Sequence record: PX104380.1
DNA length: 64,000 nt
DNA from: a phage
Direction: 5' to 3' (one strand)
Below, piece after piece: positions 1-64,000 of this stretch. A program made the position numbers and the translations under genes. The notes under the pieces were generated by a model. That model searched no databases. It saw only the letters and a list, made by a program, of their open reading frames with translations, and was not told the origin of the DNA. How positions within the stretch are numbered: position 1 is the stretch's first letter; every line of letters starts with the position of its first letter.

Positions 1-1
1 T

Positions 2-1562
<1,561 letters not shown>

Positions 1563-1568
1563 TTTTTG

Positions 1569-1576
1569 AATAAATA
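1569..1576 (+). promoter_or_regulatory. Late-promoter-like box AATAAATA upstream of holin t (one mismatch to T4 late consensus TATAAATA)
   Basis: motif 19 nt upstream of t ATG, followed by AAGGAGG SD. Confidence 0.35.
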
Positions 1577-1594
1577 TCCTTAAAAGGAGGGTCT

Positions 1595-2251
1595 ATGGCA
1601 GCACCTAGAATATCATTTTCGCCCTCTGATATTCTATTTGGTGTTCTAGATCGCTTGTTCAAAGATAACGCTACCGGGAAAGTTCTTGCTTCCCGGGTAG
1701 CTGTCGTAATTCTTTTGTTTATGATGGCGATTGTTTGGTATAGGGGAGATAGTTTCTTTGAGTACTATAAGCAATCAAAGTATGAAACATACAGTGAAAT
1801 TATTGAAAAGGAAAGAAATGCACGCTTTGAATCTGTCGCCCTGGAACAACTCCAGATAGTTCACATATCATCTGAGGCAGACTTTAGTGCGGTGTATTCT
1901 TTCCGCCCTAAAAACTTAAACTATTTTGTCGATATTATAGCATATGAAGGAAAATTACCTTCAACAATAAGTGAAAAATCACTTGGAGGATATCCTGTTG
2001 ATAAAACTATGGATGAATATGCAGTTCATTTAAATGGACGTCATTATTATTCCAACTCAAAATTTGCTTTTTTACCAACTAAAAAGCCTACTCCCGAAAT
2101 AAACTACATATACAGTTGTCCATATTTTAATTTGGATAATATCTATGCTGGAACGATAACCATGTACTGGTATAGAAATGATCATATAAGTAATGACCGC
2201 CTTGAATCAATATGCGCCCAGGCGGCCAGAATATTAGGAAGGGCTAAATAA
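1595..2251 (+). CDS. t: Holin t
   Basis: 218 aa; N-terminus MAAPRISFSPSDILFGVLDRLFKDNATGKVLASRVAVVILLFMMAIVWY matches remembered T4 holin with one TM segment and large periplasmic domain. Confidence 0.95.
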   Translation: MAAPRISFSPSDILFGVLDRLFKDNATGKVLASRVAVVILLFMMAIVWYRGDSFFEYYKQSKYETYSEIIEKERNARFESVALEQLQIVHISSEADFSAVYSFRPKNLNYFVDIIAYEGKLPSTISEKSLGGYPVDKTMDEYAVHLNGRHYYSNSKFAFLPTKKPTPEINYIYSCPYFNLDNIYAGTITMYWYRNDHISNDRLESICAQAARILGRAK

Positions 2252-2524
2252 TTATTTGTTCGTATACATCTCTAGATATCGATATACACCCTCAAAACCC
2301 TCGTTGAATTCGTCGATGAGGGTTTTCTTATCTTCTTGAGTTAATTCAGAAACAATTTTACGGAATGAATTCTGATTTAATTTTCTACCTTCATGTGTTA
2401 CTCCAATCTCATTCAGAAATGCAATAAAATTAGCACGATTTTCAACAATATCTTCTCTGGAAAATTTAATTAAAATAGACGCAACAGTAATAATTTCACG
2501 AACTGTATCAATATTTTTATTCAT
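2252..2524 (-). CDS. asiA: Anti-sigma70 factor AsiA
   Basis: 90 aa, MNKNIDTVREIITVASILIKFSREDIVENRANFIAFLNEIGVTHEGRKL matches T4 AsiA from memory. Confidence 0.93.
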   Translation of the reverse strand: MNKNIDTVREIITVASILIKFSREDIVENRANFIAFLNEIGVTHEGRKLNQNSFRKIVSELTQEDKKTLIDEFNEGFEGVYRYLEMYTNK

Positions 2525-2685
2525 TAACTATACCACTCAATTAGTTGACTTTGTTATAATATCATCAGACGCTTGATTTGTAAACTGGTCTGTGTTATTT
2601 TCTTCAAAAATTTTTTCTACGAATTCCTTGAACGACTTACGTTCCTGAGCTACATTATGCTCGATTACTTTTTCAAGATTATGAC

Positions 2686-2964
2686 TCATTCGAAATAATC
2701 TTCAATTTCATAATCATGGACGTAAATCATTATAGTTTTTAATACATCATCAATACTTTTTCCTGGTGCTGGAATTACGTAGAAATATCCTGCTTTTGAA
2801 AGGTCTTTATAAGTTCCAATCAAGAAATCATTATTCTCGAGATGTAATTCTTCAACTAATTCATTAACAATTGAGTGGTATAAATTTGGTAGAAACTTAT
2901 ATAGCTTTTCTAGAATATCAATTTTGATTGTGTATTGAACCACAGACTGAGAATCAATAATCAT
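2686..2964 (-). CDS. arn: Anti-restriction nuclease Arn-like protein (inhibitor of McrBC)
   Basis: 92-aa acidic protein directly downstream of asiA; size and position as T4 arn; sequence identity not verified. Confidence 0.6.
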   Translation of the reverse strand: MIIDSQSVVQYTIKIDILEKLYKFLPNLYHSIVNELVEELHLENNDFLIGTYKDLSKAGYFYVIPAPGKSIDDVLKTIMIYVHDYEIEDYFE

Positions 2965-3047
2965 AGACCTTCCCCTTATGTTTCTGTTTACGATTAGAAT
3001 CTTTAAACGCTTTCTTCTTATCTTTATGAACAGAAGCTTTATTAAAA

Positions 3048-3266
3048 TTATGTTTTGCGACTAAATTGTTCATAGTGCTGAATTACCTCTCTTAAACATT
3101 TGCATGTAAATGAGAACTTTTTAGCTACACCACATTCAAATATATGTTCTCTTAAATCACGCGTATCAGTATATCCCATCTCAACAATAAAATGCCTTAT
3201 TAGATTTTTATCTTTATCATTGAGAGAATTAAAATAATCAGATTTTGAATTAATTTCCCTGGCCAA
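3048..3266 (-). CDS. Hypothetical protein (arn-motA interval)
   Basis: 72-aa ORF with CxxC...CKC cysteines; start codon uncertain. Confidence 0.45.
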   Translation of the reverse strand: MAREINSKSDYFNSLNDKDKNLIRHFIVEMGYTDTRDLREHIFECGVAKKFSFTCKCLREVIQHYEQFSRKT

Positions 3267-3546
3267 ATTGAATCACCTTCAGTTGACGTTTTAATTCTTT
3301 TATCATTTCTTCGTTCATCGCAATATAAAGATCGCGTAAAGCAGGTTTTAGCATGTCATTTATTATAGAACTAAATGGACATACATAATCTTTTCCTACG
3401 AGCTTTTTGGTGAATTCCATATCACAGAACTTAAATCCCGGCTCATTGGTATAAATTCCCCAATTAGTTGACATCATTTTATTGGCATATTCTAGTGCCT
3501 GGATTTGATTCATAATTCCATCAATTTGAAACTTTTTAATATTCAT
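3250..3546 (-). CDS. Hypothetical protein (arn-motA interval)
   Basis: 98-aa ORF, stop overlaps next gene start. Confidence 0.5.
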   Translation of the reverse strand: MNIKKFQIDGIMNQIQALEYANKMMSTNWGIYTNEPGFKFCDMEFTKKLVGKDYVCPFSSIINDMLKPALRDLYIAMNEEMIKELKRQLKVIQFGQGN

Positions 3547-4007
3547 TAGTAAAGGTCCTCAGAGTAAAGTTCTTTTTCACTACCACCACGTTCAATACGT
3601 ACTTGTCCAGCGTAAGTTGCAATAATCATTGCTTCTTCACGTGTCCAATAATTACTATATTGGTCAATAAACCCTTGGTCATCATCACAAACTTGTTGAG
3701 TAACTAATTGAGGTTTAACTACATCTAAAACTTCTGCCATATCTTTAGAATAATGACGAGCACCTGGAATAATAAGAGTTCGTCCATCTTTTAATTTAAA
3801 ACGATTAGCTGCACAGACAATTCGTCGTTGATACTTTTGGTTTTCATCCCAGTACGCAGTCTGCCAACAGATTTCAGGAACTTCTTTCAGAATATCTTCT
3901 TCTGTGCATTTATAACCATGCGCTTTAAATTTTTGAACAAGACTCTCCGGAGTCTCACGAGATAAAGGCACATTCAGCATTTTTAAACGATTAATAAATG
4001 GGTTCAT
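3546..4007 (-). CDS. Hypothetical protein (arn-motA interval)
   Basis: 153-aa ORF, ATGA-type coupling with neighbours. Confidence 0.55.
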
Positions 4008-4333
4008 TTAAACCATCCTTTAATACGCTGCCACAAAGTTTTCTGCTGAGCTTTGTTGACACCAATTGAACGAATAACTGGTTGAGATTCCTGGAATTCT
4101 TTATAATCGGCAAGGTAAATTTCGTAAGCTGCATCCGTAAATGAACTTATCGCTGCCATAAAATTATTGCGAATACCTACTGGAGCATCTTTACTTTCAC
4201 GAATAATCATGTATTTACCAGTCTTAATCTTTACAATAGTTCCAAGATAAGCTCCATGATACCAGATGTCCCAACCCTCTTGAGTAGGTTCTGCACAACG
4301 ACGAAGTTCATTAACAATTTCTAACTTGTTCAT
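4004..4333 (-). CDS. Hypothetical protein (motA.1 position)
   Basis: 109-aa ORF directly downstream of motA. Confidence 0.55.
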
Positions 4334-4343
4334 TATTTATTCC

Positions 4344-4979
4344 TCACAGTTCAGATGCTACAGTGATTACTGCTTCAATGTTTTCTGCCGAGCGTTTAAT
4401 GTCAAGATAAACATTACCGTTTTTAGCGATTTTACAAGACATTCCGATATCAGTAAATTTCTGAATATGATGTTCCATCATTTTGTATCCAAAAATTCGC
4501 ATATTTCCATTGTTGTTAATTTCAAAATTACGAATTCCGTGAGTGCGTTTTTCTAAAATAGCGAGATAGTTACTGCGATAAGTTTCAACCTTTTTAAGAA
4601 CAAATCCATTTTCATCTAAAAGTTTTAACATGAGGTCTTTATCTTCTTCCATATCAGAAGTAATCTCACGAGCTTTACGAGTTGCTCGTTTTTTCAGTAG
4701 TTCCGGAGCATTTTCCTGTGCGTATAAAGTTGCTGCATTTGAAATAATATCCTGGGCTTCACCTGTAATGATTAATCCATCACCAGATTTCTCCACCAGG
4801 CCTTTTTTAATCAATACCCCAATATTACTATTAACTACTGCGTTACCTAAATCTGGATGCACCCCACGAACTTCTGCGGCTGTAATGAAATCTTTCTTAG
4901 CAATGGTAATTAAAATCGCAGCAGTTTTTTCATTCAGAACATCGTTAGAAGCTTTGATGATGTAAGTTACTTTAGACAT
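4344..4979 (-). CDS. motA: Middle-transcription activator MotA
   Basis: 211 aa, MSKVTYIIKASNDVLNEKTAAILITIAKKDFITAAEVRGVHPDLGNAVVNSNIGVLIKKGLVEKSGDGLIITGEA matches remembered T4 MotA. Confidence 0.95.
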   Translation of the reverse strand: MSKVTYIIKASNDVLNEKTAAILITIAKKDFITAAEVRGVHPDLGNAVVNSNIGVLIKKGLVEKSGDGLIITGEAQDIISNAATLYAQENAPELLKKRATRKAREITSDMEEDKDLMLKLLDENGFVLKKVETYRSNYLAILEKRTHGIRNFEINNNGNMRIFGYKMMEHHIQKFTDIGMSCKIAKNGNVYLDIKRSAENIEAVITVASEL

Positions 4980-5014
4980 TTTCTAATCTCCGTAATTCTG
5001 TATCAGTAGTTGAT

Positions 5015-5075
5015 AGTTGTATAGTACCACAGTATGCTTTGGTTGTAAACCGTTTTATGAAAAAAATTTTAAAAT
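5015..5075 (-). promoter_or_regulatory. Early (sigma70) promoter module upstream of motA
   Basis: - strand GTTTAC (plus 5045-5050), 17/18-bp spacer, extended -10 TGGTACTAT (plus 5021-5029), AT-rich UP region; conserved leader with GGAG before motA ATG. Confidence 0.65.
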
Positions 5076-5100
5076 AAAAAGGGAGAGCCTCGGCTCTCCC
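5061..5100 (-). terminator. Intrinsic terminator downstream of gene 52 and the 49-aa ORF
   Basis: - strand 8-bp GC-rich stem (GGGAGAGC/GCTCTCCC, 4-nt loop) followed by T-run TTTTTATTTTAAAATTTTTT. Confidence 0.7.
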
Positions 5101-5105
5101 TAAAA

Positions 5106-5255
5106 TTACTGCATGACTGTGATAACTGTCATGATAACACGTTGAATTCCGAACGCAAGAAGACCTCCTGCTACGGCTGGAACAACACCTAAACCCGCCA
5201 GTAAAATGCTACCGGATACTAATGCAGCGCTTGTAATACCAATGAATGGACTCAT
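5106..5255 (-). CDS. Small hydrophobic membrane protein (49 aa), translationally coupled to gene 52
   Basis: ATG 5255 overlaps gp52 stop (ATGA); own translation MSPFIGITSAALVSGSILLAGLGVVPAVAGGLLAFGIQRVIMTVITVMQ; below the 60-aa track cutoff. Confidence 0.5.
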   Translation of the reverse strand: MSPFIGITSAALVSGSILLAGLGVVPAVAGGLLAFGIQRVIMTVITVMQ

Positions 5256-6580
5256 TTGATTTCCTCTAAATCTTTAGTGTATTCTGTAACTACATCAGTA
5301 GTTTTCCAATATTCGTTTTCTTCTTTTTTAGCTTTAGCTTCTTCAGCAAGTTTCTTTGCTTCGTCGGAAGTCATATGAAAAATATTCATTCCGACTAGTT
5401 TATCGACATAAGAAGAATACATCTCAATTTTAGAAAGTTCTTCGGTCAGTTCTTTGCGAGTTTTACCCTGTACAACAATTTCACCTGAAATTACTTTCTT
5501 AATGAAATGCGCCTTGGCAAAGGCTAAACGAAAAGCTGACTCAGTTTCTTTGATTTTGTTATCAATTCGTTTTTGGACATAAGTTTTACGAACTTCAACG
5601 AAGTCTTTGATTAAATCAACTACGTTATCGTAAACTTGTAGCTTTCCTTTCTCATTAATAACGGTAATATTTTGGGAACGACGCTCAATCAACCCAAAGT
5701 CTTTCATAATTTTTGCATGGCGTTCTTCTTCGTTATCGCTCAAAGAATATTCTTTGCGGAATTTAACTTTGAAGCCAAAACCATGCTCACCACAAGCATC
5801 ATCCCATGTAATGAAGCCTTTATCTTCAAGTGGATCTAAAATTTTGCTCACATAAGTTTCACGATCATACTTATACGGAATCTCAGTGATATGCATTTGC
5901 GTTCGTGAAGTAAACTTATATGTTCCACGAATTTCATATTGACCGTCAATCTCAACGACTTCACCACGAAATTCTGGGAATTCTACCTTCGGTTTAGTTA
6001 CTTTCTTTCCTTGAAGAGCTTGCAGTACAGCTTTCTTGACAGAAGAAACACTATGAGGAAGAATGTAAGTTGCATAACCAGTTGCAATACCGGAAACACC
6101 ATTAAGAAGAACAGTAGGAATAATAGGCAAATAGAAAGCAGGCGGAATGTGTTCTTTATCTTGATGTACCGGAGCATATTCAGTATCTTTATATACGTTA
6201 TAGAAATTTTTACTTACACGAGCAAAAATATAACGACTTGCTGCTGCTTTTTGAACGGTACGAGAACCAAAGTTTCCTTGACCATCTAACAAAGGAAAGT
6301 TATTATTCCAAGTGTTAGCCATCAAAGCCCCCGCATCTTGTGCAGAGTTTTCACCATGATGATATCCAAGGTCCGCTACACCACCTGCAATAGAAGCGAG
6401 TTTGTGAAACTTATCTTTATTTCCTCGTGCCAAATCAAGAGCTCGAGCAATAACAAATCGTTGAACTGGCTTAAATCCGTCAATCATATTTGGAATGGCA
6501 CGATTTTCAACCGTGTACATAGCATAAGCCAATGCTTCATTATCAATGATACTTTTTAAATCGCGATTATTCAGTTGCAT
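5252..6580 (-). CDS. 52: DNA topoisomerase II medium subunit gp52 (GyrA-like)
   Basis: 442 aa, matches T4 gp52 length and order (motA-52); breakage-reunion region IDGFKPVQRFVIARAL. Confidence 0.93.
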   Translation of the reverse strand: MQLNNRDLKSIIDNEALAYAMYTVENRAIPNMIDGFKPVQRFVIARALDLARGNKDKFHKLASIAGGVADLGYHHGENSAQDAGALMANTWNNNFPLLDGQGNFGSRTVQKAAASRYIFARVSKNFYNVYKDTEYAPVHQDKEHIPPAFYLPIIPTVLLNGVSGIATGYATYILPHSVSSVKKAVLQALQGKKVTKPKVEFPEFRGEVVEIDGQYEIRGTYKFTSRTQMHITEIPYKYDRETYVSKILDPLEDKGFITWDDACGEHGFGFKVKFRKEYSLSDNEEERHAKIMKDFGLIERRSQNITVINEKGKLQVYDNVVDLIKDFVEVRKTYVQKRIDNKIKETESAFRLAFAKAHFIKKVISGEIVVQGKTRKELTEELSKIEMYSSYVDKLVGMNIFHMTSDEAKKLAEEAKAKKEENEYWKTTDVVTEYTKDLEEIK

Positions 6581-6584
6581 AAAT

Positions 6585-6725
6585 TTACCATACTAGTGAA
6601 TGTAGTGCCATAATAACATCAGAAATGAAAAGCACGACTTGAATTAATCCGAACATTACTCCATAATATAGTGCTACTAATAAAGTAGCAAGGGCTAATG
6701 AATAGCCCAAGATTTTCTTAATCAT
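6585..6725 (-). CDS. Small hydrophobic peptide (46 aa)
   Basis: own translation MIKKILGYSLALATLLVALYYGVMFGLIQVVLFISDVIMALHSLVW; directly upstream of gene 52. Confidence 0.4.
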   Translation of the reverse strand: MIKKILGYSLALATLLVALYYGVMFGLIQVVLFISDVIMALHSLVW

Positions 6726-6883
6726 TAGTAGATAACAACACAAATGTTAAATATGCACACATACCCTGAGCTAAAGCTTGCGAAAACACACTGCTGGCAT
6801 CAATACAGATAGTTAAAACACATGCTACTATCCAACAAATAAATGAAATAACTCCTAATAATTTTGCAATATTCATATTTTCC

Positions 6884-6997
6884 TCACATAAATCCAAAGT
6901 AAACGTTTAATACATCAATCATTAAAACGATTGGGAATATACTCAAAACTACTAGTATTATAACTACATTCCATATAGCTTTAACAATCTTTTTCAT
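6884..6997 (-). CDS. Small membrane peptide (37 aa) behind conserved early leader
   Basis: ATG 6997 preceded by GGAGGAACAGAAA leader; MKKIVKAIWNVVIILVVLSIFPIVLMIDVLNVYFGFM; track ORF is an upstream extension. Confidence 0.45.
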   Translation of the reverse strand: MKKIVKAIWNVVIILVVLSIFPIVLMIDVLNVYFGFM

Positions 6998-7019
6998 TTT
7001 CTGTTCCTCCGTAGTTGAT

Positions 7020-7080
7020 AGGGTAATAGTACCACGGAAGAACAGTCTTGTAAACAGCTTTTTTAAAAATATTCGTAATA
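7020..7080 (-). promoter_or_regulatory. Early promoter module
   Basis: - strand GTTTAC (7050-7055), 17/18-bp spacer, TGGTACTAT (7026-7034), AT-rich upstream. Confidence 0.6.
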
Positions 7081-7240
7081 AATGTGAATACCAACTACTA
7101 CCGCTGAAACCTGTGCAACCCACCACGCACAAGCAATAAGTACAGAATTCAAAATTTTCATAATAACCTCATTACAAAAGTAAATGTTAAACAAATTACT
7201 GGAATACTAATTAACCAAACAAAACACCACCATAGTGAAC

Positions 7241-7504
7241 TCATAGCTCAATCTCAGCGATTTTCATTTCATTACTATTAATAGCCGCTTTAAGACTATC
7301 TGAAAGAATTACATTCCAATGGTCATTCATATGACCATTAACTAAGCGTGTAATTTCTTCGGGAGTTGAAAAATAAGGCTGATCAGACTCCCAATGCGAT
7401 AGTCCCAAGCGAGTATAAATCATACCTTCATCATCGCTAGAATATTCAACTGACACAAACTCATCAGTTATTTTATGTTTAGCGTAATAAAATTTAAATT
7501 TCAT
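7241..7504 (-). CDS. Hypothetical protein (87 aa)
   Basis: ORF behind conserved leader CGGAGGAACAGAAAATG and an early promoter. Confidence 0.55.
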   Translation of the reverse strand: MKFKFYYAKHKITDEFVSVEYSSDDEGMIYTRLGLSHWESDQPYFSTPEEITRLVNGHMNDHWNVILSDSLKAAINSNEMKIAEIEL

Positions 7505-7526
7505 TTTCTGTTCCTCCGTAGTTGAT

Positions 7527-7587
7527 AGTTATATAGTACCACGGTCCTTGTGGTGTGTAAACCATTTTGTGAAAAATTTTTTAAATG
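7527..7587 (-). promoter_or_regulatory. Early promoter module
   Basis: GTTTAC (7557-7562), spacer, TGGTACTAT (7533-7541), AT-rich UP. Confidence 0.6.
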
Positions 7588-8138
7588 GAAAGATACCATC
7601 CGTTGTAGTTGCTTTTTCGCACTACCTTACGAAGGTCTTCTCTGTCACCGATGAACTTCGGAGTGTACTGGATGACACCTGGATGAATTTCTTTAGTGTT
7701 GAATATAATTATACAGTCCGCGACTTGATGATTTAGAATGGGCCCTAGATTTATTCCAGAACCATATGGATACTCTCCGCTGCATCCCGTTGTTACCGAA
7801 ATCCAACGCGAGTCAGTTTGATGTGTCTTAACTTCTACACGGAGCCCACAGTATTTTGGATGTGCTAAAACATCCCATGCATACGTGTACGGATCATCGG
7901 CATCTTCTTGACCTTTGTTAACATATCCACTCAACCAATCTGCTACCACATACTCGGCATACACAGCAATACGGCATCTTTCGATAACTTCTGCCTTATC
8001 CTGATTTGGGTTTTGTTTTAAAGAGTATCTTGCAGTATCAGCAATTTTGGCCTTCATTTCACTAGTCAAGTCACTGTTAGATAGTGTAAATGACGGAATC
8101 TGAAATAGTCTCTGCAAACCCGGATTCGTTTTCTGCAT
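7581..8138 (-). CDS. denB: Endonuclease IV DenB-like
   Basis: 185 aa, the size of T4 DenB, directly upstream of rIIB as in T4; sequence not verified. Confidence 0.6.
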   Translation of the reverse strand: MQKTNPGLQRLFQIPSFTLSNSDLTSEMKAKIADTARYSLKQNPNQDKAEVIERCRIAVYAEYVVADWLSGYVNKGQEDADDPYTYAWDVLAHPKYCGLRVEVKTHQTDSRWISVTTGCSGEYPYGSGINLGPILNHQVADCIIIFNTKEIHPGVIQYTPKFIGDREDLRKVVRKSNYNGWYLSI

Positions 8139-8167
8139 TTAAACTTTCCTTTATGTCGGAATCATAA

Positions 8168-8198
8168 TTTCTCTTAAAACAAAAGGGCCGAAGCCCTT
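8168..8198 (-). terminator. UUCG hairpin with T-rich tail (terminator-like)
   Basis: - strand AAGGGC-TTCG-GCCCTT then TTTTGTTTTAAG. Confidence 0.45.
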
Positions 8199-8201
8199 AT
8201 T

Positions 8202-8396
8202 TTATTTGAATTGTGCAATTCTTTTTTCTAAACAATCTGCGTAAGATTTCATTGAGATGAACTGTGAAAGCAGTAATTCTTGCTCAACTGCATTAACTGT
8301 TAGAAACTTTGCGCTTTCTAAAAATTTACTCAGTGCATTAATTTTGAGCATTAATTGATCGTATTCTTCTTTTACTCGTGCTTGATAACCTAACAT
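8202..8396 (-). CDS. Hypothetical protein (64 aa) between rIIB and denB
   Basis: ORF with predicted helical/coiled character. Confidence 0.45.
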   Translation of the reverse strand: MLGYQARVKEEYDQLMLKINALSKFLESAKFLTVNAVEQELLLSQFISMKSYADCLEKRIAQFK

Positions 8397-8428
8397 AATT
8401 TTCCTTAATGTGATAAGGGACGAAGCCC

Positions 8429-9367
8429 TTATTTAAATTGTTCTGTAACGTCTTCAACTACTTCGTATTGGCAGGTACGCATTTTAGCATCGTTGTAATC
8501 AATCGGAATTGATACTACATCACGCGGATGTACTTTAACTTTTACAACTCGGCTAGTTGAACTGCCAAAGTGACGAATATAAGATTTAGAACACACATGC
8601 AGACCGCGAGAACAAGTTTGTGTATCATCGTCATTCACACGAGTACGTGGCATTTTAACTACTTTACCAGGGCTGTTATCAAAAGTATTTGAATGACAGT
8701 CAAAGTAATTGCTGCGAACTACTTTCCAAGCATAGAAGTAACCGTCTTCTGTAATTTCAATATCGTTTGCTACCAAGAAATCAAAGAGTCGAGATACCGC
8801 TTTTTGGCTTGGGTTTTCCAGCAGATTTTCCAAGAACGGAAAATAGAATTCAAAGTTTTCGCCTTTTTCCATCGAGTCAAGAATACGATCAACCAAACCA
8901 GACCGTAATTCGATATTTTGATAGAACAAGCTTCCACCTTCAATTCGAACATCGCCGGAAATATATTTTTCAACAGCGCGGCGAACATTAATTTTTTGCG
9001 CAGCTTCTTCCAGCTTATCTGCTACAAGCAGATTAAGAATTTCCTGGAAGTTTGAATGAGTATTAGGAGTTGCGTTATAAGTTACACCGTCAACAGTAAT
9101 TGAAATGAATTTTTTAGATGCATTCCAAATAATGTCAGATTTAGCAACTGGAGCAATAGCTACATCACTCTTAACTTCAACTGTAATGTCACCGCTAATA
9201 GTAACTTTGGAGCGTTTAGCTTCTTCAGCATTTTTCAAAACACGACGGATTGTGTCAACCGATACACCTTGCCAATCAGCCAATTCCTGTTGGGTGTAAT
9301 TACCACTTGAATACAGCTTAACAATTTCAGCTTGTTCGTTTTTGGTCAGGCATTTAATATTGTACAT
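8429..9367 (-). CDS. rIIB: rIIB protein
   Basis: 312 aa, MYNIKCLTKNEQAEIVKLYSSGNYTQQELADWQGVSVDTIRRVLKNAEEAKR N-terminal HTH; downstream of rIIA. Confidence 0.9.
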   Translation of the reverse strand: MYNIKCLTKNEQAEIVKLYSSGNYTQQELADWQGVSVDTIRRVLKNAEEAKRSKVTISGDITVEVKSDVAIAPVAKSDIIWNASKKFISITVDGVTYNATPNTHSNFQEILNLLVADKLEEAAQKINVRRAVEKYISGDVRIEGGSLFYQNIELRSGLVDRILDSMEKGENFEFYFPFLENLLENPSQKAVSRLFDFLVANDIEITEDGYFYAWKVVRSNYFDCHSNTFDNSPGKVVKMPRTRVNDDDTQTCSRGLHVCSKSYIRHFGSSTSRVVKVKVHPRDVVSIPIDYNDAKMRTCQYEVVEDVTEQFK

Positions 9368-9378
9368 AATTTTCCTTA

Positions 9379-11556
9379 TTAGGCCGCAAGGGCCTTCATA
9401 GTTTTAGCGATTTGAGAAACTTCATCATCACTTAAAGAGTTGCGATATCCGATGAAGTCGGAAACAATACGGAATTTCTTGGTAAACTCAGCAACCATTT
9501 TATCACTGTTTTTTGAAGCATTATTTGATAATACATCAAAAAGATTAGTTACTGTCCAGATGTCATGACCGATGGTATCTTTTCCACCATTAAAATACAC
9601 ACCCTGCAATGAACTAACCATATTAGCGAGTCGTGTATATTCTTCAGAAACTTCATCTGTACTGAAGTACTTCATCATAAAATCTAGTTCAGGATGCTTG
9701 ATAATTTTATCAATATATCGTTGAGCTGAACTTGAATAACCTACATACTTATCATAATCTACATCATCAAAAGCATCTACATATAAATCACGTAAAGCTT
9801 CAAAAATACATTGGCACTGACCAAGCTCTTTTACCTTTTTCTGCAAAAGCGGACGAATAACATAAAATTCATTAATGCCAATAAGATTAGCCATACGAAT
9901 CAAAATATTCATAGATGGATGACAAAGCGATGTAGTACCATCCATAGAGAAAATATCAGAACGATGCATATACGCTACATACCCAGTAATTTCATCTGCT
10001 TCTGATGTGAGCGTAAATAATTCCTCTTTTTCCCAGCGCCCGTCTTTAATTTCAAACTTAAATGCTGTAGCAGCTTTAGGACGAGGAGCTTTACTTTTAA
10101 CTACCTTTGGAATATAGCTTTTAACTAAAGCTTCAATTTCTGACAAATAATGAATGTTAACTTCATCACTTTCAAACATCGCCATAATATCAGGAAGCAA
10201 ATCAATCTGCGATTCTACTTCTGGATTAATAAACAGAAGGCGTTCGTTGTGATGAATATTTAAGGTGTTATTAAATTCACTATCATCTAACGCATGTGCT
10301 AATCCACGGACAATATTAACACGATTTTTAATATTATCAATAACGATATTAATTTTTGTTGCATTAATACCAAACAGACGATAACTTGATGCAACGGCTG
10401 AAGTTTCATGACTTTGCTTAATGCGTTTCAGTCGAGGGTCAAGATTTACTTCATACACAACTCCTGCATTGCATAACTTACTATCAGGTTCAAACATACT
10501 CTGCATCTTTTTATATGACAGATTTTTAGTCGTGAATTTGACTGAATTACTAATCATATAATCTCGAGCAGAATACCCCATCTTCATCAATTCACGATAT
10601 GTGTGACGAGGAGATGTAGATTCTTTAAATCGTTTTACATCTTCATTAAATGCTTTCTCACTGAGTTCTTTAACTCGTTCAATAATATTTTTACGAGTAC
10701 GATCATCCAGTGAAAGAGCCTCACGAGATGGAGCAATATCAAGTGAACCCATTGGAAACTTAATGTAATTCACTTCATTGCGAATGCTTAGCCAGTTACG
10801 GTCTCTAATAACACCGTCGATAGGATAAACAATACCGCCATAGATAGCATATAATCCGCCGCGATCTGGCCAGTATCTTTCTGGATTTACACCGTAATAA
10901 TCATCAAAATCCGGAAAATAATCAATTTCGCGGTCAAGACCGTTAATGATAGCCAAATCTTTGAACGGTCGCATGATATAAGAAACTTCATAAGCAAAGT
11001 TTCTAAAGTCTTTTTCTTCAACTGGAACTACGATTTCAATACCAGTTTTATCATCTGGATCCATTTCTTTTACGAATGTAGGTTTAATCTGTGGACCATC
11101 ACCATCCATGTAAGCTACATAACCACGAATTTCACCTTTATGATACGAAGTAATACTAAACGTATCAGTATAACTAAACGGAGATTTAGAACCTAAACCA
11201 AATCCACCAATGAAATCATTAGATTCAGCTTTAGATGAACTGAAATATGAATTATACAGACCAGGAGAATTATCATCACCCTGAATATCAAAATCACTCA
11301 TACCCGGACCAAAATCTCGACAAACAAATCGTGGATCTAAACGTCCAGGAACTTGAATGATAAATTTTTCAGGATTTCCATTGAGAGAATGGGCATCAAT
11401 CATGTTGGTAATCAATTCACGGACTACTGCGCGAATCTTGTTTGTATACAAATCAGACGACAGAATTTTAAATACTTTAGGAGATGCTGTGATGCTAAAT
11501 GCTTTTGATTTAGAACCATTGCCAAGAATTGTTTCTTTTTCAGTGGTGATAATCAT
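9379..11556 (-). CDS. rIIA: rIIA protein (GHKL-type ATPase fold)
   Basis: 725 aa; N-box-like [10 protein letters not shown] and G-box-like GGFGLGSKS motifs; T4 rIIA length. Confidence 0.93.
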
Positions 11557-11566
11557 AATTTCCTCA

Positions 11567-11770
11567 TTAATTCATATTACGCTTAATAACTTCAGCAACT
11601 TCTAGTAATTCATCTTTAGTTGCAGTGTCGGATTGAATTTTATCTCTAATATCTTTAAAGCGGTTTTTAAATTCTTCGGCTTCTCCCATATCGAAAAAGC
11701 GTTGAATGATTCTATATTCTCGATGAACTGCTTTATCAAAAAGTTCTAAATTTACTTTATATGATTTCAT
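11567..11770 (-). CDS. rIIA.1: Hypothetical protein rIIA.1-like (67 aa)
   Basis: small ORF between gene 39 and rIIA. Confidence 0.55.
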
Positions 11771-11789
11771 TTCAATATCCTCATTTGCC

Positions 11790-11845
11790 CAATTAATTAT
11801 ACCACATCCTTGTGGTAAAGTAAACTACTGGCTCATCCATTCTTT
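11790..11845 (-). promoter_or_regulatory. Early promoter for rIIA.1/rIIA
   Basis: - strand GTTTAC (11820-11825), 18-bp spacer, TGGTATAAT (11796-11804); overlaps 3' end of gene 39. Confidence 0.55.
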
Positions 11846-13642
11846 ACGAAGGTCAGCATTATCTCCCATGAGCATTTCAAAAAGCTCATTCCAGTTCTCA
11901 GGAAGTTTAACAACATCATATACCGGATTTTGAATCATCTCACGATATTCAGATTTTTCCAAAGAGCCAAGTCCCTTAATATAACGGATGCTATGTTTAG
12001 GTAGAGCATCTTTAGCACTCTCATATTCAGCGACTGTATAAAACCATTCTTGTTTTTTACCGACCTGAGCGATGATTACAGGAGTTTTGACAAAGCGAAT
12101 TCTTCCTTGTTCAAACAGTTCTGGCCAATTACTAAAAAATCCGAGCAGAGAAGGATAAATGCTTCCTAGACCATCATGGTCAGCATCGGTCATAATAGCA
12201 ATATTATGATAATTCAAGTTTTCAGCTTTTTCACCAAGAACTAATCCAGTGATTGCGCAAATATCAAACAGTTCTTTGTTTTTAAGCATATCAGCATATG
12301 ACATACCCCAACTGTTGAGAACTTTACCGCGCAATGGATAGCCACCATGAAGTTCTTTATCACGAACATCGATTAAATAACCAATTGCAGAATCACCCTC
12401 AGTCAAGAAAAGAGTAGTGTCAGCATCTTTACCACAAAGATTCGCTTTGATATGTTTATGAACCTTAGCTTTAGAAGCCTTTTTAGCTGCTTTAGTTTCT
12501 GCTGCTTTTTCTGCCGCCAATTTACGAGCCAAGGCAGCTTCAATAATCGGCATTAAAATTGCTTCATTATTTAGAATAGCGCGTGAAATCTTTTTAGCAT
12601 CAAGTTGAATATGACTACGAATTTCGCCAAATGGAGAAGTCAAACGCTCTTTAGTTTGAGAATCAAATCGCATGTTTTTCATATCACGGACAAACATAAC
12701 GATAGTCAAACATTCTTTAACGCGTGCTTTAGTCACATCAATTTTGAACTTACGTTTGATTTGTGGAATAAGGTCTTCACAAATATCATCCATAACACAG
12801 TCAATGTGATGGCCACCATTCTTAGTGTGAATGTTATTCACATAAGTTAATTGACGAAAACCATCCGGTGAACGACCAACCGCAATAGAGCAATTTTCTT
12901 GTTCTTGAACGATAGCATGCTCATCATATTGGCGTGCATATTTCTTAAAATTGCCCTGAACCTTTTTACCATTAAAGGTAAATTGAATATCAGGATAAAC
13001 TACTGCAAGTGTCTGGAGACGATCTAGTGTAATGTCAAGATAAACTTGGGACAGCTCATTAGTTTCAAATGACATAAAATCAGGAATGAAAGTAACACGA
13101 GTTCCTTTCCATTTTCCAGGAATAGTTTCCCATGATTTATTTTCCATGCCATTTGAACAACGAACTACAATATTATTTTGACCATCACCAGTTTCACCGA
13201 CAAACATCACAGAAAAAATGTTTGTCAAACTAGAACCAACACCATTCATACCGCCAGTGACGCGTTCTTTATCATCACCGAAGTTACCACCTGCTTTTGG
13301 AATAGTCCAGGCAGCAACAGGACCAGGAATTTCTTCACCGGTAGGTGTTTTGACCATCGCTTGTGGAATACCGCGACCGTTATCTTCAACTGTTACCTGA
13401 TTATTTTTAATGGTAACATTAATTTTATTCGCGAATTTAAACTTAGTACGAATACCTTCATCTACTGAGTTATCGATAATTTCATCAATAAGCTTAACAA
13501 GACCAGGTACATACTGAACACTTTCCCATTTACCAAACAGAAAGCGCTCATGCATTTCATTAGCAGAAGAGCCAATATACATGCCGCTACGCTTTTTGAT
13601 ATGTTCAATATCGCTCAGAATTTTAATTTCATTCTTAATCAT
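11825..13642 (-). CDS. 39: DNA topoisomerase II large subunit gp39 (GyrB-like), uninterrupted
   Basis: 605 aa single ORF with ATPase N-terminus and TOPRIM motifs (TEGDSA, DADHDG); no gene 60 split. Confidence 0.93.
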   Translation of the reverse strand: MIKNEIKILSDIEHIKKRSGMYIGSSANEMHERFLFGKWESVQYVPGLVKLIDEIIDNSVDEGIRTKFKFANKINVTIKNNQVTVEDNGRGIPQAMVKTPTGEEIPGPVAAWTIPKAGGNFGDDKERVTGGMNGVGSSLTNIFSVMFVGETGDGQNNIVVRCSNGMENKSWETIPGKWKGTRVTFIPDFMSFETNELSQVYLDITLDRLQTLAVVYPDIQFTFNGKKVQGNFKKYARQYDEHAIVQEQENCSIAVGRSPDGFRQLTYVNNIHTKNGGHHIDCVMDDICEDLIPQIKRKFKIDVTKARVKECLTIVMFVRDMKNMRFDSQTKERLTSPFGEIRSHIQLDAKKISRAILNNEAILMPIIEAALARKLAAEKAAETKAAKKASKAKVHKHIKANLCGKDADTTLFLTEGDSAIGYLIDVRDKELHGGYPLRGKVLNSWGMSYADMLKNKELFDICAITGLVLGEKAENLNYHNIAIMTDADHDGLGSIYPSLLGFFSNWPELFEQGRIRFVKTPVIIAQVGKKQEWFYTVAEYESAKDALPKHSIRYIKGLGSLEKSEYREMIQNPVYDVVKLPENWNELFEMLMGDNADLRKEWMSQ

Positions 13643-13694
13643 TACTTATCCTCGTTTGGTTTCGGGAATATTATACTCCAATAATCATAAAGCT

Positions 13695-13712
13695 AAAGGC
13701 CCGAAGGCCTTT
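13695..13712 (-). other. UUCG hairpin in gene 39 5' region
   Basis: - strand AAAGGCC-TTCG-GGCCTTT; followed by AGCTTTA and TATAAT-like elements. Confidence 0.5.
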
Positions 13713-13972
13713 TATTTAAAACGAATAGTTGAATCCTTAAAGAACAGCCCAGAACATACTGTTCCTTCTACTTTCTGCCCGGTAGGTCCAATAGCACGAA
13801 ATCCAGTATGCTGGAAATCATTTTCAGAGCAACCGAACCAATTATATCCAGTGATTTCAATATTAGTAAAACCACTTGAAGACAAAACTTTGGTTGCATT
13901 ATCAGCATCAGTACATCCTACTAAAGATACTGCTAATACTAATGCCGCGATAGAACGATTAACATATTTCAT
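13712..13972 (-). CDS. Putative lipoprotein (86 aa)
   Basis: signal peptide with lipobox LVGC (MKYVNRSIAALVLAVSLVGCTD). Confidence 0.6.
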   Translation of the reverse strand: MKYVNRSIAALVLAVSLVGCTDADNATKVLSSSGFTNIEITGYNWFGCSENDFQHTGFRAIGPTGQKVEGTVCSGLFFKDSTIRFK

Positions 13973-13976
13973 AATT

Positions 13977-14348
13977 TCACTTAAATTTAATGGCTTGAAG
14001 GAGACTAATAATTCTTAAACGGCTTCTTTCATCTTTAACTGTAAAGGAAAGAGGGTCACCAGATTTCATAGTGATAGTGCATCCAAAATCAAAATTTTCG
14101 GAAACTTCTTCGAAGAAGTCAAATTCTTCAGCATAAATTAGAACATTACTCTGCATACTGTGAAGAATTTTTCCATCATTTCCAGATGCTGTACTAATCA
14201 TCGTAACATTATGACCTTTCATATCTTCAACGATAAATTCGCTTGTAGATATTACAGCATTAATAGAACCATTCCTATAAATAGCAGACATTAGATATTT
14301 CTTTTCTTCACCTTCGCGAACACGATATTTCTTACCGATTTTAAACAT
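13977..14348 (-). CDS. Hypothetical protein
   Basis: ORF; ATG at 14348 preferred over GTG 14354 of the track. Confidence 0.5.
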   Translation of the reverse strand: MFKIGKKYRVREGEEKKYLMSAIYRNGSINAVISTSEFIVEDMKGHNVTMISTASGNDGKILHSMQSNVLIYAEEFDFFEEVSENFDFGCTITMKSGDPLSFTVKDERSRLRIISLLQAIKFK

Positions 14349-14350
14349 AA

Positions 14351-14527
14351 TCACCCTTTAAGTAAATCGTAAAAACCACCATTCACATGCTTAGGAGCAG
14401 AAGGCCGACGAGTAGACAAACGATGACATTTAGGGCAAACATCATTTTCTCGTTCAGAAATCTTTTTAATTTTTTCATATTCATGCCCGCAGTCTTCAGA
14501 TTGGCATTTATAATCATACATTGGCAT
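14351..14527 (-). CDS. FmdB-like zinc-ribbon protein (58 aa), not in ORF track
   Basis: own translation MPMYDYKCQSEDCGHEYEKIKKISERENDVCPKCHRLSTRRPSAPKHVNGGFYDLLKG; CxxxxC...CxxC; AAGGA SD before ATG. Confidence 0.5.
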   Translation of the reverse strand: MPMYDYKCQSEDCGHEYEKIKKISERENDVCPKCHRLSTRRPSAPKHVNGGFYDLLKG

Positions 14528-14529
14528 AA

Positions 14530-14934
14530 TTATTCCTTAAAGTGTGCTTTCAACATCTGATACAAGGACCATGCTTGTTCATTATTTTCAATAGTAACTT
14601 TCATTACCGGGAATTCTGAGAAATCTTCTATCTGTTCTTGCTCTTCAGAAGCTTGGTATGGATTTTCAACTTCATCAAAGAACCCAGCTTCGTTAGTAGA
14701 GAGCCAGATAAAGTTTTCGTCAAGGATATCACCGCCGGCACAACGTTTGAGTACACCTGTGGATGTCATAATTTTAGTAGGACGCCCAAGATAATCAGCA
14801 TCTAAAATTTTAAAAGGCTCCATACCTAAACGTCGTGCATAGATTCCGTTATCAGTATGGTCTTTAATAAAATTTTCTTGAGCTTGTTTATTTTTAAATT
14901 GATACCATTTATTAACTTCAAATTTAATAGCCAT
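14530..14934 (-). CDS. Hypothetical protein (134 aa)
   Basis: ORF, stop/start overlap with the next gene. Confidence 0.55.
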
Positions 14935-15149
14935 TAATAAATTTCCTTCCAGTAAGTTGTGCCGTCTTCAGTAATTTCACGGAATACACCATAAATCGGT
15001 TGTTTATCACCGACTTTCTCATACACATAAACCGAAGTCAAGTGAGTAAACTTAACGGTATGTTCCTTTTGAACCACTACCAAATCTGGATCGAATAATA
15101 CATCTTCAAATTCGTCATTAGTACAGTTCTGAACAATTTTACGTTTCAT
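14934..15149 (-). CDS. Hypothetical protein (71 aa)
   Basis: ORF. Confidence 0.5.
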
Positions 15150-15162
15150 TACAATTTCCTCA

Positions 15163-15432
15163 TTAATTGAACAGCGGAGCGATACGTTTCAGAAGAGTAG
15201 CAGCACCTTTAGCGAATTTTACATCATGAAAAACAGTTTCTTCTTCTGTAACAACTCGAACTTTAATATTTTCACAATCCCAATTTTTACGAACAATCTT
15301 CAAAAGCTGCAGTAAATCTTTACATTCAGCAATATCGATAACACATCCACGAGAATCTTCCATTATCGCACGATAACCGTAAGCCATACCATAATCGTTG
15401 AAAGATTGCTCGATGATAATTAAGTTTTCCAT
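15163..15432 (-). CDS. Hypothetical protein (89 aa)
   Basis: ATG 15432 behind GGAGAATAAA leader; track start is a TTG extension. Confidence 0.5.
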   Translation of the reverse strand: MENLIIIEQSFNDYGMAYGYRAIMEDSRGCVIDIAECKDLLQLLKIVRKNWDCENIKVRVVTEEETVFHDVKFAKGAATLLKRIAPLFN

Positions 15433-15469
15433 TTTATTCTCCAAGTTGTTTTCTGTATCAGTAGTTGAT

Positions 15470-15530
15470 ATTGATATAGTACCATAATCAACTACTGATG
15501 TATATAGTTTTATGAAAAAATTTTAAACTT
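15470..15530 (-). promoter_or_regulatory. Early-promoter-like module (degenerate -35)
   Basis: TGGTACTAT -10 (15476-15484) but -35 is TATACA; flanked by inverted repeat ATCAGTAGTTGAT/ATCAACTACTGAT. Confidence 0.4.
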
Positions 15531-16027
15531 TATGCATAGCGAGCTTTGCTGTAGTGTTTAATCCAACTTTCAGGAATGACTTTGTATGTTCCCAAAAATA
15601 CCACGTTGTACAACTTAACACCATCTTCTACCCACTGATCGGTAATGTATGCACACATAGCACGAGTATGATGTTTTTGAACAACCCCTTCCTCATCTTC
15701 AGTAAATTCGAATTCATAAGGAGCAACGAACTTAATAGCTTGACCGAGTTTCCACTTAAAGTCTACACCTACATGTGAAGTATCAATCGTTTCAATTCCT
15801 TTAGCAGGAACAGCTTTCAAAAACGCAGACTCAAGAAATTTCGCACGAACATAGCCAAACTGAGGTTTAGACTTTCCATCTTTAGGAATGATACGCACTT
15901 TTACTTCAGAATCTTCATCTTTAACACCATGTTTAAGCTGAATGCTTACAATTTCGACCAATTTTCCTGCTGCTTTAGAACGGGATTTATCAGATACACG
16001 AGCAATTTCACCAATATTAATAATCAT
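15530..16027 (-). CDS. Hypothetical protein, paralog A (165 aa)
   Basis: C-terminal motif CAYITDQWVEDGVKLYNVVFLGTYKVIPES shared with the next ORF. Confidence 0.55.
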   Translation of the reverse strand: MIINIGEIARVSDKSRSKAAGKLVEIVSIQLKHGVKDEDSEVKVRIIPKDGKSKPQFGYVRAKFLESAFLKAVPAKGIETIDTSHVGVDFKWKLGQAIKFVAPYEFEFTEDEEGVVQKHHTRAMCAYITDQWVEDGVKLYNVVFLGTYKVIPESWIKHYSKARYA

Positions 16028-16103
16028 AGTTATCTCTCACTTGTTAAAAAGATTTTATACTCCACGGGACCAGAGTATAATGGTCCCAAGAGTTTGTAAA
16101 CTA

Positions 16104-16649
16104 TTAATTTAAAATAGCTACCACCGCACTACGAGGTACTACACTAAAATCACCTGCATGAACAACGTTCAGAAGTTCAACACCATCTTCAATCCACTGG
16201 TCTGTTACCCAACCACAGATAGGATTATCAAAAGGACGACGGATAGACACAGCAGCACACAACAGGTCTGTAGGGTCTTGTTCTTCAACTTCTTGGAACA
16301 GGATGAACTCATCTTCATAAACCAGGTTTTTCTTTATTTTGTTATTATCTAACCGGCGACCGTGGATGACGTAAGATTTGTCAAACCACTCACTTTTGGC
16401 AAATTCTTCAACAATAAATTCGCCTTCGCCAAAAACATCAGTCAGAGTTTTATGACCAGAAATCAAGGCATTAGTTTTAATTTTAGGTTCAACCAGTTTG
16501 TAGGTTTTGCCGATTTCAATAGCGATAGTCATAGTAGGTTCCTTAATTTCCAGTGGTTTAACAGGGCATACATAAGTGCTTACAACATCAAAATCAATCA
16601 GTTTAGCTACCGGATTTGGTATGTATTCAGGATTATAATTAAATTTCAT
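16104..16649 (-). CDS. Hypothetical protein, paralog B (181 aa)
   Basis: C-terminal motif CGWVTDQWIEDGVELLNVVHAGDFSVVPRS. Confidence 0.55.
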   Translation of the reverse strand: MKFNYNPEYIPNPVAKLIDFDVVSTYVCPVKPLEIKEPTMTIAIEIGKTYKLVEPKIKTNALISGHKTLTDVFGEGEFIVEEFAKSEWFDKSYVIHGRRLDNNKIKKNLVYEDEFILFQEVEEQDPTDLLCAAVSIRRPFDNPICGWVTDQWIEDGVELLNVVHAGDFSVVPRSAVVAILN

Positions 16650-16651
16650 AA

Positions 16652-17152
16652 TTATCTCATTTCAATAAAATCTACGAGTTCAGCATGCGATTTGCGGAAC
16701 ATTACTTGGTGCCCACCAATGATAACTTCATCTTCAGGAACTTCGTATACAGCGAGATAAAATCCTTTAGAAGATAATTCTTCCCGCTCTTCTCGTGTGA
16801 ACCATCTCATCATATCATACTCACTAGCGAAAGCAAAATGATAAAGAGCTATAAACCATCCTGGAATATGATATTCTACTCCAACATAATCTTTCTTGAA
16901 CTTAGTATTAATTACTATATTAGCGTTTTTAACTAATAGTTTATCTTCGTGTGGTAAAGGAATTCTTTTATTATTATCGCTATGATGCATAAAATTAGGT
17001 CTGTCATAACCTACGTGTAATAGCCACTCTTCGCTCCATGAATCTATTATACTCCTGTACGGAGTTATTTGAACACAAAGATTTCGACGTATTGTTATAG
17101 CATCTTCATAATCAAGAATACTAAACGATGATTCAACACGATAAATTTTCAT
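16652..17152 (-). CDS. Hypothetical protein (166 aa)
   Basis: ORF behind GAGG SD, downstream of an early promoter. Confidence 0.55.
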   Translation of the reverse strand: MKIYRVESSFSILDYEDAITIRRNLCVQITPYRSIIDSWSEEWLLHVGYDRPNFMHHSDNNKRIPLPHEDKLLVKNANIVINTKFKKDYVGVEYHIPGWFIALYHFAFASEYDMMRWFTREEREELSSKGFYLAVYEVPEDEVIIGGHQVMFRKSHAELVDFIEMR

Positions 17153-17174
17153 TTTATTATCCTCAGTAGCTATG

Positions 17175-17230
17175 GTGTTATAATACCATAACTAACCGAG
17201 GAAGTAAACAACTTTTTATCGTTTTGTTGG
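17175..17230 (-). promoter_or_regulatory. Early promoter
   Basis: GTTTAC (17204-17209), 18-bp spacer, TGGTATTAT (17180-17188). Confidence 0.55.
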
Positions 17231-17899
17231 AAGAGATAGAGGATCACACTCTTCCTCTGACGGAGCATCTTCAAGACCCATAGCATATCGCAAAGCATAC
17301 TTCATCATCAGGATGTCTTTCGCACAGTCATGAATAGAATCATGCGCAACGAATCCATTTAAGGTTCCCTTCGGAAGAGGACACGTGGTCATATCACGAA
17401 CAAGGAGAAGTGCTTCAATTCTAGTACGAATATCACGCTGATTCCAAAATTTACAAGGTTCTAACTTAAATGTATCAAGCTCATTCTCGGAAACGCCGTT
17501 AAGACGTTGAATATCGCGAATGAGATCGACTAAAATTGGAAAATCAAACGACATTCCACGGCACCAGCCTTGAGATTTCCAAGGATCGATATTATGTGCA
17601 TTGATGTAATCATTGAATTTTGCAATACCATCAATGGTGCTTACATCTTCATCTGATGGTGCAATATTTTTTCTAGCTTCAGGCGATTGATTTTTCCACC
17701 ATTCAATAGTGCTTTTAGTAAAAAGACGGTGTCCTTTTTGACTTTTTAAGTCAAATTTAATTTTAATGCCACGTGAAACTAGTTCATCGAATGTTTCAAC
17801 AACTTCCGGGTTAGGGTCAAAGGCAATAACAGCCAAATCAATAACAGCTGCCTTTTCACCGCTTCCCATTGTTTCAAAATCTATAATAAAATCAAACAT
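17216..17899 (-). CDS. dexA: Exonuclease A DexA (DEDD 3'-5' exonuclease)
   Basis: 227 aa; N-terminal DFETMG exo motif; T4 DexA length. Confidence 0.88.
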   Translation of the reverse strand: MFDFIIDFETMGSGEKAAVIDLAVIAFDPNPEVVETFDELVSRGIKIKFDLKSQKGHRLFTKSTIEWWKNQSPEARKNIAPSDEDVSTIDGIAKFNDYINAHNIDPWKSQGWCRGMSFDFPILVDLIRDIQRLNGVSENELDTFKLEPCKFWNQRDIRTRIEALLLVRDMTTCPLPKGTLNGFVAHDSIHDCAKDILMMKYALRYAMGLEDAPSEEECDPLSLPTKR

Positions 17900-18141
17900 T
17901 AAACTTTCCTCGCTAAATCGCGAATTTGACCTACAGTATAATCTTGAATATAAACTTTATTAATAGGCTCATCCATAAATTTTGCCATAGATTCAATATC
18001 TTTTTGCATCTCTTCAAGACTGTATACTATCTTTGAAGCTTTTTCACGAATAGTTACATTTTCAGGTCCTGGATTTTCTTCAATGACAGCTTTAACATTT
18101 GCCATAAGAGATTTAAACTGATACCAACTTAATTCAATCAT
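17899..18141 (-). CDS. Hypothetical protein (dexA.1 position)
   Basis: ORF; start adjusted to internal ATG. Confidence 0.4.
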   Translation of the reverse strand: MIELSWYQFKSLMANVKAVIEENPGPENVTIREKASKIVYSLEEMQKDIESMAKFMDEPINKVYIQDYTVGQIRDLARKV

Positions 18142-18394
18142 TAATAACCGCCTTATAAAGATGGTTAATTTCACCCAAAACATAATCACTTATTGTAACA
18201 GTTTTTACTTCACCACAAAAGAATTCTAACGCAATTAAATCTCGTTCAATTTCTTCTAATTGAAGCATTAACTTGCCAGATTCAATTTTTACATTTCTAC
18301 GATTTTTACTATAAGCTATTTCATAAATTTCGCTCACTTTATCTTGAAGAAGATAAAACTGGTCTTTAGTTATTTCCACGAATAGCTTCCTCAA
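18134..18394 (-). CDS. Hypothetical protein (86 aa)
   Basis: ORF. Confidence 0.45.
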   Translation of the reverse strand: MRKLFVEITKDQFYLLQDKVSEIYEIAYSKNRRNVKIESGKLMLQLEEIERDLIALEFFCGEVKTVTISDYVLGEINHLYKAVIND

Positions 18395-18626
18395 ATTTAA
18401 TTAGTAATTTACAGACACTTTCATCTAGTGTAATTACCGTATCTGTATTACTGTGATATGATTGTTTTTCAATTCGTTTAATTGCTAATATAGTATCACT
18501 TATAAGATAAAGCTTATGAAGGAGCTCAGCTCCTGTTACCATAACATCGAGATTATCTTGCTTATTAGTATGCTTCCTTATACCATCTATTAGACGATTT
18601 AAATATTTTGAATTGATGTTAATCAT
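18366..18626 (-). CDS. Hypothetical protein (86 aa)
   Basis: ORF directly downstream of dda. Confidence 0.45.
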   Translation of the reverse strand: MININSKYLNRLIDGIRKHTNKQDNLDVMVTGAELLHKLYLISDTILAIKRIEKQSYHSNTDTVITLDESVCKLLIKFEEAIRGNN

Positions 18627-18632
18627 ATAGCC

Positions 18633-19952
18633 TCACACATAAAATACATCATAACGACCACGAGTTACACCAACATAAAGAAGTTGTTGGGCCAATTCAG
18701 CATCTGCATAATGAATACAAGGCGTATAAATGAAAGCACGGTCTACAGACATACCCTGAGCTTTATGGAATGTTGATGCAGGAAGTGCTTTCACTTTACT
18801 AAACTGTGATTTAGCATCCCAAAAATCACTCCATGGAGCTTTTCCGCCTTTGTTCCAATTTTTATAAGTTTCTGCCGTTTTACCTAAAAATAGGTTAAAC
18901 TTATACAATTCTTCATCAGATGAAATTATTTTAATCTTTTCACGATAATATTCATCATCGCCGTAAGTTTCTACTGTTAAATCCCAATGACGAATTAAGT
19001 ATTCTCCAGGAACACCACGAGCTTTAACAAACGTCGATGTATACTCTGCTTCTATAATACGAACTAATTGTCCGTTATTAAAAATAATTTCTGACACAGG
19101 CTTTCCATCAATTTTATATGTTTTAATTAATGGTTCCTGCATTACAATAATTTCACCAACAATAAAATCTTTATCAGTTTCAAAAATCTTTTTACGAATA
19201 ATGCTATTTAACTTGTCAACAGATTTATTCGTAAATGCCATTACGCGATTTTCAAACAAATCATCTAAAGATTTGACGATTGAAAAATAATTTACCATAA
19301 AATCGCGTAAAGCGGTATCACCAGTAAATCCACGTACTCCATGCCCGTCAACAACTTTATCATAAATCCACTTACCGTTACGAACATCAGTAGCTACATC
19401 AATAATAGGAGCATTACTGCGTTTAACTTCAGTAAGTTCACACTGATAAAAATCTTTGTGTGTAAAGAATGGACTGATATAAGCAGTATTTTCTCCTGGG
19501 TCAACAGGTCTAATTTGCTTATTATCGCCTATTCCAATTATAGTACACCACGGTGGGATAGTTGAAAGCAAAATTTTGAAGAGCTTTCTATCATACATTG
19601 ACACTTCGTCGCAGATTAATACCCTGCATTTAGCTAAATCTGGTACTTCTTTTTGTTCAAAAAGAACGTTTTCTTCATACGTAACTGGGTTAATTTTAAG
19701 AATACTGTGAATAGTACTCGCTTCTTTCCCCGACAGTTTTGAAAGAATCTTTTTAGCTGCATGAGTAGGAGCTGCTAAAATAATACCAGTTTCACCCGTA
19801 GATATTAAAGCTTCAATGATGAACTTAGTAAGAGTAGTCTTACCAGTACCAGCAGGTCCATTAATAGTTACATGATGTTTCTTTTCTTTAATAGCCCTCA
19901 TAACGATGTTAAAGGCATTTTTCTGGCCTTCTGTCAAATCATCAAATGTCAT
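18633..19952 (-). CDS. dda: DNA helicase Dda (SF1B)
   Basis: 439 aa; Walker A GPAGTGKTT; N-terminus MTFDDLTEGQKNAFNIV as T4 Dda. Confidence 0.95.
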   Translation of the reverse strand: MTFDDLTEGQKNAFNIVMRAIKEKKHHVTINGPAGTGKTTLTKFIIEALISTGETGIILAAPTHAAKKILSKLSGKEASTIHSILKINPVTYEENVLFEQKEVPDLAKCRVLICDEVSMYDRKLFKILLSTIPPWCTIIGIGDNKQIRPVDPGENTAYISPFFTHKDFYQCELTEVKRSNAPIIDVATDVRNGKWIYDKVVDGHGVRGFTGDTALRDFMVNYFSIVKSLDDLFENRVMAFTNKSVDKLNSIIRKKIFETDKDFIVGEIIVMQEPLIKTYKIDGKPVSEIIFNNGQLVRIIEAEYTSTFVKARGVPGEYLIRHWDLTVETYGDDEYYREKIKIISSDEELYKFNLFLGKTAETYKNWNKGGKAPWSDFWDAKSQFSKVKALPASTFHKAQGMSVDRAFIYTPCIHYADAELAQQLLYVGVTRGRYDVFYV

Positions 19953-20260
19953 CGGAAAGCCCCTGCAATTGGAATACTAACAATACGCCCAGTATCTAGA
20001 ATTCGTTGATATAATCTTTGTGTATCTACATCAGGCTTAACATGTTTAACTTCTATTTTATTAAACCAAAACTTGCGTGGAGTCTCAACTAATCTTGGAA
20101 TTCCCTTACCTAAAGCTAGTTGATACTGCTCTTTAAGAGTGGTAAATACTTTATCAGCAATCTCTCTTTCAAAAAATACAGCAGGACGATGTTCATCAAG
20201 TGGAACTGGCGCCGTAAATCCGTCTTTGTCTCGGTAAACTATCGCATATACATAAACCAT
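19949..20260 (-). CDS. Hypothetical protein dda.1-like (103 aa)
   Basis: ORF overlapping dda start. Confidence 0.5.
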   Translation of the reverse strand: MVYVYAIVYRDKDGFTAPVPLDEHRPAVFFEREIADKVFTTLKEQYQLALGKGIPRLVETPRKFWFNKIEVKHVKPDVDTQRLYQRILDTGRIVSIPIAGAFR

Positions 20261-20261
20261 A

Positions 20262-21008
20262 TTATCCTCGGATAAGTTTAAAAATTGAACAATTTAGCGG
20301 GTATCCTCTTTTCAGTTTAAGTTTATCAATAAAAGACAAGTTTTGATACCGCTCTACACCTTGAATAATTTTATCACACATATCATATTGCATTTCTGCT
20401 TCTGACAACTTTTTCACAGTTTTCCAATCCGAGCCTTTAAGAAGAACGTTCAATTTAACAACTTCAGCGCCTTCTGCTATGCGAGAACCATCAATACGAG
20501 CTTTAAGTGCTATAATCGTTAGCTTAACGTCAGAAGTTTGTTTTGATTTAGAAAGCTGAGAAATGTGTTCAATTCGGTTTTCACGTTTTTTCTGTATAGC
20601 TTTAATTTGATTATAAGTCTTTTTGATTTTAGCCCATTTCTTTTCATCTAAATTTAGTTTATGAACTTTTTTCGCAGATGAACGACCAATTCGCAAAGCA
20701 AATAAATCACGTTTTTCAATTAACTCCTCTAAAGTATAATCAGAACGAAATGTATTATACTTTTTCTTTACTGCAATAACATTCCCTTTAATGTATCCAA
20801 TGTTATTATCAAAACGTTCTAATGATAATTTCTCTCCTTCAATACGATTATCAAAAGGTTCTCCTGAATAGGCACAAACTTTTTGATCTAAAATGTTCTT
20901 AATGTAATTGAAGTCTAAGTTAAAATCTTTAGAACGTCTTTTTGCAGATGCCTGAGTATGCTCTAAACGACGTTTAATTTTACGAATTTGATTATTAGAC
21001 AGTTTCAT
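20262..21008 (-). CDS. srd: Srd-like protein (by position between dda and modA)
   Basis: 248-aa basic protein; T4 srd occupies this slot; identity not verified. Confidence 0.45.
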   Translation of the reverse strand: MKLSNNQIRKIKRRLEHTQASAKRRSKDFNLDFNYIKNILDQKVCAYSGEPFDNRIEGEKLSLERFDNNIGYIKGNVIAVKKKYNTFRSDYTLEELIEKRDLFALRIGRSSAKKVHKLNLDEKKWAKIKKTYNQIKAIQKKRENRIEHISQLSKSKQTSDVKLTIIALKARIDGSRIAEGAEVVKLNVLLKGSDWKTVKKLSEAEMQYDMCDKIIQGVERYQNLSFIDKLKLKRGYPLNCSIFKLIRG

Positions 21009-21130
21009 ATTTTTCTCACATCTTACGGACGATTGACTACTATACTATAACATTTTTACCTTAGCTTGTAAACAACTTTATGTAAAAATGCTTTAAAAAT
21101 TTCATGGTATAATGAATCTAAGTCCTTCCA

Positions 21131-21733
21131 TTATAGATTAAATCCTTCAAAATCAAGAGTATAGATAGTGTATGTTGAATACTTTTTATACTCATATCTA
21201 TCTGCAATTCTAAATACACTTCCAGCTGGTATCATTACTTCTTGTTCATCTGAAACTAATTCCATATTACGATAACGATGGCTATCCGGAAACTTAAAGT
21301 TTGGATTGTATTCTTTACAGCGTAGAGCTTTTATAGCATACTCCTGGAAATTGAATACCATAGGAGCTTTGAATTCAAAAATAACCTGTGTGCTATACTC
21401 TAAACCAGAAGCAAAATGTAGAGCTATATTTTTATCATATGAAGCTGATACGACTTTATCAAATGTAATAATATCAATTCCTTGATTTAACACCTGCTTA
21501 GTCTCAGCTGGAACACCTCTCCAAAGAGGTTTATCGTTTGGTTCCAAACGAGATTTGATTATTTCATTTAACCAAGTATGGTCATCTGGCTTATTAGTAA
21601 TACAATGAATTAAAAGTTCAATTTCAGATAAATTAAACCCTTCAGAAAGTAATTCTTCACGAATAGAAGCACGCACCGATGCATCCATTGATTTTATTTT
21701 AAAATCTTTTAGTTGCATTACTGAGTATTTCAT
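21131..21733 (-). CDS. modA: ADP-ribosyltransferase ModA
   Basis: 200 aa; R-S-ExE signature (WRG, SAS, QEVMIP); T4 ModA length. Confidence 0.8.
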   Translation of the reverse strand: MKYSVMQLKDFKIKSMDASVRASIREELLSEGFNLSEIELLIHCITNKPDDHTWLNEIIKSRLEPNDKPLWRGVPAETKQVLNQGIDIITFDKVVSASYDKNIALHFASGLEYSTQVIFEFKAPMVFNFQEYAIKALRCKEYNPNFKFPDSHRYRNMELVSDEQEVMIPAGSVFRIADRYEYKKYSTYTIYTLDFEGFNL

Positions 21734-22353
21734 TCAACTACCTCAATATCATAAACTTTAAATGTTCCAAACGAATCGTGTAATTTTTCTTTTGAAATAG
21801 AAGTTATTTTATACTTTCCAATTGGAATCATCCATTCTTGTTCACGCACGATCATCATTAAGTTATCAGTACGCTCTGAATCTAATCCATCAGTATCTTC
21901 ATATGTATACTTAAACTCAGTATTAGGAGAAGAAAGTATAATATCGCTGATATGGTCAGAGTAATTAAAAGCTTTATCAGTTTTTAAGCGGAATATTATT
22001 TCAGTGAAATATTCAGCATAAGAAAAAGAACACGCTGTGTGTAAACTAGTAGTAAATGAATCTACCCTATTCGTTGAAAACACATCTCCAACCTGTAAAT
22101 TTTCTATTATTTCTTTTGTTGTTTTTGATATACCACGATATAACTGATAAGGCGATTTAGTTAAATGCTTTTTAATGATTTTATTCAACTGTCTGTGAAG
22201 AGCTTCATTCTTTTTGGCTTCCATACATTGCCAAAGAATTGATTGTTCAAAATCAGTAAACTTTTCACAAACCTTTTTATACATATCATATTGAAAATCA
22301 ACGCTTTCAGCTTTTATAGATAACTGTTCAACATCTGCAAGATTAATAATCAT
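21730..22353 (-). CDS. modB: ADP-ribosyltransferase ModB
   Basis: 207 aa; R-S-ExE signature (YRG, STN, REQEWMIP); paralog of ModA. Confidence 0.8.
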   Translation of the reverse strand: MIINLADVEQLSIKAESVDFQYDMYKKVCEKFTDFEQSILWQCMEAKKNEALHRQLNKIIKKHLTKSPYQLYRGISKTTKEIIENLQVGDVFSTNRVDSFTTSLHTACSFSYAEYFTEIIFRLKTDKAFNYSDHISDIILSSPNTEFKYTYEDTDGLDSERTDNLMMIVREQEWMIPIGKYKITSISKEKLHDSFGTFKVYDIEVVE

Positions 22354-22374
22354 GATAGCCTCCGTATACTTCAG

Positions 22375-22430
22375 AAGCTATCATATCATTGTTAGAAAGG
22401 AAAGTAAACAACTTTTTGAATTATTTTGCC
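22375..22430 (-). promoter_or_regulatory. Early promoter for modB-modA
   Basis: GTTTAC (22404-22409), 18-bp spacer, TATGAT -10. Confidence 0.5.
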
Positions 22431-22603
22431 CAGGGAGCCCAAGGCGGAGGGTCAAGATGGTATGAAGCCAGTTCTTCTAGAAGAGCATCTGGGGCTTCAA
22501 TTCCATAATTCTGTAATACTATACGGTATTCTTTCTTATAATCACTAGAATCATTCTGGATATTCGTAGAATGATTATCTTCTAACATCTCAAATAAATC
22601 CAT
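22421..22603 (-). CDS. Hypothetical protein (60 aa)
   Basis: ORF. Confidence 0.4.
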   Translation of the reverse strand: MDLFEMLEDNHSTNIQNDSSDYKKEYRIVLQNYGIEAPDALLEELASYHLDPPPWAPWAK

Positions 22604-22611
22604 ACTAATTC

Positions 22612-23082
22612 CTAGCGATAAAAACCAAATTGACGATTAGCTTCAATAATCTTTCTTTCTTCTTCGGACATTCTCCAGCGTAGTCCAACATCAAAATGAG
22701 CCCAGACCATCTTAACAAATGCATTTATATCTTTAATATCTTCAATAATGAATGTTTTACTTTTAGAAGGTTGACTCGCTAATTTAACTTTATCATCTTC
22801 AAATAGGTCAAAAAGACCATATTCATGAGCTCTTTTATAGCCTTTAATAGTTAAAGCTTCAGAAGAAGAAAACGGTGAATCGGTATTATGCAAAATATCT
22901 TCAGTATGCTTTATAATTAGAATAACATTTTCTGGATATTTTCTTTCTTTTATATCTTTAATTAAAAAATCCGGATTTTCTGCTAAAGGAATAATTAATG
23001 AGCATTTTTTATCAAGTGTATTTACTGATTTACCTTCTTTAGACATAAATTCTATTGAATATAATTTTGCTACTTCAATCAT
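22612..23082 (-). CDS. Hypothetical protein (156 aa)
   Basis: ORF in modB-soc interval. Confidence 0.55.
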
Positions 23083-23235
23083 GTGATTTCCTTTTGCCTA
23101 CTAATGGACCGTCAGGAACTTTGTTTTCCTGAATGTATTTCTCATTTTCTTCCATCATTTTACTACCAATTTTAAGAAGCAAATCCATTGCTTCATTTGC
23201 TTTTGCTTTAGCCTCTTCCAATGTCATATCTTTGC

Positions 23236-23439
23236 TCATGATTTATCACCATAGATGTCTCTCATCAATTTAAGCGCTGAGCGTTCTAATTTCTTTTCTT
23301 TCTCAGCACTAATCATTGATTTCATCCATTCTTCTGATTCGTTCTGCATTTCTTTATTTGCTTGTTCAACCCAACCATCATCAATATACATTGAGTTTGG
23401 TCTATTGAACCATTCAAGAATCTTCTTGAGAGCTTTCAT
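23236..23439 (-). CDS. Hypothetical protein (67 aa)
   Basis: ORF. Confidence 0.45.
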
Positions 23440-23911
23440 TTATTTTACCTAAAACAATAGTATGGACACCGTCAAATTTATGAATTTTTAGCAAATTAGG
23501 ATTTAAATTATTCCATAAAGAGGTAATAAAATATGATAGTGCATTTTCTTCTGTAATTATAAATTTATTTCCCTTATCTATTTTCCAGTCATATATTGAA
23601 TCGTATGAATATAATGGCAATGGTTTATTGTTATAATATGATTCAGCAACATCAATATAGTTAGATTTAGTAAATGCTTGAATTGACATAAATGGAGAAT
23701 TTCGTACAGTTTCAATAATTCCGATCTTTTTAAGTTTTATTTCAACATCTTCTGGAACTGGCATTGAAATAAAATCTTCTACTAGATACATGTTATTATC
23801 ATATCTTTTATCAATCATTACTGCTACTGTAATTGGAATATCTTTAGCAAACGCCATGCTATCACTATTGATAGACATTTCAAACAAAATCGCTTCCATA
23901 ATTTTCCTCAA
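23414..23911 (-). CDS. Hypothetical protein (about 160 aa)
   Basis: ORF. Confidence 0.5.
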
Positions 23912-24249
23912 TCACAAGATGTAGATGAACAACCAGAATCACAAGAACTTCCACATGAATCGCCCGTCCATACATGAACAGGAACATTAGTGTCATATGA
24001 ATCAGAACTAGACTGTGTATTCTGCGTATTAGATGATGTAGTAGGTGTTGACCAGCGCCAAGGATTTTTATAATATTCTTGGGCTTCTTCATAAGTCATA
24101 GTAACTGCTTCTACTGTTCCATCTCCCATATAAACATATTCAACTACAGTTAAAGGAAGGTAGTCATTTGAAATAGGAACTACACCTTCTCCGGGAGTTG
24201 TAGAGAAAAAATCCGTAAAGAAACTTTTAAACCAATTAAAGATAAACAT
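23908..24249 (-). CDS. Hypothetical protein with Ser/Thr/Cys-rich C-terminal tail
   Basis: 113 aa ending [34 protein letters not shown]. Confidence 0.5.
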
Positions 24250-24461
24250 TACAAAAAGCCTCTCTTAAATTCGATTCTTTGAAATCCACCCCAGTCAGTG
24301 TATCGCATTTCAGCATTGAACTCGACTGAACCATCTGCATGCATCATGAATGAATGCGTGACGATATCACAATCCCAGCTTTTCATACCCCATTTATCAG
24401 AGATAGCTTTATCAAGAACCTTCTGGAGGTCTTCATTTGGTTTAATCCAACGATTTAACAT
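24249..24461 (-). CDS. Hypothetical protein (70 aa)
   Basis: ORF behind early promoter. Confidence 0.5.
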   Translation of the reverse strand: MLNRWIKPNEDLQKVLDKAISDKWGMKSWDCDIVTHSFMMHADGSVEFNAEMRYTDWGGFQRIEFKRGFL

Positions 24462-24481
24462 AGTGCTCTCCTCTATAAGAT

Positions 24482-24531
24482 AATTCTATTATACCATACT
24501 CATTTTGGAAAGTAAACCAGTAAAATGAAAA
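24482..24531 (-). promoter_or_regulatory. Early promoter
   Basis: GTTTAC (24512-24517), 18-bp spacer, TGGTATAAT (24488-24496). Confidence 0.6.
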
Positions 24532-24552
24532 AAGGACTCCCGAAGGAGTCCT
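24521..24552 (-). terminator. Intrinsic terminator after soc
   Basis: - strand AGGACTCC-TTCG-GGAGTCCT (8-bp stem, UUCG loop) followed by TTTTTCATTTT. Confidence 0.75.
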
Positions 24553-24559
24553 TGAATTA

Positions 24560-24796
24560 TTAACCACCTATTTGTGTAGGCGTAAACATTGCAGCATTCT
24601 TAGTTTTCCAAGTTGCTGCATCAGAAACTACAGTAGAATATGCCGCCTTTTCAGAAGGAAAGGTCTGATAATGAGAATCTGCAATACGATGCTCGTTAGA
24701 ATAAATTTCAAACGGAACAGAAACTTCCATACCTTTAACTTCTTTGCCTTCACCTGCTGGATGAGTAAAGGTCTTGATGTTAACGAAACCACCCAT
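24560..24796 (-). CDS. soc: Small outer capsid protein Soc
   Basis: 78 aa; VNIKTF...HYQTFPSEKAAYSTV matches remembered Soc core. Confidence 0.85.
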   Translation of the reverse strand: MGGFVNIKTFTHPAGEGKEVKGMEVSVPFEIYSNEHRIADSHYQTFPSEKAAYSTVVSDAATWKTKNAAMFTPTQIGG

Positions 24797-24827
24797 AATA
24801 AACTCCTTTATTGTTTAATTACAAGTG

Positions 24828-24835
24828 TATTTATA
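24828..24835 (-). promoter_or_regulatory. Late promoter TATAAATA for soc
   Basis: exact T4 late consensus on - strand about 30 nt upstream of soc ATG. Confidence 0.7.
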
Positions 24836-25667
24836 ATCCATTTTCAAATCTCTTTATCATGTTTATATAATTTTCGTCAGGATAACCTAGGCTAACTGCT
24901 AGTTTTCTAAAATTGACATATTTAGGTTTGTTGTTATTAATCCATAATTCTCTAAGCTCTTTTTCATAATTCCATTTAAGTTGATTTCTGCGTGCAGTTT
25001 TGCTTAAAGTTTTTCCTTTAGCTTTTAAAGCTTTTTCAGATGACTGTTTTAATTTTTGAATATTTAAAACTTCTTCTATAGATAAATTATTTTCCTTTGA
25101 ATATCTTATGCAAAAATCTTTTACTGCGGCTATTAGGCAATTTTTGTGAGTACCTAAAATTTCTGGGTTATTTTCTTCAACTAAAATTCCCCAATATCTT
25201 CGGTAGCGAGGCATATCTCTTGAAATCCAGTCATTATACCAAAAATCAAAGTTGGAATACATGAAAGATTTTCTTTTACGAAGAGTATCTTGGTTTATCC
25301 ATTGCTCACGTTTATCAGCCCATAACTTAATAGTAAAGTCTTTTTCTGAGTCAGAAAGCTTCTTAAATTGCGAGCTATTTACTGAGGTCATTCTCTGGAA
25401 TGCATTCAGCAATCCAAATCTTCCAGTTGAACATAAGAGATAGTGAACATATATGTGTTGATATATTGGGAGATATACTCTATTCCAAGGATGTATTTTA
25501 AAATCACTATACTCAGGAAATGCGCATTTAGGAAGTATATGATGGGCTTCTGTTTTAGATTTGATGTGAGTGTTTAACTTATATTTATCTATAATTTTTA
25601 AGTACTCATCTAAAAGTTCCCATTGCGGGAACTTTTCTTTAAGAGCAGATTTGAAATTAATATCCAT
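24831..25667 (-). CDS. HNH-family homing endonuclease-like protein (Mob-like)
   Basis: about 278 aa; HNH-like core EAHHILPKCAFPEY...HPWNRVYLPIYQHIYVH; sits between 56 and soc. Confidence 0.65.
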   Translation of the reverse strand: MDINFKSALKEKFPQWELLDEYLKIIDKYKLNTHIKSKTEAHHILPKCAFPEYSDFKIHPWNRVYLPIYQHIYVHYLLCSTGRFGLLNAFQRMTSVNSSQFKKLSDSEKDFTIKLWADKREQWINQDTLRKRKSFMYSNFDFWYNDWISRDMPRYRRYWGILVEENNPEILGTHKNCLIAAVKDFCIRYSKENNLSIEEVLNIQKLKQSSEKALKAKGKTLSKTARRNQLKWNYEKELRELWINNNKPKYVNFRKLAVSLGYPDENYINMIKRFENGL

Positions 25668-26175
25668 TATCTTGACGTTCAAAATTATGCTTGTTCTTCA
25701 GATAATAAAGTTTAAAGATTTCTTCAGCAGTAAGGCCGAGACCTTGGAACATGTTCAGAACGAAATGAAGAATATCAATCATTTCGAATTTAATTTCCAA
25801 CTGGTCTTGTGGAGACAAATCAGTAATCAGAGTTTCACGACGTTCACCATGCTGCGACTTCCAAGGCTTCCATACAGCAGATGCATCTTTTTCACCATTG
25901 CTCATACCACCAAGAGAAGTCAGAAGTTCACGGAATTCATCATCAATGTAATCTTTCTGATTACGCAGCCAATCGACAACTTCACCTGCAGTAGCCAAAT
26001 CATCAGGATGACGGTTATATTCAGGTTTATCTTTAGCTAAACGAACCTGCAGAGATTTCTGCATATCAAGCATAACTTGCAGTGGGTCTTTTTCATCACC
26101 GAGAATATCCCAGTATTCATTTTGAGCTTTATCAGCACCAGCGATCAGATGACTACATTCGTTGAAATGTGGCAT
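25657..26175 (-). CDS. 56: dCTP pyrophosphatase gp56 (MazG-like)
   Basis: 172 aa; MPHFNECSHLIAGADKAQNEYWDILGDEKDPLQVMLDMQ matches remembered T4 gp56. Confidence 0.92.
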   Translation of the reverse strand: MPHFNECSHLIAGADKAQNEYWDILGDEKDPLQVMLDMQKSLQVRLAKDKPEYNRHPDDLATAGEVVDWLRNQKDYIDDEFRELLTSLGGMSNGEKDASAVWKPWKSQHGERRETLITDLSPQDQLEIKFEMIDILHFVLNMFQGLGLTAEEIFKLYYLKNKHNFERQDNGY

Positions 26176-26218
26176 GTTATTTTTCCTTTCAATTCATGGG
26201 TTAGTAGATTAATTATAC

Positions 26219-26226
26219 AATAAATA
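26219..26226 (+). promoter_or_regulatory. Late-promoter-like box AATAAATA upstream of the + strand small ORF
   Basis: same architecture as upstream of holin t: box, about 12 nt, AAGGAGG, ATG. Confidence 0.35.
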
Positions 26227-26248
26227 TATAAAGCAATAAGGAGGACAT

Positions 26249-26449
26249 ATGGTACAAAAATTAATGGCACTTGTTAATGCCATAAAAGGTAATAAAAAAC
26301 GTATAGCTTTTACTATTTCTGCTATGGTAGGAATTTTACTCTGGAACTTTATTTTATCACCTGTTGCAATTGCACATGGTGTTAATATTCCAGTAGTTAC
26401 TCTTGATACATTTGTAGATTTAGCATTTGCTTTAGTTGGGTTAATTTAA
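26249..26449 (+). CDS. Small hydrophobic protein (66 aa), only + strand gene inside the - strand block
   Basis: strong SD AAGGAGG 5 nt before ATG; hydrophobic segments; convergent with gene 61. Confidence 0.55.
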   Translation: MVQKLMALVNAIKGNKKRIAFTISAMVGILLWNFILSPVAIAHGVNIPVVTLDTFVDLAFALVGLI

Positions 26450-27474
26450 ATCTTAGCATATTTAGATAACCGCATTTTAGCCATTAACCCCTGGGCAATA
26501 TTATTTTTCATATATTCCATAATTTGTTCAGGGGTTGCACCTTCCTTTCTAATCATATCATTAACATCTTTTGATTTCCAGGGAGATTTATCCCAAAACA
26601 TAACCCTTTCTCCTGCATCAACTAATTTAGTCATTCGCTTGATAGTGTCAGGATGACGAGGTTCATTATCTAAAACCCACACTCGTCTATCTTTAAATGG
26701 AACAACTTCTAGGTCTAATTGACCACCCGTAATAGCTATACCATTTTCAATGAAAAGGGAATCGATAGGTCCTTCTAGAACATATACATCGCCATCTTTA
26801 ACTCGTTCAACTCCATAGATTTTTGTTGCCTCAGGATAAGCTTTAATGGTGATATATTTTTGAGGAGCATCTTTCTTTAATGCGCGTCCTTGAAAAGACT
26901 CAGCCTTTCCGTCAGCATTATAAATTGGAATAACAAGACGAGGCTCAGAAATTTCCTTTTTGTATGTTCCCGGTGCGATGCTATTAACTAATTTAGGCCA
27001 TTCGGTTGTAAACCAAAGATATTTCCATTTATCCTTTGGAATACAACGAGCTTTTACATATTTTATAATTGGATGGTCTTCCGCCAGTTTATCTAATCTA
27101 ACACATGACGGAAGAGATTTAATTATTTTCTTCTCAGGTTGTTTAGGAAGTTCTTTAGGTTTTTCTACTGAACGACTTTTACCTTTTTCTTTTCTTATTT
27201 CAAAGATATACTCACGATATAAATCAGGTTCAAACTCCTTTAAATATATTCCGATTGGTGCATGATAGTTACAGTTATAACAATGAATATTTCCTTCATT
27301 ATTATCACCATAATACCATCCACGGGCTTTATTCTGGTCGGTTTTTGAATCTCCACAAACTGGGCATCTAAACCGTAATTTAAAAGTTGAACTATTATTT
27401 ACTTGTGTGAATTTAGGTAAATGAGCTAATGCACGGTATGCAAACTCATTATCAATCCAAGGTATTGATGACAT
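26446..27474 (-). CDS. 61: DNA primase gp61
   Basis: 342 aa; zinc ribbon CPVCGDSK...CYNC, TOPRIM EGPIDSL; N-terminus as T4 gp61. Confidence 0.95.
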   Translation of the reverse strand: MSSIPWIDNEFAYRALAHLPKFTQVNNSSTFKLRFRCPVCGDSKTDQNKARGWYYGDNNEGNIHCYNCNYHAPIGIYLKEFEPDLYREYIFEIRKEKGKSRSVEKPKELPKQPEKKIIKSLPSCVRLDKLAEDHPIIKYVKARCIPKDKWKYLWFTTEWPKLVNSIAPGTYKKEISEPRLVIPIYNADGKAESFQGRALKKDAPQKYITIKAYPEATKIYGVERVKDGDVYVLEGPIDSLFIENGIAITGGQLDLEVVPFKDRRVWVLDNEPRHPDTIKRMTKLVDAGERVMFWDKSPWKSKDVNDMIRKEGATPEQIMEYMKNNIAQGLMAKMRLSKYAKI

Positions 27475-27476
27475 TT

Positions 27477-27641
27477 TTACTCTTCTTTTTCTTTAGATTC
27501 CTCTTTTTTCTTTTTAGGAATCTGTTCAGGACCTTTATTTACTATAGCACCTGATGTTGTTCCAGTAGAGATATTTTCAGGATTACCACCTGAATCTCCA
27601 GCAACCATATCTTCTTTAATAAATTCTTTATATGTTTTCAT
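27477..27641 (-). CDS. Small hydrophilic protein (about 54 aa), not in track
   Basis: own translation MKTYKEFIKEDMVAGDSGGNPENISTGTTSGAIVNKGPEQIPKKKKEESKEKEE; abuts gene 61 start. Confidence 0.4.
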   Translation of the reverse strand: MKTYKEFIKEDMVAGDSGGNPENISTGTTSGAIVNKGPEQIPKKKKEESKEKEE

Positions 27642-27642
27642 A

Positions 27643-28290
27643 TTAACCTCTATTCATAAAAGCATTAAAAATTTGATCGTCAATAGAAACTTTTACTTTA
27701 GGCTGTTCTTCAAACGGTAATTCATATCCACATATTACAATTTTGTGATCGATACCAAAATACACAGAAGCAATATGATTAATATTATTTTCAGTGAAAT
27801 CTAAATCAACATCAACATCTTTTTGACTAACGCTCAAAGGATAATTAATACGAATAATTCGATTATCTTTAACAAAGATTCCACCGACATACTCTGTGTT
27901 GCGTTTAAAGTTTACACGTTTCCTAAATGAAAAATATTCAGGTTCTTTATGAGCCCGACTCATAGGACACAATGAGTAGCTAGAATAAGAGATGTCAAAT
28001 CCTACACCTTCAATATGAATATGAGCCAACGTGTCATGATTAAACCAATTATAATCATATGCCAAATCCATTATATTGTAATATGTGAAAGGCACCGGAT
28101 TAACATCATGTGTTGTACCTTTAAAATCTGCCCAGGCAACGATTTCGTTATCTTTAACAATTACAAAAATTGTGCCAATAAGATATCCACGGTTATTTTC
28201 ATCAGGCGTTATAGTATAACATTGTGCATCAGGAAATTTACCGTATTTAAACGGTGGATTTTTGTGCATATAATAAATCATATTATTCAC
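27643..28290 (-). CDS. Hypothetical protein (215 aa)
   Basis: ORF between sp and 61. Confidence 0.55.
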   Translation of the reverse strand: MNNMIYYMHKNPPFKYGKFPDAQCYTITPDENNRGYLIGTIFVIVKDNEIVAWADFKGTTHDVNPVPFTYYNIMDLAYDYNWFNHDTLAHIHIEGVGFDISYSSYSLCPMSRAHKEPEYFSFRKRVNFKRNTEYVGGIFVKDNRIIRINYPLSVSQKDVDVDLDFTENNINHIASVYFGIDHKIVICGYELPFEEQPKVKVSIDDQIFNAFMNRG

Positions 28291-28576
28291 CTGTGATTTC
28301 GGTTACGATATTTTTGTTATTAAAGTTTTTATCGCAATACAGAACATAATTATACTGCATTACACCACCAGACTTAAGCTGTTTTTGTACTTCAGCTTTC
28401 ATTTCAGGACGATCGCGCTCAACAATATTCATAATATCCGCTTCAATTTGAGTTTCAACTTCAGTCTGATCTGCAGTCATAGACCATTCACACAAATCTT
28501 TATCATATCCTGCCATAGCAGGCTGAGCAGCACAAGAAGCCAAAGTAAAAATTGTAGCAAAAATAAATTTTTTCAT
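28283..28576 (-). CDS. sp: Spackle periplasmic protein Sp (superinfection exclusion)
   Basis: 97 aa with signal peptide MKKFIFATIFTLASCAAQPAMAGYDKDLCEW matching remembered T4 Sp. Confidence 0.9.
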   Translation of the reverse strand: MKKFIFATIFTLASCAAQPAMAGYDKDLCEWSMTADQTEVETQIEADIMNIVERDRPEMKAEVQKQLKSGGVMQYNYVLYCDKNFNNKNIVTEITGE

Positions 28577-28599
28577 GATAATCTCCTCAGTAGTTTATG

Positions 28600-28655
28600 T
28601 TTATATAGTATCTCAATTTCCAACAAAAGTAAACAGCTATTTTAAAACTTCTGTA
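28600..28655 (-). promoter_or_regulatory. Early promoter for sp
   Basis: GTTTAC (28629-28634), 18-bp spacer, TACTAT (28605-28610); GAGG SD before sp ATG. Confidence 0.55.
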
Positions 28656-28894
28656 TAATCACATGTTACAAACTGTTTCTCTAACTTGACGATTTTACGA
28701 AAATACCTTTTACACTGACGAATCTGTCGCTTCGTAGGACGTACAGCAAACTTAATAAATTCCACTCGACCAAATGGAGGACTTTCTTCTGCTGGAATAT
28801 CTAGCACCAATTCCCACGTATCTGCAATAAGTGCTTTGAATTGAGTATTTTTCCTGACGTTATACGGAGTAGGTTTAAATAAAACAATATGCAT
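28637..28894 (-). CDS. Hypothetical protein (85 aa, 61.4 position)
   Basis: ORF. Confidence 0.5.
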   Translation of the reverse strand: MHIVLFKPTPYNVRKNTQFKALIADTWELVLDIPAEESPPFGRVEFIKFAVRPTKRQIRQCKRYFRKIVKLEKQFVTCDYTEVLK

Positions 28895-28895
28895 A

Positions 28896-29078
28896 TTATC
28901 CTCGGCAATCTACTTCACATACTTTCTTGTCATCAATGAAAGCTTTAACTAATGCTGTATTAACTTCAGCATATTGAGTAGTAGCCCATTGAACGTCATC
29001 TTTCATCATTGTGATTTCTTTAGTAAACGTACTTTCATTCTTAAACCACCCCATAAAAACTACCTTTACCAATTCCAT
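28896..29078 (-). CDS. dmd: Dmd, antitoxin against RnlA/LsoA RNases
   Basis: 60 aa, MELVKVVFMGWFKNESTFTKEITMMKDDVQWATTQYAEV matches remembered T4 Dmd. Confidence 0.88.
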   Translation of the reverse strand: MELVKVVFMGWFKNESTFTKEITMMKDDVQWATTQYAEVNTALVKAFIDDKKVCEVDCRG

Positions 29079-29136
29079 AACAATCTCCTCATTTAACCAA
29101 CAAGACTACTATACCATAGTCTTGTCAGCTTGTAAA

Positions 29137-30564
29137 CTAAAATTTTAATTCATTTGCCAAAGCATCTAACTGAGCTCGAGCTGATTCGTTTCTTTGATAG
29201 CGATTCTGTTCAGCCTGAATCTGCTGTGAACCTGCTACTTCACTCACTTCGGTTGGAGTAGAATCTTGTTCAATTTCTACCCATTTTTGATTTCCTTTTT
29301 GAACACCCATCAAAAACTTATTCCACTTATTCTTATCGCCATAACGTGATTTGATTTGCTTAATGAGTTGTTGTTCAGCAGCTGCTAGCTCCTCGGTTTC
29401 AATGACCGCAAGCATAAAATCAGCTGTTGCTGGAAGACCAGCAGATTCTGCAATATCGCTCATGTTAACATCGGAAGAGTCCCAAGCTTGTTTACCAACC
29501 TGTGCTGCAGTCCAAAGAACAGTTTCGGTTTCAACAGCCAGAGCACGCAATTCCTCTGCAATAGCTTTAACAGTTGTGTAACTATTTTCTGAGTAAACTC
29601 TGATGCGGCAAGATTTACAAATACCTAGATAGTCGACAATAATGATTGTTGGAACAAAATTCTTCTTGAGCTTTAATTCATTTAAAAGTGATCGAAATGT
29701 ATTAGCGTCTGCTCCACCAGTAGGATATTGCTTAACGATTAAACGACCGAGAGTAGATTTCTCACGCCATTTTTCCATTTTTCCTTTATACTCGGCATAA
29801 GAAATATGTCCATCATCAATGTCATCAAGAGAAACATCAAGCATGTTAGCGTCAATACGTTTAGCGCAGACTTCTTCTGCCATTTCCATGGAGATATAAA
29901 GAACGTTATGACCAAGCTGTAAATAATCCGCTGCTAATGAACACAATCCTAATGACTTACCAACGTTAACGCCAGCCATTAAAACGTTCAGTGTTCCTGT
30001 TTCAGCTCCGCCTTTTGTAATTTTATTCAAAATACGGAGTTTAAATGGAACCTTACGAGCTTTATTCATATAAGATAGCCAGCGTGCTTCGTAGTCATCC
30101 ATCCAATCATGACCAACGTAGCTATCAAATGAAATTGATAATGCTTGACGCATGATGTCAGGAATAGCACCAACATCCGGCATTTTCTTATTTCGTTTTT
30201 CCGGAGGAAGCTCAGCATTAGTTTGAATTTCAATTATTTTAGACGTAGCATTAAACATCGCCCTTTGCTGAACATATTTTTCTGTTTCTTTTATTAACCA
30301 ACTGTGGTCTTCTGGAGAATCAGCTAGTTTTGAAATAAGTGTTTTTACACCAGAATATTCTGTTTCAGTAAATGAACTATTTTCTAATGCAACATTTAAC
30401 GCATTAATAGATGGAACGCTATGGTACTCATTAACATGAGATTTAATTAATTTGAATGTATTTTTAGCTGGACCACTTTCAAAATATTCTGAATCCATAT
30501 ATGGCCAAACTTTTGAAAAATAAGCTTGATCAAATATGAGATGAGAAAGAATAATTTCTACCAC
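29137..30564 (-). CDS. 41: Replicative DNA helicase gp41 (DnaB-like)
   Basis: 475 aa; Walker A GVNVGKS; T4 gp41 length. Confidence 0.95.
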   Translation of the reverse strand: MVEIILSHLIFDQAYFSKVWPYMDSEYFESGPAKNTFKLIKSHVNEYHSVPSINALNVALENSSFTETEYSGVKTLISKLADSPEDHSWLIKETEKYVQQRAMFNATSKIIEIQTNAELPPEKRNKKMPDVGAIPDIMRQALSISFDSYVGHDWMDDYEARWLSYMNKARKVPFKLRILNKITKGGAETGTLNVLMAGVNVGKSLGLCSLAADYLQLGHNVLYISMEMAEEVCAKRIDANMLDVSLDDIDDGHISYAEYKGKMEKWREKSTLGRLIVKQYPTGGADANTFRSLLNELKLKKNFVPTIIIVDYLGICKSCRIRVYSENSYTTVKAIAEELRALAVETETVLWTAAQVGKQAWDSSDVNMSDIAESAGLPATADFMLAVIETEELAAAEQQLIKQIKSRYGDKNKWNKFLMGVQKGNQKWVEIEQDSTPTEVSEVAGSQQIQAEQNRYQRNESARAQLDALANELKF

Positions 30565-30573
30565 ACTTACTCC

Positions 30574-30936
30574 TTAAAAGAATTTAAATTTTTTCTTTGA
30601 CCTTTTATTAAATGCATCTTGTAGTTGCATTGTAATACATTTTTCTACATGAGGAGCTAACTCAGCTTTTCTTTCTTGGTCAAGAACAGCAAAGTCCATT
30701 ACGACTTTTCCATCAACCCAATCTAATTTTGTCACATACACAATGTGTGTAGAACCATCTTCTAGTTTAATGACAATCTCCTGGATAACATTTTCCATGG
30801 CAGATTTAATTATCTTAAGAGATTCATTAAAAAGACGTTCTTTTCTTTCTTCTTCCCCCTCCGAAGAGGGGGATTCATCGATAATTTCTAGATCTAAATC
30901 TAAATCATCTTTATTCATTAAATTCTTCCATATCAC
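30574..30936 (-). CDS. 40: gp40-like protein (by position between uvsX and 41)
   Basis: 120-aa ORF; contains an intragenic UUCG hairpin at 30855-30872. Confidence 0.55.
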   Translation of the reverse strand: MIWKNLMNKDDLDLDLEIIDESPSSEGEEERKERLFNESLKIIKSAMENVIQEIVIKLEDGSTHIVYVTKLDWVDGKVVMDFAVLDQERKAELAPHVEKCITMQLQDAFNKRSKKKFKFF

Positions 30937-32092
30937 TTAACTGCTCGAGGTCAGTTTCTAAATCAGCAGCTGATTTACTTTTACTTTCTGAAGATTTAAA
31001 TTTTTCAACTTTTGAGTTAATTAATTCATCAACTTCAGCTTCAACAATTTCATTACTATCAATAGCACCTAACTGATAAGCACGTTTAATAGCATCTCGG
31101 AATGGTTGATGCTTAAATAAAGGACCCCAGAATGTAGTGCAGTTGGTATCTTTTGCACGCCAAGATTTTTCTTCGCGAATCATCTCACCGGTTTCTTCAT
31201 CAAGAAATTCACGAGCATACCAACCATTTTTAGGTTTTACCACGAATCCTAATTCTAGAGCCATATCTAACAATCCAGAATAAGGATCAATACCACCGTC
31301 AAATTTAACATCAATAAAGAATTTACTTTTTTCTTTAACGGTACGAGATTTTTCTACATTTAGAACAAATTGATACCCCTGAAGATCAGAGCCATCTTTA
31401 ATCTGACGTTTACCGATAATGAATACGGTATCAGCCGAATACATTACGCCTGTACCACCTGTCATCACGGTTTTACTAAACATTTCAATTGTTTCAATTG
31501 TATGGTTAACCGCAACACATGGAATATTTTTAATGCTAAAGTAAGGAGTAACAATACGGAATAATGACTTCAGTGATTTAGCACGAGTCATATCTGCCAC
31601 AGATTTTTCATTCAAGGCATCTTCCGTTTCTTTCTTAGAAGCCATATTACCAATTGAGTCGATGAATACAATAACCTTTTCACCACGCTCAATAGCTTCA
31701 AGCTGATTCACCATATCAATTTTCAGCTGTTCAACTGACTGAATTGGCGTATGAATTACTCGTTCCGGGTCAACTCCCATGGATCGCAAATAAGCTGGAG
31801 TAATACCAAATTCGCTATCATAGAATAGACAAACCGCGTCAGGATATTTGTTCAAATATGCCGCAACCATAGTCAAAGACATATTTGATTTAAAGTGTTT
31901 AGAAGGTCCTGCGAAAATAGTTAAACCAGACTGCATACCGCCATCAATCGCACCAGAAATAGCAATATTAAGCATTGGGATTTTTGTACGAATTACATCC
32001 TTTTCATTAAAAAATTTAGATGTAGTCAGTTCAGCAGTCATTTTAGAAGTGGAAGCTTTAATCAAACGGGATTTTAAATCTGCAATAGACAT
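30911..32092 (-). CDS. uvsX: Recombinase UvsX (RecA/Rad51 family)
   Basis: 393 aa; Walker A GPSKHFKS; N-terminus MSIADLKSRLIKAS. Confidence 0.95.
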   Translation of the reverse strand: MSIADLKSRLIKASTSKMTAELTTSKFFNEKDVIRTKIPMLNIAISGAIDGGMQSGLTIFAGPSKHFKSNMSLTMVAAYLNKYPDAVCLFYDSEFGITPAYLRSMGVDPERVIHTPIQSVEQLKIDMVNQLEAIERGEKVIVFIDSIGNMASKKETEDALNEKSVADMTRAKSLKSLFRIVTPYFSIKNIPCVAVNHTIETIEMFSKTVMTGGTGVMYSADTVFIIGKRQIKDGSDLQGYQFVLNVEKSRTVKEKSKFFIDVKFDGGIDPYSGLLDMALELGFVVKPKNGWYAREFLDEETGEMIREEKSWRAKDTNCTTFWGPLFKHQPFRDAIKRAYQLGAIDSNEIVEAEVDELINSKVEKFKSSESKSKSAADLETDLEQLSDMEEFNE

Positions 32093-32169
32093 TCATTTTT
32101 TCCATAGGCATCATTATATTTTCCTCACTGGTTAAAGATAAAGTAATTATAACACAATAAATTTAGGCA

Positions 32170-33018
32170 TTAATCAACTGCTATCGGATGAATAGCATTA
32201 AACTTATGAAATGCTTCTGATTTTTCTTTACGCGAAACACACATGCGAAGAACCTTTAATGGCTCGTCTTCTTCACCCAACGATTTTCGTTTTTCAATAT
32301 TAGAAGTTTTCCAACGAGCTTGCTCTGGAAACTCTCTATTGATTTGCTCAAGCGCTCTATTATGTTTAGAATTACTACGAATTGAACTGCACCCGCCAGG
32401 AGCTTGTGCTTTTCCAGATACAACCAGATATTTGAACAAGGCCAAATGCGGATAACCTTGATTAATTAAATTGAGAAATGCATACATATCTTCGCACAAA
32501 TCAATTTTTCCATACCCAATTTGTTCTGTCGTAAGTTTTCCAAGGTCATACCATGTATTCGTGAATCCATACGAATTTTCACGATAATTACCCCAAGATG
32601 AAGTAATTTTAAAAATAGGTAGACGAGCATGGCCATGATAATACCCACAATCCATGGCATCCTCAACATATTGAATCAATTCATAGAACTGTTCACGGGT
32701 TAATTGATTGACTTTATCCACACAACGACGATCATCTCTTTTTCGCATTGAACTCATACGAATAGTAGTATCATCGTCAATCATCCAGATTCGTTGACCT
32801 GCATACATATCAGTAATTGCTTTACGAGTACCGGCAATTCCGTTTACATCATCAGGAATAGTTATAATTTTAGCTCTAGACCCATAAGCGTCATGATAAG
32901 CTTTTTCTTCATGTTCACGTACTACGATATGAGGTTCATAATCAGTCGGAAACATATCAAGGGCAGAAACTGCCCCTACACGTTGATAGCTCGGAATTAC
33001 GAATTGAATCATTTCCAC
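32170..33018 (-). CDS. Putative DNA glycosyltransferase (GT-A-like, DxD motif) at the beta-gt locus
   Basis: 282 aa with IWMIDDDTTI; between uvsX and 42; unlike T4 beta-gt (351 aa). Confidence 0.5.
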   Translation of the reverse strand: MEMIQFVIPSYQRVGAVSALDMFPTDYEPHIVVREHEEKAYHDAYGSRAKIITIPDDVNGIAGTRKAITDMYAGQRIWMIDDDTTIRMSSMRKRDDRRCVDKVNQLTREQFYELIQYVEDAMDCGYYHGHARLPIFKITSSWGNYRENSYGFTNTWYDLGKLTTEQIGYGKIDLCEDMYAFLNLINQGYPHLALFKYLVVSGKAQAPGGCSSIRSNSKHNRALEQINREFPEQARWKTSNIEKRKSLGEEDEPLKVLRMCVSRKEKSEAFHKFNAIHPIAVD

Positions 33019-33749
33019 TCACCGTTATAATCTTTTTTCACAATATGAGTTTCGCCAGTATTCCACCAATGATCAACCAAGTAAAAATGACGAGAATATA
33101 CATGAAGACTTCCGACATTCCATATAATAGAACCTGCTTTATATTGCCGCGATGGGTCGCCTGCATTCAAATCAGATACTAATTTATCTAGTACGTATTT
33201 TTGCCAAGCATAATCATTACGATAGCCTGCCCAGCAATCATTGCTTCTCATGCTAACAACCGCATTGACTTTCTTATCACGAATCAGGTACTGTACTGTA
33301 TTAGTACACATGAAATCTGACATACCATCTTTATTGTAGTCAAATTGCATGGATGGACGAGTATAAATCATGATACCACGTCGAGAATCAGGATTTTGAC
33401 CAAGTTCAGCTAAACACATATCATACTGGGCATAGTTATCTTCTGACCAGATAGCCCAACCATAATTTGAGTTAATTTCACCTTTAGAAGATGCTACCTG
33501 CTGCCAAATCTTTGGTGTTTCACCTGGAATATCTTTAACAAACAAGCTCTTAGATTTATACCATTCAAGTTCACGTTGAATGTATTCATCATTAAGAGCG
33601 CCAAAAATAAACGGTTCATCTGCTACAAATGATGCGCCAATAATTTCAATAGTTTTAACGCCAGTTTTATCAACTACGAAATCTTTTTCTTTTAATGCAA
33701 GCCCCAAATGAAGACGGATTTCTTCAACTGTCATAGAGTCACTAATCAT
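33009..33749 (-). CDS. 42: dCMP hydroxymethylase gp42
   Basis: 246 aa; thymidylate-synthase-like fold; T4 gp42 length and position. Confidence 0.92.
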   Translation of the reverse strand: MISDSMTVEEIRLHLGLALKEKDFVVDKTGVKTIEIIGASFVADEPFIFGALNDEYIQRELEWYKSKSLFVKDIPGETPKIWQQVASSKGEINSNYGWAIWSEDNYAQYDMCLAELGQNPDSRRGIMIYTRPSMQFDYNKDGMSDFMCTNTVQYLIRDKKVNAVVSMRSNDCWAGYRNDYAWQKYVLDKLVSDLNAGDPSRQYKAGSIIWNVGSLHVYSRHFYLVDHWWNTGETHIVKKDYNGEWK

Positions 33750-33902
33750 TTAAACCTCAATTGATACATTCATATTTAACTTGTAACAGTAATAAACCCC
33801 AACCTAAAATAATAGTTGGAATCATAAGAGGAACCGTTACACTATAGTATATACTTATTATAATCATCAAGATTAAAAGCAACACTGCTATAATTTTGCT
33901 TT

Positions 33903-34154
33903 TCATTCCTTCTCTCTGATGATAATTACCTGATTTGGTTGTGCAGACTTTTTAGTTTCACCCGCAATTGACCAAATAAATGTAATAAACCAACCAATAA
34001 TTGACCAGTTAAACAGTAAAGATGTGAAAAAGATTCCTACTGTCGATTTTGACCCACGCATCAAGGCGATAAACCATGGAAGCATGTATATAATAATAGC
34101 CAACACACCTGAAACTAAAACCATAAAAATTGAACCTGCTACTAAAGTTTCCAT
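33903..34154 (-). CDS. imm: Immunity protein Imm (superinfection exclusion)
   Basis: 83 aa, METLVAGSIFMVLVSGVLAIIIYMLPWFIALMRG matches remembered T4 Imm. Confidence 0.9.
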   Translation of the reverse strand: METLVAGSIFMVLVSGVLAIIIYMLPWFIALMRGSKSTVGIFFTSLLFNWSIIGWFITFIWSIAGETKKSAQPNQVIIIREKE

Positions 34155-34161
34155 GTTTTCC

Positions 34162-34542
34162 TCACTTAGTCAAATTTTTTACACATGAATTATAAGAATT
34201 CACTACATACTCCATCGGAGCATTTTTACCAGTACGCCATTGGTAATTATTAGCCCAATTAGCCCAAAGCTCGGCGCAGTAGTTTTCAATTTTTTCTTCG
34301 CGTGTAATTACATCCGAATTACGATATGCTTGAGCAGATTCATCTGGACGAATAGCTTCGTCAAAATTCGCCTGCATTTGTTCGACTGTTTGCTTTGGAG
34401 CTTCTTTATAACACTTGACATTAGGATTATAAAATTTGCTTGAACAGTTTACAATTTTTCCTACATCAGACTGATTTACTACCGGTCCTTGAGCTACACA
34501 ACCAGTAAGACCTAATGCAATAACCAAAATAGTGATTTTCAT
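34162..34542 (-). CDS. Putative lipoprotein (126 aa)
   Basis: signal peptide with lipobox LTGC. Confidence 0.55.
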   Translation of the reverse strand: MKITILVIALGLTGCVAQGPVVNQSDVGKIVNCSSKFYNPNVKCYKEAPKQTVEQMQANFDEAIRPDESAQAYRNSDVITREEKIENYCAELWANWANNYQWRTGKNAPMEYVVNSYNSCVKNLTK

Positions 34543-34552
34543 AATAATTTCC

Positions 34553-34789
34553 TCAAATGCAAGTAGTAATTACTCCAGTAGTGCTTATGCAGGTATTACC
34601 CATTTGCACACCTAAAGATCCATTTGTATTCACATGAAGATTATCATCAATTTTAACTGATATTTTACCATTAGTGTGAATAACGGTGCTAGATTCAATC
34701 ACAGGTTGAGTATCATTTTCAACACTAACAAATGGAACTGCTGCTAATGCAACTAAACAAACTGCTAAGCATCCAATAACAATTTTCAT
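34553..34789 (-). CDS. Small secreted protein (78 aa)
   Basis: ATG 34789 behind GGAGAATAAA leader; N-terminal signal-like segment. Confidence 0.5.
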   Translation of the reverse strand: MKIVIGCLAVCLVALAAVPFVSVENDTQPVIESSTVIHTNGKISVKIDDNLHVNTNGSLGVQMGNTCISTTGVITTCI

Positions 34790-34817
34790 TTTATTCTCCA
34801 AATCTGTATTAGTTGAT

Positions 34818-34875
34818 AGTTGTATAGTACCATGGAAGAACAGTCTTGTAAACAGTTTTGTGAAAATTTTTTAGG
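34818..34875 (-). promoter_or_regulatory. Early promoter
   Basis: GTTTAC (34848-34853), 18-bp spacer, TGGTACTAT (34824-34832). Confidence 0.6.
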
Positions 34876-34969
34876 GAATTCTAAAGGTCCAGAATCATCT
34901 GTTTTTCATAAGTATAGATTTATATTACTTGTATGAAAAAGGGACCCGGAGGTCCCTAGATTTATTCTA

Positions 34970-37666
34970 TCAGCCAAACAGGAAGTCTAACGAAGCTTTT
35001 TCTTCATAGTCCATACCAGCCGATTCACACATGCCCGCAAGCGGTTTAACAAACGATTTTTGGAACAAAGTTGAATAGTCAATCCAAGACAGTACGTCAG
35101 AACGAATTTCTTTTGGAAGTTCTGTACCCGACGGCCAAGCAATGCATTTGTCACCAAATGGATTTCCTTCACGCAATGGAAGAACCATTACTTTATTTCC
35201 ATCCAAAATTGGAGCTACACCTAAACCGCTAACAGCTCGACGATAAGTTAGCACACCACGAATATGGAACGGACATTTAAATCCTGGCCAACCTTTATCA
35301 TCATATTTCGCTATATCGTTCGCAGTTTTTACTTCAGCAATAACTTTATAGTCAAGTTGACGATATTCTTTCTCGAAGTTCTTGTAATATTCTTGGACAG
35401 ACTCTTCACCTTCCTGAAGAATACGACGAATACTTTCTTCAAGAGCTTCTTGGACCGCTTTAGGCGTTGAACTTTGCTGAGTTTCCATACCCATGATTTT
35501 TAGATGCGGTTCAGCAAATCGCTTATCTTCCATATCATAAACGTTCAGAGCATAACGCTTTTTCGCTTTCCAAAATCCACCAACGCCCTTTGAACCAAGT
35601 GGAGGGCAAGAAATAGCTTCACGGTCCATATGCATCAGATGCTCGCGGTTATTCATATAATCACATAACTCACGATATGCAACATCAATCATAGGTTCCA
35701 TCTTTTTCTTACCGAACTGATTCATGAATTCAACTAAATCGTTCTGCTCTTTGAATCGGCCAAGACCAACTTTTTCAATAACTTTATCTACACAAACATA
35801 TACCGAATCAGTATCACCTGCTGCGATGAAATCTTCGCCATTAGTTCCGCATACTTTATTCAGATATTCATTAATTTTACGAGCAATCCACTGAATACCA
35901 ACTTGGCCGAAAATTGTGATAGCAGTAGCATTTCGCAAATCATAGTAACGGAAATGAATATTACCAAGAGCACCATAAAGACTGTTAATAAGAATTTTAC
36001 GGTTCAGCTGATTTGTGTTAGCAAGTGTAGCCGCTTTTTCACATTCTTCAATCAAACTATTGAGAACAGATTCAGTATAATTCGATAGTTCATTTAAGAA
36101 ATCATCACTGAACTTAACATATCGTTCAACTTCAGGTTTAGTTGAACAAGACCCTGCGCCTTTCATAATAATCTTTTTAATAGCTTCGGCATTCATTTCT
36201 TCAGCGAACATTTTCTTTTTCCAATCTTTACGCTGGAAAAATACTTTAGCGATTTCCTTTGGAATGATACCTTCTTGATGCTTATCGTACATCCATCCAT
36301 TCGGAGAACAAGAATATTCATCACTCGGTTTAGGAGCTGTTCCTGCGATATATTCATGAATTGGATGAACTTTAAACTGACCACGAATAGTCTCAGGACT
36401 AATGTTAACCTGACGAATAATGCTCGGATACAGAGAAGTCAAGTCAAAACTCATAATATATCGACGAGCAATTGGTTTAGGTTCAAATACGAATGCACCC
36501 GGAAAACTCTGTTTAACATGCGAACCTTGTTGAGGAATAACCTTATGTTCACCTTTCAATGAGTTAAAAATAATAGCATCCCAGGTTTTAATAGGACTCA
36601 TTACACCAGAAAAAGGCATTTTAGCGTAATAAGACATACTTAAAACTAGATCGATAAACCCGCGAATTTTATCAATTGCTTGAACTGATTCTACGTCAAT
36701 GATGTTATAACTAATGTATCGTTGATGATTAGTCTCACGAAGTTTATTAATAGGACCGTCGTATGGTAATTTACCTTTTTTGGTTTCATGCTGAGCAACT
36801 GATTCCAAAGAGAATGACGGCAAATTAGTAAATGCGAATTTCTTATACAAATCTAAATAATCAAGAATAGATACGCCATCAATAGAATAAATTTCTTTGC
36901 TACCGTACATATTTTGGATAAGTTTAGATTTTACTCGACCGATTGGAGAGAAGCGTTTCATACTACGTTCACCGAGAACCATTTTAACGCGATTCATGAT
37001 ATACGGAACGTCAAACCCCTCAATATTCCAACCAGTAAAAATAGCAGGTCGTTTCTGTTCCCAGAGATTGATATATTCCATGAGCATATCACGCTCATTA
37101 TCGAATGGCATATAAATTACTCGGTCAAGAATTTCTTGAGGAACTTCATCACCACCTTCACAGTCAAGCTTAGCAGCTAACTTTGCATCCCATTTTGATA
37201 CTGAACCATACATTGAATTCAAAAGGTCGAAAACATAAAAACGATCATCAATTGAATCGTAATGAGTGATAGCATCAATTTCATATTCTGCTTTCATTGG
37301 GTCAGGAAATTTATCGCCAGTAACCTCAATGTCACAGTTAGCTACACGAACAAATTTTCGGTCATAAACAATTTCTGAACCGTATGTATCACTGATATAA
37401 GCGAGTTTAAAATCGTTCATACCGAGAGCTTCGAGACCGATATCTTCCATTCGTTTCATCCAATCTCGAGCATCTTTCATTGATGGAAATTTTTGAGGAG
37501 CGCAGTTTTTACCATAGATGTCTTTGTACTTTGACTCTTCCTTACAATGCCTAAACATAGTTGGAAGATATTCTACTTCACGAGTACGTTCCTTTCCGTT
37601 TTCATCAATATAACGTTCAACAATGTTATTTCCGACTGTTTCAATAGAGATATAAAATTCTTTCAT
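34970..37666 (-). CDS. 43: DNA polymerase gp43 (family B)
   Basis: 898 aa; exo and pol motifs including AAGDTDSVYV; T4 gp43 length. Confidence 0.97.
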   Translation of the reverse strand: MKEFYISIETVGNNIVERYIDENGKERTREVEYLPTMFRHCKEESKYKDIYGKNCAPQKFPSMKDARDWMKRMEDIGLEALGMNDFKLAYISDTYGSEIVYDRKFVRVANCDIEVTGDKFPDPMKAEYEIDAITHYDSIDDRFYVFDLLNSMYGSVSKWDAKLAAKLDCEGGDEVPQEILDRVIYMPFDNERDMLMEYINLWEQKRPAIFTGWNIEGFDVPYIMNRVKMVLGERSMKRFSPIGRVKSKLIQNMYGSKEIYSIDGVSILDYLDLYKKFAFTNLPSFSLESVAQHETKKGKLPYDGPINKLRETNHQRYISYNIIDVESVQAIDKIRGFIDLVLSMSYYAKMPFSGVMSPIKTWDAIIFNSLKGEHKVIPQQGSHVKQSFPGAFVFEPKPIARRYIMSFDLTSLYPSIIRQVNISPETIRGQFKVHPIHEYIAGTAPKPSDEYSCSPNGWMYDKHQEGIIPKEIAKVFFQRKDWKKKMFAEEMNAEAIKKIIMKGAGSCSTKPEVERYVKFSDDFLNELSNYTESVLNSLIEECEKAATLANTNQLNRKILINSLYGALGNIHFRYYDLRNATAITIFGQVGIQWIARKINEYLNKVCGTNGEDFIAAGDTDSVYVCVDKVIEKVGLGRFKEQNDLVEFMNQFGKKKMEPMIDVAYRELCDYMNNREHLMHMDREAISCPPLGSKGVGGFWKAKKRYALNVYDMEDKRFAEPHLKIMGMETQQSSTPKAVQEALEESIRRILQEGEESVQEYYKNFEKEYRQLDYKVIAEVKTANDIAKYDDKGWPGFKCPFHIRGVLTYRRAVSGLGVAPILDGNKVMVLPLREGNPFGDKCIAWPSGTELPKEIRSDVLSWIDYSTLFQKSFVKPLAGMCESAGMDYEEKASLDFLFG

Positions 37667-37703
37667 AGATATTCCTTAGTTTATAGCCCGAGTTATTAGG
37701 CTC
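37667..37703 (-). promoter_or_regulatory. Gene 43 translational operator
   Basis: - strand RNA GAGCCUAAUAACUCGGGCUAUAAACUAAGGAAUAUCUAUG: 5-bp stem, 8-nt loop next to the SD, as in the described T4 gp43 autoregulatory site. Confidence 0.6.
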
Positions 37704-37724
37704 TTGATATATTATACTCCAAAT

Positions 37725-37742
37725 AAGGGGCCGAAGCCCCTT
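37725..37742 (-). other. UUCG hairpin upstream of gene 43
   Basis: - strand AAGGGGC-TTCG-GCCCCTT, 7-bp stem. Confidence 0.55.
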
Positions 37743-37744
37743 GC

Positions 37745-37966
37745 TTAAATTAGTACTATTTGTCGGTGAAAAATTGTCATTCCATCTGCATTAATTGACT
37801 TAACGACTGCAGTAAAGTGTTTTTGTTCTGGGTGAATTAATTTTTGAAATTCTACCTGAAATTTTAGTTGAAGATTTTCTGGTAAATCGAAAAGTGTTTC
37901 TGTTGCAGAAAGATTATATTTTTCTTTAAGAGACGCCATGTATTCTTGTGGAGTTATAGCAGTCAT
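37745..37966 (-). CDS. Hypothetical small protein between regA and 43
   Basis: ORF from internal ATG; weak support. Confidence 0.3.
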   Translation of the reverse strand: MTAITPQEYMASLKEKYNLSATETLFDLPENLQLKFQVEFQKLIHPEQKHFTAVVKSINADGMTIFHRQIVLI

Positions 37967-37967
37967 A

Positions 37968-38336
37968 TTAATTACCAATCGTATATTTAGGAACGAGTTT
38001 CCATTCATGTTTTTGTTTAAAAGAAATAACTCGGAAGTTATTAGTTAAATCTTTCATAAAAGTTCTTTGACCAGGAACGATTTCAATCAGTCCCCAATCT
38101 TCTAATAGCCATGCAATCGAATCACGACGAACTTCATCTTCTTCTGTCATTTCAACTTGGCGACCATCCATACGAAGCATTTCTTTAAAATGAACGATAT
38201 AATATAGTCCTTTTTTCTGAAGAATATGACAGGACTGATACAGAACTTTATCTTTATTATTAGCAATTCCCATACGAGTCAAAGTTTCTTTTACTTTCAG
38301 AAAATCTTCAGGTTTTTTAAGAGTAATTTCAATCAT
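37968..38336 (-). CDS. regA: Translational repressor RegA
   Basis: 122 aa, MIEITLKKPEDFLKVKETLTRMGIANNKDKVLYQSCHILQKKGLYYIVHFKEM. Confidence 0.93.
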   Translation of the reverse strand: MIEITLKKPEDFLKVKETLTRMGIANNKDKVLYQSCHILQKKGLYYIVHFKEMLRMDGRQVEMTEEDEVRRDSIAWLLEDWGLIEIVPGQRTFMKDLTNNFRVISFKQKHEWKLVPKYTIGN

Positions 38337-38337
38337 T

Positions 38338-38901
38338 TTACCATTCCAATGCTAGTTTTTTGAGTTGTTTCTGTTCTTTTACGTTCTTAGTCACTTCTTT
38401 CAAAAAATCATCCGTGACTAAACCTTTTAGTTCTTTTAATACTAAAGGTAGTTTTCCATTTTTAGTAAGAATTGATTTATAGTTAATTGCATCATTTGTG
38501 TTAACTTGATACCGCTTAGCAAGTAACTTAATAATCAATACTTCGGTGGAATCTTCAACCAGTTTTGCCCATTTACCATATCTTTTACCACGAGGAACTG
38601 CAGCCATTAGATAATTAAAATGGGCTTCATCACTTAAGCCTGATCCAATTAAATTCATAGCATATACAGCTGGCATGCACTCTGGAAATTGTGACAATGC
38701 ATTTTCAACCATGAATTTTGAATAATCTTTTTGAGCAATAGAGCATTTAGTTTTATTATTAATAGCTCCAATTATTTCAAAAAATTCATTTTCAGCTTTT
38801 TCTTTAAAAGAATCAGCAGCGGATTGGACAGCTGTCCAATCTTTAGAATACCAAGCAACTTGATGCTCGTTTAATTGAATATCATCTTCAAATAAGCTCA
38901 T
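38338..38901 (-). CDS. 62: Clamp loader small subunit gp62
   Basis: 187 aa between regA and 44. Confidence 0.88.
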
Positions 38902-38902
38902 A

Positions 38903-39862
38903 TCACTTCCACTGCATTTCGCATGCTAATTGAATGAAAAGATAAGCTAGATGCAATTCAGTATTAGCTGCAATACCATGATACTGATTATTTTCGCCGA
39001 CAATTTCGTACATACGAATAATACTCTGTGGTGTTACACGTGAATAGATTTCTTCGGCAAGTTTACCAACAAACCAAGAATAATCTGCTGCATATTTTGG
39101 TGCTAAAGCTCTGAGTTGTTTAACATCTTTATTTTTGAGAGACTCAAGAACATCATCAATAGCACCACGATCGTTAGTAACCAGTGATAAAATACCAGCA
39201 TCCAAAACACCTTTAGATGAATAACTATCGAGCTCGCCAATAGTTTTACGAAAATCAGGAAAATTCTTTTTAACCAAAGCTGCTACAACTTTCATATCAG
39301 CTATAGCAATACCTTCATGTTTACAGATTTCAGTCAACCGACGAATCATCTGCTTCATCATTTCAATTTTATCTTCATCGGTCGGTTGACCGAATGTGAT
39401 AACTCGACAGCGTGACTGAAGCGGTTTAATAATACCATCAATATTGTTAGCAGTAATAATAATACTACAGTTCGAACTATAAGCTTCCATAAAGGAACGA
39501 AGATGTCGCTGAGACTCTGCTAATCCTGAGCGGTCAAATTCATCAATAACAATTACCTTTTGACGACCATCAAATGAAGCGGCGCTGGCAAAATTAGTCA
39601 AAGGACCACGAACGAAATCAATTTTACAATCTGATCCATTCACAAACATCATATCAGCATTTACATCATGGCACAATGCTTTTGCTACAGTTGTTTTACC
39701 TGTTCCTGGAGAAGGAGAATGAAGAATAATATGTGGAATCTTACCTTTACTTGTAATAGATTTAAAGGTTTCTTTATCAAAGGCGGGAAGAATACATTCA
39801 TCGATAGTAGATGGACGATATTTCTGTTCAAGAATGTGTTCTTTTTCATTTACGGTAATCAT
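38903..39862 (-). CDS. 44: Clamp loader large subunit gp44 (AAA+)
   Basis: 319 aa from ATG 39862 ([17 protein letters not shown]); Walker A GTGKTT. Confidence 0.93.
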
Positions 39863-39896
39863 AATTTCCTCATTCAAGTTTTAGTGTAAATTATAA

Positions 39897-39910
39897 AGGG
39901 CCGAAGCCCT
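39897..39910 (-). other. UUCG hairpin between genes 45 and 44
   Basis: - strand AGGGC-TTCG-GCCCT. Confidence 0.5.
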
Positions 39911-39913
39911 CTA

Positions 39914-40600
39914 TTAAAAATCGTGGGTAGAATCAGCTTCAAGAGCTACTACATAATTCGCGTGTTCACCTTCAAATTTAGCAGCACCTTGTTTACCTTT
40001 TGCCCAGAGCAGAAGTTTATAATTTCCTGGTTGCATTTTCATATTTGCCATATTGATAATGAAATTAAATGTATTTTCACCATCATAATCACCAAGAGTC
40101 AAAGAATATTTAACACGTGTCAGAGCAGAATCTTCTACTTTATTAAAACCGTTAATTACGATTTTACCTTCTTTTACCGTGATAGCAATTGTATCAATTT
40201 GCAGACCACGAGATACACGCAACAGTTGTTGAAGGTCTTCAGCTTTAATTTCAGTAACAACAGATGCTACCGGGAATGGAATTGGTTTATTAGGAGCAAC
40301 TACTGTACTCGGATCGGCTGCTGGCCAAAAAATTGTTGAACGGGCATCAGCAATTTTAATATTTCCATCTTCTGACTGGGAAATTTCTGCATCATCATTA
40401 ACTAGAGACAGAATACCGAGAAAACCGTTCAAATCGTAAATTGCTACATCAAAATCAATAGTGTCAGAAATATTTGCTTCCGCATAAGTTGTACCATTAA
40501 CTGCGCGAGTCATAATAAATTGACCGGATTTAAGCATAATACCGGAGTTAATAGTAGCGAAATTTTTCAAAATATTCAGTGTGTCTTTAGATAATTTCAT
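39914..40600 (-). CDS. 45: Sliding clamp gp45
   Basis: 228 aa; [64 protein letters not shown]. Confidence 0.95.
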   Translation of the reverse strand: MKLSKDTLNILKNFATINSGIMLKSGQFIMTRAVNGTTYAEANISDTIDFDVAIYDLNGFLGILSLVNDDAEISQSEDGNIKIADARSTIFWPAADPSTVVAPNKPIPFPVASVVTEIKAEDLQQLLRVSRGLQIDTIAITVKEGKIVINGFNKVEDSALTRVKYSLTLGDYDGENTFNFIINMANMKMQPGNYKLLLWAKGKQGAAKFEGEHANYVVALEADSTHDF

Positions 40601-41484
40601 TTCAATTTCCTATTTACATAATAGTTAGACCAGGACCGTACAGCACCCTGATAAGATTCGTCGTTAAACCCATTAGCTACTGCAATTTTACGAAATTTAT
40701 TATAACTCGGTTTTCCGTAAGCATGCCATAAAGATTTTAATTCATCTTCATGTTCAATCCAAGTTCCTCTAGCTTTAGATTTTCTAAATTTTGATTTGAA
40801 TTCCGGTGAATTATTTCTAACAGTTGCTTGAATTGAAGCTCTCTGTCTTCTTTCAGCATTATTCCATAACTCTTTTTGAGATTTAGAAATTTTTGATTTT
40901 ACACTTTCTGAATTCATTATATCACTAAACTTTTTAGCATAACTGCAATCAAGATATTTCAATTTCATCTTATTTGAAAGTTTAAGCTTTTTCTCATCGG
41001 TCCAGTGATTCTTCATTGAATTAGATATTTTGTATTTTACGTCAGAACTATGTTTGTAACCTTTACGAATACCAACATAATCGGGCGTAATTTCAGATTG
41101 CGAAAGCTTTACAATTTTTCCAGTTAAAACATTTTTATATGTTCCATATCCTTTAGCGCCAATTAAAGTATTTTCATCTGCGTATGCTTTATTAAAATAT
41201 TTTATATTACTTTTTGCTTTAACTTTTAATTGAAAAAATCTTTCCAATTTTCTTGGATCTAATATAGTTTCAGCTAAAATTTTGACGGTATATTTAGTGG
41301 TTTTAATAAGCTCAAAATATTCATCGCTATAACTCGATGACACGCTTCCAGTATAAATCTTTCCAGCTGAATCAATTATATTTGTTCCATCGAAAATTGC
41401 GTCAATTTTCGAACCTATATAATAACATGGAAAAATATTTTTAGCTTCCCGCTCTGGAAAGCTAATAAGATATACTAAATTCAT
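40597..41484 (-). CDS. GIY-YIG-like (Seg-type) homing endonuclease candidate between 45 and rpbA
   Basis: 295 aa; N-terminal VYLISF...YYIGSK resembles GIY-YIG; C-terminal module shared with two other endonuclease-like ORFs. Confidence 0.5.
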
Positions 41485-41870
41485 TTATTAAAATCAGCCA
41501 CAATTGTTTCCGCAACAAGTTGAGCAGCAACAATTAGACGTTCATCTGCATTACCGCAATAATCATCTTCAAGACGTTCACCGCATGAAGTCATAATAAA
41601 TTTAGCGCCAGCATTTAGAGATTCTGTCGTATGTTTACGCATTAGTTCAATCCATTTATCACTCACTTCACGATCGATAGCTTCATAATACGCATGACGA
41701 GCAGGTGCAGATTTAATTTTGTTCTGTATAACTTCCATTGCGTTATCAGAAAGAGACAAAACCCATGCTCGACGAATTTTATTTTGGTTTTGCGGATTTG
41801 ATTCAGAACGCACGTGTTTTGGCTGAATATCTTTTACATCAACAGTATAATTCACAGTAATTTTAGTCAT
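41481..41870 (-). CDS. rpbA: RNA polymerase-binding protein RpbA
   Basis: 129 aa between 45 and 46. Confidence 0.8.
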
Positions 41871-41879
41871 AATACACCT

Positions 41880-42068
41880 TTAGTCATAATAATCAGTAAC
41901 AGTCCAAGCTTCATTTCTATTGGACATTATTTTTGTATATTCTGCTTTAAATGCATTCCTAAGCATAGATTCAGTAACTATATGCTCTTCATTGGAAAAA
42001 TTATTTCTCAGAATATATCGTTTTATTTCAGGAAAAGTTAATAAATGCTGTCCAGTTGAATATTCCAT
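41880..42068 (-). CDS. Hypothetical protein (62 aa)
   Basis: ORF. Confidence 0.45.
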   Translation of the reverse strand: MEYSTGQHLLTFPEIKRYILRNNFSNEEHIVTESMLRNAFKAEYTKIMSNRNEAWTVTDYYD

Positions 42069-42123
42069 GTTTTTCCTCCATAGAGATTATACTCTAATAA
42101 ATTAAAGCATAATCTCTTATAAA

Positions 42124-43806
42124 TTAAACCATTACAGTAAATCGACCAACTTTCTTCATTTGAAGATGCTGACCGTATTCTTGTGGGTCATGGTCTTTAT
42201 GCGAAATTATAAAAACATTAGTGTTTTTCATTGAATTTATAATATTAGCTACACCTTTAATACCTTCGGCATCAAATGACCCATCAAACACTTCATCGAG
42301 TATTAATGTACTAATACTAACACCAGATACAATAGAAGCAATATCACGCCAAGTAAATAAAAGAGCAATATCGATTCGTGCCTTTTCACCTTCACTAAAT
42401 GAAGCATAACTAAAATCTTCGCGACCACGGGATTTAATTGTCTCATTAAATTCTTCATCTAATGTAAACACATAATCCGCTTCCATTATTTTAAGATAAT
42501 GGTTAATCTGCTTATTAAATAATGGAATGTACTTTTTAATAATAGCACCTTTAATACCAGAATCTTTGAGCATATCAGTCAAAATTCCTCGGTGGTATTT
42601 TTCCATTACTAAATTAGTTTTTGTCTTAACAATTTTATCAAGTTCTTCTTGAAGCAGTGCTATTTCATCAGCATGGTCAATAAACTCAGAAGATGCTTTT
42701 TCTATAGCCGCTTTAACTTTTTTAGCTTTATCTACCGTCGTGATTAGAGATTGCTTTTTATTGCGAATATCATTTGCCAACGACTGTTGGGTTTTAATAT
42801 TATCTCGGTATTCATCAACAAGAACTTTTAAATTATCACGATGTGTTGAAAGCTGTTCAAACGAATGCGTGCATTCAGAAACTTTATCTTTAATTTTAGA
42901 AACAACTTTATCACCGGAACTCAATTGTGACAAACAGGTTGGACATAATCCACTTTCGTGATACATATTAATGACTTTATTATACGAGTCAATTTTTGAT
43001 TTAATTAAAACTGCTTCTTGACCGATTTTATTAAATGCATCAGTCGGGTCTTCATCCAAAACAATATTAACTAATCTTTCATTAGCTTCTTCTATTTCCG
43101 ATTTTAGCGTTCTAGCTTCTTTTGCCAAATCATCATACATATTTTGAAGACGAGTAAGGTTGTCACCTGTTAATTTTTTCTGGCGTTCAACGTTATCATT
43201 ATATATTTTAATTTGTTGGATAATACTATCTTTTTTAACATCAAGCACTTGGTTTTGTGAATTTAATTCACGTATTAGTGCTTTATTAAGCTTATCCATT
43301 TCAGCTAATGTTCCTACCTCAAGCAGGTCTTCCACAAGCTTTCTTCGCGCAGGGGTCGACAAACCCATGAAAGGGGTATACCCTGCTGTACCAAGGACAA
43401 CAATCTGCTTGAAACTGGCATATGACATTCCGATAAGCTGTTCAAATTCTGCTTGGAAATCTTTACTGCTGGCAGATTCATTAAGACGTGTACCGTTAAC
43501 GGTGATTTCGAAAACGTTTGGTTTTTGTCCTCTTTTGATATAATACTTTTTCTCATCATATTCCATCCACAGTTCAACTAAAAGTTCTTTCTTATTTGTG
43601 CTGTTTATTAATTGACCTTTCTTTACATCACGAAATGGCTTACCAAAAAGCCCAAATGTGATGGCTTCTAACATAGTAGACTTACCACCGCCATTTCGTC
43701 CAGTAATAAGAGTTTTTTGAACCTTATCTAATTGAATGTCAACTCCATTTTGACCAACTGACATTATATTTTTATATTTTACTCGGTTTAATTTAAAATT
43801 CTTCAC
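42124..43806 (-). CDS. 46: Recombination nuclease subunit gp46 (Rad50/SbcC-like)
   Basis: 560 aa; Walker A GRNGGGKST, coiled-coil middle. Confidence 0.95.
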   Translation of the reverse strand: MKNFKLNRVKYKNIMSVGQNGVDIQLDKVQKTLITGRNGGGKSTMLEAITFGLFGKPFRDVKKGQLINSTNKKELLVELWMEYDEKKYYIKRGQKPNVFEITVNGTRLNESASSKDFQAEFEQLIGMSYASFKQIVVLGTAGYTPFMGLSTPARRKLVEDLLEVGTLAEMDKLNKALIRELNSQNQVLDVKKDSIIQQIKIYNDNVERQKKLTGDNLTRLQNMYDDLAKEARTLKSEIEEANERLVNIVLDEDPTDAFNKIGQEAVLIKSKIDSYNKVINMYHESGLCPTCLSQLSSGDKVVSKIKDKVSECTHSFEQLSTHRDNLKVLVDEYRDNIKTQQSLANDIRNKKQSLITTVDKAKKVKAAIEKASSEFIDHADEIALLQEELDKIVKTKTNLVMEKYHRGILTDMLKDSGIKGAIIKKYIPLFNKQINHYLKIMEADYVFTLDEEFNETIKSRGREDFSYASFSEGEKARIDIALLFTWRDIASIVSGVSISTLILDEVFDGSFDAEGIKGVANIINSMKNTNVFIISHKDHDPQEYGQHLQMKKVGRFTVMV

Positions 43807-44066
43807 AAAAGATTCCTTTTAATGTATCTTTTAGACCATTCTATCATATCATCATAATCTAAAAAGTATTCATCAAATTCAGCCATGCAAACAACACCTT
43901 GTGCTGCTTTTGATGTGATATAAATTATTCCAACATATCTAGAATCTTCTTCGGTATAATCAATATTTGCTATGAATTCATCATTAATGTCAAATGTCGA
44001 AAACTTCACTGTATGCATCCTTAATACAAGATACAGCCATATCTCGTAATGATTTAGGTGTGTCAT
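43803..44066 (-). CDS. Hypothetical protein (87 aa, 46.1 position)
   Basis: ORF. Confidence 0.5.
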   Translation of the reverse strand: MTHLNHYEIWLYLVLRMHTVKFSTFDINDEFIANIDYTEEDSRYVGIIYITSKAAQGVVCMAEFDEYFLDYDDMIEWSKRYIKRNLL

Positions 44067-44253
44067 TATCTAAAATGTTGAAGTTAAAAGATACAGCCCA
44101 GTCAGTGCAGACCGTGACCTTTTTAATACAATTATCTTCAACCTCTAGCGGTTCAAACCAATATTCAATAATTTCTTTATGCCCAATATCATCTTTTACT
44201 TCGCATTCAAAATGCTGACTCATCATAACATTTTTAAATTCATCAAAAGTCAT
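43990..44253 (-). CDS. Hypothetical protein (87 aa, 46.2 position)
   Basis: ORF; start may be internal because of overlap. Confidence 0.45.
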   Translation of the reverse strand: MTFDEFKNVMMSQHFECEVKDDIGHKEIIEYWFEPLEVEDNCIKKVTVCTDWAVSFNFNILDNDTPKSLRDMAVSCIKDAYSEVFDI

Positions 44254-45269
44254 TGTGTTGCCTCTACATATAACTGATTTGCATATTGAATAAGTGCTTC
44301 ACGGTCAGAATCAGTGATGTCTGGAATTGCATTAATGTATTCTTCCATCAACGTCTGAAGCGATTGAACTTCAACTTCTTCACTATCATCTGACTCGACA
44401 GAGTTATCAATCTTTGACACAACTCGTAATGAATGCACAACTTTTTCTAGTTCAGATTCGAACTTCGTTAGATTTTTGTCTACTTCAGTTACTATAACAC
44501 GTACTGATAGATTTGTAAAATCTTTATAGTCAATTTTTCCTTTAAATGGATAATGAATTCTACGATGCCAGGTAGTATTGTTTGGAATAAATTCCATTCG
44601 TTCTGTTTCTGTATCAAACATCCAGAACCCACGAGGGTCATTCTCGTCACCTGCAGTTAGTGTCCATGGTGTCCCAATATATCTGACATTAGCAGCCTCA
44701 GAGATAGTATGGAAGTGACCAGACCACACTTCTTTATAAGTCTTAAGGAAATCAGGTTCAAGACCATGAGATTTCATTCCTTTATAAAAATAAAATCCGT
44801 TCAGTTCCCAGTGACCAACACAAAAAGAAGCAGATGAAGTTTTGATGTGCTCAAGAATTTCACCAGTATTTTCTTCACACATCCAAGGAATTAAATCAAT
44901 TAAACATCCGTCAAAATCTACCGTAGTAGGCTTATCATATACTTTAACATTAGGATATTTAGCCAAAAGCTCAGTAGAGGCATTTGGGGTTAAAGTATTT
45001 TTAAAGTGCATATCATGGTTTCCTACAACAGTATGTAGGGTAATACCGGCATCATCAAGCATTTGAACTATTTCACGAGCGAACTCCATAGTTTTATGCG
45101 TGATCGCTTTTCGTACATCAAAAATATCACCATATTGAATCCATACAGTAATTCCATTTTTCTTAGAATATTCTATCGCTTGCTTAATTCCATCAATTTG
45201 AATACCGCGAATCCACTCATCATCAGCTTTAACGCCTAAATGCCAATCACCTAAATTTAAAATTTTCAT
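44250..45269 (-). CDS. 47: Recombination nuclease subunit gp47 (Mre11/SbcD-like)
   Basis: 339 aa; phosphoesterase motifs GDWH, GNHD. Confidence 0.95.
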   Translation of the reverse strand: MKILNLGDWHLGVKADDEWIRGIQIDGIKQAIEYSKKNGITVWIQYGDIFDVRKAITHKTMEFAREIVQMLDDAGITLHTVVGNHDMHFKNTLTPNASTELLAKYPNVKVYDKPTTVDFDGCLIDLIPWMCEENTGEILEHIKTSSASFCVGHWELNGFYFYKGMKSHGLEPDFLKTYKEVWSGHFHTISEAANVRYIGTPWTLTAGDENDPRGFWMFDTETERMEFIPNNTTWHRRIHYPFKGKIDYKDFTNLSVRVIVTEVDKNLTKFESELEKVVHSLRVVSKIDNSVESDDSEEVEVQSLQTLMEEYINAIPDITDSDREALIQYANQLYVEATQ

Positions 45270-45406
45270 ATATCAAGAACCGTCATTGAAATGCAAAATA
45301 AAATTATTGAAATAAACCCATCTGGTGTGCTAAAGAACCCAATCCAACATGCTCTAGTGAATAGATAAAATGCAAGAAAAAGTATCACATATCCAAGAAA
45401 TATCAT
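45266..45406 (-). CDS. Small membrane protein (46 aa, 47.1 position)
   Basis: ATG 45406 behind GGAGG; MIFLGYVILFLAFYLFTRACWIGFFSTPDGFISIILFCISMTVLDI. Confidence 0.45.
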   Translation of the reverse strand: MIFLGYVILFLAFYLFTRACWIGFFSTPDGFISIILFCISMTVLDI

Positions 45407-45430
45407 TGTATCAAACCTCCGTATAAAGCT

Positions 45431-45448
45431 AAAGGGCCGAAGCCCTTT
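45431..45448 (-). other. UUCG hairpin downstream of a-gt
   Basis: - strand AAAGGGC-TTCG-GCCCTTT; flank ATAAAGCTAAAGG also present at 13687. Confidence 0.5.
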
Positions 45449-46649
45449 ATTTTGTAATAATGTCAAACTGTTCTTTAAAGCAGAAGCTTGAATCTTGATG
45501 CTGATACAAAAATTCATAAGCTTTTTCGCGTTCGCGGTCATAAAGAGTTCGGTCAGATGACAGTTCTTTAATACGCTCGAATGTTGATTCCATGTCATTT
45601 TCATCAAACCAAACGATACCGCTATCATGAGAAATTAATGGAGTGTTATCAACACGGAATTTTAAATTTTCGCCAGTAGATTTCCAAAATACCGGAATTG
45701 TTCCACATGCACCAAGCTCGAGATGAGTATATTCTAAAGAACGCTGTAGATATTTTTTGTCCAACTTACTCAGCTGATAACCAAAACCGGATTTACTCAT
45801 ACGTTCAAGCATTTCGCTATTTACATAACGGTCAAGAATTTGCGTTGGCAAATTAGGAGCAATTTTAATTTGGTCTACTTGATGAAGACGATAATACTCG
45901 TATGGAATTCCTTTTTCTTTAATAGGAATGAACGCTGGAGAACGTTCCAGACCTTCCATAATAGTACTTAGTCCTGCAGGTTTAAGATGTTTTTCATGAA
46001 AATCAAACATCTGATAAAAACCTTTCCATGTAGTCGTACGACCAATCCAACGGTTGATATTCATGTTAATTTCAGAAACATCTTTCCAGTAGGTTGACCG
46101 AACCTTCGCAATATCCATAGGAGGCTGAAAGTTATATACGGTCGGCGCTTCTTCAATATCATCAAACAGAGAAACAGTTTCTGGATACCATTCTTTCATC
46201 AGAACTTTATTAAAATCACCATTATCAGAATGGCTAAAAATAACATCAGCTCGACGAACAGTTTCTTCTAATCCCAAATTTCGACGCAAAGAAAGAGAAG
46301 AATGGTCGTGTTGATAAACTACAACACGAACAGAAGGTTTAATGTTATCAATAATTTTTTTATAGTTATTAATAGTGTCTTCTTCAACCGAAGTAGCAGG
46401 AACCGAATTGATAATTAGAATATCACAATCATTTACCAGCTTAAGTGTTTTATCGTATTCTTTTGCCAATAAAACCGGAATTGAAAATGATTTATAATCA
46501 TGCGCACAATTACGAGTAAATGATTTATCTTTAGCATAAACCAAAGTTACTTCATGACCATTTTTAATAAACCAATCACGTTGCTCAAGAGAAAATTTAG
46601 TTACACCACAACCTTCAAGACCTCGAGCCATAAAAATACATACTTTCAT
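45447..46649 (-). CDS. a-gt: DNA alpha-glucosyltransferase
   Basis: 400 aa; MKVCIFMARGLEGCGVTKFSLEQRDWFIKNGHEVTLVYAKDKSF matches remembered T4 alpha-gt. Confidence 0.93.
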   Translation of the reverse strand: MKVCIFMARGLEGCGVTKFSLEQRDWFIKNGHEVTLVYAKDKSFTRNCAHDYKSFSIPVLLAKEYDKTLKLVNDCDILIINSVPATSVEEDTINNYKKIIDNIKPSVRVVVYQHDHSSLSLRRNLGLEETVRRADVIFSHSDNGDFNKVLMKEWYPETVSLFDDIEEAPTVYNFQPPMDIAKVRSTYWKDVSEINMNINRWIGRTTTWKGFYQMFDFHEKHLKPAGLSTIMEGLERSPAFIPIKEKGIPYEYYRLHQVDQIKIAPNLPTQILDRYVNSEMLERMSKSGFGYQLSKLDKKYLQRSLEYTHLELGACGTIPVFWKSTGENLKFRVDNTPLISHDSGIVWFDENDMESTFERIKELSSDRTLYDREREKAYEFLYQHQDSSFCFKEQFDIITK

Positions 46650-46673
46650 TTAATATCCTCTTTGTTTTGGTTT

Positions 46674-46697
46674 ATTTTACCAAAAATTTATAAAGCA
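46674..46697 (-). promoter_or_regulatory. Candidate MotA-dependent middle promoter for a-gt
   Basis: - strand TATTGCTTTA (MotA box TGCTTTA), 11 nt, TAAAAT. Confidence 0.45.
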
Positions 46698-46700
46698 ATA

Positions 46701-46718
46701 TAGGAGCCGAAGCTCCTA
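46701..46718 (-). other. UUCG hairpin
   Basis: - strand TAGGAGC-TTCG-GCTCCTA. Confidence 0.5.
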
Positions 46719-46892
46719 TCCACATAATACATCATACAAAGGCTCATTAGAGCTTCTAAATTTTATGCGCTTATATGTTATAGTTCCTTCTGCTTTAGCT
46801 TTATCATGAGACTCTTTAAAGAGTCTCATCATTTCCTCTTTAGAGGAACGAATTTTATTATAATCTATTTCAGAAGTCTGGGTGTTCATCTT

Positions 46893-47099
46893 TCATAACT
46901 GCCACCATTTTTTGACTTGATAAGAATCAACCCACACTTTCATATTAGGGTCTGCTCTTACAATAGGAGGATTAACTTCTTTAATTGAACTATCATGGTA
47001 TTCTTTTTCAGAAATTTTCACACAAAGATGACCATTCAAAGATTCAGTAAATCCTGCATTAATTTTAAGACGCTTGAATTTTACGTGTGTAAGCATCAA
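46893..47099 (-). CDS. Hypothetical protein (68 aa)
   Basis: ORF. Confidence 0.45.
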   Translation of the reverse strand: MMLTHVKFKRLKINAGFTESLNGHLCVKISEKEYHDSSIKEVNPPIVRADPNMKVWVDSYQVKKWWQL

Positions 47100-47382
47100 T
47101 CATATCCTCAATTTGCGATCTAGTAGTCTTCCAAAGAATACTGATGAGTTCATCGTTATATGGCTGTTTTAGAATATCCCGACTTTTCTTGATAGCATAT
47201 TCGTATTGAGCAAAATTATTATTTTCAGCTGCAATCTGAGCGTGCTTATAAAGACGATTCAGTTCGCGTTTGTTTTTAGACAATAACTTATTTGCTTTTC
47301 TTTCTGCTTCAAGACGGTTCTTTTCTTCAATAGAAGAAATAAGCTTTTCCACTTCATCATTAATTTCGGGTTTATCAGTCAT
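47065..47382 (-). CDS. Hypothetical protein (about 100 aa)
   Basis: ORF; helical. Confidence 0.5.
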   Translation of the reverse strand: MTDKPEINDEVEKLISSIEEKNRLEAERKANKLLSKNKRELNRLYKHAQIAAENNNFAQYEYAIKKSRDILKQPYNDELISILWKTTRSQIEDMIDAYTRKIQAS

Positions 47383-47383
47383 A

Positions 47384-47602
47384 TTATTTCTCTAATATAA
47401 AATAAAAATCATCATCTGTTAAATGATACCGATAGTTTAATTCTACACCATTAGATTTAAAAGCGGTATCATACGGATTTTCTGGATCAATATCAATGTC
47501 AAGAGCTAAAACTTCCCTGAGATACATTTTAAGTAAATAGGGAATAGCTTCAACTTCAGGTATTTCTTCCAAGAATCCGGAGAGGTTAATCGTTAGCCTC
47601 AT
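47384..47602 (-). CDS. Hypothetical protein (72 aa)
   Basis: ORF directly downstream of gene 55. Confidence 0.5.
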
Positions 47603-48143
47603 ATAAAAAATCCAAACTAGGAGAATCGTCTACAACACTTTTCTTTTCAGCCCCCGGTGTTCTATAGGTTGATTCTTCGTAATGCGTCATTTTATCGTAG
47701 ATGTCTTGAATAAAAGTTTCATCTACTAACGCAACCATATCGTCGTCACGACTGTCATAGACATTGTGAACGAAGTAACTATATTTCTTTGCAACTTCCT
47801 TACGTTCTTTTTTAATACGCTGGACGAATGCATTAAAACAAGCTTGAGTTATATATGCATGTGGGTTTTTATATTTCGTTTCATCAAAATTATGAAGTCC
47901 TTTAATAGAAGCTTCTATACCATCTGCAATCATTTCTTGTTTCCAAGACTGGGTGTATCCTGAAAAGTTGAAACGTTTAGATAAGCCTTCTGCAATAAGC
48001 ATAATGGCTAATCCGATAGTATCATTCTGACGAACTACTTTATTTGGGTCTTTATTATTTGCTAATTCTGTTTTCCAATCAATAATAGCTTGTAAAAGCT
48101 CTTTATTGTTTACGTAATTATATTTAGGCTTAGTTTCTGACAT
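47586..48143 (-). CDS. 55: Late sigma factor gp55
   Basis: 185 aa from ATG 48143 ([24 protein letters not shown]). Confidence 0.93.
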
Positions 48144-48225
48144 TTTCACCTCTTAGCTCAATTCATAGATCTATTATATCATAATATTTGAAGATCTATC
48201 TTAAAGCATAGAGGATGAATCAATT

Positions 48226-48441
48226 TCAAGCATTCATCAGCTTAGCCGCTCCAAGAGCTGTATCTAGTGAATCAAATTGGTCAACATATTCAATCAATTC
48301 GCCGTAATTAGCATATAACCACCATTGGCTAAATTCATACTCAAGGATGAATCCGTTTCCTTCAATTTGAGTTAAACCATTGCCGTTTGTATTTACTTCA
48401 TATCCGGCAAGACGCAAATCGTTAATAAGAGCTTCGTTCAT
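48226..48441 (-). CDS. Hypothetical protein (71 aa)
   Basis: ORF. Confidence 0.5.
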   Translation of the reverse strand: MNEALINDLRLAGYEVNTNGNGLTQIEGNGFILEYEFSQWWLYANYGELIEYVDQFDSLDTALGAAKLMNA

Positions 48442-48443
48442 AA

Positions 48444-48770
48444 TTATACCTTAGTAATTTTCAGGTCTGCAAATTTTTTCTTGCGTTGATTTTTCATGCG
48501 ACGAATAGTTTTATCGGAAATTTCATGCTTTTGATAAGCTTTAGATTCTACACCAAAAGCTTTAACATCAAATTCTGACAAGATATATTGAACCAACAAT
48601 TCACGGACAGTATTGCGTCCAATCTTCTGATCATTCTGTTTCATCGTTTGATGAAGCTCTTTTTCCCATTTATCCAAAATTTGAGGAGTTACAATATCGC
48701 CTTTTTCTAGCAAAGAAACTACTTTATCATATGCGTAAGAATTAATGACGTTTTTAATTTGAATAGTCAT
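48444..48770 (-). CDS. Hypothetical protein (108 aa)
   Basis: ORF. Confidence 0.5.
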   Translation of the reverse strand: MTIQIKNVINSYAYDKVVSLLEKGDIVTPQILDKWEKELHQTMKQNDQKIGRNTVRELLVQYILSEFDVKAFGVESKAYQKHEISDKTIRRMKNQRKKKFADLKITKV

Positions 48771-48822
48771 ACATTATCCTCAATTACGTTAAAATTTTAT
48801 TATCCAAAAAGGGCCGAAGCCC

Positions 48823-49023
48823 TTAGCTAAACTGTTTGGCACCCTTCCAGCCTTCGTACATCATTGCGGCTGATATTAATATTGCTCCTGAGCAACTTGA
48901 ATATTTGTGATTCCAAAACCAGTTTAGAAAAACTTCGTCATCAATACCTTGAGCTATCATATTTTCAAAGAACTGACGACGAGATTCGGCAATTCGTTGT
49001 GATAATTTAGATTCAGGATTCAT
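48823..49023 (-). CDS. Hypothetical protein (66 aa)
   Basis: ORF. Confidence 0.45.
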   Translation of the reverse strand: MNPESKLSQRIAESRRQFFENMIAQGIDDEVFLNWFWNHKYSSCSGAILISAAMMYEGWKGAKQFS

Positions 49024-49162
49024 TTAAATTTCCCAATTACCATTTTCATCAATAAATTTAATCCAGTCATTTACTGACCACTTAGTCGTATCGCCTTTTG
49101 GAGTAACATTTAAAGTATATAGCCCTTGCTTAAAAAGCATTCGTTTGATATTCATAATTTCC

Positions 49163-49495
49163 TCAGCTGTAACGATAACACTCGTTTGATTTACGTTTAG
49201 CAACTCGTTGAGAAGTATTATAATCAAAATCATCGTCAATGTAAACTGATTTTTTCAACTTTCTTACTTCACCACGTAATTGGCGATTTAGCTCATCTTT
49301 AACTTCTGAATCAATACCTTTCATTCTACGCCATTTATCTGAGCGAAAAATGTTTTCAACCATATCTTTATGACTTACCCCATCAGGAGCTTTACGCTTT
49401 CCGAAATAGTCATAATCACGCACTTTTAAGTCTTTACGACGATATGTTTTACCCATGGAGTTTAATTTCCTTAGCAACTGAACTAAATACAGCAC
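49163..49495 (-). CDS. Hypothetical basic protein (about 100 aa)
   Basis: ORF; start uncertain. Confidence 0.4.
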   Translation of the reverse strand: MLYLVQLLRKLNSMGKTYRRKDLKVRDYDYFGKRKAPDGVSHKDMVENIFRSDKWRRMKGIDSEVKDELNRQLRGEVRKLKKSVYIDDDFDYNTSQRVAKRKSNECYRYS

Positions 49496-49631
49496 GATCG
49501 CAAATCATACGTTTATGTAACTTGAGTATAATATAGCAAACTTCAAAACTATTTACATGAGTAACGCGAACAACATTACCATTAATAAAATAATATTGTC
49601 CCTTTTTAATTTCTTTATCAACCATAACCAT
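49449..49631 (-). CDS. Hypothetical protein (60 aa)
   Basis: ORF behind early promoter. Confidence 0.45.
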   Translation of the reverse strand: MVMVDKEIKKGQYYFINGNVVRVTHVNSFEVCYIILKLHKRMICDRAVFSSVAKEIKLHG

Positions 49632-49655
49632 ATCAATTCCTCAAAGGTAATTCAT

Positions 49656-49712
49656 ATGTTAATAATACCACGGTTTGAACTTGTTGTAAACAACTTTGTG
49701 AAAAATATTTTA
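49656..49712 (-). promoter_or_regulatory. Early promoter
   Basis: GTTTAC (49686-49691), 18-bp spacer, TGGTATTAT (49662-49670). Confidence 0.55.
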
Positions 49713-49789
49713 GGGAATGATAAGAAGGGAACGATAGCTTAGAATGGTAATATACAGAATGTAAGAAAGAAAGGCCCAGAGGGCCCGTC

Positions 49790-50113
49790 TTAGTCTTCTA
49801 TGATATCTCTATCATATCCAAGTGAAATGAGAGTTTCTTTGAAGTGTTTAATGTTCTTTTGTCTAGAATCATTAATGAAAATGACAGGATACCGAATATT
49901 AAGAGATGTGAATCCAGCGCGTTTAGCAAGAGATACAATCAATGGGCGATCGTACTCAATCTTACCATTATTAGTAAGAACTTTATAGAAAGTAAAAGGA
50001 GCATTGAGCTCCTTTAGAAGTTTTGTAACTGATTGACATCCAGGACAACGACCTACTTCATCTGGAATTCCATAGACTTCAATCTTATTCTTTAAGTTCG
50101 AGTTTTGTTCCAC
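49790..50113 (-). CDS. NrdH-like glutaredoxin (CPGC), non-ATG start
   Basis: redox motif GRCPGCQ; no in-frame ATG upstream of motif; GTG at 50113 with AAGGA 10 nt upstream proposed. Confidence 0.45.
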   Translation of the reverse strand: MEQNSNLKNKIEVYGIPDEVGRCPGCQSVTKLLKELNAPFTFYKVLTNNGKIEYDRPLIVSLAKRAGFTSLNIRYPVIFINDSRQKNIKHFKETLISLGYDRDIIED

Positions 50114-50396
50114 GAGAAATAATTCCTTGGTAAGCCCAATAAGGAGGATTAGCAGAATCCTCACCAGAGTTTTCTTCAGGAAAATAAACCTGGATAACGA
50201 AGCCGGATTCATCAAAGGTAAAATAAACCGTAGGCAGTTCACCTAACAAATCGGCACGAGCGTTGATTTCTTCGAGGTCTTGTTCACGTCCAGCCCAGAA
50301 GCTTGGGTTCAGACTACATTCATAGAAATAATAGTCATTACCGAACATATCAAAACCATTCCAACTCTCTACTACATACCGCTCAAAACTAATCAT
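50085..50396 (-). CDS. Hypothetical acidic protein (103 aa)
   Basis: ORF. Confidence 0.5.
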   Translation of the reverse strand: MISFERYVVESWNGFDMFGNDYYFYECSLNPSFWAGREQDLEEINARADLLGELPTVYFTFDESGFVIQVYFPEENSGEDSANPPYWAYQGIISRGTKLELKE

Positions 50397-50398
50397 AA

Positions 50399-50614
50399 TT
50401 AAGCCTTTTTATCAAGAACCGCATTCAGCTTGTTAGTAATTTTATCCAGACGCTCATTGAACTCACTAGAAGATAAGCCCTTTTCTGGAGAAATCAAACT
50501 AATTACGAAAAATATAACAATAAAAGGAATAAGGAAAATAGCTCCAACTGCCATGAACAAAAAGAATGTTACAGTTGTAAGAAAATCAGCTAAACCTTTA
50601 CGAAATTTATACAT
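50399..50614 (-). CDS. Small membrane protein (71 aa)
   Basis: ORF with TM segment FLFMAVGAIFLIPFIVIFFVISLI. Confidence 0.5.
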   Translation of the reverse strand: MYKFRKGLADFLTTVTFFLFMAVGAIFLIPFIVIFFVISLISPEKGLSSSEFNERLDKITNKLNAVLDKKA

Positions 50615-50729
50615 ATTTTACCCTTAATTGATTAACCAAGCATTGATAAGCACTAAACTATATTGCGAATAAAATTCTGGACCAAAATGAAAAATCATAT
50701 CATTTATAGTATCCATAATGTAATTCAAT

Positions 50730-51200
50730 TTAATCATGTGTCCACACCCCATCGGTATTTGACCAAAGTCGCTGATTATCTGATCCTCGCCACAGCTTTT
50801 TAGTCGGAAGATTTTTCTCATACTTCCCATCAATAATAACATCAACATATTTAAGCATTTCTAGTTGTTTAATATCTTCAAACTTATATCCTGTCCACAA
50901 CCAAATGCTTTTATTGGGATAAAGATTTTTAATAGTTTGAACCACAGAGTGAATCACGTCTCTGTTATCAGGATAAAGAGGGTCACCTCCGGTTATAGTT
51001 AATCCTTCTATATAATCATTATTCAAACATTCAATCAATTGTTCTAGTGTTTCACCAGTGAATGGAATACCATTTCTAGCATTCCATGTTGATTTATTAT
51101 AACACCCTTCGCATTTATGCAAACAACCTGTAACGAAAAGAACGACCCTGCATCCAGGGCCATTCACAAAGCAGCACGGGTATATTCTGTCATAATTCAT
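50730..51200 (-). CDS. nrdG: Anaerobic ribonucleotide reductase activase NrdG (radical SAM)
   Basis: 156 aa from ATG 51200; CxxxCxxC motif CLHKCEGCYNK. Confidence 0.88.
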   Translation of the reverse strand: MNYDRIYPCCFVNGPGCRVVLFVTGCLHKCEGCYNKSTWNARNGIPFTGETLEQLIECLNNDYIEGLTITGGDPLYPDNRDVIHSVVQTIKNLYPNKSIWLWTGYKFEDIKQLEMLKYVDVIIDGKYEKNLPTKKLWRGSDNQRLWSNTDGVWTHD

Positions 51201-52027
51201 AATAATATCCAATTTTTCCAAGCTTCATCAGTAGAATTACAGCGTTTTAGTATAAGATGTCTAGAAACTTTTATGGCATTTGAGCACTTTTTAATTGAAT
51301 CATATTTAATACCGTCAACTGAAACGGTTTTGCTCGTTGGAGAAATTTTTCCATACATTGGATTTTTTGAACCAACTTGAAGTCCTTTTAAAGCTTTTGA
51401 AAGCTTTTGTCTAGATTCCAATGACATGGGAGAATTCTTTTTACCTTCAATAATTCGCTTGCGATGAAGTTCGCGTTCTTCTTCGCTCAAAGAATTGTAA
51501 TATTTTTTAACACCGTTTGATATAGATAATTTATCTTTCTCAGACCGCTCTCCAACTAATTTACTTCTAACATCTTTTCGCTTCATAGCTATGCTTACAG
51601 CTTTATTTAAATTTGCTTGATGCTCTGGCGTACGTTTATATTTCTTTAAAGCACGTGAAATAGCTATTTTAGTTTCTACTGTTTTCTTTTTACCTTTATT
51701 TGCTAAACTATTTTTGTGGCGATGTTCAAGTGTCTGTTCATAAGCAGTTCCACCTTTTCCACCGGGTTTAATATTATATGTATTTTCTTTTAGACAATAC
51801 TCTTCGGTTACAAGTTCAGCTTCTTTATCATACATTTGTTTTTCATTATCAAAAACATGTAAAATTTCTTTATTAAAATTTTTTCTACCATATTTTAATA
51901 AAGCGGCACGAATCAATGTTCCTGATCCCATATAACCGTCATTTATGTTATCGGTGCTATGCGCACCGATATATTCCTTTGAATTAATTATATTTGTTAT
52001 TTTATAAATTATATAATACCTATGCAT
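51197..52027 (-). CDS. GIY-YIG homing endonuclease (I-TevI/Seg-like), free-standing between nrdD and nrdG
   Basis: 276 aa; N-terminal YYIIYKITNIINSKEYIGAHS...YMGSG; basic NUMOD-like repeats; overlaps nrdD stop by 8 nt and nrdG start. Confidence 0.72.
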   Translation of the reverse strand: MHRYYIIYKITNIINSKEYIGAHSTDNINDGYMGSGTLIRAALLKYGRKNFNKEILHVFDNEKQMYDKEAELVTEEYCLKENTYNIKPGGKGGTAYEQTLEHRHKNSLANKGKKKTVETKIAISRALKKYKRTPEHQANLNKAVSIAMKRKDVRSKLVGERSEKDKLSISNGVKKYYNSLSEEERELHRKRIIEGKKNSPMSLESRQKLSKALKGLQVGSKNPMYGKISPTSKTVSVDGIKYDSIKKCSNAIKVSRHLILKRCNSTDEAWKNWILL

Positions 52028-53837
52028 GTTTTACTCGTTTTACCATTTCTTTCATTTTACCTAAATTCCATGGAACAACGCTAGGAGTTCCAAGATATCC
52101 GCATGTTCTTCTTATGGTATTCATCTTTTTAGGATCAGTTTCTCCACAAATAGAACAAACAAATCCGTTTTCAGTAGGAGTCATTTCATGGGTACTTCCA
52201 CATGTAAAACATTTATCTACTGGCATATTAACACCAAAATAATCTAAATGTTGTGCAGCATAATCCCATACGGCCTCAAGACCCTTTAAGTTATTTTTCA
52301 TATCAGGAAGTTCAACATAAGAAATGTGGCCGCCTGTCGCAATGAAATGATATGGCGCTTCACGAGAAATCTTTTCAAACGGAGTAACATTTTCTTCTAC
52401 TGAAACGTGGAAACTGTTAGTGTACCAGCCTTTATCGGTAACATCTTTTACACTTCCATATTTTTCGGTATCAAGTTTACAGAAGCGATAACACAGGTTT
52501 TCAGCAGGAGTAGAATACAAGCTAAAAGCAAATCCGGTTCTTTCTGTCCACTGCTTAAGACGAGCATTCATTTTAGTTAAAATTTCTTGTCCAATATCAC
52601 GACCGACAAGAATATTCAATTCGTGAATACCAATGTATCCTAAGGACACTGAACTTCTACCGTTTTTAAATAACTCAATTATATCATCATCAGGTTTAAG
52701 ACGAACCCCGAATGCACCTTCTTGGTAAAGAATAGGAGCAACAGTCGCTTTAACTCCTTTTAAGGAACTAATTCTACACATCAAAGCTTCAAAACACAGA
52801 TCCATTCGTTCATTAAATAGCTCAACAAATTTCTGCTCATTGAATTGAGTTCCAATATAAGAATCTAATGCGATGCGAGGAAGATTCAATGTTACAACAC
52901 CAAGATTATTACGTCCATCAAGAATTTCATTACCGGTTGAATCTTTCCACACACTCAAGAAACTACGACAACCCATTGGAGAAACAGGAGTAGATGAGCC
53001 GGTGATAGCTTTATTGTTCTTAGCCGAAATGATGTCAGGATACATTCTTTTGCTTGCGCACTCTAGAGCAAGCTGTTTAATATCATAGTTCGGGTCGTCT
53101 TTATAAAGATTAACACCTTCTTCAACGAACATAACAAGTTTAGGGAAAATAGGAGTTATCCCATCACGACCAAGACCTTTAATACGATTTTTCAGAATTG
53201 CTTTCTGAATCATTCGTTCAGTCCAGTCAGTTCCCGTACCAAATGTAATTGTTACAAAAGGCGTTTGTCCGTTTGAACTAAAGAGAGTATTTACTTCATA
53301 TTCATAAGCTTGGAATGCATCGTATACATCTTTTTCTGTTTTAGATTGAGCATAATTCAACGCATCAGCGATTTGCCATTTTTCTGCATCCTCAATATGT
53401 TTTGCATAGGTGCGTTTAACATAAGGAGAAAGTACTTTATCTACATTCGCAAAAGTCGTTCCGCCGTATTGATGGGAAGCAACCTGTGCAGTAATTTGTG
53501 CCATAATTGCAGTAGCAACACCGATTGATTTAGGAGTTTCAATCTGTGCATTACCAAGCTTAAATCCGTTCTCAAGCATTCCTTTTAAATCTACTAAACA
53601 ACAATTAGTAAATGGAAGAGCAGGGGAATAATCAATATCATGGAAATGAATAATTCCGCTTTCATGCGCTTTCATAATAAAAGACGGGACCATATTTTTG
53701 GCAATGTGTTTAGACACAATACCAGCCATAAGGTCCCGTTGAGTTGGAAAAACACGAGAATCTTTATTAGCATTCTCGTTTAAAAGGTCTTTATTAGTTT
53801 TATGAATCAATCCTTCAATTTCTTTTTCAATTGTCAT
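52020..53837 (-). CDS. nrdD: Anaerobic ribonucleotide reductase NrdD, intronless
   Basis: 605 aa contiguous; glycyl-radical region RRTCGYLG and C-terminal Zn ribbon CFTCGS...CSICG. Confidence 0.95.
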   Translation of the reverse strand: MTIEKEIEGLIHKTNKDLLNENANKDSRVFPTQRDLMAGIVSKHIAKNMVPSFIMKAHESGIIHFHDIDYSPALPFTNCCLVDLKGMLENGFKLGNAQIETPKSIGVATAIMAQITAQVASHQYGGTTFANVDKVLSPYVKRTYAKHIEDAEKWQIADALNYAQSKTEKDVYDAFQAYEYEVNTLFSSNGQTPFVTITFGTGTDWTERMIQKAILKNRIKGLGRDGITPIFPKLVMFVEEGVNLYKDDPNYDIKQLALECASKRMYPDIISAKNNKAITGSSTPVSPMGCRSFLSVWKDSTGNEILDGRNNLGVVTLNLPRIALDSYIGTQFNEQKFVELFNERMDLCFEALMCRISSLKGVKATVAPILYQEGAFGVRLKPDDDIIELFKNGRSSVSLGYIGIHELNILVGRDIGQEILTKMNARLKQWTERTGFAFSLYSTPAENLCYRFCKLDTEKYGSVKDVTDKGWYTNSFHVSVEENVTPFEKISREAPYHFIATGGHISYVELPDMKNNLKGLEAVWDYAAQHLDYFGVNMPVDKCFTCGSTHEMTPTENGFVCSICGETDPKKMNTIRRTCGYLGTPSVVPWNLGKMKEMVKRVKHA

Positions 53838-54307
53838 TTTAAACTCTTTCTAAGCTGCTTCTTGAATGAAGCTATTAATTGTGTTTTGGTGTCAGATTCA
53901 TTATATTCAAATCCTCTTTGAAGCATCTCGGCAATCATTTCCTCTTTTCCTAAACGAGAAAATTCCTTTGATTTATCTCCAACAAAGTTAGGGTGAATAT
54001 TATTTTGGGTGTAATCGGATTTTAAATAAGTAAGTAAATTTTCTAACCATTCAAGATAATCAACACCTTGCCCCTTTAAGCCAGAACGATTAAATTTATG
54101 TTTCATTTGACCTTCCGCGGCATTGCAGAGATTACAAAGCAATCCACGTACCTTTCCTGCTTTTGGTCCATTTAATTCATGGTCATGGTCAAGGTGATTA
54201 GCTTGAACATCAGGATTTAATTCTCGTTGGCAAATTAAGCATTTACCATTTTGTGCATCATAAAATTTCTGTTTTTCTTCTTTATATAATTTGCCAGTCA
54301 ATAACAT
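53834..54307 (-). CDS. 49: Endonuclease VII gp49
   Basis: 157 aa; MLLTGKLYKEEKQKFYDAQNGKCLICQRELNPDVQANHLDHDHELNGPKAGKVRGLLCNLCN. Confidence 0.95.
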   Translation of the reverse strand: MLLTGKLYKEEKQKFYDAQNGKCLICQRELNPDVQANHLDHDHELNGPKAGKVRGLLCNLCNAAEGQMKHKFNRSGLKGQGVDYLEWLENLLTYLKSDYTQNNIHPNFVGDKSKEFSRLGKEEMIAEMLQRGFEYNESDTKTQLIASFKKQLRKSLK

Positions 54308-54348
54308 AATAAACCCTTACCTTAAATAGATAAGGGTATTTATTATTT

Positions 54349-54834
54349 TCAAGTATTGTAAAACATTCGATGCAATCGCTTATATTGCCGAATCTTTTGG
54401 TCAGAAAAAGAAATTTGGGTTTCAAGCCATTCAATATATTCTGCCGCAGCTTGCATCAGGTTACCTTCATAGCCATCGTTATTTTCTTGCGCAGCTAATT
54501 TAGCTAATGCGTATGAAATACGTTCACCTTGAAAATCGGCTTTAGGCTTCTGAACAACTTGATTAGTTCGCTCTACAACTTCTTCAATTTCGCCATTTTC
54601 AACGGATTCAGTATTCCATAAGCACCAATACGTAATTGGCTTATCATAGATATTAATAATCTTTCCGTCGGAAAGTTCAATTTCAATAATTCCAGTATCA
54701 GGCTCTATATCATCTTCACATTCTTTTGCAAGTTCACGAACTTTAAAGACAGTACCTGCGCTAAGTTCCGGCCAGTAATTACACAGCCCTGTATCAGCAC
54801 GATTAATTCTAAACCACTTATCTACTGTAATCAT
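54349..54834 (-). CDS. pin: Protease inhibitor Pin-like
   Basis: 161 aa from ATG 54834; directly downstream of 49 as in T4. Confidence 0.6.
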   Translation of the reverse strand: MITVDKWFRINRADTGLCNYWPELSAGTVFKVRELAKECEDDIEPDTGIIEIELSDGKIINIYDKPITYWCLWNTESVENGEIEEVVERTNQVVQKPKADFQGERISYALAKLAAQENNDGYEGNLMQAAAEYIEWLETQISFSDQKIRQYKRLHRMFYNT

Positions 54835-54956
54835 GTCCCATCTCCATATCAATTAAGTCATTTATCGTTGGTTCATTATATACTGTTTCTTCATCAGTGT
54901 AAACCGGTTCTTCCGGCTCTGGCTCTACAGTTTCCCATCTAGCCGCCCACCAAGGT

Positions 54957-55166
54957 TTAACCCCGAAGCTTATTAAGTTCTTCATCATCAATCCAGGATT
55001 CTAGTCCTGTTGGCAGGTCACATTCAATTTCCCAAAGAAGTTCTTCAATTTTCTGAAGACGATCTAGTTCTTCAGCAGGAATAGTAACCATTGACGGAGC
55101 TCTTGCTACATTAATATCGTAAATCATATTTACCCCAGTTTGACCATACAATCGCCGTATTTCCAC
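54957..55166 (-). CDS. Hypothetical protein (69 aa)
   Basis: ORF. Confidence 0.45.
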   Translation of the reverse strand: MEIRRLYGQTGVNMIYDINVARAPSMVTIPAEELDRLQKIEELLWEIECDLPTGLESWIDDEELNKLRG

Positions 55167-55345
55167 TTAGAAATAGACTTTTCACCATTAGAATAATAAA
55201 CTTCAAGTTTAGCACGATTATTTTTAATTTGAATAACCTTGGCTGTCATCAAAGTTCCATACCCATAATAAACTGCAACTTCATCACCTACATATACCGC
55301 GCTTCCGCGGTAATCATGGATATAATCAGTTCCTTCGAGCATCAT
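55130..55345 (-). CDS. Hypothetical protein (71 aa)
   Basis: ORF. Confidence 0.45.
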   Translation of the reverse strand: MMLEGTDYIHDYRGSAVYVGDEVAVYYGYGTLMTAKVIQIKNNRAKLEVYYSNGEKSISKWKYGDCMVKLG

Positions 55346-55605
55346 TTAAAGTATTCCCGCAATTGGTCAAATCCACCAATATGACTTCCATCAGGAGCAA
55401 ATACTTGTGGCATTGTCAAACCAATTTGAGTATCACGACCTAGTTTAGTCAGAAGCTCAGCGATTTTCTCATCATCAAAAACACCTTTTTCCGGCATAAT
55501 GTTGATAAATTCAAACGGCTGTTTCTTCACGGTCAAAAGACGTTTTGCATTATCACAATACACGCATTTGTGGATGTTGCTATCATAACCATATACTTTA
55601 AACAT
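55342..55605 (-). CDS. nrdC: Glutaredoxin/thioredoxin NrdC
   Basis: 87 aa; MFKVYGYDSNIHKCVYCDNAKRLLTVKKQPFEFINIMPEKG with CVYC active site. Confidence 0.95.
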   Translation of the reverse strand: MFKVYGYDSNIHKCVYCDNAKRLLTVKKQPFEFINIMPEKGVFDDEKIAELLTKLGRDTQIGLTMPQVFAPDGSHIGGFDQLREYFK

Positions 55606-55606
55606 A

Positions 55607-55849
55607 TTATTCCTTAATTCCTAGTACTTGTTTAAAAGTCTCGTCGTAATCAAGACTTTGACCCGTTTGTTCTTTATGTTTGTATATAATATCACTTACT
55701 TCTGATAGCATATTTTTATATGAACGAGTTAAAGCAGATTTAAGCACGCTGTATCTATCAGGAAATTTACCATGTTCATTATAATAAGCTATTGCTAATT
55801 CACGGACTGCCTTTTCAGCAGCCTCCATATATTCTTTACGCTTGGTCAT
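55607..55849 (-). CDS. Hypothetical protein (80 aa)
   Basis: ORF. Confidence 0.5.
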
Positions 55850-55851
55850 TT

Positions 55852-56241
55852 TTAATCCAAAATATTATTAGGCATTGGTTGAACACTCACAAGTTCTTTA
55901 AAGAACTCAGTAGAATCAGGCAATTTAACCATTTCCGGAGCATGCTTACTGAATTTATGTTTACATTGACGGCATTTATATTCAAGCTCTGGTTTACGCC
56001 AGTTAATCAATTGAACTTGTTCAGTACCGCATTCAGGGCAATTAGGAACATTTTTAGAAGCTCTTTCACGTCGTTCAACCATAACCATAATGGCATCCCA
56101 AGCAGGAGGTTTAAAGTCTAAATCGTCACAACCATGAATCTTTCCACGCATTTCCAAATCGTCTTCTTCACCAGCCATAATAATTTTAATTAGACTAGAA
56201 TTACTTGAAGCTGCAATATCTTCTAATAAACGCTTTTTCAT
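55852..56241 (-). CDS. Zinc-ribbon protein (129 aa)
   Basis: CPECGTEQ...CRQCKH. Confidence 0.55.
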
Positions 56242-57164
56242 TTCAGTACCTCAATAGCATCACGTAAACCATTTGCTTTGGCGGTTAAAGCCTTAAGAAC
56301 TTTAGTATGCTCTTCAATTTGTTTTTCAACTTCAATCAAACGAGCATTGAGATATTCGCGTTCTTCTTTCATAGTATCATTTCCATGATTGGATTTTGGT
56401 GTAGGTTTAAATTCACTAGGGTCCTTTAACTTAATAACAAATTTAGTTTCAAACAGTGAAAGACCATAATTCGTATTATCATCAAAGGATTTAACTACAT
56501 CCATATTAGATAATAACTCATGCAAATTATAAGACAAAGAACTAATAGTTTCATTGTGTTTATTAGCTTCGCGTGGTTTCATATACGGAAGATTTTTATA
56601 TATCTCATGCGGAGCGCAAACGATAATTGACAATTCAAATTGTCCATTCTGGGACGATGGAATGAATTTAGCCGTAACCCAGTCTTTTACATTCACATTA
56701 ATAGTACGGTTATCACCATGACAAAACAGTCTACGAGAATGCTTAAAAAGCATATTCACGTTATTATTGAATTCGTGTGAAAATTCACTAGCAAATTTTT
56801 CTTTACTATCTTTAGAAAACCATTCTTCTAAATAAGTTCTTTTCACGTCATTAATAATATTAAATGTAACAACACTAGCATTTGATACATTAGTCTTAAT
56901 GTAGCTTGGATACATAAATTTTTTAACATTATTAACAGCTATCACAGAAGATAGTAATCGGGAACGTTTGAACCACTCGAGCAAAGAACCAAGAGAATGT
57001 GAATACGCATTTTGTGTATCTTTACAAATATGGTTTTCCCATCCAATATAGTCTAAAAAATCACGAAGAATATTATTGATTACTGCTCTGTGTCCGATCT
57101 GATAATTACGATGTTTAGTAATAAGACTGTCAAAATAATCAATATAATGTTTACGAGTTTTCAT
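56238..57164 (-). CDS. Coiled-coil paralog family member 1 (308 aa)
   Basis: C-terminal heptad-like region [42 protein letters not shown]. Confidence 0.6.
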   Translation of the reverse strand: MKTRKHYIDYFDSLITKHRNYQIGHRAVINNILRDFLDYIGWENHICKDTQNAYSHSLGSLLEWFKRSRLLSSVIAVNNVKKFMYPSYIKTNVSNASVVTFNIINDVKRTYLEEWFSKDSKEKFASEFSHEFNNNVNMLFKHSRRLFCHGDNRTINVNVKDWVTAKFIPSSQNGQFELSIIVCAPHEIYKNLPYMKPREANKHNETISSLSYNLHELLSNMDVVKSFDDNTNYGLSLFETKFVIKLKDPSEFKPTPKSNHGNDTMKEEREYLNARLIEVEKQIEEHTKVLKALTAKANGLRDAIEVLK

Positions 57165-57216
57165 GTTCTTCTCACTTGGTTAATGATTTATACTCCGAGC
57201 CATCCTTGGCTTTAAA

Positions 57217-58218
57217 TTACTTAATTAACTGTAAAGCCTGTTCTAAACGATCAAGACGATTAACAGATTCTTCCCAAATCCTTTTAGCCTGCTCATATTC
57301 TTTCTGCGCTTTATTAGAAATTTCTAGAACTTCTTTATAAGCTTTTTCTAATGCAATAACTTCTGGACGAATTTCTACCGGTTCAGGTGAATCATCAAGA
57401 CATTCCATTAGTTCCTCAAGGGTAGTTTCTTCTTTAGGAGTATTCACAATTTCATCACATTTTTGTTGGTAAATTTCTTTACTAGTAGGTGAATAAGTAC
57501 ATTTCACTTCACGAAGACTAACTACAATTTTATATCCTTCCCAACCGCATATATTCTTAAAAGGATATGTATGAATATTTTCTACCGTTTCCATACAAAG
57601 TAATGCAGTCTCTAACTGATGAGTTGTATCACTAGCAATTGAGAAAAATTTATTAATATTCTTTTGATTAGCTTCTGGTGTAAAAAATTCATAATTCACA
57701 AAAATAGCTGCTTTATTTTTATCAAGTTCATATTCTTTTATGATAATCATATCAGAAGCCAAAGGATGAATTTGACGATAATCGCCATAACATAATTTAG
57801 AAGCTGATTTTAGAATTTGCTTCTTGAAAAGTCTAAAATTACTAATCCAACGACGAGTAAAAATATTCTCAGGGTCTTCTTTATTATTAAGATGATAAGA
57901 ATTAACATCACCGAACCAACTGTATCCTACTACATCTTTGGTTCGTTTAATTTCTTTCCCAAAATTACTAAGAATATCTTGATTAACTAAATATGAAAGA
58001 AGACGAGACCCTTTAAAGGTTTCCTTAATATCATCTTTATCTACACGACTAGAAATTTTATGAACTTCATGAATAAATTTGCTGGAAGAAACAATACTTG
58101 CATCAGTATTGTTGAGCCACTGATTGATAATAGAAAGAACACTATTCTGACTAGACATAGGTTTAACTTTATCATCAATAACACTATTGAATGATTTGAT
58201 ATATTCGTTACGAGTCAT
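57217..58218 (-). CDS. Coiled-coil paralog family member 2 (333 aa)
   Basis: start at ATG 58218 behind GGAG; shared motif FRLFKKQILKSASKL; C-terminal coiled coil. Confidence 0.6.
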   Translation of the reverse strand: MTRNEYIKSFNSVIDDKVKPMSSQNSVLSIINQWLNNTDASIVSSSKFIHEVHKISSRVDKDDIKETFKGSRLLSYLVNQDILSNFGKEIKRTKDVVGYSWFGDVNSYHLNNKEDPENIFTRRWISNFRLFKKQILKSASKLCYGDYRQIHPLASDMIIIKEYELDKNKAAIFVNYEFFTPEANQKNINKFFSIASDTTHQLETALLCMETVENIHTYPFKNICGWEGYKIVVSLREVKCTYSPTSKEIYQQKCDEIVNTPKEETTLEELMECLDDSPEPVEIRPEVIALEKAYKEVLEISNKAQKEYEQAKRIWEESVNRLDRLEQALQLIK

Positions 58219-58240
58219 ATTAATCTCCTCAGTAGAAAGT

Positions 58241-58297
58241 AAGAACATTATACCACATCCTTGTGGCAAAGTAAACTAGTTCAGTGCATTTAGTGCG
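58241..58297 (-). promoter_or_regulatory. Early promoter
   Basis: GTTTAC (58271-58276), 18-bp spacer, TGGTATAAT (58247-58255). Confidence 0.55.
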
Positions 58298-59280
58298 TTG
58301 TTCAATTTAGAACGTTGCTTCGTGAGATTTTTTACTTTTTCTTGAGCTTTTTCTAGCATCTTTTCAGCTTCTAACACTTCATTAGTTGCTTTAACGAGTT
58401 CATCATCTACTGCCTTGATAGACTTCTCAATCGCATCCGCGTGCCATTTTTCAACAGGTTTAAGACTCGGATTTTCAACAGGAAGAAAATTCACTTTATT
58501 GAATTTCCATGCATCATTATTACCTGAACTATACATCCAAAATTTAGGATCGTTTGATGAGTAATTAGTTTGGTGTTCAGGTTTTTTCTCTTGTATAACT
58601 TCGTCCTTTCTCAAAAAATCGTATTTAAATGAAACGATCATATCAAGTTCATACGTTGTTGTGTCTAATTTAAATCGTTCAAAACGAGGTAAAATCTTAG
58701 ATTGAACAGCAGCAACAACATCCATATACTTAAATGCTTCTGTCAGCTGTGATTTAAGACATTCACAAATTGAAAGAGAATTTTTTGTATTAGGTTTAAA
58801 GCTAATTCGTGCAGTTCTATTATTTTCTTTTAATGGTCTTACTTCCATCTGAAGAGTATAACCATCAAATTTCAGGTTCTTTAAGTTAATGTCAGAACCT
58901 TTTAATCGACTAGCCGTCGACAAAATTTGCTTTAATTGTTTACGGAATAGAGCAATAAATCTCCATTCAATACGATAATGATTTGGATTGAAAAATCCAG
59001 ATGATAAATCGACCTTACTTTGACCAACGCCTTGAACAAATAAAGGATTTTTATAATCAATAGTTTTACAGAAATCGGTGAGCTGCTCACGAGCAGTCAT
59101 TTGTGTAATATACCCTGCTTCATTAAAATTACGCACCCATTCACTGCTATTCATATATTTAAAGTGAATGGAACTATTAACTTTATCAGGGTCTAAATTA
59201 TTTTGGCACAAAAATGTCATAACATCACGAGTATAGCTGGCATTACGAACCATATCTTCAATTTGAGAACGAGTTTTCAT
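58276..59280 (-). CDS. Coiled-coil paralog family member 3 (334 aa)
   Basis: shared motif FIALFRKQLKQILSTASRL; C-terminal coiled coil. Confidence 0.6.
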   Translation of the reverse strand: MKTRSQIEDMVRNASYTRDVMTFLCQNNLDPDKVNSSIHFKYMNSSEWVRNFNEAGYITQMTAREQLTDFCKTIDYKNPLFVQGVGQSKVDLSSGFFNPNHYRIEWRFIALFRKQLKQILSTASRLKGSDINLKNLKFDGYTLQMEVRPLKENNRTARISFKPNTKNSLSICECLKSQLTEAFKYMDVVAAVQSKILPRFERFKLDTTTYELDMIVSFKYDFLRKDEVIQEKKPEHQTNYSSNDPKFWMYSSGNNDAWKFNKVNFLPVENPSLKPVEKWHADAIEKSIKAVDDELVKATNEVLEAEKMLEKAQEKVKNLTKQRSKLNNALNALN

Positions 59281-59288
59281 GGTGTTCC

Positions 59289-60191
59289 TTAAGATTTAAG
59301 TAAATCAACAATTTTAATTAATTTTTCACGTTCAGATTTAGCTTTACTACTCAATCCGGATAGTCTAAAGATTTCATCGTCATACTGTTGAATAGAAATA
59401 TTTAGCTCTTCAATTTGCTTATTAAAATAATCAATTTGCTCAGAATGTTTTTCGTTACTGCGAACTGGTACAGGTTTTGTAGGCAATTTAGTTAAACTGG
59501 ATTCATCCGGGCGATAAATTAAAATACAACTTGAACCAATCGGGCATTTTGCACCAGATGAATATTCTAATGTTCCGGCTTCTTTTAAAACTTCAAAAGC
59601 TAAACAGAGATGATGCCCCATATTAACATAATCTGTAGAGCGAGCTCTGACGTAATAATCATCGCCGCGAATACTAAATTTAAAGCATTTAAGGTCTTCT
59701 GTATTATTGGTCTTAAAAATCATTTGTTTATCTAGACCTTTAGCTAATCGAGCGCCTAATGCTAATAATCGTCGTTGATTTTCCCACAAATCTGCGATCA
59801 TTTGGTCAAATGATAATTTCGGCATTAGTCGACCATAAAGGTCATATCCTTTATTATAATTACGAAGGATTTCACTCGCGTTAATACGAGACAATGCTCC
59901 AATTTTATTAAGGGCTTTCATAATGCGATTAGATAAACCCATTCCAGACCCGTTTGTTCGCTGCAAATGTTTTTCTAATCCAAATCCAATATCAACTTTA
60001 AACTTATCTAAAATTTCTGCATGAACATCTCTGTCAATAACATTCAAATCCAAAGTTGGGTTAAATCTATGAAAAAATTTATCTGGCTCTCCACGACGAA
60101 GTACAGTCCATTCATTCATTTTTTTATTAACTAAAGATTTAATTACTGTATTGACATTATTAATTACTACTGACATATTTTTCTCACTCAA
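59289..60191 (-). CDS. Coiled-coil paralog family member 4 (300 aa)
   Basis: shared motif LWENQRRLLALGARLAKGL; C-terminal coiled coil. Confidence 0.6.
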   Translation of the reverse strand: MSEKNMSVVINNVNTVIKSLVNKKMNEWTVLRRGEPDKFFHRFNPTLDLNVIDRDVHAEILDKFKVDIGFGLEKHLQRTNGSGMGLSNRIMKALNKIGALSRINASEILRNYNKGYDLYGRLMPKLSFDQMIADLWENQRRLLALGARLAKGLDKQMIFKTNNTEDLKCFKFSIRGDDYYVRARSTDYVNMGHHLCLAFEVLKEAGTLEYSSGAKCPIGSSCILIYRPDESSLTKLPTKPVPVRSNEKHSEQIDYFNKQIEELNISIQQYDDEIFRLSGLSSKAKSEREKLIKIVDLLKS

Positions 60192-60592
60192 TTTTCAATT
60201 TTACTAAATACACAGAATATGATGGAAAAGACTATATAAGCACCGCATACAGATTGAACTAATACCATTCCAAAGAACCAAACAATATTATCAAACAATG
60301 TCTGTTTTACGTCGAAAGGACGTAAACTTACAGTAATATTATCGCCTTTTTCTATTGATGAATACATCTCTGGTGAAATATATTCGCTAAATCTATAACC
60401 ATCATTCAGCTCATATACAGCAATAAACGATAAACTAGACCCCTTTCCTTGTGTTCCTGTAATAGTATTAACTACAGTAACATCATAATCTTTATAATGC
60501 ATATAATCATTAATTGCATAATAACCATATGCAATTACTATACATAAACAACATATCAATAAATTCAATCTTTTAATTATCAACTGTTTCAT
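60188..60592 (-). CDS. Membrane protein (134 aa)
   Basis: N-terminal and C-terminal TM segments. Confidence 0.55.
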   Translation of the reverse strand: MKQLIIKRLNLLICCLCIVIAYGYYAINDYMHYKDYDVTVVNTITGTQGKGSSLSFIAVYELNDGYRFSEYISPEMYSSIEKGDNITVSLRPFDVKQTLFDNIVWFFGMVLVQSVCGAYIVFSIIFCVFSKIEN

Positions 60593-60647
60593 AATAATCT
60601 CAATTAAAAGGGCTTAGAACCATTATACCATCCTTGGTATAAAGCGG

Positions 60648-61175
60648 TTATGCGAGTACCGTCTTTAACCGTTCTTCAAACTTCCGAAGAGTATTCTGGC
60701 GTTCAGCTCTTTGCTTTTTGTAAGTTTCAATACGCTCTGAAATGAGAGTGTATCGTTCATTTACTGATTCTTTCATAAAATCAGGAATTTCACGAGAAGC
60801 TTTAATCTCATCAAATTTATCAATAACAGCTTGCTCTTCAGCAATTAAGTTATCATACATCAAAATATCTTTCTTGATGAACTCAATATCTTCTTGAGTT
60901 ACACGAGATAACTTAGATGCTTTATCCTTTTTGTACTGTTCGTTAGTATCACGAGACCAGTGTAATGTACGATTTTTATTCGTATTTTTGTAAATTTCTA
61001 CGATACCAATCTCATCAATAATAACGATCCAATTCCAACGGGATTTGTAAATTTGTCCTCCATCAACTGTGATTTCACCTCCGATTGAGATGTCATTAAA
61101 GAACTTGCTTTGTGCTTCAGATTTAAATTTACCATCGTTGTAATTTACCAAGTTGAAAATATCTTTAGCGTTCAT
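60648..61175 (-). CDS. Hypothetical protein (175 aa)
   Basis: ORF behind conserved leader and early promoter. Confidence 0.55.
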   Translation of the reverse strand: MNAKDIFNLVNYNDGKFKSEAQSKFFNDISIGGEITVDGGQIYKSRWNWIVIIDEIGIVEIYKNTNKNRTLHWSRDTNEQYKKDKASKLSRVTQEDIEFIKKDILMYDNLIAEEQAVIDKFDEIKASREIPDFMKESVNERYTLISERIETYKKQRAERQNTLRKFEERLKTVLA

Positions 61176-61197
61176 TTTCTGTTCCTCTGTAGTTGAT

Positions 61198-61255
61198 AGT
61201 TGTATAGTACCACAGAGGAACAGTCTTGTAAACCACTAAAAGAAACTTCTTTCAC
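61198..61255 (-). promoter_or_regulatory. Early promoter module
   Basis: GTTTAC (61228-61233), 18-bp spacer, TGGTACTAT (61204-61212); 12-bp inverted repeat CTGTTCCTCTGT/ACAGAGGAACAG flanks the -10. Confidence 0.6.
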
Positions 61256-61550
61256 AATTTTTTCCACTGAACCACGCGCTCACTGCTTTCTTAGTCTCAG
61301 GAGCAGTGTTATCCATAAACCATTCAAAGGCAGCCTTTTTATGATTCTGGAGGGCTTCTCGGGCTTTAATCTGCTCACGGTCTATTAACACTAACATATG
61401 AGCCTTTCTTGTCACCAAGGGCTTCTTATGATTTTTTGAATACTCCCAATCATTTGTCCATCGCATCGTTGTTGCGAACTGAAATACTGCTTCTTTAATT
61501 TTAGTTTCGTAAATTTCACGAGCCTTTGAGTATAACATCATTACCTCCAT
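61236..61550 (-). CDS. Hypothetical protein (104 aa)
   Basis: ORF. Confidence 0.5.
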   Translation of the reverse strand: MEVMMLYSKAREIYETKIKEAVFQFATTMRWTNDWEYSKNHKKPLVTRKAHMLVLIDREQIKAREALQNHKKAAFEWFMDNTAPETKKAVSAWFSGKNCERSFF

Positions 61551-61620
61551 TTACTAGTTTAATTCTAGTCATCTTTTTGATGGCAGTCCATATAATCTAT
61601 TTCTGAACTGCCTTTTTGTC

Positions 61621-62340
61621 TTAGGATTCTTCTAAATGTCTTTTCTGAAAAGTTGATACCATACTACGATACGGTTCATTTGGATACCCGTGTTTTATAG
61701 CTTCCTTTGTAAATTTTCTCCATCCATATTTAGTTTCTTTCCAAAGCTCGAATAATTCATCTTCATACTGCCATATAGTTAAATGAGAACGCTTTGCAGC
61801 TTTAATTCCATTAATATGCTTTTCTTTTACTACAGGATTGCTTAGTTTCTTTTTAATAATATTACTAACTTTTCTAACAAAAACTGGGTCCTTATATCGT
61901 TGCGAAGTTTTTATTGAAGTGTTTAATTTAGCTTCCGGTGTGGATGTGACCTCTTTCATCTTTTTCTTCATATGCTGTATATGATTAGGATTTTTCCATA
62001 AATTTATAGAATGCTTTTTGCATTTTATCCTAGTTTCATCTGCAACCTTTCCTCCTTCACCTCCGTATGACAGGTTAACACAGTTTTTTCCATATTTCAA
62101 TTTACCTGCCATGATATATAATATTTCAGCTTGTACCATTTTATCATAATTATCAAAAACTTCTAAAACCGTTTTTGATAATATGTGGTCATTTGACACT
62201 TTTACACGTTCTATATAATTTCCACTACCAACATACGAATCATTGATGTTATTAGTTATATGTCGACCATAATAGTATTTCTTAATACCTGTCTTTAAAT
62301 TTAATATTTCAGTTTTATAGATAGTAAAATATTTTTTCAT
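61621..62340 (-). CDS. GIY-YIG (Seg-like) homing endonuclease candidate
   Basis: 239 aa; N-terminal YFTIYKTEILN...YYYGRH...YVGSG; C-terminal module shared with ORFs at 24831 and 40597. Confidence 0.6.
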   Translation of the reverse strand: MKKYFTIYKTEILNLKTGIKKYYYGRHITNNINDSYVGSGNYIERVKVSNDHILSKTVLEVFDNYDKMVQAEILYIMAGKLKYGKNCVNLSYGGEGGKVADETRIKCKKHSINLWKNPNHIQHMKKKMKEVTSTPEAKLNTSIKTSQRYKDPVFVRKVSNIIKKKLSNPVVKEKHINGIKAAKRSHLTIWQYEDELFELWKETKYGWRKFTKEAIKHGYPNEPYRSMVSTFQKRHLEES

Positions 62341-63305
62341 TTTAATAATACCGTTTCAGCAATTTCTTCCCAATGATTTTTGTCGGTCATAATAAAGTCA
62401 GCAAGATAAAGAGCAGTACGCAGTGAAACATTGCGTAAACGATTAACATTGACTTTCATCCATGATAATGCTTTATAAGTTTCTTCATCAGAAAGACCGC
62501 GCTTTTGCATCATGTCAGTTGAAAGAATAACATCTTCAACCCTGACCATAATTTCTTCATTAGTGTGAACACCCAAATCCAAATAAACTGAGCGGGACAC
62601 TAATGCTTGTAAATGTGGAGCAAGTTTAGTACCACGGTCTAATTCGCGGTCAATGTCAACGTTTGTGATAAAAACAATCGTTCCTTTAAATTCAAACTCA
62701 CGCTCAATGCCTTTTTCTTCTAAGTAAGAAGATGCGGTGCTCCAGCAGACTTTACGGGTCTCTCCAGTGTCCAGAGCAGCTTTCAGAAGATTAAGAATGT
62801 CCATATCAGAGAAAACATCCACATCATCAATCAAAAGGACAGAATTCTCTTCACGATTATTCCAAAGCTGTTCATAAAGACCGATACCAGAGATTTTACC
62901 ATTAATGCTTTTATACTCAATGTATCCAATATCATTTGCTTTATTTAAAGCTTTATCTAAAGAATACGTTTTACCAATACCCGCCGCGCCAGAGATAATT
63001 AATGAACGAATGTTTCCGTTAATAATACCATTCGTCATCATTCCCATAACATTAAATCTTTTATTAATGCGGGTTTTCATATCTTCATACGATTCTTTAA
63101 CTTCTTCAACTTTTACACCATCATATGAAATGTCTGATTTGTAAACCCAAACACCGCGACGTTTACCGTCAATTTCAACAAAAACTTTACCATCTCCTTG
63201 TGCATCTACTGGAGCATTATCAGGGAACCACTCACCTAAGAGTTCAAAGGTTCCAGAGATTTCTTTGCCAAAGTAAATACCCTTATTGATAGTTACAGTT
63301 TTCAT
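62337..63305 (-). CDS. P-loop NTPase (AAA-like)
   Basis: 322 aa from ATG 63305; Walker A GAAGIGKT, Walker B LLIDDVD; track extension reads through a terminator hairpin. Confidence 0.55.
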   Translation of the reverse strand: MKTVTINKGIYFGKEISGTFELLGEWFPDNAPVDAQGDGKVFVEIDGKRRGVWVYKSDISYDGVKVEEVKESYEDMKTRINKRFNVMGMMTNGIINGNIRSLIISGAAGIGKTYSLDKALNKANDIGYIEYKSINGKISGIGLYEQLWNNREENSVLLIDDVDVFSDMDILNLLKAALDTGETRKVCWSTASSYLEEKGIEREFEFKGTIVFITNVDIDRELDRGTKLAPHLQALVSRSVYLDLGVHTNEEIMVRVEDVILSTDMMQKRGLSDEETYKALSWMKVNVNRLRNVSLRTALYLADFIMTDKNHWEEIAETVLLK

Positions 63306-63333
63306 TTTATTCTCCAAATCTGTATCAGTTGAT

Positions 63334-63390
63334 AGTTGTATAGTACCATAAAGCTTTATGCTTGTAAACAACTTTGTGAAAAATTTTTGA
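63334..63390 (-). promoter_or_regulatory. Early promoter module
   Basis: GTTTAC (63364-63369), 18-bp spacer, TGGTACTAT (63340-63348). Confidence 0.6.
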
Positions 63391-63419
63391 AATAAAAAAA
63401 GGGAGCCCGAAGGCTCCCT
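63391..63419 (-). terminator. Intrinsic terminator
   Basis: - strand GGGAGCC-TTCG-GGCTCCC followed by TTTTTTTATTT. Confidence 0.75.
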
Positions 63420-63420
63420 A

Positions 63421-63999
63421 TCATTTATAATAACTTCGATGGTTTTCAAGATAGACCTTCTCAAGGAAGTCATCCCAGAAACTCATATCTACCTTATCAG
63501 GCATACCGTTCTTAGAAGCTTCAGTAGATGCTGCTTCTACTTGATCAACCACATCTTCCAAAAACTCTTGAACTGTTTTAAATGGATGTTTACCCAGCTT
63601 CACGTCGAGAATAAATGGAGCATCTTGAAGTGGATAAATTAAGTCGCCAGTTTTGTAAATTTCCAATAGTTGGAGTCCACCACGACAAGCATGACTCAAA
63701 GCTTTCCAGTCAATGCCTTCATTGGCTTCGGCTTTACGAGCACGTTCACCGTATTCAGCATCTAATTTGTTCAGTGACTGCTTAAGCTCAATAAGAGAAA
63801 GCGTTGTCTGATATTTACGACCCAACACAGTGTAGAACGTTTGTGGGCCTGTTTTCTCATGATTATGGAACACCCATTCACAGAATTCGTTTTCTGGAAG
63901 ACGATGCTTAATATCTTCAATTTTAGTGCGACGTTGTCCTTGTGTTCCATCTTCTCGGTAGACATTCCGTTGATCAGGAATTTGATTAATTACTTTCAA
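63421..63999 (-). CDS. Hypothetical protein, probably N-terminally truncated by window edge
   Basis: ORF runs to window end; the first codon is TTG. Confidence 0.45.
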   Translation of the reverse strand: MKVINQIPDQRNVYREDGTQGQRRTKIEDIKHRLPENEFCEWVFHNHEKTGPQTFYTVLGRKYQTTLSLIELKQSLNKLDAEYGERARKAEANEGIDWKALSHACRGGLQLLEIYKTGDLIYPLQDAPFILDVKLGKHPFKTVQEFLEDVVDQVEAASTEASKNGMPDKVDMSFWDDFLEKVYLENHRSYYK

Positions 64000-64000
64000 C

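Follow-up and report, generated by a model that had tools for sequence, protein, structure and literature searches.

The window analysed here, a 64,000-nt stretch of phage DNA, derives from a Tequatrovirus (T4-like) genome, and the locus under study is 95–97% identical to other Tequatrovirus genomes. Four consecutive ORFs on the minus strand, already noticed in a preliminary description made from the sequence alone, correspond to the genes annotated as nrdC.3 to nrdC.6 in the matching genomes. Located in the interval from nrdC.10 to nrdC and surrounded by non-structural genes (49 endonuclease VII, pin and nrdC), they have the same order, nrdC.6-nrdC.5-nrdC.4-nrdC.3, as in T4, RB14 and RB51. 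The gene nrdC.3 (56238–57164) encodes 308 aa, nrdC.4 (57217–58218) 333 aa, nrdC.5 (58276–59280) 334 aa and nrdC.6 (59289–60176) 295 aa. The first three lengths agree with the range of 300–334 aa given previously, but nrdC.6 falls outside it. Its start is the ATG at 60176, which is preceded by GAGTGAG and gives a protein beginning MSVVINN, and its homologues are 295–296 aa long; the TTG at 60191 was therefore rejected as a start, so that the end coordinate first proposed was 15 nt too far and the length of 300 aa was wrong. Likewise, the MKTR-like N-terminus described for all four proteins is shared by nrdC.3 (MKTRKHY), nrdC.4 (MTRNEY) and nrdC.5 (MKTRSQ), whereas nrdC.6 lacks it.

Directly upstream of nrdC.4, a sigma-70 promoter-like site of the T4 early type was detected at 58247–58275 on the minus strand (TTTACT-17-TATAAT with a TG extension, 10 of 12 matches). 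This site, GTTTACTTTGCCACAAGGATGTGGTATAAT, identified as a consensus match only, is followed by GAGGAG and the nrdC.4 ATG at 58218; a longer nrdC.4 ORF starting from a TTG would cross it and was discarded. Such sites are not enriched across the region, where 27 were found against 30 expected. Srikant et al. (PMC9391042) describe nrdC.5 as an early gene, and we infer early timing for all four genes.

Profile searches placed each gene in a descriptive family. The nrdC.3 and nrdC.4 proteins match phrog_1435 end to end (4.6e-100 and 5.3e-166, respectively), nrdC.6 matches phrog_2257 over its full length (1.1e-152), and in precomputed annotation PF26897 (Phage_T4_Y04OP) is assigned to all nrdC.4 homologues and PF26899 (Phage_T4_Y05B) to all nrdC.6 homologues. 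The nrdC.5 protein scores 393.6 bits with DUF7235 (PF23882; cut-off 30), covering model positions 1–307 of 307, while no match above the Pfam threshold for this domain was obtained for nrdC.3, nrdC.4 or nrdC.6. The databases thus keep three separate families for the four genes (PF26897, PF23882 and PF26899 in Pfam; 1435, 2351 and 2257 in PHROGs). The proteins encoded here are full-length members of PF26897 (nrdC.3 and nrdC.4), PF26899 (nrdC.6) and the three PHROGs, families that have no assigned function and are held as unrelated. The GenBank label ‘thioredoxin’ was rejected, as neither thioredoxin nor glutaredoxin was matched in Pfam or NCBIfam at E-values up to 1 and CxxC is absent from all four translations; the label arose because the gene names nrdC.N were carried over. 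Homology to a characterized enzyme family, which would have argued against the original description, was not detected in Pfam, NCBIfam, PADLOC or PDB, and from these searches we propose that the four proteins are not enzymes.

Whether the four genes are paralogues is a question to which pairwise BLAST is nearly blind: it detected only the pair nrdC.3-nrdC.4 (24% identity over 266 aa, E 0.007) and was non-significant for the other five of the six pairs. Profile–profile comparison with hhalign, with column shuffles as controls, gave significant similarity. The strongest link is that between nrdC.3 and nrdC.4 (98.2%, E 3.9e-14, z 30.6); sharing also one PHROG and one Pfam family, these two are clear paralogues, and nrdC.4 acts as the hub of the family. 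The match between the nrdC.5 and nrdC.4 profiles extends across 152 columns and lies in the globular part (66%, E 5.5e-5, z 14.5). For nrdC.6, the most divergent member, direct comparisons with nrdC.4 and nrdC.5 remained at the level of shuffled noise. Its N-terminal part matched a tail-less profile built from nrdC.3, nrdC.4 and nrdC.5 (50.5%, z 10), the same profile extended with three singletons (88.4%, E 2.8e-6, z 21) and a tail-less superfamily profile that includes IME523_335 (93.0%, E 3.5e-7); with a control profile lacking IME523_335, the alignment covered a closely similar range. A single-copy Winklervirus protein matches both nrdC.4 (50%, 198 columns) and nrdC.5 (95.6%, E 1.2e-8), through different but collinear parts. 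Using the nrdC.4 model as query, Foldseek retrieved nrdC.3 (E 9e-8) and the nrdC.6 of JS10 (E 1.5e-5), with TM-scores of only 0.30–0.42, together with Straboviridae proteins of 280–374 aa from phages of Acinetobacter, Klebsiella, Erwinia, Serratia and Yersinia; TM-scores of the BFVD matches as a whole were modest (0.30–0.48). Motifs and secondary-structure elements follow one and the same order in the four proteins. The globular parts of nrdC.3–nrdC.6 share, on profile evidence, a similarity beyond composition and coiled coil, and the tandem paralogy first suspected from the sequence alone is supported at the level of profiles and structure, with moderate confidence for the inclusion of nrdC.5 and nrdC.6 in the nrdC.3/nrdC.4 family (profile probabilities of 50–88%).

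The four proteins appear to have a common layout, consisting of an N-terminal helical domain, a conserved alpha/beta core, a variable, indel-rich linker and an amphipathic heptad helix of about 46–60 residues. In the AF2 model of nrdC.4 (pLDDT 83.9), a helical N-terminal domain (1–84) is followed by an alpha/beta domain (88–235), a low-confidence linker and a helix (285–332). The model of nrdC.5 (pLDDT 42.5) is confident solely in its helix 275–333, although the order of its secondary-structure elements is that of the nrdC.4 model; a common fold is thus modelled for nrdC.4 only, and for the others it is suggested by the BFVD matches.

The internal motif pointed out in the preliminary description proved to form the core of a block of some 80 residues that is conserved and collinear, and whose significance emerges only with profiles. 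In nrdC.4 (57754–58032, minus strand; residues ~63–155, KGSRLLSYLVNQDILSNFGK ... WISNFRLFKKQILKSASKLCYGDYRQ), where the motif resides, this block aligns collinearly with nrdC.3, nrdC.5, nrdC.6 and the single-copy relatives, and the family has invariant columns. By hhalign against nrdC.4, it corresponds to residues ~61–156 of nrdC.3 (56697–56984, minus strand; LLEWFKRSRLLSSVIAVNNVKKF ... FNNNVNMLFKHSRRLFCHGDNRT) and ~47–130 of nrdC.5 (58891–59142, minus strand; ...GYITQMTAREQLTDFCK ... WRFIALFRKQLKQILSTASRL), a stretch that is nearly invariant among nrdC.5 orthologues. By hhalign against the tail-less superfamily profile, it corresponds to residues 84–157 of nrdC.6 (59706–59927, minus strand; RIMKALNKIGALSRINASEILRNYNKG ... 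LWENQRRLLALGARLAKGLDKQ). The core would open with two predicted helices of the form ‘SRLLS..IL..FGK’ and ‘F..N....L..A.KL..GD.R’.

The coiled-coil-like tails were likewise confirmed, each of the four C-termini being a helix of 46–60 residues in which the heptad pattern is significant. These helices span residues 263–308 of nrdC.3 (56241–56378), 285–333 of nrdC.4 (57220–57366), 275–334 of nrdC.5 (58279–58458) and 246–295 of nrdC.6 (59292–59441), all on the minus strand. The fraction of LIVMA residues was 0.71–0.93 at positions a/d and 0.14–0.23 elsewhere (0.79 versus 0.20, 0.71 versus 0.23, 0.93 versus 0.17 and 0.71 versus 0.14, from nrdC.3 to nrdC.6), a contrast equalled in 1, 22, 0 and 5 of 2000 shuffles, respectively. 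AlphaFold predicts a single long helix there in both nrdC.4 and nrdC.5. The tails are free of indels among orthologues and, together with the core, are among the most conserved segments.

Across related genera, the number of such genes varies from one to four, while their position is constant: one is found at the same genomic position in each of four further Tevenvirinae genera that were sampled. This is the pattern expected for tandem expansion. The diversification anticipated for host-interaction factors was seen in part, since gene-wide dN/dS values of nrdC.3–nrdC.5 (0.12–0.36) are several-fold above those of conserved neighbours (0–0.15), but all four genes stay well below 1 and nrdC.6 scarcely exceeds its neighbours. 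The mosaic genes nrdC.2 and nrdC.7 also reach 0.20–0.24 in single comparisons. The raised values could reflect relaxed constraint instead of an arms race.

Direct support for a role in host interaction comes from one member. Expressed in trans, T4 nrdC.5 restores the infection of cells carrying ECOR17 dsr1 by a deletion phage (Srikant 2022, PMC9391042), and the trigger of Dsr1 is the major capsid protein, sensed via a TPR sensor (PMC12803255). The nrdC.5 of the window is an orthologue of T4 NrdC.5 (UniProt Y05A), being 93% identical in amino acids (dS 0.22), with the same nrdC.6 and nrdC.4 flanks and a full-length DUF7235; nrdC.3, nrdC.4 and nrdC.6 are related to it only remotely, by profiles and outside the DUF7235 threshold. 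An anti-defence function has been demonstrated for T4 nrdC.5 only, and nrdC.3, nrdC.4 and nrdC.6 are plausible immune-evasion candidates. On balance, we lean towards the reading that nrdC.3–nrdC.6 form a tandemly expanded, strongly diverged, Straboviridae (T4-like)-specific family whose members act early, as oligomers, to inhibit host immune sensors. Such non-enzymatic proteins, made early, would bind and block the sensors before the late structural proteins are produced. Oligomerization may come from the C-terminal helix, a predicted coiled coil, which would in this way provide avidity against oligomeric defence proteins; the N-terminal domain and the linker, which vary more, are candidates for the region determining target specificity. 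For Dsr1, in which a SIR2 NADase is coupled to a TPR sensor and which is set off by the major capsid protein, NrdC.5 might occupy or lock the defence protein and thereby keep late capsid protein from triggering NAD+ depletion; nrdC.3, nrdC.4 and nrdC.6 might act in the same way on other sensors or other Dsr1 variants.

No mechanism for T4 NrdC.5 was found in the literature searched. The proposed logic would parallel that of DSAD1, a protein by which SPbeta-type phages inhibit the DSR2 sirtuin defence: in both cases, a non-enzymatic phage protein would bind a SIR2-NADase defence protein and stop its activation by a virion protein. The nrdC proteins showed no sequence or fold similarity to DSAD1. 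Within T4, the set resembles TifA (61.4), Dmd, AdfA (61.2), IPI and IPIII, which are also encoded by small to mid-size, non-essential genes in accessory clusters, each of which counteracts a single host defence and is readily removed by deletion. In sequence, the nrdC proteins bear no relation to these, and theirs is the only T4 set of counter-defence type that we found with a four-copy tandem array of paralogues and a shared coiled-coil tail.

A possible, though fairly unlikely, alternative is that the four are true paralogues of which nrdC.5 alone is an anti-defence gene, the others having different accessory roles (host takeover or regulation) or being functionless or in decay. Consistent with this, several natural phages, T2 among them, carry a split or frameshifted nrdC.4, which may be simply dispensable; a natural deletion removes this gene and joins nrdC.5 to nrdC.3 as a fusion; Mosigvirus lacks both nrdC.4 and nrdC.5; no phenotype for nrdC.3, nrdC.4 or nrdC.6 was found in the published literature; and a dN/dS that is raised yet below 1 fits relaxed constraint. 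However, each gene is carried by 556–742 phage records, most of which retain near-full-length matches (at least 80% covered in 547 records for nrdC.4, 652 for nrdC.3 and 689 for nrdC.6). Purifying selection conserves core and tail, and the constraint on nrdC.6 equals that on many genes nearby. Moreover, nrdC.3 occurs as deeply diverged alleles (61% amino acid identity, dS ~1) within otherwise similar genomes, a dimorphism kept by allele exchange that is more typical of host-dependent selection.

We regard it as improbable that there is no single family at all and that nrdC.5 and nrdC.6 resemble nrdC.3 and nrdC.4 by convergence, through coiled-coil composition and a short chance motif, with a coincidental adjacency. 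The failure of BLAST in five of six pairs, the three separate database families and the shuffle-level comparisons of nrdC.6 with nrdC.4 and nrdC.5 would favour it, but nrdC.6 without its tail still reaches z 10–21 against the combined profiles, nrdC.5 and nrdC.4 match in their globular parts, the single-copy relative bridges the same two proteins, Foldseek connects nrdC.4 to nrdC.6, and motif order, secondary-structure order, size, position and tail are common to all four. Equally doubtful is a decoy role in which the alpha/beta core, copied from a tail-terminator or tail-completion fold, would let these proteins mimic virion proteins early and in soluble form, and so pre-occupy Avs/Dsr-type sensors of conserved structural proteins. 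The nrdC proteins show no sequence similarity to tail terminator and tail completion proteins (lambda gpU, T5 p142, SPP1 gp17-like, DUF3168; 3–14% identity), and Foldseek lent the likeness no support; they carry extra N-terminal and coiled-coil parts and are encoded in an early accessory region with non-structural neighbours, outside the tail morphogenesis module.

For the family of candidate sensor inhibitors proposed here, these comparisons suggest that Pfam and PHROG families so far treated as unrelated may belong, as separate branches, to a single superfamily whose architecture is shared.

The window is AT-rich (G+C about 33–36%), and its minus strand carries almost all genes. The stretch 55800–60700 shares 95–97% identity with hundreds of Tequatrovirus (T4-like) genomes, and the annotated relatives RB51, T4 and RB14 name the four minus-strand ORFs found there nrdC.3 (56238–57164, 308 aa), nrdC.4 (57217–58218), nrdC.5 (58276–59280, 334 aa) and nrdC.6 (59289–60176). 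They are flanked by nrdC.2 and nrdC.7, with nrdC.10 upstream of the array and the glutaredoxin gene nrdC and endonuclease VII downstream. An ORF check located the four genes where the preliminary description had placed them, and two start codons required correction. For nrdC.6, the start is the ATG at 60176 rather than the TTG at 60191, which gives a protein of 295 aa, the same length as its homologues. For nrdC.4, the start is the ATG at 58218 (333 aa, preceded by GAGGAG); a longer ORF starting at TTG would cross a promoter-like site of the T4 early type (GTTTACT-17-TATAAT with a TG extension) immediately upstream of the gene. An exact-sequence look-up of the four window proteins in a protein collection found none of them.

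Several other features of the window were recorded. The spacer between nrdC.4 and nrdC.3 (57165–57216, minus strand) holds a small G+C-rich hairpin, GCCAAGGATGGCTCGG, that lacks a T-run, and Rfam gave no match in the nrdC.3–nrdC.6 region, this spacer included. A 239-aa seg-like homing-endonuclease ORF of the GIY-YIG type lies between nrdC.9 and nrdC.10 (61621–62340, minus strand); RB14 and RB51 (RB32ORF093c) carry this ORF, and T4 lacks it at that position. The first 2000 nt of the window have a G+C content of 0.43 and positive GC skew, against 0.31–0.37 and negative skew in the remainder, presumably reflecting a plus-strand late gene at the window edge.

The four genes had been described as tandem paralogues, a reading supported by profile and structure comparisons. 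At the level of pairwise BLAST, the sole match among the four is between nrdC.3 and nrdC.4 (24% over 266 residues, E 0.007). PHROGs and Pfam likewise place these two in one family (phrog_1435; PF26897, 'Phage_T4_Y04OP'), keeping nrdC.5 (DUF7235) and nrdC.6 (PF26899, 'Phage_T4_Y05B') separate. We compared family profiles built from database homologues by hhalign and controlled the scores with column-shuffled and reversed profiles. The nrdC.3 and nrdC.4 profiles matched with 98.2% probability (E 3.9e-14, z 30.6, 225 columns), and nrdC.5 matched nrdC.4 over 152 columns of the globular part (66%, E 5.5e-5, z 14.5). For nrdC.6, the match to nrdC.4 was at noise level (0.5%, E 0.12, z 1.5, 100 columns), and that to nrdC.3 covered only 57 columns of the C-terminal tail (24.5%, E 8e-4, z 4.8). 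A strong nrdC.4–nrdC.6 match (95%, E 2e-8) proved to be an artefact: the nrdC.4 profile contained a 331-aa protein of the Mosigvirus p000v, which had been taken by position for nrdC.4 and is instead a divergent nrdC.6 (33% identity, E 9e-33).

The position of nrdC.6 was then assessed against combined profiles from which all tails had been removed, with and without the nrdC.6-like Kanagawavirus bridge protein IME523_335. Without this bridge, nrdC.6 matched the combined profile with 88.4% probability (E 2.8e-6; score 47, compared with 11.1 ± 1.7 for shuffles, z 21), and against a profile of nrdC.3, nrdC.4 and nrdC.5 only, it scored 50.5% (z 10). The aligned stretch of nrdC.6 consists of the internal motif already noticed in the preliminary description, together with the preceding 'ALSRINASEILRNYNKG' helix. 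A joint alignment of nrdC.3, nrdC.4, nrdC.5 and the single-copy relatives from other genera contains collinear conserved blocks, namely K-SR-L-S...L..FG, F...F..N....L..A.KL..GD.R, a 'MDVV' helix and a terminal L..A(I/L)..LK.

Support independent of profile comparison comes from Foldseek, which links nrdC.4 to nrdC.6. Searched against BFVD, the nrdC.4 model retrieved nrdC.3 (E 9e-8), nrdC.6 of phage JS10 (E 1.5e-5, probability 1.0) and uncharacterised Straboviridae proteins of 280–374 aa from phages of Acinetobacter, Klebsiella, Pectobacterium, Erwinia, Serratia and Yersinia, with unrelated proteins appearing only above E 0.01; against the PDB, Foldseek gave no match. Membership of nrdC.3 and nrdC.4 in one very diverged family is thus certain, and nrdC.5 and nrdC.6 probably belong to the same family. 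The neighbours nrdC.2, nrdC.7 and nrdC.8 show no relation to it; nrdC.8 (60648–61175, minus strand, 175 aa) also has a charged, helical C-terminal tail (…ERIETYKKQRAERQNTLRKFEERLKTVLA), and hhalign detected no relation between it and the four genes.

All four proteins end in a helical tail with a heptad pattern, a predicted coiled coil, as had been proposed. In the best heptad register of the last 49 residues, L/I/V/M/A make up 71–93% of a/d positions against 14–23% elsewhere, a contrast matched by at most 22 of 2000 shuffles per protein, and the AlphaFold models of nrdC.4 and nrdC.5 render the tail as a single uninterrupted helix. The shared MKTR-like start holds as M(K)TR in nrdC.3, nrdC.4 and nrdC.5, and fails in nrdC.6. 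The nrdC.4 model (pLDDT 83.9) comprises four parts: a helical N-domain (residues 1–84), an alpha/beta domain (residues 88–235) with the conserved motif helices (119–148), a pair of hairpins and one long helix, an acidic linker modelled at low confidence, and the lone C-terminal helix (residues 285–332). The nrdC.5 model has the same order of elements at low confidence (pLDDT 42.5), owing to a shallow family: its alignment holds 14 sequences, all at least 83% identical to the query save one at 43%. Among Tequatrovirus orthologues, the core and tail are conserved most and the N-domain and linker vary most, and the tail never carries indels.

The syntenic region from nrdC.10 to nrdC was also fetched from other genera. 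At this position, a single gene of 324–347 aa encoding a similar tail is found in each of Kanagawavirus, Jiaodavirus, Winklervirus and Moonvirus. In the Winklervirus protein, the N-terminal 198 columns align with nrdC.4 (50%) and the C-terminal 138 columns with nrdC.5 (95.6%, E 1.2e-8). Copy number is four in Tequatrovirus, three (nrdC.4, a shortened nrdC.5 and nrdC.6) in Dhakavirus and in related loci retrieved alongside it, two in Mosigvirus (one of the nrdC.3 type and one of the nrdC.6 type) and one in each of the four other sampled Tevenvirinae genera. The family occupies one genomic position across six or more Tevenvirinae genera. In Acinetobacter phage Acj61, two genes (304 and 330 aa) fill the interval between nrdC.10 and nrdC; their products show no link to the family by hhalign and are joined to it by Foldseek only. 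Foldseek widens the family to Acinetobacter (Acj61), Serratia and Yersinia phages; Acj61 p118 shows no relation to it. In a phage collection, nrdC.3 was found in 658 records, nrdC.4 in 556, nrdC.5 in 583 and nrdC.6 in 742. The nrdC.5 branch is very narrow, with 13 matches in an exhaustive profile search of 1.84 billion representative proteins. Just upstream of the single-copy gene, Kanagawavirus, Jiaodavirus, Winklervirus and Moonvirus carry a well conserved gene of 256–262 aa with 66–77% identity between genera (11994–12764, 12287–13075, 12262–13035 and 11552–12340 in the retrieved loci L023, L024, L025 and L027, respectively), adjoining it in three of them and separated from it by two small ORFs in Kanagawavirus. 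This gene lacks a coiled-coil tail, is unrelated to the family and is not present in the window.

Pairwise dN/dS within Tequatrovirus was 0.17–0.36 for nrdC.3, 0.14–0.24 for nrdC.4, 0.12–0.24 for nrdC.5 and 0.06–0.15 for nrdC.6, compared with 0–0.15 for the conserved neighbours 49, pin, nrdC, nrdC.1, nrdC.8 and nrdC.9. In comparisons of the window with RB14 (L005), L010 and L014, nrdC.3 falls into deeply diverged allele groups (91–98%, about 60–61% and about 55% amino acid identity; dS about 1). Given that the flanks in genomes with diverged nrdC.3, including the adjacent nrdC.4, have a dS of only about 0.2, sequence comparison indicates allele exchange at nrdC.3. The nearby nrdC.2 is mosaic too (98–99% to RB14 and RB51, 82% to T4, 65% to L014).

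Broken copies also occur. In some phages, T2 included, nrdC.4 is split into two ORFs (193 and 158 aa) or matched piecewise (L014 5971–7003; phage T2 PV958097; BFVD A0A482N302 and A0A2Z5WKJ2), and fragmented nrdC.5 copies occur in Ec_YwIITB1 and a 159.7-kb T4 variant (OL964745). A natural T4-like phage (L028 3570–4900; ENA contig PASO19-1 scaffold_6, 167 kb) encodes a nrdC.5–nrdC.3 fusion, P0120, made of nrdC.5 residues 145–266 and nrdC.3 residues 134–308; nrdC.4 is lost, and the locus keeps a 115-aa N-terminal stub of nrdC.5. Unequal crossing-over between paralogues was rejected as its origin: the junction joins the nrdC.5 linker to the nrdC.3 motif helix, and because these positions are non-homologous, the fusion is an ordinary deletion. 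Two metagenomic proteins, P0231 (173 aa) and P0236 (157 aa), join the nrdC.5 C-terminal tail, which in P0231 is identical to that of the window, to unrelated N-terminal sequence, and could represent additional deletion fusions or chimeric assemblies.

Many deposited genomes label nrdC.3–nrdC.6 and nrdC.10 (62337–63305) 'thioredoxin'. This label is a gene-name carry-over and was rejected for the four genes, which have no thioredoxin-family match and no CxxC motif; the mislabel is widespread and would be corrected. PDB sequence and profile searches, PADLOC and NCBIfam gave no informative match for the four proteins, nor did Pfam except for DUF7235, and in the databases searched nrdC.3–nrdC.6 matched no enzyme, defence or characterised family. 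T4 nrdC.5 is known to counteract Dsr1 (Srikant et al., PMC9391042), and we found no later literature on the mechanism of NrdC.5. The TPR sensor of Dsr1, which Avs7 shares, is reported to be set off by the phage major capsid protein (2026 preprint, PMC12803255). The proposal that the array encodes host-interaction factors is supported for nrdC.5 by the phenotype published in T4, leaving nrdC.3, nrdC.4 and nrdC.6 as candidates only.

In the mechanism that we infer as most likely, the products of nrdC.3–nrdC.6 would act early and without enzymatic activity, binding host immune sensors as oligomers. Dsr1 would be blocked by NrdC.5 ahead of the late capsid protein, such that NAD+ depletion is not activated; oligomerisation and avidity would come from the coiled-coil tail, and the paralogues would target other sensors or sensor variants. 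An improbable alternative is that the alpha/beta core is a tail-terminator or tail-completion fold copied from a virion module, with the four copies, possibly assembled via their conserved C-terminal coiled coils, acting as early soluble decoys that would pre-occupy Dsr1/Avs7- and Avs15-type sensors, host pattern-recognition proteins detecting conserved phage structural proteins. If true, this would constitute a multi-copy mimicry shield against structure-sensing immunity.

The original observation largely stands, apart from start codons and the nrdC.6 N-terminus, and its interpretation is supported. The result is useful rather than surprising. The four genes themselves and the nrdC.5 phenotype were already known; what is new is the remote-homology link uniting three database families, which would merge into one Pfam clan, as one tandem array, together with the array's single-copy counterparts across T4-like phages. 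From the layout, a variable recognition part and a conserved coiled-coil tail are suggested, which are experimentally separable. Fast evolution and a lack of database matches make phage counter-defence genes difficult to discover. Here, a validated anti-defence gene, nrdC.5 (anti-Dsr1), sits with its remote paralogues in an array of four copies, which makes nrdC.3, nrdC.4 and nrdC.6 new and concrete candidate immune inhibitors in the best-studied phage.
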